32,000 nucleotides of DNA from Candidatus Caldarchaeum subterraneum (GCA_000270325.1 BA000048.1:372933-404932); one strand, 5' to 3'. Positions 1 through 32,000 are shown, counted from the first letter of the stretch. Notes: a model not told the origin generated them from the sequence alone. Translations and numbers: made by a program.

Positions 1-498
1 TATGCTGACTCCGAGCTTGTTTCTATCCTTAACCATTAGCCTTGCGAAGCTTAGGTTCACCTCACCTGTTTCAGGATGGTTTGCGACAACTATTCCCGAG
101 GTTATGTATCGTCCACCATCTTCCACAAAGAACTTCAGAGCAGGTAAGGTGCCTAGGTCCACCTCGCTGGAAAGATGTTTCACCTCCTTTACAGGCCCCG
201 TTGAAACATACTCCGGTTCCACAATAACACTTGTCTTCTCAAGCCATTTATCATAGAAATTCCACATATCGGCGCCAATCATCCTCGCCACACGCGCCCT
301 TGAGCCGAAGACGTTGGCCACTACAGGCATATCGCAGCCCTGGACTTTTTCAAAGAACAAAACAGGATTCCCCTTCCGCTCAAACATTTTCCAGACAGCG
401 GTTATCTCATACTCAAGTGAGACTTGTTCAGAGATTTTCACAAATTCCTCTGGAAAATTTTGTCTGAGGTCCTCGAGATATTGTCGCAGGTCTTTCAC
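1..498 (-). CDS. UbiD-family (de)carboxylase, N-terminal 166 codons (gene runs off the left edge)
   Basis: Absent from the ORF track because it is open at the window edge. My minus-strand translation starts at GTG 498-496, with a TAG immediately upstream: VKDLRQYLEDLRQNFPEEFVKISEQVSLEYEITAVWKMFERKGNPVLFFEKVQGCDMPVVANVFGSRARVARMIG...FFVEDGGRYITSGIVVANHPETGEVNLSFARLMVKDRNKLGVSI. There is no stop down to position 1. This is the canonical UbiD N-terminal pattern. The + strand ORFs in 2..547 are its shadows. Confidence 0.8.
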   Translation of the reverse strand, partial: MKDLRQYLEDLRQNFPEEFVKISEQVSLEYEITAVWKMFERKGNPVLFFEKVQGCDMPVVANVFGSRARVARMIGADMWNFYDKWLEKTSVIVEPEYVSTGPVKEVKHLSSEVDLGTLPALKFFVEDGGRYITSGIVVANHPETGEVNLSFARLMVKDRNKLGVSI

Positions 499-575
499 AA
501 GCCCAAGATACTATGTGGTGTTTTTATCTATTACCGAGATTGTTTGAATCGTTATAAACAAGTGTCCTCTGTCCA

Positions 576-1535
576 GTGGCTATGCGGCTTGGCATAGCTC
601 TTGTTCCCGAGTTTATCGGGAGAGCGAAAACCATAACATATGGTGTTTCTGCGGAAAAGGTTGGCTACGATTCTGTCTGGGTTCCTGAACATTTGAATGG
701 TGGTGAAGCCTTCTCGTTACTGGGGGCGATAGCGGCGAAAACTTCGAAAATAAGGCTTGGAACAGCGGTGGTCAGCATAAACCTCCGCCATCCAGCGGTA
801 ACAGCTCTCGCGGCAGCGACTCTTAGCGATGTTTCAGGAGGCCGCTTTACGTTAGGAATTGGTTTGGGTGATTTGACGCAGCTGAGAAACTCTCTCGGCA
901 TCATCGATGACAAGCCCGTGAAGTCGATGGTTGAGGCTGTTAAAATCTGTAGACAAATTTTCCGAGGGAGTTCCGATTTTGAAGGTATAAGGTTCCGCTC
1001 ACATCTTCAACACATCATCAGGCCTAAAAGTTCTCCGAAAATATTCATCGCCGCTGTGGGTGAGCAGATGCTTAAAGCAGCAGCTAGGCACGGCGACGGC
1101 GTAATCTTCTCCATATTCATGTCACCTGAATCCATAAAGAAATCAACCGCGGTGATAAAGACCACATCTGGGTTCTCGGCTCGACGTGATTATTTCGAGT
1201 TTATGGGACTGTTGGCAACTGCTACAGAAAAGCACATTCAGCAGCTTAGGGAATTGGCCGCTGTTTTTCTCTCTTGGCCGGGCCGGGCTGAACGTTCTCT
1301 CCCCAACAATTTGTTCAACAAGATAGATGTCGAGAAACTAAGCATGCATGTCTCAAGAGGACAGAAAGGAAAAGCCGCTGAACTGGTGGATGATGAAGTG
1401 CTTGAGGAATTTGCATGCATCGGCTCCCTCAAAACAATACGCAGAAAAATCGGAGAGTTTATCGACGCCGGCTTAACATATCCGGTTCTGTATCCAGTAG
1501 GCGATGCCAAGAATTTTCTGGATAAACTGGTTTAA
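576..1535 (+). CDS. LLM-class (luciferase-like) flavin/F420-dependent oxidoreductase
   Basis: 319-aa ORF with GYDSVWVPEHL, RLGTAVVSINLRHP and GGRFTLGIGLG, typical of the luciferase-like monooxygenase / methylene-H4MPT-reductase-like family. The track start is GTG 576. ATG 582 lies about 27 nt downstream of the TATA-like GTTATAAACA (551-560) and is the likelier start. Confidence 0.8.
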   Translation: MAMRLGIALVPEFIGRAKTITYGVSAEKVGYDSVWVPEHLNGGEAFSLLGAIAAKTSKIRLGTAVVSINLRHPAVTALAAATLSDVSGGRFTLGIGLGDLTQLRNSLGIIDDKPVKSMVEAVKICRQIFRGSSDFEGIRFRSHLQHIIRPKSSPKIFIAAVGEQMLKAAARHGDGVIFSIFMSPESIKKSTAVIKTTSGFSARRDYFEFMGLLATATEKHIQQLRELAAVFLSWPGRAERSLPNNLFNKIDVEKLSMHVSRGQKGKAAELVDDEVLEEFACIGSLKTIRRKIGEFIDAGLTYPVLYPVGDAKNFLDKLV

Positions 1536-1550
1536 ATAATCGATGGTAGA

Positions 1551-2030
1551 ATGATAAATGTGGTTAGAGTTTTATACATAGGAGTAGCAATTGTTGTTGC
1601 CGCGGCAGTGGCTTTAGCCGTGGTCTTCGGTGTGGGTTCTCTGTTGGAGGTCTCTGACATATCTATGAGGAAAGGCACAAACAGTGCCGGTATCTTCTTT
1701 GATCTTCACAATAGAGGGTTTCTGCGGGATTGTGTTGTCGGTGTGGAGGTTTTAGGCGAGGGTCACATGGGTGAGGAAGTTCTTCAAGCTGAGTTGCATA
1801 GAACGGTGATGGAGGACAACGTTATGAAGATGGTGAAGGTTGACAAAGTATGTGTCGAGCCTTTCAGCACAGTTAAGATGCGTGGAGCCGAGGGAGAGGG
1901 ATACCATGTCATGGTTTTCGGGGAAGTGGAGCATTTCGACAGCTTTCATGTCCATCTCAAGATGGAGAGCGGCAAGGTAATCCACTTCTACGCACAGCCA
2001 GCTGGAGCCGGTTCCCAGCACACCCATTAA
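1551..2030 (+). CDS. PCu(A)C-family (DUF461-like) copper chaperone with N-terminal membrane anchor
   Basis: 159-aa ORF. The N-terminus is hydrophobic (IGVAIVVAAAVALAVVFGV). It is followed by ELHRTVMEDNVMKMVKV...GYHVMVFG...VHLKMESGKVIHF, which matches the H/M-rich copper-binding pattern (H..M, MxM, HxM) of PCuAC proteins. Confidence 0.55.
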   Translation: MINVVRVLYIGVAIVVAAAVALAVVFGVGSLLEVSDISMRKGTNSAGIFFDLHNRGFLRDCVVGVEVLGEGHMGEEVLQAELHRTVMEDNVMKMVKVDKVCVEPFSTVKMRGAEGEGYHVMVFGEVEHFDSFHVHLKMESGKVIHFYAQPAGAGSQHTH

Positions 2031-2060
2031 ACACTACCTTTTTTATTCATCCTAAGGCAG

Positions 2061-2070
2061 AATATATAAA
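2061..2070 (+). promoter_or_regulatory. TATA box of tuf
   Basis: AATATATAAA, centred about 28 nt upstream of ATG 2094. Confidence 0.5.
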
Positions 2071-2093
2071 GGGGGAATAACAGAGGATTGGCG

Positions 2094-3389
2094 ATGTCGG
2101 CAAAACCACACATGAACCTTGTGGTCATAGGACACGTTGACCACGGAAAATCGACGACGATGGGTCATTTTCTCTACAAGATGGGGGCTATCGACGAGCG
2201 CACGCTAAAGACCTACGAGGAGGAGGCGAAGAAGATAGGCAAGGAGAGCTTCAAGTATGCTTGGGTGCTTGACAGAGTCAAAGAGGAGAGGGAGAGAGGA
2301 CTTACCATCGACCTAGCCTTCCAGAAATTTGAGACAAGAAAATACTATTTCACGCTCATCGACGCGCCCGGTCACAGAGACTTCGTAAAGAACATGATTA
2401 CCGGAGCGAGCCAGGCAGATGCGGCGATAATGGTTGTCTCGGCGAAGAAGGGCGAGGCTGAGGTCGGCATAGCTCCAGGTGGACAGACCCGTGAACACGC
2501 CTACCTCTCTTTCGTTCTCGGCATCAGACAGATTATTGTCCTGATAAACAAGATGGACGATAGCTCCGTGAACTGGGCGAAGGCAAGGTATGAAGAGGTT
2601 AAGCAGATGGCTAGTGACCTGCTGAAAACCATCGGCTACAACATCGCCAAGATAAACTTCATACCTGTGTCGGGTTGGCTGGGCGACAACTTGACCGAGA
2701 AAAGCTCCAACATGCCGTGGTACAACGGCCCAACCCTGCTCGAGGCGCTGGACATGCTGGAGGAGCCGCCCAAGCCAATAGACAAGCCTCTGAGGATACC
2801 GATTCAGGGTGTCTACTCCATCAAAGGTGTTGGAGTCGTCCCCGTTGGGCGGGTTGAGCAAGGAGTTTTGAAGCCGGGCGACATCGTGGCAATTTATCCG
2901 GGAGGTTTGAAGGCGGAGGTCAAGTCGATAGAGATGCATCATCAGTCGCTTCAGCAGGCGATTCCCGGCGACAACATCGGGTTCAACCTGAAGGGTGTTG
3001 AGAAGAACCAGCTGTCCCGTGGGATGGTTGTCACCAAGCCCGATACACCCATACCCGTAGCCAAAGAATTCATCGGACAGATATATGTCATCTATCATCC
3101 AACAGCTATCGCCGTGGGATACACACCGGTTCTCCACATACACACCGCGCAAACGGCCGTCAAGTTTGTCGAGCTTATCCAGAAGATGGACCCGAGAACT
3201 GGCCAAATAACCGAGAAGAACCCCTCCTTCCTCAAGACCGGTGACGTGGCTGTTGTGCGACTAAGGCCCCTTAACCCCGTAGCGATAGAGCCGGCGAGCG
3301 TGTCACCCGAGCTCGGGCGCTTCGCCATAAGAGACAGCGGAATGACCGTTGCAGCAGGTGTGGTGAAAGAGATAACAGAAACAGCCTAA
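2094..3389 (+). CDS. tuf: Translation elongation factor EF-1alpha
   Basis: Motifs GHVDHGKST (G1), DAPGHRDF (G3) and NKMD (G4), with full-length archaeal EF-1alpha organisation. The track start is TTG 2088; ATG 2094 gives the typical MSAKPHMNLVVIGHVDHGKST N-terminus. Confidence 0.97.
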   Translation: MSAKPHMNLVVIGHVDHGKSTTMGHFLYKMGAIDERTLKTYEEEAKKIGKESFKYAWVLDRVKEERERGLTIDLAFQKFETRKYYFTLIDAPGHRDFVKNMITGASQADAAIMVVSAKKGEAEVGIAPGGQTREHAYLSFVLGIRQIIVLINKMDDSSVNWAKARYEEVKQMASDLLKTIGYNIAKINFIPVSGWLGDNLTEKSSNMPWYNGPTLLEALDMLEEPPKPIDKPLRIPIQGVYSIKGVGVVPVGRVEQGVLKPGDIVAIYPGGLKAEVKSIEMHHQSLQQAIPGDNIGFNLKGVEKNQLSRGMVVTKPDTPIPVAKEFIGQIYVIYHPTAIAVGYTPVLHIHTAQTAVKFVELIQKMDPRTGQITEKNPSFLKTGDVAVVRLRPLNPVAIEPASVSPELGRFAIRDSGMTVAAGVVKEITETA

Positions 3390-3396
3390 CAAACAA

Positions 3397-3408
3397 TTTT
3401 TTTATTTT
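3397..3408 (+). terminator. Oligo-T tract after tuf (archaeal-type terminator), overlapping the rps10 stop codon
   Basis: TTTTTTTATTTT begins 8 nt after the tuf stop codon. Confidence 0.45.
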
Positions 3409-3719
3409 GTTGTCATCTGCATCTCTATAGCAACGTCGTCGGGTATCTGTATACGCATTATCTGACGCATTACTCTCTGGTCGGTTATGCCAAGGTCTAT
3501 CAGCCTGCGGTGTATGCGCATCTGGTGTTTTCGCCATGTTTTGGTGCCTTCTCCGCAGGGGGATTTGCGGGTGGGTATGACCAGTTTTTTCACGGGAAGA
3601 GGTATAGGTCCCGATATCTTTGTGCCTGTTTTCTCGGCTATGTCCTTTATCTCCCTGCATACTTCCTCGAGCTTGGTGAGGTTTGTGCTGGTCACTTTGA
3701 TTCGTACTATTTGCGTCAT
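3402..3719 (-). CDS. rps10: 30S ribosomal protein uS10
   Basis: 105 aa: IVRIKVTSTNLTKLEEVCREIKDIAEKTGTKISGPIPLPVKKLVIPTRKSPCGEGTKTWRKHQMRIHRRLIDL, the archaeal S10 signature. Confidence 0.95.
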   Translation of the reverse strand: MTQIVRIKVTSTNLTKLEEVCREIKDIAEKTGTKISGPIPLPVKKLVIPTRKSPCGEGTKTWRKHQMRIHRRLIDLGITDQRVMRQIMRIQIPDDVAIEMQMTTK

Positions 3720-3767
3720 CGCGGTCTAACCAACTATGCGTCTTGAGCCAAGGTAAAAACCTTAACT

Positions 3768-4529
3768 TCAGAGAGCTCTCCGCGTCACATCGCTGTGCCT
3801 GAACCGAAGCCACGCGACGAGGAAAAACACGGCTGAGTAGGTGACGAGGTTTGCAGCTGCGAGCCACAGGTTTTCTGCTCCAAAACCGGCGAAGGGTGCT
3901 CCGGGTGTGTTTATGCCGAGTCCAACGGCGTCCGTCAATATGGTGGGCGTCAGTCCCGTAGGAGCCCATGTAGGTAGAAATCTCACAAACTCCTGGAGCG
4001 TCAAATCTCCTGCGATGAGGGCGACAAAGTTTGCATAGGTTTGGACAAGTGCAGACGCGAAGAAAACTGCTCCCGCAACGATGGTCGACATCATGCTTCT
4101 CCTCAGAAGCTCTCCAAAGGCCAGGCCAATCGCATAGAAAGGTGCGGCCGAGGCTGTAGAAACCGCGAGGGCTAGGGGAAATGTCTCGACTTTGCTCTGT
4201 GGCCCGAAAACATACCATGACACCGAGAGGGAGAGTAGGGAGTAGGTGAAGATGATTAGGAAAAGAAGAACCAGTCCTCCGATGGTTTTGCCGAGGAAGT
4301 AGCTGCTTCTTCTAAGGGGCTGCGTCATCCAATAGTCCGCTGTTCCCAGTTCATACTCCTCCGCCGACGTAGAGGAGCCTATGGTGAGGGCGAGCACGTG
4401 AAGAAGACCTGCGGACGGGGCGATTATCCCCAGCGTCCAAGCAGCTCCTGAGAAAGCTTGTATAAACTGCGGCGGCAGCCTCGTCAAAACAAGATACAGG
4501 CCCAATTCGAGGAGAAAAGTTATGGCCAC
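3768..4529 (-). CDS. ABC-2-type transporter permease
   Basis: 253 aa with about six hydrophobic helices. It lies directly downstream of an ABC ATPase gene on the same strand. Confidence 0.65.
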   Translation of the reverse strand: MAITFLLELGLYLVLTRLPPQFIQAFSGAAWTLGIIAPSAGLLHVLALTIGSSTSAEEYELGTADYWMTQPLRRSSYFLGKTIGGLVLLFLIIFTYSLLSLSVSWYVFGPQSKVETFPLALAVSTASAAPFYAIGLAFGELLRRSMMSTIVAGAVFFASALVQTYANFVALIAGDLTLQEFVRFLPTWAPTGLTPTILTDAVGLGINTPGAPFAGFGAENLWLAAANLVTYSAVFFLVAWLRFRHSDVTRRAL

Positions 4530-4596
4530 GAGTATCAGAACCCGTCTCCGTGCAAGGCTTTTCCGCAGCTCATACTCGATGAGGACTAGATGGATT

Positions 4597-5541
4597 TTAG
4601 CCGCCGACAGATTCCCTCACCCTGTTGATAAACACCTCTTCAAGCGAGGGCTGAGACAGTCTGAACTCCCTCAGCCCATATCCCAGCTTTACGATTTTTT
4701 CAGCGATTTTTTCACGTGGGTCAAGTGAGGAATCAACATGGATGACGACTCTGTTCGCCTCGATTGCGACCTTGAGAACGCCGGTGATTTCTTCAAGTGC
4801 TTTGGCGAGTTTGCCGTCAGGCTCAGCGGCAAGCTCAGCAACAACCCTGGTGTGTGAGCTGTTGTTGAGCAGGTTCATGACCATGTCTTCGAAGACGGTT
4901 TTACCCCTGTAGACCATGGCTACTCGGTCGGAGAGTCTCTGAACTTCGTATAGCTCATGGGAGGAGAAGATGATGGTTTTGCCCTGTTTTCTCAGCTGGG
5001 TTAGAACGTCGCGGATGTGCGCTCTGCCGACAGGGTCTACTCCTAGCATCGGCTCGTCAAGTACAAGTAGAGGAGGGTCTCCTACGAGAGCTTGTCCGAT
5101 GGAGAGCCGCTGCACCATACCTTTCGAGAAGTTTCCGATTTTTCTGTCGGCGTGGTTAACCAACCCCGTTAAGTCGAGAACCCGTCTAACCTCGTTATCC
5201 GCATCTTTTCCGAAAATTTTTTTCATGCTGCATGTTACGCGGAGAAGTTTCTCGGCGGTGAAGAATGGTGGATAGTTTGGGATTTCGGGTGAGTAGCCTA
5301 TTTTCTGGTTGGCTTTTTCCGGGTGGCTGTATGGGTTTAACCCATATACAGAGACTTTTCCTCCGCTGGGTTTTAGTAGTCCCAGTATGGCGCGTAGGGT
5401 GGTGGTTTTGCCCGAGCCGTTGGGCCCCACAAGACCATACACCTCACCTTCGTATACATGAAGGCTTATGGGCCCTATCTTTGTTCCGTCACCGTAAACT
5501 TTCGTGAAAGAGTCAACAACGACGACGGGGTTTTTAGACAT
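4597..5541 (-). CDS. ABC transporter ATP-binding protein
   Basis: Walker A GPNGSGKTT, signature-like FSKGMVQRLSIGQAL, Walker B LLVLDEP, H-loop FSSHELYE. Confidence 0.9.
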   Translation of the reverse strand: MSKNPVVVVDSFTKVYGDGTKIGPISLHVYEGEVYGLVGPNGSGKTTTLRAILGLLKPSGGKVSVYGLNPYSHPEKANQKIGYSPEIPNYPPFFTAEKLLRVTCSMKKIFGKDADNEVRRVLDLTGLVNHADRKIGNFSKGMVQRLSIGQALVGDPPLLVLDEPMLGVDPVGRAHIRDVLTQLRKQGKTIIFSSHELYEVQRLSDRVAMVYRGKTVFEDMVMNLLNNSSHTRVVAELAAEPDGKLAKALEEITGVLKVAIEANRVVIHVDSSLDPREKIAEKIVKLGYGLREFRLSQPSLEEVFINRVRESVGG

Positions 5542-6370
5542 AGTGAGCCTTTTTCTCCCCAGGCTCCATGGCTCTCCCTTTTCTACGCATGCTCAGAAAT
5601 GATACAGCGCCTATTGTCGCCAGCCCAGCGGCCAGCACCACCCCAACCCTGTCAAAGTAAGCCGAGGAAAGTGTCGCCTGCTCCTGAACAACATCCCGTC
5701 GTCCAACACTGTCAAAGAATTGTACAGAACCAGATGGAAACGCTGAGAAGAATGAAGCAGGCGTTGCTGTGAACGAGGTGGGTGAGATAGTGGCCGTCGT
5801 GTTAAATGCCGAGAGGTCTACGTTGGTATCCTTGAGACTCATCTTGAATGAAGCTGTTTTCTGCCCTGAACCTGTGTAGGCAAGGTCAAGGCTGTAAACC
5901 ACTTTTGAGGAGGCGATGATTTCGATGACCCCCTCAAGCCTTGTAGATTCTCCTTGGTTATCTGCAGACGCGGAGACATGGTAAACCTTAGTCACAAACT
6001 CAAACCCTGAAACGGCTCTAAGCTCCTCGCCAATCTCATCCACAGAAATTCTGAGGCTAACGTTTCCCCTTCTAAAGCTGTACACACCCTCGTATTCGGC
6101 CAAATCCACGGCAGGCGGCGAAAAGTAGCTCTGCGGCAAATTCTTCTCAAAAGTAGCTACGCCGTCGTTGAATGTAGCCACGCCTCTTAGACGCAGCCTC
6201 CCATCAGGAAGAACGTCGAGGATGGAGAGGGAGAGCTCTCCAGAGACCGTTTCACCATCACTTTTCGCCAAAACATAAGCATATGAAAAATAGTTTCCCT
6301 TCTCAAAACCCGCCACGGTAGGGAAAAACATCAGGGCGGGAAGGAGCATCGCTAAAAAGAATCTCATCAA
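5534..6370 (-). CDS. Secreted, C-terminally membrane-anchored protein of unknown function
   Basis: 278 aa. Signal-like N-terminus MMRFFLAMLLPALMFFPTVAG and C-terminal TM segment VGVVLAAGLATIGAVSFL followed by basic residues. Its stop overlaps the start of the ABC ATPase gene by 8 nt. Confidence 0.6.
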   Translation of the reverse strand: MMRFFLAMLLPALMFFPTVAGFEKGNYFSYAYVLAKSDGETVSGELSLSILDVLPDGRLRLRGVATFNDGVATFEKNLPQSYFSPPAVDLAEYEGVYSFRRGNVSLRISVDEIGEELRAVSGFEFVTKVYHVSASADNQGESTRLEGVIEIIASSKVVYSLDLAYTGSGQKTASFKMSLKDTNVDLSAFNTTATISPTSFTATPASFFSAFPSGSVQFFDSVGRRDVVQEQATLSSAYFDRVGVVLAAGLATIGAVSFLSMRRKGRAMEPGEKKAHYV

Positions 6371-6427
6371 GTAACCAACTGAGGCAGAACAATTTAAAGG
6401 TAGCCAATTTACACGACTTGTACAGCC

Positions 6428-7834
6428 ATGGAGAATGATTTGACGACTCTGCGGGCTGAGTCACGGCGCCTAGCGGTCGAGCTTGTGAAGGTGCTTGCAG
6501 CTCGTAGAGAGTTGGTGAACAAAATTGCGGAGCATAAAAGAGCATTAGGACAGCAAGCTGTTTTACCCGATGTCGAGAAGGAGGTTAGAAGAGCCATGCT
6601 CGAAGAAGCCTCCAGACACGGCATACCCGAGGACACAATTAACCGCATAGCAACCATAATCTTCTCAGACGCCGTTGAGCAACAGGCGGCAACCCCCAAA
6701 CAGAAGCTCACACACTTCGACATACTTAAGAGAGCCGTCGAGCTTCAGAAAAACGGGCGGGAGGTTCATAGACTCGAGGTCGGTGAGCCAGACCTAGGCG
6801 CGCCGCCTGAGGTAAGACAATCAGCGGCAAACGCTCTCTTAGAGGGATACGCGAGGTACATAGACTCACGTGGACTCGCTGAGCTGCGCACACAGATAGT
6901 GAACCAAGTTTATGAAAAGCATGGGCTTGAGATAACTCCGGAAAATGTGGTCATCACCCCCGGTGGAAGGTTCGCCATCTACCTTGCAGCCAAAACTTTG
7001 CTGCGTGAGGGTGATGAGCTCATCGTCATAGACCCGTCTTGGCCGATGTATAGACAGGTGGCCCCGTTTGTGGGAGCAAGGTCTGTTCATGTCAAGACCC
7101 TTTTTGAAGATGGCTGGACACCATCCATCGACGCAGTCGAGAAACACATCAGCCCCTCAACCAAGGCAATCATCCTCAACTACCCCAATAACCCAACCGG
7201 AAAAATCCTAGACCGCACAACCTTCAACAAACTTGTCGAACTCGCCACAGACCACGGCATCACAGTCATAAGCGACGAGGTCTACGCAGACTACGTCCGA
7301 GACGGCCACGTCAGCATACTCGACAACGACCTCGGAAAACAACATGTATTGATACAATCATTCTCGAAGAGCTATGGAATGACCGGATACAGAATCGGAT
7401 ACGTAATCGCGGACAAAAATCTGGTAGCGAAGATGGCTTCGATAATCGGCTTAGTCATCACATGTGTTCCAGAGTTTATTCAGAGAGGTGCCCTGACAGC
7501 CCTCAGCCTCAGAGATGCGCCGAAGGAGTATGCGGCCATCATGATGCGTAGGATGGAGAAGGCTGTTCACGAGCTTGAGAAAGTCGGAGCAGAGTTCTAC
7601 AGGCCGGACGGAGGGATGTATGTCTTTCCCCGTGTAGGGAAGCTGGGAGAAGACGCCATGGCCACCGCCTTTGAATTGCTCGAGTCAAAAGGTGTAGCGG
7701 TTGCACCGGGTTCACTTTTCGGAGGCTACGACGAGTTTATCAGAATCTCTCTAGGAGCGCCCGACGAGTCGATAGTTAAAGGAATCAGGCTCCTCGGCGA
7801 GTTTATCGCGGAAAAAGGTAGGGCACGTGGATAA
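6428..7834 (+). CDS. Chorismate mutase (AroQ) fused to a class-I (aspartate/aromatic/prephenate-type) aminotransferase
   Basis: The N-terminal 90 aa or so (LRAESRRLAVELVKVLAARRELVNKIAEHKRALG..PDVEKEVRR) form an AroQ helical domain. Residues about 100-468 carry NYPNNPTGK and SFSKSYGMTGYRIGY (the PLP-lysine motif). Confidence 0.85.
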   Translation: MENDLTTLRAESRRLAVELVKVLAARRELVNKIAEHKRALGQQAVLPDVEKEVRRAMLEEASRHGIPEDTINRIATIIFSDAVEQQAATPKQKLTHFDILKRAVELQKNGREVHRLEVGEPDLGAPPEVRQSAANALLEGYARYIDSRGLAELRTQIVNQVYEKHGLEITPENVVITPGGRFAIYLAAKTLLREGDELIVIDPSWPMYRQVAPFVGARSVHVKTLFEDGWTPSIDAVEKHISPSTKAIILNYPNNPTGKILDRTTFNKLVELATDHGITVISDEVYADYVRDGHVSILDNDLGKQHVLIQSFSKSYGMTGYRIGYVIADKNLVAKMASIIGLVITCVPEFIQRGALTALSLRDAPKEYAAIMMRRMEKAVHELEKVGAEFYRPDGGMYVFPRVGKLGEDAMATAFELLESKGVAVAPGSLFGGYDEFIRISLGAPDESIVKGIRLLGEFIAEKGRARG

Positions 7835-8660
7835 GAGAAGGGCCCTCGTCATCGGCGCGGGTCCCATGGGACTTTGGATGGCGCGAAACCTCGTAAAAAG
7901 AGGTTACCGTGTCACGGTATATGACAAAAAAAGGAACAAGCTGAAGAAGATAGAGGGCGGCGGAATCTCGGCAGCGAAATCCCTGAAAGAAGCCCTCTCC
8001 AGCAGCAGCTTAGTCGTGCTCGCGGTCGGGGCCTCAAACGCAGCGACTCTACTTTCTAGTCTTATGTCAACGGTCAGCGGAAAAATAATCCTCGACATCT
8101 CCTCGGTCAAGACACCGGTGGCCAAGGCACTCGCCAAGCATCGGAGAAGCAGCAACATGGTTGTTCTAATTCACCCTCTCTTTGGCCCGGGAACCAAAAA
8201 ACTGGAGGACAAAAGCGTCGTTTTCATTCCCTTCAGAAAACCCGAGGAAGAATACAGAGTCTGCACGGAAGTTTTCCACCCATGCAAAATACTGCGGATG
8301 AGCGTTGAAACACATGACAGGAAGATGGCTTCTGCGATGGCTTTGCCGAGGCTCTTAATCCTTACTCTGCTCAGGAGCTGGAGCATGGATGATGTGAAGC
8401 CTCTCACAGTCAGCCAAAAAGCTCTGATGCTGGTCGCCTCACCAATCCTCAGCGAAAGCCCCAGCCTCTTCAAAGAAATCACCGAGAAAAACCCCTACAC
8501 CGAAAAAGCACTGATAAACGCTCTGAAAACACTAAACCAATTTAGAAACAACCCCTCCACCGCGTCGAAAATCTTCAAACAACTACAGACCAAAAAACTG
8601 GTGAAAGGCTACGCCAAAATCTACCAACTGCTGGAAGAAGCGGCGTCCAAAACATGGTAG
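7827..8660 (+). CDS. tyrA: Prephenate (or arogenate) dehydrogenase
   Basis: Rossmann motif VIGAGPMGLWMARNL, plus DISSVK and HPLFGP. GTG start overlaps the upstream gene by 8 nt. Confidence 0.8.
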   Translation: MDKRRALVIGAGPMGLWMARNLVKRGYRVTVYDKKRNKLKKIEGGGISAAKSLKEALSSSSLVVLAVGASNAATLLSSLMSTVSGKIILDISSVKTPVAKALAKHRRSSNMVVLIHPLFGPGTKKLEDKSVVFIPFRKPEEEYRVCTEVFHPCKILRMSVETHDRKMASAMALPRLLILTLLRSWSMDDVKPLTVSQKALMLVASPILSESPSLFKEITEKNPYTEKALINALKTLNQFRNNPSTASKIFKQLQTKKLVKGYAKIYQLLEEAASKTW

Positions 8661-9214
8661 ATGTTATTAACGGGTCGCACCGAGCTGGAGACATGAGTGA
8701 CAACCAGTGTCTGAGGGTTGTTTATTCTAAGAGGGAGACCCGCGAGTTCCTCGACAAACCGGTTGACATGGATACAATCAGTAAAATTCTCGAGGCGGGG
8801 AGGCGTGCGGGTAGCGCCAAAAACAGGCAGCCATGGCAATTCATACTCATAAGGGAAAAGGAAAACCTGCGAAAGCTCTCCAATTTTGGACAGTTTGCAC
8901 AGCATCTGCCCAGCGCCGCATTCGCCATAGTCATAACAATCCCCGACAAATATTTTCAGGACAGGTTTGACGCGGGAAGAGCGGCCCAAAACATGATGCT
9001 AGCAGCACATATCCTCGGCCTCGGCTCATGCCCCATAACTCTCCACAGCGAGGAAGCAGCCAAAAACCATCTCAACATACCGGGCGACCAGCGCATAGCC
9101 ATCTGCATAGCCTTCGGACACCCCAAACCATCCAAACCACTCGGCAAAATAATCAGAAAACCACTACACGAAATACTGCATCTAGAAAAATACGGCAACC
9201 AGCCGAAAAGCTAA
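8654..9214 (+). CDS. Nitroreductase-family protein
   Basis: RETREFLDKPVDMDTISKILEAGRRAGSAKNRQPWQFILI is the typical nitroreductase N-terminal pattern. The start could instead be ATG 8693 (MSDNQ...). Confidence 0.85.
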   Translation: MVDVINGSHRAGDMSDNQCLRVVYSKRETREFLDKPVDMDTISKILEAGRRAGSAKNRQPWQFILIREKENLRKLSNFGQFAQHLPSAAFAIVITIPDKYFQDRFDAGRAAQNMMLAAHILGLGSCPITLHSEEAAKNHLNIPGDQRIAICIAFGHPKPSKPLGKIIRKPLHEILHLEKYGNQPKS

Positions 9215-9255
9215 GCTTTTTAGACGACCAACAAAAAATACATTCGACAACAGTT

Positions 9256-9275
9256 GCCGGGGTCCCCAAGCCTGG
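9256..9275 (+). repeat. attL: orphan copy of the first 20 nt of tRNA-Ser(GCU)
   Basis: GCCGGGGTCCCCAAGCCTGG is identical to 16427-16446. The flanking bases differ on both sides. Confidence 0.85.
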
Positions 9276-9301
9276 AAAAAGGACTTTTTTAGGACCTCTA
9301 A

Positions 9302-10324
9302 CTAATTGCTTTTATTTATCTTTGTTGCTATTTTGATTGGGGGTTTTAATCCTGCTAGGAATTTGTGAAGGTCTCTACCGTGTATTTTCATGGCCTGTTT
9401 GTAACTTTTTTCATCGATTTTTCCTGAACTTCTAAGGGTCTCGAGGGCCTCTTTTATGAGACTGAGTCGTGCTCGGTTGTCTGTTTTCTTGTGCATGATA
9501 ATGTTTCTCCGTTTTATTTTCTGTTGATTAACGGCTGCTTCCAACAGTTTTGTCCAGCCCTTAGGCGCCCATCCCCTCCGCTCGAAAAACCTAATGATGT
9601 CAACACAAGTTGCATTACCCCGCTGCTCGAAGGTGTTTAGAAAATGCAGAATCATGAGCGCAGCGGCTTGCTTCATCCGAGCCTTGTCCACTATCTTCTT
9701 CTCGGGATCTTGGAAGGCGGTGAAGTCTAAAGAGAGTGAAAGTTTGGCGGAGAAACTTAGCTCGGTGCCAATTGTTTCTTCTGAGAGTTCTTCCCCCTCA
9801 TTTAACTCATAGTTAACCATATCGAAGAGAGATTGTGTAAAGTATTCCCAGAAAAATTCGTTAACAAACCTTTGAGTCAACCTTTCCACTACATCTCGCC
9901 GCTGATAGACTCTTCCATGCTCTAGGGTGAAAAATCTTCTGTCATAATCTATTCTCTCACCCAACTTCTCTGATATGAACAAACGTGCATGATAAGATGT
10001 AGGTGCGGGAATTTCTTCATAAAATATCAGCTTTAGGGGATTGACGGGATCTATGAGAAGCTTTGGTTCACACTCCTCATCATACACAAGCATCTCGCGG
10101 CGACTGTGGTGCTCACTGTATCCTTTTTCGGTTAGCATATACATGCCACGTTTCCCCGGTTCCTTCTCTACAAGCCCCTCACTCATCAAGCTCTTCAGCG
10201 TCTTAATGACCCCCTGTCTACTAGCCCTAACCGCGCTAACAAGCTCTGTTACCGAGTGGGGGCCATCGAAAAGAGCGTCCAATACATCTTTTCTAAGTGT
10301 GTGTTTTCTTCCCAATGTAAACAA
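9302..10324 (-). CDS. Winged-helix (MarR/ArsR-like) DNA-binding protein with an uncharacterised C-terminal domain of about 260 aa
   Basis: 340 aa. The N-terminus DVLDALFDGPHSVTELVSAVRASRQGVIKTLKSLMSEGLVEKEPGKRGMYMLTEKG fits a wHTH pattern. I cannot assign the remainder. Confidence 0.6.
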   Translation of the reverse strand: MFTLGRKHTLRKDVLDALFDGPHSVTELVSAVRASRQGVIKTLKSLMSEGLVEKEPGKRGMYMLTEKGYSEHHSRREMLVYDEECEPKLLIDPVNPLKLIFYEEIPAPTSYHARLFISEKLGERIDYDRRFFTLEHGRVYQRRDVVERLTQRFVNEFFWEYFTQSLFDMVNYELNEGEELSEETIGTELSFSAKLSLSLDFTAFQDPEKKIVDKARMKQAAALMILHFLNTFEQRGNATCVDIIRFFERRGWAPKGWTKLLEAAVNQQKIKRRNIIMHKKTDNRARLSLIKEALETLRSSGKIDEKSYKQAMKIHGRDLHKFLAGLKPPIKIATKINKSN

Positions 10325-10367
10325 AATGTCAACTTTTCTTATTATTAAATTTTTTAAGCGTTATTGT

Positions 10368-10511
10368 ATGTTGAGTAAGAAAAAACTCCGGAAAGTCTTG
10401 AAGATTGGCACGTCGAAGGCCGTGGTCATTCCAGCCACAATCGAATCAGAGTATGTCTGGGTATCCGAAGACGATGGGCGAATTGTGATCGAGCCTGCGC
10501 GGGTGAAATAA
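10368..10511 (+). CDS. AbrB/SpoVT-type small DNA-binding protein
   Basis: From ATG 10368: MLSKKKLRKVLKIGTSKAVVIPATIESEYVWVSEDDGRIVIEPARVK, a looped-hinge-helix pattern (kiG.S.avviP....dg.ivi.P). The A/T-rich box ATTATTAAATTTTTTA lies upstream. The rest of track ORF 10041..10511 is an antisense shadow of 9302..10324. Confidence 0.65.
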   Translation: MLSKKKLRKVLKIGTSKAVVIPATIESEYVWVSEDDGRIVIEPARVK

Positions 10512-10687
10512 TGAGCGGAAAGAAAAAACCTATGATACGTGAGGCCCTGCTCGGTGAGGGAGAGGCCGTATGCGATTACTGTAGCACCGTTGATAGGTCG
10601 GAGAATTTTCTGGAAATACGCAGCCCATCCAGTGACAGCGTCCGGCATATGTGTCGCGATTGTTTTGGTGCAAAGGGGAAGAGATGA
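10511..10687 (+). CDS. Small zinc-ribbon protein (58 aa)
   Basis: My own translation, below the track size cut-off: MSGKKKPMIREALLGEGEAVCDYCSTVDRSENFLEIRSPSSDSVRHMCRDCFGAKGKR. It has CxxC-x23-CxxC. Its ATG overlaps the AbrB stop codon (TAATG), suggesting translational coupling. Confidence 0.5.
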   Translation: MSGKKKPMIREALLGEGEAVCDYCSTVDRSENFLEIRSPSSDSVRHMCRDCFGAKGKR

Positions 10688-10726
10688 GCTCCAGAGATGT
10701 TTCCTAGGAGAAGAAGGTGAGCACAG

Positions 10727-11583
10727 ATGGGGGAGACGACTAATCTGAGGGCTGATGATTATTTTTCTCGGGGGCTTGTAGTCATCCCGCTTGTTAGAGG
10801 CGATAAGAGACCGATGGTGAGTGAGTGGCAGAAAAAATCCCGTGAAGAGCTTTTTGCAGTATTCAGAGAACATAGCGGCTGCAACATTGGCATTAGACTA
10901 GACAGCCTTACGGTTCTCGACATCGAGCATGCACGGCTGTGGAGACTCTTCTTCGAAACAGAGCCACGTGAACTCGCTTCGAAGACATGGGTTAGCAGAA
11001 CAGGCGGAGGAGGATATCACGTTTATTTCAAAGGCTCCACAACACCATCGAAAGCCGATGGATACGCTGAGCTCCGTTCAGGTGAAAAACAATTCGTTGT
11101 GGCACCCCCTCAACACACCCCTCCGGAGATAGGTATAAGTGGTTGACCGATATAGAGACTGTAGGCATAGCTACACCCAACTCACATGAACTGTTTGAGC
11201 AGGCGAGAAAGGTCATAGAGACTCTCCGGCTCCATAGTCGCTTAATAGAGAGGCTCGTCGACGCATGGAGGCCCGAGCATAGACACAACCTTGCACTATG
11301 GGTATCCGGAGCCCTCCGCAAAACAGGCGTCGGAAAAACAGAAGCCAAGATAATCGTGAAAACAATATGCCTACTCGCCGACGATCAAGAACTGGATGAT
11401 AGGCTGCGCGCCGTGGAAGACACGTATAGGAAATCAATAGAGGAGGTGAAGGCGTGGAGCGGACTTAGGCAGGAACTTGTCACCCTCATAGGCGAAGAGG
11501 CTGCGGAGAAGCTGCTGCATCTTTTTCAAGCTACCAAGGATAAAAGCGGGGAAACGAAGGGAAAAAAGAACTGCACGTCTTGA
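10727..11583 (+). pseudogene. Bifunctional DNA primase-polymerase (prim-pol) with PriCT-like C-terminal domain, interrupted by a 1-nt frameshift in a C5 run (11105-11109)
   Basis: Track ORFs 10727..11146 and 11143..11583 are two halves of one gene. The first half has VVIPLVRGDKRP, LDIEH, SRTGGGGYHVYFKG and FVVAPP. Reading the second frame back to 11110 gives STHPSGDRYKWLTDIE, completing the family motif PPS.HpsG..Y.W. RPEHRHNLALWVSGALRKTG is PriCT-like. Confidence 0.75.
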
Positions 11584-12869
11584 GTCGTGTGAAGCCTCTA
11601 ATGATGGAGGCCATTGCGTTTCAAAACATTGTCGGTGAATATGATGACCGTTTGCTGATTTATGAAAACGGTTCCTTCAGTGTTGTAGAGCAGCTGGAGC
11701 TTAATGGGTTCGTTTTTAAGCCCCGGCCTCGGAAATCATATCCCTACGAACCGTATGCATTTTCTGATGGTCCTGCACCCTATAGGCTTGAGCTCATTGA
11801 AAGAGTTTACCGCGAAGTTGATACCTTTGTTGACGCGGAGCCAGAGGTGAAGGCCGTGTTCACAGCTTTTGTCATTCTCTCTTATGTGCAGGAAAAGTTT
11901 GACTGCATACCCTACCTCTACCTCGTTGGCGATAATGAAAGTGGTAAAAGCCATACCCTAAACCTATTTACATGGCTGTGCTATCGCCCATTCTCAGGAG
12001 TCAGCCACACCGCGGCCGACCTCTACAGCTACCTCGAAGATGATGGTTTGCCGCTCACTATAATCGAGGACGAGTTTCAGGGTTCGGAGGAGGATAATGA
12101 CAAGATGAAGATCTACAAGAGTGGCTACAAGCGGGGTGCGCGAGTAGGACGGGTCGTCACCTATGAGGGAGGGCGGAGAATAGACTACTTTAACACATAT
12201 GGGATGAAAATTATGGCTGGTGAGCGGCTTATCGAGAACAAGGGCCTTTTGCAGAGATGCATCATAGTGGAGCTGGTCGAGGGTTATCCCGTGAAGGACC
12301 ACTATGATGAAAGTGACTATTTTCGGTTCAGGGCCCTCAGAAACGACCTACTCAAATGGCGCATGAAAGTGCTAGCTGGTGACGAGCATCTCGAACAGCC
12401 TGTCACAGAGCTCAAAGGCCGAGCGCGTGAACTCTACACACCACTTCTTGCCGTACTTAAAGGACATGAGTTCTATGAAAAAGTGATTGAATGGATAAAA
12501 AAGCTAGAGCAGCAAAAGATGGCTGAAAAACAATTATCGGTCGAAGGGCTGCTCGCGAAAATTTTGCTCGACTCGGTTCGCAAAGGAGAGAATGAACTAG
12601 CTCTCGACAAGATTTGGCAGGCGCTTCTCCAGTTTGCGGATGTCGTTACCACTCCTAACAAACCCGATACTATGTATATCCCCCACATCGGTAGCGTTAC
12701 TAAGAAACTCCTGGGCCGTCGGCTGCGAGAAGTCTTCGCCGCCTCGAGAAGATATACGAGACTAGAGGGGCGACAGAGTGTCGTGTATTGCTTTGATGCG
12801 TGTAAAGTGACCCGCCTAGCCCGTAAATATGGCCTTGACCCGCAGATTTCGACGCAACTTTCTCTCTAA
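11580..12869 (+). CDS. Primase-associated P-loop NTPase (putative replicative helicase/loader, DUF3631-like by recollection)
   Basis: 429 aa with Walker A GDNESGKS, Walker B LTIIEDEF, and then YKSGYKRGARVGRVV. The track start is TTG 11580, overlapping the prim-pol stop codon; ATG 11601 is an alternative. Confidence 0.6.
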   Translation: MSRVKPLMMEAIAFQNIVGEYDDRLLIYENGSFSVVEQLELNGFVFKPRPRKSYPYEPYAFSDGPAPYRLELIERVYREVDTFVDAEPEVKAVFTAFVILSYVQEKFDCIPYLYLVGDNESGKSHTLNLFTWLCYRPFSGVSHTAADLYSYLEDDGLPLTIIEDEFQGSEEDNDKMKIYKSGYKRGARVGRVVTYEGGRRIDYFNTYGMKIMAGERLIENKGLLQRCIIVELVEGYPVKDHYDESDYFRFRALRNDLLKWRMKVLAGDEHLEQPVTELKGRARELYTPLLAVLKGHEFYEKVIEWIKKLEQQKMAEKQLSVEGLLAKILLDSVRKGENELALDKIWQALLQFADVVTTPNKPDTMYIPHIGSVTKKLLGRRLREVFAASRRYTRLEGRQSVVYCFDACKVTRLARKYGLDPQISTQLSL

Positions 12870-12937
12870 GGGGCGCCTTTGGTCTGAAGGGGGTTGAGGG
12901 TCCACGTATCTACAGCTAGACGCCGACCTCAACGCAG

Positions 12938-13076
12938 CTCATAAGCTCATAAAATCCACAAAAGCTGAACACAGGGGGGAGGTTGAAAAGCCTTTTTTAC
13001 CCAACAACCAGCCGAAAAAGGCTATTTTAGAGATACGGTCTATCGCCTTGTTTTATGGATTTTATGAGCTTATGAG
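12938..13076. repeat. 26-bp imperfect inverted repeat (1 mismatch) flanking an 87-bp spacer; each arm contains a tandem CTCATAA half-site
   Basis: 12938-12963 is CTCATAAGCTCATAAAATCCACAAAA. 13051-13076 is TTTTATGGATTTTATGAGCTTATGAG, its reverse complement apart from one position. It lies in the only long non-coding block of the element. Confidence 0.85.
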
Positions 13077-13197
13077 TCAAGAAATAATTACAGTTTATAC
13101 TTTAGGTTTACAACAAAACATGGATTGAGTTATTCTCACATATTAAGAGGTAGGGGGGAGGGGGGTTAAATACTCGGGTATTACCTCTATAACCTCC

Positions 13198-13209
13198 AAA
13201 AATATAAAG
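13198..13209 (+). promoter_or_regulatory. TATA box of the ABC::GNAT gene (near-leaderless)
   Basis: AAAAATATAAAG, centred about 25 nt upstream of ATG 13229. Confidence 0.5.
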
Positions 13210-13228
13210 TTTTGTTGGATTTGTTTGG

Positions 13229-14692
13229 ATGGGTCGCCAGTTTATCCTCGACAAAATAGAGGTGGTGCTCCATCGTATCCCAACGCATTTTTCGAGGGTT
13301 GGGTTTTTCGCTGGGCTGCGAACTCGTTTGTCTTATGTGTTTACTGGTGTCTCTAAGCGGACGATGCGGGTAGGTAAGGTTGCGGAGTTGATGGGCCTTG
13401 GACTCGAGGATGTCGAGCTGCCCGCGTTCAAGGATTCTGAAATAAATTTTGAGGCAGGCGATGTGGTCTATGTCACGGGTGAGAGCGGCGGCGGGAAAAG
13501 CCTGCTTTTACGCCACCTCGCCAAGCAGATGAGGAATAACCCAGAGTTTGCTCCTGTTGCATGTTCATGGCGGCTTAACATACCGCGTGACAAGCCCTTG
13601 ATAGACTGTGTTGGACGGGATGTGAAAGAGGCTGTGGAGGTTTTGTCTGCGGCTGGTCTGAGCGATGTCTTCACATGGTTCCGCAGGTTTGATGAATTAA
13701 GCGATGGACAGAAGATGCGGTTCATCTTCGCGAAGGCCCTCGACACAGGGGCTAGGACGATTATCATTGACGAGTTCTGTTCAGTGCTTGATAGGGAGAC
13801 CGCAAAGGCCACGGCCTACACGATGCAGAAGCTCGCCCGCAGACGGGGCATAACGCTCATAGTCGCGACAGCGATAGACGACCTCGTGGAAGACCTTAAC
13901 CCTAACCTGCTTATCATCAAGCATTTGGGGCCCCATCTAGAGGTAAAGCGTCTCAACCCGGTTCCACGGCCCTGCAGCCTACTCGAGAAAGTTGTTGTAG
14001 AGGAAGGTTCGACAGAGGACTGGCGGCTGCTAAGCTTTCTCCACTATCGAAGCCATCACACCCCCGCGGCTGTCAAGATTTTCCGCGCCGTTTTGAACGG
14101 CCGTGTCGTCGGCGTGGTGGTGTATGCGAAGCCGTATCTACATGCGACAGGCTATTCACGGTTTTTCCGGCCGGATTGGTATCTCCGTGAGAGGATGAAT
14201 CATGTTCTCCGTATTTCGCGGGTTGTTGTTCATCCGAGCTTCAGGGGAATAGGTGTGGCCCGTAAGCTTTTGATAGAGTCTCTGCCACGGCTAGATGTCC
14301 CGTTTGTGGAGATACTTTCCACGATGGAGAGGCTTATACCGTTTACACGCAGCATCATGACAAGGTGGACGGTTGTCGAGCCAAACAAGGAGAAAAAGGC
14401 CCTGCTCAAAGAGTTCCGTGACAAGTTTGGTGTGGATGTGATGAGACACGGCGTCGACCAAATACTTCGCTACATAAACGAGAAAGGCCTGCTCAACGAA
14501 TTGAGGCGATGGCTCCTCGATAACCTAGAGAAATTCGCAGACGCAGCCGCGTCATCACGAGACACAGCCAACATGCTCAAGACCCTCAAATCATCATGCA
14601 GCAGCAAAGTCTACGCCATATGGATAAACCCCAACAAAAAATTTGAGAAAATAATACGTGAAGCCATAACCGACCAGAGTTTCTTATTATGA
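13229..14692 (+). CDS. Soluble ABC-type ATPase fused to a GNAT-like acetyltransferase domain (uncharacterised family)
   Basis: 487 aa. ABC motifs: Walker A GESGGGKS, signature LSDGQKMR, Walker B TIIIDEF. The C-terminal half has VVGVVVYAKP...LRISRVVVHPSFRGIGVARKLL, which is GNAT motif A (R/Q-x-x-G-x-G/A). There is no adjacent permease gene. Confidence 0.8.
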   Translation: MGRQFILDKIEVVLHRIPTHFSRVGFFAGLRTRLSYVFTGVSKRTMRVGKVAELMGLGLEDVELPAFKDSEINFEAGDVVYVTGESGGGKSLLLRHLAKQMRNNPEFAPVACSWRLNIPRDKPLIDCVGRDVKEAVEVLSAAGLSDVFTWFRRFDELSDGQKMRFIFAKALDTGARTIIIDEFCSVLDRETAKATAYTMQKLARRRGITLIVATAIDDLVEDLNPNLLIIKHLGPHLEVKRLNPVPRPCSLLEKVVVEEGSTEDWRLLSFLHYRSHHTPAAVKIFRAVLNGRVVGVVVYAKPYLHATGYSRFFRPDWYLRERMNHVLRISRVVVHPSFRGIGVARKLLIESLPRLDVPFVEILSTMERLIPFTRSIMTRWTVVEPNKEKKALLKEFRDKFGVDVMRHGVDQILRYINEKGLLNELRRWLLDNLEKFADAAASSRDTANMLKTLKSSCSSKVYAIWINPNKKFEKIIREAITDQSFLL

Positions 14693-14749
14693 AAATGCAG
14701 AAAGGAGAACATGGCACCTTAAGCCCTTGAAATAATGGTGAAATGATCG

Positions 14750-15214
14750 TTACTTTTTCTTTCTCCATAAAAGAGAGGCTACAAGCATTAGTATGCCCGC
14801 AAGGAAGAGAGAGGATGCACCTGGTCCGAATGTAAAGTATGCCTCAACAGGTTTTGCTATCTCACGTAACCTGTTGGTAAGCTGATGAAAGACTATAAAG
14901 GGTATCGCAAGGCTTGTAAGAGAAAGGATGGTCGCCACAATTTTTTTCCATGGTTTGTAGGCAGTAAAGAAAAAGACCGTACATACCAATAGAAGCGCAA
15001 CAGAAAAAGAGCTTTCAATAATTTCATGTGTAAAGATGGTACCAGCAATGGTGTGAAGTAGAAACGTCGGCATAAACAAAGCAAGAAGAGCGAAACCTAT
15101 GCTCACAATGGCAATGATTATACTCCACAACGGAAGTCTTCGCATTAGTCGACTTAAATCCTTTTTTTTGTCTAGACTTAGAATATTACCGGTTACTCTC
15201 GGCTTGAGAGACAT
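14750..15214 (-). CDS. Small integral membrane protein (about 4 TM helices)
   Basis: 154 aa with four long hydrophobic stretches. It starts 21 nt downstream of the integrase gene on the same strand. Confidence 0.6.
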   Translation of the reverse strand: MSLKPRVTGNILSLDKKKDLSRLMRRLPLWSIIIAIVSIGFALLALFMPTFLLHTIAGTIFTHEIIESSFSVALLLVCTVFFFTAYKPWKKIVATILSLTSLAIPFIVFHQLTNRLREIAKPVEAYFTFGPGASSLFLAGILMLVASLLWRKKK

Positions 15215-15235
15215 TAATCGGTGTCCCGCTTGCTT

Positions 15236-16303
15236 CTATTCTAGGTCTAGCAGGCGCATGAAATTGGGGAATTTTTCCTCAAGTTTGGCGAAGATTTTTT
15301 CGTATAATTTGACGGCTTCCTCAAGCGCGTGTAATCTCTCCTCAATGTTGGTGGGGATGGGTTGTTTAAGGGTTAGCAGGTTCTCGGCCTTTCTCCACTC
15401 TTTGACTATGTCGTCATAGGTGAGCCGGAGATAATGTTGTTCGATCCCTATCCGGTGACCTAAGAGGAGGCCGACGACCATTGAATTCACGCCTGCTCGG
15501 ACAAGGTTTGTTTCATATGAGCGGCGTAGACCGTGGATTGTGTATCGCCACCCTATTCCGCTTTTATCTCTCTCGGCCCTGTTTGCTTTGATCAATGCCG
15601 ACCTGAATGCGGCTCTCAGCTTCGTTCTTGCAAGCGGTTTCGATGGATTGCCTCGTGGGTGGAAGATAAAGTCCCCGGGTTGGAGACGCTGAAGATGTTG
15701 TTTCAAGGCCTCTGCTATATCTGTCGGAAGCGGCACCTCTCTCGGTTCATGCGTCTTTTCCGAAATCACGGTCAGCTTCGGCGGATCTATGGTAAAGTCT
15801 ATGTCACGGGCCCTAAGACTAAGGGCCTCACCTATTCTTAGTCCGGTCGCCCAAATCAGCCATATAGCCAGCCGTTTAGTGGAGTTATCCATGTTTTCGA
15901 GAACAGCCTCGACAACATCCCGCGGCACCGCTTCGTTGAAACGGACATTCCGCTTCTTAGGAAGCAGATTTTCCACGCGGCTCCAGTTGATGGGTCTAGC
16001 GTAGAGACTTAGAAAACTCTTGACGGCTTGATAGTGGAGGCGGATACTCTGTGGAGCAAGGCCCTCATCCCGCAAATGTCTGATGAAGAGGACTAGATCC
16101 TTTTCCTCCGCCCTCATCGCCGCATCAACGAGATCGCTGAAGCCACATGTTGTCACGAATCGTCTCATAGCTGCTCGATAATTCTCCGCCGTGGTTCCCG
16201 TCTTCGCAGAGAGGAACCCTTCCCAGACATCCAAAACACCTAAATCTCGAGAAACATCTTCTTCATGCGATGGCCCTGCACCCACCACCACATCGACCCA
16301 CAA
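15236..16303 (-). CDS. int: Tyrosine recombinase / integrase (intact, non-partitioning type)
   Basis: ATGLRIGEALSLR (catalytic Arg), HGLRRSY (H-x-x-R), LLGH and EQHYLR (Tyr). The start is uncertain: the track start is TTG 16303, and in-frame GTG codons follow within 10 codons. Confidence 0.9.
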   Translation of the reverse strand: MWVDVVVGAGPSHEEDVSRDLGVLDVWEGFLSAKTGTTAENYRAAMRRFVTTCGFSDLVDAAMRAEEKDLVLFIRHLRDEGLAPQSIRLHYQAVKSFLSLYARPINWSRVENLLPKKRNVRFNEAVPRDVVEAVLENMDNSTKRLAIWLIWATGLRIGEALSLRARDIDFTIDPPKLTVISEKTHEPREVPLPTDIAEALKQHLQRLQPGDFIFHPRGNPSKPLARTKLRAAFRSALIKANRAERDKSGIGWRYTIHGLRRSYETNLVRAGVNSMVVGLLLGHRIGIEQHYLRLTYDDIVKEWRKAENLLTLKQPIPTNIEERLHALEEAVKLYEKIFAKLEEKFPNFMRLLDLE

Positions 16304-16393
16304 AAAACAACAAAGACTCGAATTTAAACGAGACGATTATGAGACCTTCTCCGGACCTCATAGCGGAAAGCCGTATTACCTTCATACCAAAAA

Positions 16394-16403
16394 GGATAAA
16401 TAG
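16394..16403 (+). promoter_or_regulatory. TATA-like box for tRNA-Ser, located inside the integrated element
   Basis: GGATAAATAG, centred about 28 nt upstream of tRNA position 1 (16427). Confidence 0.45.
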
Positions 16404-16426
16404 AGAAGGTGGGTTAGGGGTCTAAA

Positions 16427-16446
16427 GCCGGGGTCCCCAAGCCTGG
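16427..16446 (+). repeat. attR: 20-bp core within the intact tRNA-Ser gene
   Basis: Identical to 9256-9275. It covers the acceptor 5' strand and the D-arm through G18-G19. Confidence 0.85.
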
Positions 16447-16509
16447 TATGGGGCTGGTCTGCTAAACCAGTGGCCTTTGGCCGCGCGGGTTCAAATCCCG
16501 CCCCCGGCG
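16427..16509 (+). tRNA. tRNA-Ser (anticodon GCU)
   Basis: Hand-folded. Acceptor GCCGGGG/CCCCGGC. D-stem CCCA/TGGG with GG in the loop. Anticodon stem CTGGT/ACCAG with loop CT-GCT-AA. Long variable arm GGCC-TTT-GGCC. T-arm GCGGG-TTCAAAT-CCCGC. Discriminator G. No intron and no encoded CCA. Confidence 0.9.
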
Positions 16510-16527
16510 CCTAAGAGGCACTTCTTA

Positions 16528-16560
16528 GACGCCTCGGAGGCGTCCCCGAGACACCTTTTT
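16528..16560 (+). terminator. Hairpin plus T5 tract downstream of tRNA-Ser
   Basis: GACGCCTC-G-GAGGCGTC palindrome, followed by CCCCGAGACACCTTTTT. Confidence 0.4.
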
Positions 16561-16611
16561 AGTAAAGCAGCTGAACGAAAAAGACGCCCCATAGACGTCT
16601 GATTGACGCCT

Positions 16612-17466
16612 TCAGGTTTTGCAACTTTTAACGAGGATTAGTGAGAGGATTACCAGTAGAGTTAGCAAAACGGATTGGGCTATCAGCATTATTAATATGT
16701 ATTTCTGCTCGGGTGTGGATGATTGTTGAGGACTTGTTTGAGTGGTGTTGTCGGCTCTTTGTGGTGGTAGGTTCACTATGCATGCGGAGAAGACCTTTAC
16801 GTAGTTTCCAGAGGTGTCGACGTTTTCGGGGCTTAGTTTCTTCGAGCTGATGACTAGGTAAAAGTTCTCGCCCGTAACTTTTGGATAGCCGTAGGTGAGG
16901 ACGTTTACGTCGTTCACAAAGAATCTTATGATGGTTTCGTCATCTACCTCTGAATAAACCGCCTTGAGGGTGTAGGTCTTCTCTACTCCTAGAGGTATGT
17001 CATCAAGCCGGAATTCTCTGAAAAACTCAGGTATCCTCGGCGACTGGATGTAACCATTTATCGTGGACGATTTTTGCCGTATCACGAAGCCAAACTCATC
17101 CCCTGTGAAGACTTTCGTGTCGTCGGTGACGAATACGGCGAACTCATCCCTATCACTTGGTGAACGATTCTCCATGTATATGCTTATCCGCGTCGAGAGG
17201 GCGAATGTTCTGCCAGCCTCGATGGATGTGGTGGCTAACGCGTCTTGGTAAACGTTTGTTGCGCGGCTTCCCGTGAACAGGTAGTGGTCGCCGTTGTAGA
17301 CCGGTTGTGGGCCCATGGTGTTGTACCATTTGAAGTTTCTGTCGTAGGCTGTTGCGAGGTCTAGACATAATTCTCTGGGCTGGTCTTCTCCATGGGCTAC
17401 GGCGGTGGAGGACATGAGTAGGAGGGCGAGTAACATGGGTAGCAGTTGAACCTGTTTTAGCTTCAT
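16612..17466 (-). CDS. Secreted, C-terminally anchored protein (partner of the GT2 synthase)
   Basis: 284 aa. Signal-like MKLKQVQLLPMLLALLLMSSTAVAHG, an S/T/Q/P-rich linker, and C-terminal TM IMLIAQSVLLTLLVILSLILV. Its start codon is 4 nt downstream of the GT2 stop codon. Confidence 0.65.
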   Translation of the reverse strand: MKLKQVQLLPMLLALLLMSSTAVAHGEDQPRELCLDLATAYDRNFKWYNTMGPQPVYNGDHYLFTGSRATNVYQDALATTSIEAGRTFALSTRISIYMENRSPSDRDEFAVFVTDDTKVFTGDEFGFVIRQKSSTINGYIQSPRIPEFFREFRLDDIPLGVEKTYTLKAVYSEVDDETIIRFFVNDVNVLTYGYPKVTGENFYLVISSKKLSPENVDTSGNYVKVFSACIVNLPPQRADNTTQTSPQQSSTPEQKYILIMLIAQSVLLTLLVILSLILVKSCKT

Positions 17467-17470
17467 GTTC

Positions 17471-19201
17471 TCAGTCGTCCTTCTTTATGACCTCAAAACC
17501 TTTCGGAGGGTTTATGAGAGCATACCATGGTGCGCAGGCCTCAAGCATCATTCCGCCGATAACGGCGAATATTATTCTGTACCTTCTACGGTGTCCTCTT
17601 TTTTCGGGACCTGTGAGATAAGCATCGTTCAACTTGTAGCCGCCTGCGTGGTAGCGGTATAGCGAGTACCATGTGAATCCTGCTATGATTCCTGAGGCGG
17701 GGAAAAGCCCTCCTGTAGGGTAGATTATGCTTACCGCGAACGCTATCAGAGATGGTAGTGCCGACATCCAGCTGACCACGCCGTATAGTGCTGCGAGCCT
17801 GTACCTCGGCCTGATTCTCTTGTCAAACACTATCTGCATGGCTCCGTGGGCCCATCGTCTTCTCTGTTTTAGGAGGTCTTTGGTCGTGAGAGGGGGTTTC
17901 TCGTAGCCGTATCCTTTTAGAATCGTCTTTCCAGGCCTGTGCCGCTGCCACATCATTAAGCCGAACATCCAATCCTCTGTCTTAACATCGCCGAAGTCCC
18001 ATCCAACGGCGGCTTCGACGTCTGCTCTCACGAGTAGATGTGAGCCGTGGTGTCCAAACGATAGTTTACCGTTTGTCTTGGTTGTGAGGAGTATTCTGAA
18101 GTCGTCGTAGCTACGGGAGGGTTCCTGGGCCCTTGAAGGGGTGTAGGTCAGGGAGTCGGCGTAGTTTATTATGCCGGCGGCGTAGATGTCGTGGTCACCC
18201 GCGTTGATGATGTAGTCCATTATCCCCAGTATCGTGTCTTCACCAACTTTTGTTTCATCATCCTGATGATATATCCATGTGTCTTTGTTTACAAGACCTT
18301 CCTCAGCCATGACTTTATTGGCGTAGACAAGTGCTCTCGCCTTGTACCTTGTCCCGTTAACTGTGTTGAATTCGCGTGGGACAATTATTACTCTCGCGCC
18401 CATGGAGGCCAACTCACCGTAGCCTTTCACGTTCGCTTCATAATCATCTTGTTCGCAGATGATCCATTGGGAAATATCAGCCATTTTTCCATGTTTCAGT
18501 TCGATGATTTCTTTCCAGAAAATTGCGGATTCTACTGACATTTTTACGGTGACGTGGTTCCCGCCTTTGGTCGGTAAAATGAAGATGACGTGTTTATTCT
18601 TCAATTGCGCAGCGTTTTTCGTGATGTTTTGCTCATTTATGAGAAAATCATCTTTGCCGAATGAGAGGTATCCGATGTTTTGGAGTATTAAATGCGGGGT
18701 GCCGATCAGCCAGCTATACTTTAGGCTGTGTGCCACAAACTCTATTCCTGTCGTGACGGCTGGGGCGCCGGAGAACAAGGTGCCCATTAGGAAAGAGAAG
18801 CCGAGCAGGTCAACTACATGTTGCCGTTTCTCGTCAAAAACCGTATCGATTGATCGGTTGAAATTATCGACCGTGTATCGTAGGTAGGCCGGGTGGCTCA
18901 GTTCCCCGTGTGGGGGCCTGTGGTGGGTAAGGCTGTTGTCCATGTTTCGGTTGTTTGCAACTACTAAAACTGCTGCGATGGATGATAGTGAGAGGTCCAT
19001 CAGCAGGATTAGCGACGACGGGGAAGACCTCTGCATATTCTCGTAAGCCCATTGGAAGACGGAGTTGGAGTAGAGGGCCCATGGTCTCAGGTAGGCCAGT
19101 TCATAATTGGGTATTAGTGCTGGGAAAAGGATTGAGAGCACGATTACGGCTAAGACCCAGAAGAATAGCCGGGAAAAAGTCCTGAACAGGGTTAGCTGCA
19201 T
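17471..19201 (-). CDS. Membrane-embedded processive family-2 glycosyltransferase (cellulose/chitin/hyaluronan-synthase-like)
   Basis: 576 aa with N- and C-terminal TM bundles. The central GT-A domain has HQDDE, TED (VKTEDWMFG) and Q-x-x-R-W (QRRRWAHG) motifs. Confidence 0.85.
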   Translation of the reverse strand: MQLTLFRTFSRLFFWVLAVIVLSILFPALIPNYELAYLRPWALYSNSVFQWAYENMQRSSPSSLILLMDLSLSSIAAVLVVANNRNMDNSLTHHRPPHGELSHPAYLRYTVDNFNRSIDTVFDEKRQHVVDLLGFSFLMGTLFSGAPAVTTGIEFVAHSLKYSWLIGTPHLILQNIGYLSFGKDDFLINEQNITKNAAQLKNKHVIFILPTKGGNHVTVKMSVESAIFWKEIIELKHGKMADISQWIICEQDDYEANVKGYGELASMGARVIIVPREFNTVNGTRYKARALVYANKVMAEEGLVNKDTWIYHQDDETKVGEDTILGIMDYIINAGDHDIYAAGIINYADSLTYTPSRAQEPSRSYDDFRILLTTKTNGKLSFGHHGSHLLVRADVEAAVGWDFGDVKTEDWMFGLMMWQRHRPGKTILKGYGYEKPPLTTKDLLKQRRRWAHGAMQIVFDKRIRPRYRLAALYGVVSWMSALPSLIAFAVSIIYPTGGLFPASGIIAGFTWYSLYRYHAGGYKLNDAYLTGPEKRGHRRRYRIIFAVIGGMMLEACAPWYALINPPKGFEVIKKDD

Positions 19202-19356
19202 GTTTTCACATCCAATTCACGTGCAAACTATCGCCGCGTGGTATAAGAGGGTTTTATTCATGTAGCATGATGGATGTTGGGCTGAAGATATTTAGAAGGT
19301 TTTAGACGTTTGGCGGGCTGACGGATGTGCCGAGATTGGCGTCTGTCTGGAAGAGC

Positions 19357-20325
19357 CTATTGCTTCCACCATATTTCAGTTAATCGTTTTTTGATTAAGA
19401 GAGGCTTTAGGTATTGGATGGTTTTCTCCAGTCCATCCTCTTGGCTCATCACGGGGTCTTCGTGCTCATAGCTCATGACGTAGTCGTAGCCTACTTCCGC
19501 GAAAGCTGTGATGACTCTTTTCCAGGGAACCTGTCCCCATCCCGGTATTCTGAACCTAAAGCCTCTATCGGGTCGTAGCCAGCTACCTGTAGGTATCGCT
19601 CCCGATGTTGATAGATTTTCGGCCACAAGCTCCCCATCCTTCGCATGCGAGTGGAAGATTCTGTCTCCGAATTTTTTAATGAAGACAACGGGGTCAATAA
19701 GCTGCCATATCAAGTGGCTTGGGTCAAAGTTGAATCCAAACTCCTTCTTCCAATTAATGGCTTTAAGAGCCTGTTCCGCTGTTTCCACGTTATAAGCCAG
19801 TTCCTGTGGATGAACTTCGTGCGCAAACTTGACGCCGCAGCTGCTGTAGTAATCCAGTATCTCTCCCCATCGTTCGGCGAATAATTCAAAGTAGGACTCA
19901 AAAATCTTGTCATATCCGAATGGGAAGTTGTACCATGCACCCCAGTTGGGGCATCCTATAAAACCTACAACAACGGGTACATCAAGAAGGTTGGCGACAT
20001 CACATGTCTTTTTCATCCTCTCGATGCCATACTTCACCTTCTCTTCAGGGCTTCCTTTAAAGATGCCATCGGTCGAGGCATCATGAGGCCCCAACACCAG
20101 CTGTCCCTCGAGATGATTAGATACCGCAGAAATGAGCAGCTGGTTGTTTTCGATAATCCGTTTTATTTCCTGAGCTCCTCCGCCCAAGGCCTTGTCTATG
20201 TCTAAATGCAGGCTTCCGCGCCAGCATGCAAGCTCGACAGCTTCATAGCCAAAGGACGCGATTTTTGGGGCAATTTTTTCTAAAGGTACATCATTATACA
20301 GAACAGTAAATACACCCAACTTCAT
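19357..20325 (-). CDS. Sugar phosphate isomerase/epimerase (xylose isomerase-like TIM barrel)
   Basis: 322 aa with FGYEAVEL, HSHAKDGE and SYEHED metal-ligand-type motifs of the AP-endonuclease-2/xylose-isomerase-like fold. Confidence 0.75.
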   Translation of the reverse strand: MKLGVFTVLYNDVPLEKIAPKIASFGYEAVELACWRGSLHLDIDKALGGGAQEIKRIIENNQLLISAVSNHLEGQLVLGPHDASTDGIFKGSPEEKVKYGIERMKKTCDVANLLDVPVVVGFIGCPNWGAWYNFPFGYDKIFESYFELFAERWGEILDYYSSCGVKFAHEVHPQELAYNVETAEQALKAINWKKEFGFNFDPSHLIWQLIDPVVFIKKFGDRIFHSHAKDGELVAENLSTSGAIPTGSWLRPDRGFRFRIPGWGQVPWKRVITAFAEVGYDYVMSYEHEDPVMSQEDGLEKTIQYLKPLLIKKRLTEIWWKQ

Positions 20326-20415
20326 AAATGATCGTGTAGTTCCTTTTTCTGATGGTTTATATGCTTTTGGAGGCTGGTGGGATTGTTTGTTGGTTTTATT
20401 TGTGCGTCGTTGGCC

Positions 20416-20490
20416 CGGGCCCGGTGGGACTTGAACCCACGACCTCCGGCTCCGAAGGCCGCCGCGCTATCCATTCTGCGCCACGGGCCC
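20416..20490 (-). tRNA. tRNA-Arg (anticodon UCG)
   Basis: Hand-folded on the minus strand. Acceptor GGGCCCG/CGGGCCC. D-arm GCGC-AGAATGGATA-GCGC. Anticodon loop CT-TCG-GA. 5-nt variable loop. T-arm GTGGG-TTCAAGT-CCCAC. Discriminator G. There is one G-G mismatch at 27:43. Confidence 0.85.
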
Positions 20491-20513
20491 CCGCTATCCA
20501 TGATGTTGTCGAT

Positions 20514-20525
20514 GGTTATAAAATG
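20514..20525 (-). promoter_or_regulatory. TATA box for tRNA-Arg
   Basis: The minus strand reads CATTTTATAACC, centred about 29 nt upstream of the tRNA 5' end. Confidence 0.5.
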
Positions 20526-20537
20526 TGGTGGACGGGG

Positions 20538-22700
20538 TCAGAGTGTCAGTAGTCCGTAGATGAATAGTGGTATGAAGACGAGGCTTAGTGTGTTGAGGAG
20601 TTTGATTAGGATGTGGAGGCTTGGCGCGTAGGTGTCTTTCATGGGGTCGCCGACCGTGTCGCCTACCACGGCCGCTTTGTGGGCGTCTGAGCCTTTCCGA
20701 CCCGCTATCTCGAGGTATTTTTTGGCGTTGTCCATCGCGGCTCCTCCGTAGAAGCCTAGTATGGCAAGGGGTATGGCTGAGACTGTTGCTCCGATGACGA
20801 GTGCGCCCACGGCTCTCCAGCCGAGGAATATGCCAAGCACTATGGGTGAGAGTGTGACGATTAGTGTCGGTGCGACCATCAATCTAAGCGCTGTACGTGT
20901 TGATATGTCGACGCATCTTCCGTACTCTGGCCTTGCTTTGCCTTCGAGGATGCCCTTTATCTCCCTGAACTGTCTTCGCACTTCTTCGACCATTTGGAAG
21001 GCTCCTGTGCCGACGGCTTTGACCGCGTATCCTGAGAAGAGGAAGGGTAGCATGGCTCCTATGAAGAGGCCTATGAGGACGGCTGGAGAGTTGAGCTGGA
21101 GCTGGGTAGAGAGTTGCTCGATGTTGTTGAGTAGCTTGGCTGAGAGCTCGGGGGTGAGGTGGCTTAGCTCGACTATGCCGGCCATGTATCTTCCCACTTC
21201 GAGTAGGAAGGCTTGGAAAAGCAGAAGGGCTGCGAGGGCTGCTGAGCCCATGGCGTAGGATTTTGTCAGAGCCTTGGTGGTGTTGCCGAGTGCGTCGAGG
21301 GGCTCGAGCCTGTCACGTATTGTTTTCGGTGCGTTGGCCATCTCAGCTATTCCGCCCGCGTTGTCCACAATCGGGCCCAGGCCATCCATCGTCAGAACGA
21401 AACCGGCTGTTGAGAGCATGCCCATCGTGGCCATGGTTGTGCCGAACACCCCTCCGAGGAAGAGGTCAGGTAAGCCGACGACCTTCGCCCACTCTATTCC
21501 AAGAAGGAATGAGATGGCTATCGCGATGACGACGGTTATCACAGGCAAGGCTGTCGAAATCATTCCGACTGAGAGGCCTGAGACAACTGTGAGAGCGGGG
21601 CCCGACTCGCTGTTTGTTGCGATTAGGCTGACATGCCTTGATTTGAGGCTGGTGTAGATTTCGCTGTAAAACATGATGAGAATTCCCGCCACCAGGCCAA
21701 CTAACATTGTGACGAAGAGTGGAAGGAAACCTCCGCCGAAGACCGTGCTTGTTACAAGATACATCAGCACAGCCGCTACGATGGATGTGATGATTAAGCC
21801 GTTGCGTAATGGCTCGATGGATTCTTTGAAGCTTTTCTGGTACAGGGCCCATCCCACTCCCGCGAGTGTGGCGATGACTCCGACCGCTCTCACCACAAGG
21901 GGAAGAACCACGTATGTCTCATTGATTTTCTCAAAAAGTATGATAGATATGATTAGTGCGACAATCATTCCTCCAAGGTTCTCCGCGGTCACAGATTCGA
22001 AGAGGTCCGCTCCTCTCCCAGCCTCGTCACCTACGTTGTCGCCCACCTGGTCAGCTATCACAGCGGGGTTGCGCGGGTCGTCTTCAGGTATTCCCGCTTC
22101 AACTTTGCCCACCAGGTCGGCTCCGATGTCAGCGCTCTTTGTGTAAATACCGCCTCCCAACTGTGCAAAGAGAGCGGCCAGGCTCGCGCCGAAGCCGAAG
22201 CCCGCAAGCACACCGGGGTCGCGGAAAACGATGTAGAGAATAGTCAGCCCAAGTAGGCTCATGGCTATTACCGCTAAGCCAAGGGCAGCACCGCCCATGG
22301 TTGCGACTCGGAGAGCGCTCACCGAGTCCTTCGATGCGGCGTAGGTTGTGCGGACGTTGGCTCTTGTGGCGGAGTCCATGGCTATGGTGGCCGCGATGAG
22401 AGAAAAGGCCACGCCGAGAAGGAAGCTGCCGCCTATCTGGAGACCATAGACAAGCCCACCCATCTGCGGAAAAGCCGCGAAGCTAACGATGATGAGTATG
22501 AAGATGAAAACGCTGATGATGAAGATGGTTCTGTACTGGCGTTTCAGATAGGCGATGGAGCCTTCTCTAATGGCTGACCAAACCGAGACAAACTCGGGCC
22601 CCCCTTTCGGATAGCGGTTAACGAGTGCGACGAAGCCGACGGCAGAGAGAGCGCCCAGCGCGCCGAGAAGTAGAGCGATTGTTAGAAAATCTACCATCAT
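20538..22700 (-). CDS. hppA: Membrane-bound proton/sodium-translocating pyrophosphatase
   Basis: Motifs GGIYTKSADIGADLVGKVE, VGDNVGDEAGRGADLFES, DNAGGIAEM, AAMDNAKKY and VGDTVGDPMKDT, with many TM helices. I prefer the start at ATG 22700 (MMVDFLTIALLL) because a TATA box at 22757-22769 lies inside the 30-codon extension of the track ORF. Confidence 0.95.
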   Translation of the reverse strand: MMVDFLTIALLLGALGALSAVGFVALVNRYPKGGPEFVSVWSAIREGSIAYLKRQYRTIFIISVFIFILIIVSFAAFPQMGGLVYGLQIGGSFLLGVAFSLIAATIAMDSATRANVRTTYAASKDSVSALRVATMGGAALGLAVIAMSLLGLTILYIVFRDPGVLAGFGFGASLAALFAQLGGGIYTKSADIGADLVGKVEAGIPEDDPRNPAVIADQVGDNVGDEAGRGADLFESVTAENLGGMIVALIISIILFEKINETYVVLPLVVRAVGVIATLAGVGWALYQKSFKESIEPLRNGLIITSIVAAVLMYLVTSTVFGGGFLPLFVTMLVGLVAGILIMFYSEIYTSLKSRHVSLIATNSESGPALTVVSGLSVGMISTALPVITVVIAIAISFLLGIEWAKVVGLPDLFLGGVFGTTMATMGMLSTAGFVLTMDGLGPIVDNAGGIAEMANAPKTIRDRLEPLDALGNTTKALTKSYAMGSAALAALLLFQAFLLEVGRYMAGIVELSHLTPELSAKLLNNIEQLSTQLQLNSPAVLIGLFIGAMLPFLFSGYAVKAVGTGAFQMVEEVRRQFREIKGILEGKARPEYGRCVDISTRTALRLMVAPTLIVTLSPIVLGIFLGWRAVGALVIGATVSAIPLAILGFYGGAAMDNAKKYLEIAGRKGSDAHKAAVVGDTVGDPMKDTYAPSLHILIKLLNTLSLVFIPLFIYGLLTL

Positions 22701-22756
22701 CTCGGCGGATGAAGTTCTCCCTCTTCTATAAGAAGGCTTCCTCCCCCCGAGAAGAG

Positions 22757-22769
22757 CCTTTAAAATAGG
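22757..22769 (-). promoter_or_regulatory. TATA box of hppA
   Basis: The minus strand reads CCTATTTTAAAGG, about 60 nt upstream of ATG 22700. Confidence 0.45.
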
Positions 22770-22937
22770 GGATGGTTGACTGGCAGGCACCCACCAGATA
22801 ACATCTAGGAAACCCCAAAAGAGGCCAAGCCGTTTAAGAGTTTGACATGACTGGTGTTTTCACCAGTCTGTTTTATAGAAGGACGTGCCGGCCTCCGGGC
22901 TTTATCCCTGTTGCTGGGCCGGTACGCCCGCCAGCCA

Positions 22938-23855
22938 TTATTGGGCTCCCCGTCTGTATGTCAGCCATATTTTGAAAGCTATCTCTTCCTCGTCTCTTGC
23001 TCTGGGTTCTTTGTTTGTTATCGACATTGTAAGTCTATTCAACGCTTTCCTAGCTATGTGGTTGTATTTTTGGTTGTTGATGCGTTGCCTGAAAAGTCCT
23101 AGATAAATTCTAACATCTGTGAATGACCGGCTGAAGTCGACGTATGTTAAAAGCTCTGCCAAAGCCTGTCTTCCCAACAGATGGCTATCACCTGTTAACC
23201 CCAGTTCTTCCGCTATTAGTTTAAAGAGGGGGTATCTTCTCTCAGCCTCCTCTATTATTGGTCTGGCTACTACCAGCTTCTCCTCCTCGATGTGGTCGAT
23301 AAGCCTCTTGAAGCTTTGTTTGGCGACATCGGGCACGTCCTTATACTGGTTCTCTAGTCTCTGCTTAGTCCTCTCCAATCTCCTGAAAGGCGAAATCAAC
23401 TGCCGCATGGCCAAGAAGTCCTCATCAACCCTCTTGAACCACTTCTCCTCAATATTCATCAGTATTCTTACATCGGTTTTGGCGGACTTCGATTCTATCC
23501 CCAGCCTCTTCCTCATCTGCTTAATCAACGTAAGCCTCCGGAGGTAGTGAACCTCGGCACCTCTCCTAAGAAGCTCTATGAAGCCATCTATATGCATCAC
23601 CGGTATGACATCTACGTAAACCTTGTCGCCAGCTTCCGCCGGAATCTTCGTAGGCGAATCCACATGTTTAAAGGCCTCACCATCAGTTGTGTATGTGATG
23701 CGGTAGCCGGAGTCGTCTTTCTTTCTGTGGATGTCTGCATAGAACCTTCTCCCCACTTCTTTGGCGCTCTCGCCCTTGTCGTCCACCGCCGGGCCAGCAG
23801 CAGACGACCCCGAATCATCGTTCAGCCTCATGGAAGAGAGACCAGAGTTTAACAT
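22938..23855 (-). CDS. Divergent IS110-family-like protein (DEDD-like N-domain plus Tnp_20-like C-domain); possibly degenerate
   Basis: 305 aa. SAKTDVRILMNI resembles the family KTD(K/R)IDA motif. ELGLTGDSHLLGRQALAELLTYVDFSRSFTDVRIYLGLFRQ resembles iPGIG...A..LlaEigd..rF.s...l.aYaGL.Pr. The fourth acidic residue and the SG serine are not evident. Similarity was judged by eye only. Confidence 0.4.
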   Translation of the reverse strand: MLNSGLSSMRLNDDSGSSAAGPAVDDKGESAKEVGRRFYADIHRKKDDSGYRITYTTDGEAFKHVDSPTKIPAEAGDKVYVDVIPVMHIDGFIELLRRGAEVHYLRRLTLIKQMRKRLGIESKSAKTDVRILMNIEEKWFKRVDEDFLAMRQLISPFRRLERTKQRLENQYKDVPDVAKQSFKRLIDHIEEEKLVVARPIIEEAERRYPLFKLIAEELGLTGDSHLLGRQALAELLTYVDFSRSFTDVRIYLGLFRQRINNQKYNHIARKALNRLTMSITNKEPRARDEEEIAFKIWLTYRRGAQ

Positions 23856-24091
23856 GATATATGATGATCAAGCAAAAAGTACAAGATAAGTTTTTGAAGG
23901 TCACTGGATGGAGAGAAGTGGATAAACAGCATTTCGCCCTTTATTATTGAGAGTCGGATTAGGGATATGGAGATAACACTGTACCAAGCACCAATAAATA
24001 GAATAGTCCGCTTAACCTTAGCCCCAAAAGAGTTTAATGAGAGCTTGTTGTAGGGTAAGCGATATATTGGGCTGAAAGGCTCTTATTTTTT

Positions 24092-24706
24092 GTGGATGAG
24101 ATTCTTCCGCCGGGACAGGTGTGGGCGAGGAACTGGGTTATTTACTCTGCGTTGGGTACGCCGAAAATAGATGTCGAGGGTTACAGGCTTCGTGTCACGG
24201 GCCTTGTTGAGGAGCCTCGTGAATACAGTTATCAGGAGTTGCTCGAGATGGCTGACGTCGAATATGTCAAGCCTTTCCATTGTGTGACCAAGTGGAGCAT
24301 CAGGGAGGTCCGGTGGACGGGTGTCAGCATGAAGAGGTTGCTGGAGAATTCGCGGGTCAAGAAGGAGGGGAAGTGGCTGATGTTTGTATGTGCTGATGGA
24401 TACACCGCTCCCGTGCCTTTGGATGATGCTTTATCCGAGGAGGCGATTGTCGCGCTTAAAATGGATGGGCGACCGCTCGAGGTTGACCAAGGTTTCCCAG
24501 CAAGGCCGTTTATCCCCCATCTCTATGGATGGAAAAGCGCGAAATGGCTTGTCGAGATGGAGGTAATACCGACCTATGTAGATGGATACTGGGAGATGTA
24601 TGGCTATCACGAGAGAGGCAACGTTTGGGGAGAGGAGAGGTTCAAGGGCATGGGTTTCAGACACGCACTAAGAAAGGCGGCGGGCATCATTCAGAGGGGA
24701 ACTTGA
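24092..24706 (+). CDS. Molybdopterin-binding oxidoreductase domain protein (sulfite-oxidase / MsrP-YedY-like)
   Basis: FHCVTKWSIREVRWTGVSMKRLL, ADGYTAPVPLDDAL and MDGRPLEVDQGFPARPFIPHLYGWKSAKWLVEMEV. GTG start, with TATA GATATATT about 25 nt upstream. Confidence 0.8.
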   Translation: MDEILPPGQVWARNWVIYSALGTPKIDVEGYRLRVTGLVEEPREYSYQELLEMADVEYVKPFHCVTKWSIREVRWTGVSMKRLLENSRVKKEGKWLMFVCADGYTAPVPLDDALSEEAIVALKMDGRPLEVDQGFPARPFIPHLYGWKSAKWLVEMEVIPTYVDGYWEMYGYHERGNVWGEERFKGMGFRHALRKAAGIIQRGT

Positions 24707-25228
24707 GGAACTTGGGCCAGCCCGGCCTCGCCGACCCAACATACAGCACGGGCCTATAGACTCTGAAACCCCAGTATTCCCCGAAATCATCTACAGCCCT
24801 CGCATCAACGACTTGAGCAACATACAGTATGTGGTCGCCTGCGTCTAGACGTGTTGTGACCTGGCATTCGAGGTATGCGCTGGCGTCGACGAGGATGGGT
24901 GCTCCGGTGTTTTCTCCAGGTCTATGCATTAGGCCGGATTCCTTTAGTTTGTCGACTGTTGTGGGTTCCGCGGGTTTGGCAAGTAGCTCCATTTTCTCCA
25001 CGTGTTCATGGGAGAGCCAGTTGACGGAGAAGTGGTGCGACTTCTCCACCAGCTGTGTTGTTGTGTGGTTTTTCCGAGGGCTGTTGCTACTTTGGGTGGG
25101 TTGAATGAGACGGGCATGATGCTTGAGGCGAGAAGTCCTCCGACTCTTTCTCCATCTGTTGCGGCGATGACTGCGGCTACCTGCGGGTAAAAAAGCCTAT
25201 GAAACCTCTCGAACGGAACCTTTTTCAA
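24687..25228 (-). pseudogene. Flavin reductase-like (FMN-binding split-barrel) gene with a 1-nt frameshift in a homopolymer (T5 on + strand, 25069-25073)
   Basis: Track ORFs 24944..25228 (FYPQVAAVIAATDGERVGGLLASSIMPVSFNPPKVATALGK) and 24687..25049 (HHFSVNWLS...APILVDASAYLECQVTTRLDAGDHILYVAQVV) are the N- and C-halves of one flavin-reductase domain. The second frame reads PRKNHTTTQLVEKSHHFSVN back to the A5 run. Confidence 0.7.
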
Positions 25229-25779
25229 AACCCATCACCGTGTACAAGGAGCTGATACGCTTCGTCGAGCGATGATATTCTCTTGATGTTTGGCGCGGGC
25301 TTGACTCTCCTGTTCCAGTTCTGGTCATAGAGGAAAACCATGCGCTGCGTGTTGGCAAGTTTTTCGGCGAGATGAGGAGAGTCGTCGATGTAGACGTCGT
25401 AGACAAAGCTGGTCTTGCTTGCTTTGAGGGGCACCCACATGAACCGTCTATACATTATGCCATGTTGTTTAAGCCATTGCTTGACATACTCGACTGTCTC
25501 GGCGGGTCTCTGCGTCAAAATATCCACTTCGCCCACTGTGTTCAGCTTCTCAACATCTTCGGCCACGTCATCCTCGATGGGCTGGAGCTCGGTCCACCTT
25601 CTCCAGCTCCGTGTAATCAAATCTATAAACTCTTGACGCGTCATAGAGAGCTTGACCCAGAACTCCCACTCAGTTATCATGTCACGAGATATACGCCGCC
25701 CCGTGTCTTCCTCATACAGCCTGATGATCATCCCCGCTAGGTCTGCGAGGACACCGTCAACGTCGAGGGCTATTTTCAT
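25225..25779 (-). CDS. HAD-superfamily 5'(3')-deoxyribonucleotidase (NT5C-like)
   Basis: MKIALDVDGVLAD (HAD motif I, DxDxV) and a late YIDDSP motif, with an NT5C-like layout. I prefer ATG 25779 over the track start 25827. It overlaps the helicase stop codon by 23 nt. Confidence 0.75.
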   Translation of the reverse strand: MKIALDVDGVLADLAGMIIRLYEEDTGRRISRDMITEWEFWVKLSMTRQEFIDLITRSWRRWTELQPIEDDVAEDVEKLNTVGEVDILTQRPAETVEYVKQWLKQHGIMYRRFMWVPLKASKTSFVYDVYIDDSPHLAEKLANTQRMVFLYDQNWNRRVKPAPNIKRISSLDEAYQLLVHGDGF

Positions 25780-28700
25780 CACCGTCAGCCTCGAAGTACT
25801 TGGCGAGCAGGGCCGCGATGTAAACACTTCTTAACTCCTCTTTTAGATATGACTCGATTGTTTCTGTTAGTCTCGATGGCTTCGACCTTATCAGGCGCAT
25901 GCTGGGTCTCCTACGTTTTTCAAGCATGGTTCTAGCGAACAGGTCTCCTGGTTCGATGCTTCTTCTGAGGCGGAGAGACTTTTCCACAGCGTCGAGGGAC
26001 AGGGCGCTTGAAAGCTTTTTCTCGAGTAGAGGCCGCACGTGTAACAGCTGTCCACTATGCTCCAACCCTTTCAACAAAGCTCGTAGGCTGGAGAGGCCAG
26101 TCTGTTCAAGAACAGTTTGGAGAGGTTCAAGGCTGTAAACCGCTAACGCAAACCCCTTATCAACCAAGCTGCTCAGCTCAGAGAGAATGGGTGAAGTTGA
26201 CTCTGTTGGCGAACCCAATTCAAACACTCCCGTGAAAACTTTCTCTTCCTCACCGTCGTAAAACCCGATGCAGAAGAGGCCTGCGCGCAGGTCCTCTCTA
26301 AGAAGGAGGGGTACAGCGGCGACCGCGGCTAGTTTCAGGGCCCTCGAGGGCTTGGGCAAGCTGATAACACTTGAGCCCAGCTGCAGAGCTATCCGTTCCC
26401 GCTCCAGCACGTAGTCGATGATTTTGAGCGCGTAGCTTCTCGCCGTCTCCCAGTCAAGTTTCCGCGCAAGAAAATCGGCGTAAACCTCTTCATCGATTTG
26501 CTGTAGAATAATCTCGTCAAGCTCATCCGGCGTGTATTGCTCAACATCTCTACGGAGAGCTTTCCAGTCTATTTTCGGGAGGTGGCCCGCGCATTCACCT
26601 TCATAGAATCTCACAAACTTTCTCTCAGCCAACACAATCATGTCAAACTTCATGATCATGAGTGATAGGTGGTGTATTCTTCTCAAAACTATGAGTATGA
26701 ATGATGCGCCGAGGCGGAGAAGAGCTGTGTCATCGAGGGGGGAGGCTTCGACAGCGTAGCCGTATGTGTAGTCGCCGTAGATTCCATAGGTAGGTGTGGG
26801 AACCTCGATAACTTTTGCATCCCTTGTCACGTAGGTGCGGTCGCCAACCGTCATCAATCTTCTGCGTCCAGAGTAAATCCTCCACTCCACTCTCTGCGGA
26901 AACTCGATAAACTGTCCGAACCCGTTTGACGGCAATTGCGCGACAAGATGTATCACAGATTTTATGTTCCCTCTGTGGAAATCCCGCACGACATTCGGCT
27001 CCTCACCCCATCTCTGCTTTGTTCGCTGATATTCTTCCAGCACCGGTGCCAACGCGTCATGTCGCCGCAGTCTGCTTTCGTTTAGAGAGTCCACCACCAC
27101 GGCAGTAACAACCCGTCCCATTTTCCCACCTGTCCTCATCTCGACCACAACTCCGTCGCTGCTGGGGTCAAAGGCTCCGGGCTGAAACTTCTCAACCAAG
27201 TCAACATGTGAAATGTCTTCGAGGTTTCGGAGGCCGCCGTCCTCCGATGTTCTCCACCTCTTCACGCCATACGGGGGCGCAAACTCGTAAAAATTCATCT
27301 TAACCCATGCCATCTTACCCGCGTAGGTTAGTTCACCGTCCTTCTCAAGTCCGAGGCCGCGGAGAAAAAGCACATCCTCTTTCCCGAGCTTGGTTCTTCC
27401 GTGTGGTGATTGGTGATCGAAGAGTGTTTTGAACAGCCTTCGGTACTCGTTTTCTCGGTGGGCGAGGGTTTTCTCCAGAGGCAGTTCTGTCCATTTTCGG
27501 AAAACTTCTACACCTCTGCTTAGCAGGTCTCTGTCCCACTGGCTAAAGGGTATGACTATCGTCTCTGTCCACGGTATGTCGGGTCTTCTGCCCTTACGCC
27601 CCTCCCGCTGCCAGTATTCACGCACTGTTTGCGGAAGCCCGAGATGGACCACTCGCCGTATCAAGCCTATGTCAATTCCCTGGCTCAGGGTTCTAGGTGT
27701 GAAGATAAGTTTGACCACGCCTTCTCGAGCGGCTTGCTCAATCTCTCTTCGCTGAGTTCTGAGCAGAAGATGATGATGGCTGGCGATTCTATGAGACTCG
27801 CCTACCTCGTTTTTTACCTTACGAGCAAACTCCTCGGCCGATGCTATACCCGTGGTGAAAACCAGCGTCAAAGCCTCATCATCCACAAATTGTTTGATAA
27901 TTTCTGAAGGATCTCCGAAATAGTCGGGAAAATCCACCCCAGCCGCTTTAGCCGCCTCCACAACCTTGAAAAAACTGCGGCGAAACTCTTCAAAATCATC
28001 AAGCGCCTTAAGGATGTCTCGGCCTGCTCCCGCCTGTGCGAGTTTGTCGCGTTGCGCGGCTACGGTTGTCCAGATTTTTTTGAGCGATTTACCAAGAACA
28101 AGATATGTTCTGTTTTCAGAGCGGTAGGGTTGTCCATCCACGATTGCTGTTTTTCTTCCGTTAATCTCTGTGAGGATTTGGGCCGCTTCCGTGGGGTCGG
28201 CTATCGTGGCCGTCATGATCACCAGCTGGAACCGTGGGTTAACATATTCGTGTAGAATCTGAGCCATGCCGAGAAGTATCGCGATGGAGCGGGGGCCGTA
28301 AAAGTCGAACTCGTCTAGGACAACAAGCCCGACTTCTCCGAGAAAATCTCTCAAAAAAGCAGGTTTTCCGGCTCCGATTCTCTTCAGCTCGTTGAGGAGG
28401 TAGGCGGGGTTTGTTATGACGAGGTCAGCCTCTTTCACCATGTTCCTCACAACACGGGCCCCGCTGCGCCGAACCAGCTCCTCTTTCCGCAATGCATCAA
28501 TCGCAACAGCCTTCAAACCCAGCGACATGCAGTAGTCGTTTAACCTCTCGACCTGGTCGTTGGAAAGTGCGAGAGTGGGATAAACAGCCAAGGTCTTTAC
28601 GCGGTGGGCAGCTGTGTAGAGAAACCAGGCCTCAGTCTTACCGCTTCCAGTCCCAGCCTTGAGAACAAGGTTCTCCCCACGGGCCAGAGAATCGAAGGCC

Positions 28701-28897
28701 TCCTTCTGATGAATGTATAGATGTTTTTCAGCGAGTTTTCTGCTTCTAATGTTTTCGGAGGAAGCGAGTGCTGGGAGGATGTCGGAGAAAGTTTCTCTAG
28801 CCAGCTGTGGAGAAACCGCGGGTGTAACAAATTTGACGTAGTCGAAGCCAAGCTTCTCGAGAAGCTTTTCAGAATCTATCAAATTCCGAGTCTTCAC
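25757..28897 (-). CDS. Large SF2 (DExD/H-type) helicase, 1046 aa, with an unassigned C-terminal region of about 600 aa
   Basis: Motif I AGTGSGKT (aa 81-88), Ia YPTLALSNDQ, II DEFD (aa about 196), III MTAT, V TLSQGIDIG, VI QREGRKGRR (aa about 430-438). The GTG start overlaps the GGCT stop codon (GTGA). Confidence 0.9.
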   Translation of the reverse strand: MKTRNLIDSEKLLEKLGFDYVKFVTPAVSPQLARETFSDILPALASSENIRSRKLAEKHLYIHQKEAFDSLARGENLVLKAGTGSGKTEAWFLYTAAHRVKTLAVYPTLALSNDQVERLNDYCMSLGLKAVAIDALRKEELVRRSGARVVRNMVKEADLVITNPAYLLNELKRIGAGKPAFLRDFLGEVGLVVLDEFDFYGPRSIAILLGMAQILHEYVNPRFQLVIMTATIADPTEAAQILTEINGRKTAIVDGQPYRSENRTYLVLGKSLKKIWTTVAAQRDKLAQAGAGRDILKALDDFEEFRRSFFKVVEAAKAAGVDFPDYFGDPSEIIKQFVDDEALTLVFTTGIASAEEFARKVKNEVGESHRIASHHHLLLRTQRREIEQAAREGVVKLIFTPRTLSQGIDIGLIRRVVHLGLPQTVREYWQREGRKGRRPDIPWTETIVIPFSQWDRDLLSRGVEVFRKWTELPLEKTLAHRENEYRRLFKTLFDHQSPHGRTKLGKEDVLFLRGLGLEKDGELTYAGKMAWVKMNFYEFAPPYGVKRWRTSEDGGLRNLEDISHVDLVEKFQPGAFDPSSDGVVVEMRTGGKMGRVVTAVVVDSLNESRLRRHDALAPVLEEYQRTKQRWGEEPNVVRDFHRGNIKSVIHLVAQLPSNGFGQFIEFPQRVEWRIYSGRRRLMTVGDRTYVTRDAKVIEVPTPTYGIYGDYTYGYAVEASPLDDTALLRLGASFILIVLRRIHHLSLMIMKFDMIVLAERKFVRFYEGECAGHLPKIDWKALRRDVEQYTPDELDEIILQQIDEEVYADFLARKLDWETARSYALKIIDYVLERERIALQLGSSVISLPKPSRALKLAAVAAVPLLLREDLRAGLFCIGFYDGEEEKVFTGVFELGSPTESTSPILSELSSLVDKGFALAVYSLEPLQTVLEQTGLSSLRALLKGLEHSGQLLHVRPLLEKKLSSALSLDAVEKSLRLRRSIEPGDLFARTMLEKRRRPSMRLIRSKPSRLTETIESYLKEELRSVYIAALLAKYFEADGDENSPRR

Positions 28898-29337
28898 CTT
28901 TCAACCTGCATTCTGATACTATGTATAACATCGTCGCTGTACCCCAGCTTCTTCAACCCCTTCAGCACCAGCGCTAGATAGGAAGATGAAGGAGTCAACC
29001 GCGGCCTTGGGTTAGTCGCTACGTAGACATAGGCCTCTAAAGGTCTGCCACCGACCTCCACAGTCATCTTGCGTCTGTGGTAGAGGTGGGGAACACCTTC
29101 ATACTTGTCGAGCTTCTCGAGCTGAGACTCCTCCAGAAGATAAACCGCCCCATAAACAACCGAACCCGGTGATTCCTCGATGTTTGCTACTCCCCCGCGC
29201 CAGCTGCTGGAAAAAACGTTAAAGACGATTTTATAGTCCCTTAGAATCGCGGGTTTCAGGTCAAGCCATTCACCAACCCGCCTTCTCATCCCTTCTTGGT
29301 CAAGGTTTGAGCCATATGCGAAATACCAGACAGCCAT
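28894..29337 (-). CDS. Gamma-glutamylcyclotransferase (GGCT / AIG2-like) family protein
   Basis: 147 aa with YFAYGSNL at the N-terminus, VYGAVYLL and LDKYEG, the standard GGCT-fold signature. Confidence 0.85.
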   Translation of the reverse strand: MAVWYFAYGSNLDQEGMRRRVGEWLDLKPAILRDYKIVFNVFSSSWRGGVANIEESPGSVVYGAVYLLEESQLEKLDKYEGVPHLYHRRKMTVEVGGRPLEAYVYVATNPRPRLTPSSSYLALVLKGLKKLGYSDDVIHSIRMQVER

Positions 29338-29345
29338 TCCAGCCT

Positions 29346-30617
29346 CTACAGGATGAAGTACTCTTTATCAACTCTTCTGTTTTCGACGCCTAGCCTCGAG
29401 ACCTCAAACTTTACACCACCATGTAGCATGGCGTATTCTTTTCCGAAGAGCGCTGCTTCCGCTATCCGCCCTATTGCGTCAGACTTCATCACGCCGCTTC
29501 CGCTGGCCCCTGTTACGACAAGGCAGTTAAGGAACCTGAAGATGAGGGGGTTTCCGTCGAGATAGTTCATGGAGTAGGTGCCTGCCCACATCGACGAGGG
29601 CCTTGCGTTGAGGAACTGTGGATAATACTTGACAAGAGGTGGGTAAACGTTATCAAGGTAGTAGCTCGGCTCAGGCTCGTCGTCCAGCCCAAACCCTCTA
29701 CCGAATTCGTCTGTGAGGCTGACCCAGAAAGCTTTGTCACTCATCCTCGGCACTATGTAGAGGCCATTTGGGAAAAACATCATAGGCATCGGCCTTCCAC
29801 CGTCCCATGTATTTGTTAATAATCTCTGCAGCTCCCCTTCAGCCGATATGACGAAGAGCTGTCTCTTCTTCGCTTTTATGAAGCAGTCCACGCCCAACGG
29901 GTCCAGGAGCTGCGGTGTCCATGAGCCTGTAGCGACAACAACTTTCCCAGCCTTTATCACCTCTCCGTCGGCCACCACGCCCGCAACCCTAACCTTCTGC
30001 CACGCCCTCGGTTCACGAGGAATTCCTAGTGGGTTCTCGGGCTCCAGTAGAAGCTTCTCAACCCTTTTCCCAAGAATGAGCTCGACACCGACATCGATAC
30101 ATCTTTTCTTGTAGAGGTTGACCACTTTCTCCACGTCTAGGAAACCACATCGCGGCGCAAACAATCCTGCCTTGATGTTGCTCAGACCCATCAGCATCGC
30201 CTCTTCGTCGCCGGTGAAATCTGTGCGCATGTGTAATTTTTCTGAGAGGGTTTCGGGGTTGAGTAGAATCGCTTTCCCTTCTTTGAGGAATGTTTCTACG
30301 ACTGTTTCCACATTTTTTAGTCTGTTGTCGTCGAGAAGTATTAGGTAGCCTACTTCCCTCATGTTTAGCGATGTTTCTCCGCTTGCCTCTGCTTCTCTGA
30401 GATGCTGTATGGTTGTCTCTGCGAGGACACGGTTCACATATGATGTGAATATTCCCTGCCTGTATCCCCCCACGCTTCTAGCGGTGTTTCCCTGCCCCAC
30501 GTCCCTGCCTCGCTCGATAACCGCTACCGAAAGCTCCCCGTGAAGGCTTTTGATGTAGTAGGCTGATGCAAGCCCCAGAATACCTCCTCCGACCACAACC
30601 ACGTCGAGATCAGGCAC
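29346..30617 (-). CDS. FAD-dependent oxidoreductase (DAO / glycine-sarcosine oxidase-like family)
   Basis: DVVVVGGGILGLASAYYI is a dinucleotide-binding motif. C-terminal VVTGASGSGVMKSDAIG. GTG start at 30617. Confidence 0.85.
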   Translation of the reverse strand: MPDLDVVVVGGGILGLASAYYIKSLHGELSVAVIERGRDVGQGNTARSVGGYRQGIFTSYVNRVLAETTIQHLREAEASGETSLNMREVGYLILLDDNRLKNVETVVETFLKEGKAILLNPETLSEKLHMRTDFTGDEEAMLMGLSNIKAGLFAPRCGFLDVEKVVNLYKKRCIDVGVELILGKRVEKLLLEPENPLGIPREPRAWQKVRVAGVVADGEVIKAGKVVVATGSWTPQLLDPLGVDCFIKAKKRQLFVISAEGELQRLLTNTWDGGRPMPMMFFPNGLYIVPRMSDKAFWVSLTDEFGRGFGLDDEPEPSYYLDNVYPPLVKYYPQFLNARPSSMWAGTYSMNYLDGNPLIFRFLNCLVVTGASGSGVMKSDAIGRIAEAALFGKEYAMLHGGVKFEVSRLGVENRRVDKEYFIL

Positions 30618-30693
30618 GGCAAACAGAGAAACTTCTCGGCAAAAAGGGTTTATTCATCATACATATTAGGAGCCAGAAGGGTGTGGACACAGG

Positions 30694-31773
30694 TTGCAGA
30701 TAATCAACAACTACAGGGTCGAGATAGAGGAGGCGGTTGAGCAGCTTAGGAGAATGAATGTCTCTAGGGTACTGGTTCAGTCACCTTTGGGTCTACGTGG
30801 TGTGGCGGCGTCCGTGGCAGAGCAGTTGAAAAGCAACAAGTTTGAGGTCCTGATGTCGAGCTCCAACTGTTGGGGAGGATGCGACATCGCCTACACAGAG
30901 GCCAGCGGGCTAGATGTGGATGCGATAATTCATCTCGGACACAGCCGATTCCTCAGACACGACAAGCTGCCGACGATTTACCTAGAATGCCGATATGCAG
31001 ACCCATCACCAGTCTACGATTTGATGGACAGGATTGCGGCGGAGCTCACAGGGTACAAAAAAGTCGGAGTGGGGGCAAGTGTTCAATGGCTTGACTATCT
31101 GTCTTTTGTTAAGGAAAGCTTGGCGAGGAGAGGCGTTGACGCAGTTACGGCGATGCCGGACATGTATTCTGTTTATGAATCTCAGGTTCTTGGATGTGAT
31201 GTCTCGGCGTTAAAGAAGCTTGAGAAAAACGTGGATTGTTTCCTTGTGCTTGGGAGCGTTTTCCACGGCCTCGGGATAGCTGTTTCCAGCAGCAAACCGG
31301 TTTACGCCGCAGACCCGCATACCCAGAGGGTTGAAAACCTTGACAAAATGAGAGAGAGAATCCTCAGGCAACGCTACGCACAAATAATCCGATTCCGCGA
31401 GAGCAGAACAGTGGGGGTTCTTGTCAGCATCAAGCCTGGGCAGAAAAGGCTTGGACTCGCAAAGAAACTGAACAACATCCTCAACCAGCATGGAAAAAAC
31501 AGCACAATCGTCTCCGCCGACGAAATAACTTCCGCAACCATTTTGGAAAATGGTTTTGAAGCGTTTGTGAACACAGCCTGTCCCAGGCTTAGCATCGAGG
31601 ACCAGTCCCGTTTCACGAAGCCTGTGCTGCTGCCTGTGGAGGCTCTTGTCGCGGTGGGTTTGATGGAGTGGGAAACGGTGGTGGAGCATGGTTTTCTGAT
31701 GTATCCTTGGGGATGGCATGACCGTAAAGTGGGTGAGAGGTTTTGGAGAGGAGTGAGCCTGTTACAGGTTTGA
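30694..31773 (+). CDS. dph2: Diphthamide synthesis protein Dph2 (2-(3-amino-3-carboxypropyl)histidine synthase)
   Basis: RVLVQSPLGLRG, NCWGGCD, AIIHLGHSRFL, QVLGCD, LGSVFHGLGIAV, VLVSIKPGQ and NTACPRLSIED, collinear with archaeal Dph2. TTG start. Confidence 0.85.
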   Translation: MQIINNYRVEIEEAVEQLRRMNVSRVLVQSPLGLRGVAASVAEQLKSNKFEVLMSSSNCWGGCDIAYTEASGLDVDAIIHLGHSRFLRHDKLPTIYLECRYADPSPVYDLMDRIAAELTGYKKVGVGASVQWLDYLSFVKESLARRGVDAVTAMPDMYSVYESQVLGCDVSALKKLEKNVDCFLVLGSVFHGLGIAVSSSKPVYAADPHTQRVENLDKMRERILRQRYAQIIRFRESRTVGVLVSIKPGQKRLGLAKKLNNILNQHGKNSTIVSADEITSATILENGFEAFVNTACPRLSIEDQSRFTKPVLLPVEALVAVGLMEWETVVEHGFLMYPWGWHDRKVGERFWRGVSLLQV

Positions 31774-32000
31774 GGAAGAAGCTGGTTGTGCCGGGCGAAG
31801 TTCTCTGCGTATTGGAGGAGTTCCTGCCAAGGCTTGGTTCATTCGTCAACGGCGAGGGCAAAGTCAAGGCACGGGTTCTCGGCGAAGCAGTCTATGACCT
31901 CAGGTCCAAGGAAGTGAGTGTTAGACCTCTGAAGCAGATAATCGACCTCAGGGCAGGGGACAGGGTCATAGCTGAGGTCAAAGACGTGCAGGACAAAATC
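31770..32000 (+). CDS. csl4: Exosome RNA-binding subunit Csl4, N-terminal 77 codons (runs off the right edge)
   Basis: My own translation: (M)RKKLVVPGEVLCVLEEFLPRLGSFVNGEGKVKARVLGEAVYDLRSKEVSVRPLKQIIDLRAGDRVIAEVKDVQDKI. It matches the Csl4 N-terminal and S1 onset pattern (vvPGd.l...EEf.pG.....dG.i.a...G...........v.p). TTG 31770 overlaps the dph2 stop codon; GTG 31788 is an alternative start. Confidence 0.7.
   Translation, partial: MRKKLVVPGEVLCVLEEFLPRLGSFVNGEGKVKARVLGEAVYDLRSKEVSVRPLKQIIDLRAGDRVIAEVKDVQDKI

Follow-up and report, generated by a model that had tools for sequence, protein, structure and literature searches.

CalSub-E1, a plasmid-like element integrated at the 5′ end of tRNA-Ser(GCU) in Candidatus Caldiarchaeum subterraneum

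Results

A direct repeat at tRNA-Ser(GCU)

The window analysed here is a stretch of 32,000 nucleotides from the Ca. Caldiarchaeum subterraneum sequence BA000048, with a window-to-genome offset of +372,932 that is constant across gene coordinates. It contains the 20-mer GCCGGGGTCCCCAAGCCTGG exactly twice, at 9256-9275 and 16427-16446, both times on the + strand (Table 1). An exact string search thus bears out the perfect direct repeat of the original prediction. With up to three mismatches allowed, there is no further copy in the window that would point to a dispersed repeat, and none of 100 shuffled windows has two or more matches. The chance expectation, first put at about 1e-3, was of the right order: ~5e8 position pairs multiplied by 4^-20 give ~5e-4.

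Position 16427 is also the first nucleotide of an intact tRNA-Ser(GCT), as called by both ARAGORN and Rfam. The right copy of the repeat, the attR core, therefore corresponds to nucleotides 1-20 of the tRNA, in agreement with its earlier reading as the acceptor 5′ strand and D-arm of tRNA-Ser(GCU). The left copy, the attL core, represents the 5′ end that the tRNA gene originally had, now displaced but still attached to the host upstream region.

Table 1 Features of the insert and its target, in window coordinates
Feature	Position	Strand	Remarks
attL core, distal repeat copy	9256-9275	+	exact repeat; left side aligns to L021 empty site, right side does not
Motif copy TTAGAGGTC	9292-9302	-	holds GGACCTC; inverted, ~17 nt inside left end
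340-aa protein with N-terminal winged helix-turn-helix (wHTH), CSUB_C0396	9302-10324	-	weak wHTH Pfam matches, residues 8-70
47-aa AbrB/MazE-like DNA-binding protein	10368-10511	+	PF04014, E 3e-4; first gene of putative replication operon
58-aa Zn-ribbon ORF	10511-10687	+	CDYC...CRDC (CxxC...CxxC), from translation
Replicase: PrimPol, PriCT-1 linker, putative superfamily-3 helicase	10727-12869	+	three ORFs in window
Replicase ORF 1, Prim-Pol	10727-11146	+	
Replicase ORF 2, P-loop	11143-11583	+	146 aa
Replicase ORF 3, P-loop	11580-12869	+	429 aa
Large stem-loop, candidate replication origin	12938-13076	.	26-nt arms, 87-nt loop
ABC-type ATPase and GNAT acetyltransferase fusion, CSUB_C0400	13229-14692	+	Pfam ABC_tran and Acetyltransf_1
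154-aa hydrophobic protein, CSUB_C0401	14750-15214	-	membrane-spanning as read by eye from hydrophobic stretches
Tyrosine integrase, CSUB_C0402	15236-16303	-	PF00589, E 9e-22; XerA-like by NCBIfam
Element-borne P′ arm	16321-16426	+	identical layout and spacing in 14 other related elements
TATA-like AATTTAAAC	16321-16329		in P′ arm; predicted, probable int promoter
Imperfect inverted repeat TTATGAGACC/GGACCTCATAG	16337-16363		in P′ arm
GTATTACC	16373-16380		in P′ arm
TATA box GGATAAATAG (predicted)	16394-16403		in P′ arm, 24-33 nt upstream of tRNA
Motif copy TTAGGGGTC	16414-16422		in P′ arm
Reconstituted tRNA-Ser(GCU)	16427-16511	+	ARAGORN; Rfam RF00005, 56 bits

Integrase and gene content

The gene content first listed for the insert, namely an integrase, a prim-pol, P-loop, wHTH, AbrB and Zn-ribbon proteins, an ABC::GNAT fusion and a membrane protein, is confirmed. 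Profile searches with Pfam, PHROGs, NCBIfam and PADLOC return functions of integration, replication and regulation and, as predicted, no capsid, portal, terminase or conjugation genes. Proteases, too, give no match in Pfam or PHROGs. VirB4/VirD4-type ATPases, pilins and a relaxase are equally absent from the element ORFs in profile searches that include Pfam and NCBIfam. We rejected an integrative-conjugative element for this lack of conjugation genes; 7 kb is also too small for one.

The integrase ORF, of 355 aa, is intact and divergent from the tRNA, with its start 123 bp away. All six catalytic residues (R-K-H-R-H-Y) are present: with 12 homologues aligned, five of them (R156, K183, H257, R260 and H283) never vary, and Y291 is kept in at least 90%. 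SSV-type elements carry attP within int and split the gene on integration. Here the gene abuts the tRNA-proximal repeat, whole and outside att, so it is not of that type, as the original prediction had concluded. Like the non-partitioned integrases of the pNOB8 type, whose attP lies outside int and whose gene shares its strand with the tRNA (PMC3293823), it stays whole beside the rebuilt tRNA; unlike theirs, it is divergent from the tRNA, whose 5′ end it faces.

Replicase and candidate origin

The Prim-Pol ORF matches PF09250 with an E-value of 4e-16 (1e-20 in a further profile search). The replicase is split in the window by 1-bp homopolymer differences at 11105 (C5 vs C6) and 11548 (G4 vs G5). 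The independent contig L004 encodes it as one ORF of 714 aa, and the L001 assembly holds an intermediate state, with only the extra G. Because this pattern is typical of homopolymer errors, the split is probably a sequencing artefact. The copy in the reference genome could still be non-autonomous, since its replicase is interrupted twice. At full length the protein aligns to the single-ORF replicases of two related elements, L018 and L019 (703 and 708 aa).

The nearest solved structure is the prim-pol domain of pRN1 ORF904 (PDB 1rni, E 1e-3; also 3m1m). With tblastn, the replicase matches small Sulfolobus and Thermococcus plasmids at ~24-32% identity over parts of the protein; pRN1 itself is not among these matches. 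The Walker-A motif is GDNESGKSH. The helicase domain has no significant Pfam match (AAA_23 and DUF3631 are weak, E ~0.05), and in tblastn its region weakly matches the Sulfolobus plasmid NC_010365 (E 2e-5). Its assignment to superfamily 3 is a tentative one, which draws on the weak plasmid matches and on the published annotation of CalSub-E1 (PMC6563490).

The large stem-loop begins 69 bp past the replicase stop codon; its inverted repeat is 96% complementary and its DNA fold has a z-score of -6.5. In L019, the corresponding place downstream of rep is taken by a 107-nt inverted repeat. The origin of pRN1 is a ~100-bp stem-loop that begins 54 bp downstream of orf904 (PMC4234260), so that a large stem-loop ~50-70 bp downstream of rep is common to both replicons, and by this analogy the one described here may be the replication origin.

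Regulatory and accessory genes

Among 5.8 billion proteins the 340-aa wHTH protein matched only itself. This ORFan is probably a regulator, judging from its N-terminal domain; its AF2 model (pLDDT 40) is unusable for structure search. The Zn-ribbon ORF has no family match, and for the hydrophobic 154-aa protein, also an ORFan, a search of 1.8 billion representatives gave a single distant homologue. The gene of the 340-aa protein is missing from L018 and L019, where the other two are not conserved either. The 154-aa protein was also considered as a relative of the membrane proteins that adjoin the ABC-GNAT gene of a provirus, and is not related to them.

The ABC-GNAT fusion has more than 400 homologues and an AF2 model of pLDDT 90.5. 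In a fold search against the PDB, the ABC half alone was matched; against BFVD, phage Mom was matched weakly (E 3e-5), which we regard as no more than a lead. A literature search on COG2401 gave no match. PADLOC returned generic ABC and wHTH matches alone for the element ORFs, hence no known defence system.

Related elements and the P′ arm

Fourteen related integrases, at 38-68% identity, face a tRNA gene, tRNA-Ser(GCU) or tRNA-Met(CAU), at its 5′ end. All 15 elements have a TATA box and a GTAWTACC motif, conserved and at equal distances, which would drive the rebuilt tRNA. The elements L018 (7.0 kb) and L019 (5.5 kb) have a backbone of int, AbrB and Rep in common with the insert, and nothing else; they are bounded by repeats of 22 and 35 bp that likewise end at tRNA nucleotide 20. 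The AbrB-like protein is 34-39% conserved in the two elements; L018 has a weak RHH/NikA-like protein in its place.

The promoter and binding functions ascribed to the P′ arm sites are predictions from this conservation. As a weak extra signal, the original prediction had pointed to the heptamer GGACCTC just inside both ends. Its positions are correct, but the heptamer alone is not enriched, with 7 copies in the window against 4.7 expected. Rather than being noise, it probably belongs to a genuine repeated motif: L018 and L019 have their own version at the matching coordinate, +39 from tRNA nucleotide 1. The inverted copy near the left end may bind the integrase or an accessory protein. Since TWWGRGGTC, the degenerate form of the motif, was built from the three sites themselves, its count is no independent test.

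Empty and occupied sites

An empty site had been expected in relatives, with a nitroreductase directly followed by tRNA-Ser, and this is what the MAG L021 contains. Its gene order is nitroreductase, tRNA-Ser, a 285-aa gene and GT2, and its flanking glycosyltransferase is 97% identical to that of the window. Just at the 20-mer, the alignment passes from the left flank of the insert to the tRNA of the window, and the 7171 bp between the two copies are precisely what L021 lacks. This site was located by protein synteny. Look-ups with the 186-aa nitroreductase and the 468-aa upstream ORF gave no match, as called starts differ, and the 173-aa start matched. The exact predicted empty-site string (L10+R+T10) was found neither in GTDB species representatives nor in JGI metagenomes, and the predicted circular attP junction string is absent from IMG/VR.

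Logan contigs (k=31) end at 9275, span 9246-16456, or start at 16427. Simulated occupied and empty haplotypes together predict exactly these ends, whereas occupied haplotypes only, or occupied haplotypes with a circle, do not. In seven read sets the contig ends point to a mixture of cells, some with the insert and some lacking it, whose flanks are identical; the insertion appears to be polymorphic in nature. A circular junction was not detected, and the Logan ends do not fit an abundant circle. The ends of the L004 MAG contig (9177 and 20514) were considered as k=100 break signatures and set aside because the contig runs unbroken through attR.

Discussion

The 7.17-kb insert is CalSub-E1, very probably a plasmid-like mobile element of Ca. 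Caldiarchaeum subterraneum integrated in tRNA-Ser(GCU). It is not new: CalSub-E1 was published with identical borders in 2019, in Table S2 of Krupovic et al. (Environ Microbiol 21:2056, PMC6563490), as 382188-389378 (7191 bp), with the genes CSUB_C0396-C0402. These coordinates in NC_022786 equal 9256-16446 of the window, and length, att GCCGGGGTCCCCAAGCCTGG and target tRNA-Ser(GCT) all match. That survey already lists primpol, PriCT-1 and S3H replication genes, remarks on the unusual recombination with the 5′-distal part of the tRNA and classes CalSub-E1 as a cryptic integrated element. Element, borders, target and 5′-end integration are thus a correct finding that has been known since 2019. 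The empty site, the profile searches and the intact integrase support the original prediction of a cryptic integrated plasmid, and the publication agrees with it. As a positive control the case has its own value, in that a reading of bare sequence, made without tools, gave the published borders to the base.

To this publication we add the viral ABC-GNAT family, a population signal of two alleles at the site, the 14 relatives with their promoter motifs and the single-ORF replicase, whose primpol, PriCT-1 and S3H parts are separate genes in the survey. Its main text has no mention of 'ABC' or 'GNAT', and in the parts of the article available to us there is none of an empty site, population polymorphism, a promoter cassette or relatives.

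The element's own tyrosine integrase very probably inserted it, through site-specific recombination of a 20-bp attP core with nucleotides 1-20 of the tRNA-Ser(GCU) gene in the chromosome. Entry at the 5′ end would sever the tRNA from its native promoter, for which the element would supply a replacement, probably the upstream TATA box conserved in all relatives. The TWWGRGGTC motifs that flank the core and the GTAWTACC palindrome would be binding sites of the integrase or of a regulator. Once excised, the circle would replicate like pRN1: one operon would provide the AbrB-like repressor and the PrimPol-PriCT-S3H protein, and the latter would assemble on the stem-loop just downstream of its own gene. 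The wHTH protein, the Zn-ribbon, ABC-GNAT and the membrane protein would be variable cargo.

CalSub-E1 resembles the pRN1-family plasmids of Sulfolobales, small cryptic replicons whose replicase combines PrimPol, a helix bundle and an SF3 helicase (PMC4234260). As in pRN1, the gene of a small DNA-binding protein lies just upstream of rep, in the same putative operon. ORF56 of pRN1 is a CopG-like repressor, whereas the protein of CalSub-E1 is AbrB/MazE (PF04014), in an analogous operon position. CalSub-E1 further differs from this family in its host, Caldarchaeales, and in carrying its own non-partitioned integrase. Among thaumarchaeal elements, NitKor_MY1-E1 and NitAQ6f-E4 are likewise tRNA-integrated and cryptic, with primpol-S3H replicases (PMC6563490).

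Might the insert belong to a virus instead? A provirus or virus satellite whose structural proteins have diverged beyond recognition, or an element packaged by a resident head-tail virus as pSSVx is by SSV, is in our view unlikely. Small hydrophobic proteins are the capsid proteins of some archaeal viruses, and the two ORFans (340 and 154 aa) match no assignable function, so that an unrecognised virion protein is conceivable. A CalSub-Pro-like head-tail provirus has a paralogue of the ABC-GNAT gene, with 73% protein identity and 76% DNA identity over 1.3 kb; relatives of ABC-GNAT occur in 162 IMG/VR loci, beside TerL or tail genes. The survey, for its part, allows cryptic integrated elements to be novel viruses or plasmids (PMC6563490). 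Against a provirus stand the lack of matches to capsid, portal, terminase or protease in Pfam and PHROGs, the lack of conservation of both ORFans in the related 5.5-kb and 7.0-kb elements, and the fact that the ABC-GNAT gene is the only sequence, coding or non-coding, common to element and provirus. Judged by its homologues, the ABC-GNAT cargo gene is of a family common in archaeal head-tail viruses. We consider it improbable that CalSub-E1 hitchhikes as a satellite on the head-tail virus of its host, in the way that pSSVx, a plasmid of the pRN family, does on SSV; if it did, ABC-GNAT could serve in packaging, exclusion or protection of the element.

It is similarly improbable that the insert is a dead plasmid remnant, immobile, fixed in the chromosome and decaying, as the two frameshifts of the replicase in the reference sequence and the failure to detect a circular junction in the IMG/VR string search or at Logan contig ends might suggest. 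Against this, the element has perfect direct repeats and an intact integrase, the replicase states in the other two assemblies speak for homopolymer errors, and the contig ends indicate that occupied and empty cells coexist. That a pair of 20-mers merely brackets ordinary chromosome, by chance or as a dispersed repeat, has only the shortness of the repeat in its favour and is practically excluded by its two copies and the shuffled windows, by homologous integrases that adjoin this tRNA and whose repeats stop at the identical tRNA nucleotide, and by the empty site, which already refutes it.

In the survey, all other tRNA-targeting elements use the 3′-distal region of tRNA genes (PMC6563490). 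Independently of any satellite role, CalSub-E1 could represent an integrase family not yet described, which always inserts at tRNA-Ser or tRNA-Met 5′ ends and carries with it a conserved promoter as replacement. Zhao and Williams reportedly described elements integrating into the 5′ part of tRNA genes in 2002, and the survey cites other cases. Such elements are said to share the reversed orientation, with the element upstream of the tRNA and a promoter that must be replaced; in the case of CalSub-E1, the promoter cassette is conserved over 15 related elements that target tRNA-Ser(GCU) or tRNA-Met(CAU). An integrase family found consistently at tRNA 5′ ends, together with this conserved cassette, makes promoter replacement by 5′-integrating elements directly testable.

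Borders, target and gene content

The 20-bp repeat predicted to bound the element is found in exactly two perfect copies, and no further copy exists in the window even with up to three mismatches permitted; two matches arose in none of 100 dinucleotide-preserving shuffles. The right copy constitutes nucleotides 1-20 of an intact tRNA-Ser(GCT), as both the ARAGORN call and that of the Rfam tRNA model (56 bits, 16427-16509) start at 16427. The ORFs between the repeats match the genes listed in the original prediction, whose observation is confirmed and whose interpretation is supported.

This element was described before, under the name CalSub-E1. Its entry in Table S2 of Krupovic et al. (PMC6563490) gives NC_022786 382188-389378, 7191 bp, with the same att sequence and tRNA-Ser(GCT) as target; the coordinates of CSUB_C0396-C0402 are those of the window ORFs plus a constant offset of 372,932. 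As coordinates, att and target all coincide with Table S2, the predicted borders equal the published ones to the base. In its passages on CalSub-E1, the paper classes it as a cryptic integrated element and, among 39 elements that target tRNA genes, as the sole one to have recombined with the 5'-distal part of such a gene (PMC6563490). To the published record we add a replicase split that is likely artefactual, an apparent population polymorphism, a candidate for a pRN1-like origin, and a family of integrases that target 5' ends and share a conserved promoter cassette.

Features of CalSub-E1 and its surroundings (window positions unless stated otherwise)
Feature	Position	Strand	Details
Left repeat, attL core	9256-9275		GCCGGGGTCCCCAAGCCTGG, exact 20-mer search
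Motif T[TA][AT]G[AG]GGTC	9293-9301	-	
wHTH protein	9302-10324	-	340 aa
AbrB/MazE-like protein	10368-10511	+	47-mer
CxxC...CxxC protein	10511-10687	+	58-mer
Prim-Pol	10727-11146	+	PF09250, E 4e-16
Two ORFs after Prim-Pol	11143-12869	+	last is P-loop protein
Inverted repeat	12938-13076		origin candidate
Palindrome GGTAWTACC / GTAWTACC	13177-13185		
ABC-ATPase/GNAT fusion	13229-14692	+	
Hydrophobic protein	14750-15214	-	154 aa
Tyrosine integrase (int)	15236-16303	-	PF00589, E 9e-22
Motif T[TA][AT]G[AG]GGTC	16354-16362	-	
Palindrome GGTAWTACC / GTAWTACC	16373-16380		
TATA box	16394-16403		GGATAAATAG
Motif T[TA][AT]G[AG]GGTC	16414-16422	+	
Right repeat, attR core	16427-16446		GCCGGGGTCCCCAAGCCTGG, exact 20-mer search
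tRNA-Ser(GCT)	16427-16511		ARAGORN
Glycosyltransferase	17471-19201	-	
tRNA-Arg(TCG)	20416-20490	-	
Palindrome GGTAWTACC / GTAWTACC	24562-24570		
TATA box, all elements	-32 to -24 from tRNA		TTAAATAG and variants
GTAWTACC, all elements	-54 to -47 from tRNA		15 elements
Second TATA-like box	~20 nt before int start		15 elements

Empty site in a relative and probable polymorphism

The flanking glycosyltransferase was used to scan GTDB species representatives. A copy 97% identical lies on an 851-kb MAG contig of a relative (L021), in the order GT2, 285-aa gene, tRNA-Ser(GCT), nitroreductase, 277-aa gene, 468-aa gene. Here both window flanks are joined with nothing between, and the nitroreductase directly adjoins the tRNA, the arrangement that the original prediction proposed for an unoccupied site. 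The alignment tracks the left flank of the window up to the 20-mer, which contains one mismatch, then runs on as tRNA; the comparison sets the length of the insertion at 7171 bp plus one copy of the repeat. The relative's tRNA (L021 12685-12767) carries an A at nucleotide 18, in the D-loop, in place of the T of both window copies: the target tRNA therefore varies at a position within the att core.

Short-read assemblies (Logan, k=31) from seven runs (DRR000358, DRR101361-DRR101367) were found via exact-protein look-ups. All six left-flank contigs stop with the final base of the left repeat (9275), and all five right-flank contigs begin with the initial base of the right one (16427). Element contigs end at 16456, and the one complete element contig spans 9246-16456, exactly 10 nt past each repeat. 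With R standing for the repeat, attB was defined as GACAACAGTT+R+TATGGGGCTG and attP as GGGTCTAAA+R+AAAAAGGACT. In simulated k=31 unitigs, an occupied site alone gave no break; an occupied site with a circle gave breaks at 9285, 9256, 16446 and 16417; an occupied site with an empty one gave exactly the observed ends (9275, 9246-16456 and 16427). The simplest reading of these contig ends is a coexistence, in the samples, of cells that carry the element and cells that lack it, with identical flanks. Contig ends of this pattern would also result from a different element in that site.

Four of the five right-flank contigs end at 20444-20445, and the fifth stops earlier, at 18915. An independent MAG contig of archaeon HR03 (BEHF01000002.1, L004) covers 9177-20514, its left end lying 99 nt before 9276. 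The right ends fit 20415 + (k-1), with k=31 for the Logan contigs and k=100 for L004, and position 20415-20416 is the 3' end of tRNA-Arg(TCG). This points to a second haplotype junction precisely at that 3' end, for instance a further insertion, or a rearrangement, that part of the population carries.

Replicase and candidate origin

The published description gives primpol, PriCT-1 and S3H as 'encoded by separate genes' (PMC6563490). Inside the element, L004 differs from the window only by an extra C at 11105 (C5 to C6) and an extra G at 11548 (G4 to G5), and encodes a single 714-aa Prim-Pol protein; a Logan contig (L001) has the extra G only, yielding 139 + 575 aa. Because L004 holds one ORF, and because its product can be aligned over its full length with the replicases of two related elements, each a single ORF (703 and 708 aa), a single polypeptide is the ancestral and probably the true state. 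The three-gene arrangement of the reference is either a homopolymer sequencing error or a very recent decay.

The best solved-structure matches of the replicase are to the prim-pol domain of pRN1 ORF904 (1rni, 3m1m). In a tblastn search of PLSDB, its matches, at 24-32% identity, were limited to small cryptic plasmids from Sulfolobus/Saccharolobus (4.97, 6.97 and 9.69 kb) and Thermococcus, plus a few from bacteria; phage matches are restricted to prim-pol domains. Within the 360-bp non-coding gap downstream lies an inverted repeat with 26-nt arms and an 87-nt loop, starting 69 bp past the replicase stop codon, which as single-stranded DNA folds far better than its shuffles (z-score -6.5). Beyond the orf56/orf904 operon, pRN1 replication needs a stem-loop of ~100 bp that starts 54 bp downstream of orf904 (PMC4234260). 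In the same position, the 5.5-kb relative L019 has a 107-nt inverted repeat and the 7.0-kb relative L018 only a 14-nt palindrome. By analogy, the stem-loop is a candidate for a pRN1-like origin. Given the ORF904 matches, the small-plasmid matches and the stem-loop downstream of the replicase, we infer that the replication module of CalSub-E1 would work like that of pRN1, with the difference that its small upstream protein is AbrB-like, whereas pRN1 has ORF56 there.

Plasmid or provirus

Searches of Pfam, PHROGs, NCBIfam and PADLOC matched no ORF of the element to a family of capsid, portal, terminase, protease or conjugation proteins. Two proteins, of 340 and 154 aa, are ORFans, the former with an unusable structure model; neither is conserved in related elements, which argues against a structural role. 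We agree with the original prediction that CalSub-E1 is a plasmid-like cryptic element rather than a provirus. An unrecognised virus or satellite is unlikely; the satellite reading is raised by the ABC-GNAT protein, whose family is linked to viruses.

This protein has more than 400 homologues, some labelled at source as 'ABC-type ATPase with predicted acetyltransferase domain'. A paralogue 73% identical resides in a head-tail provirus of the same organism (L016, 10001-11458), between a ParB_N gene and the portal gene; the two genes share 76% DNA identity over 1.3 kb, and no other sequence common to the element and the provirus was found. IMG/VR contains relatives at 162 loci; in 80 of them (L034-L113), the commonest conserved neighbours are TerL-like (PF03237), tail-tube, HK97-gp10-like and tail proteins. 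The AF2 model, of high confidence (pLDDT 90.5), matches only ABC nucleotide-binding domains in the PDB; in BFVD its best match is a Leptospira phage 'GNAT' protein, with a weak fold match to phage Mom. The fusion family is frequent in uncultivated, mostly archaeal-looking head-tail viral contigs, where its gene often comes immediately after that for the large terminase or after the final tail gene, and often close to a contig end.

Integrase family and proposed promoter cassette

Five integrase residues (R156, K183, H257, R260, H283) do not vary across 12 homologues, and a sixth, Y291, is conserved in at least 90% of them. Homologues 59-68% identical (contigs L017-L020, L114-L117) all adjoin a tRNA-Ser(GCT), divergent from it and facing its 5' end. 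Those 38-44% identical (L119-L123, L126) form a sister group that is placed in this divergent way at the 5' end of tRNA-Met(CAT), and share GTAWTACC and the TATA spacing with the tRNA-Ser elements; their short contigs showed no direct repeats. The only contigs devoid of a tRNA are those beginning inside int or within ~180 nt upstream of it.

Two relatives have both of their ends on the contig: in L018 the bounding repeat is 22 bp long, with copies 6981 bp apart, and in L019 it is 35 bp long, with copies 5469 bp apart; both repeats end at tRNA nucleotide 20, as in the window. Only the integrase (59-68%), the replicase (29-37%) and the AbrB-like protein (34-39%) are common to L018, L019 and CalSub-E1. 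On L017 (10001-20981), a 64%-identical integrase sits at the same tRNA-Ser 5' end, with HEPN and a complete type I restriction-modification system replacing the replicon, and no distal repeat within 10 kb; defence genes thus also travel with this integration module.

Upstream of the rebuilt tRNA, the sequence brought in by the element has an identical layout in 15 of 15 elements. Host-side sequence upstream of the displaced tRNA fragment is unrelated to it. The element would thus swap the native tRNA promoter for its own. Copies of a motif recur near -93, -71 and -16 in the tRNA-Ser elements having enough upstream sequence, and at +39 in the three elements with both ends. In CalSub-E1 the motif reads T[TA][AT]G[AG]GGTC; this degenerate pattern was derived from the sites themselves, and its support is conserved position, not count. 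The two GGACCTC heptamers originally proposed as a possible arm-type site are the two minus-strand copies; the heptamer alone is not enriched in the window. The repeated motifs are putative binding sites of the integrase or of a regulator.

The GTAWTACC palindrome gives five strand matches in the window against 0.74 expected. Two copies are non-coding and within the element, upstream of ABC-GNAT and of the donated tRNA promoter, and the third falls outside; the palindrome could represent a transcription-factor site that element and host have in common.

Altogether, the integrase of CalSub-E1 belongs to a family that targets the 5' ends of tRNA genes and carries a conserved promoter cassette.
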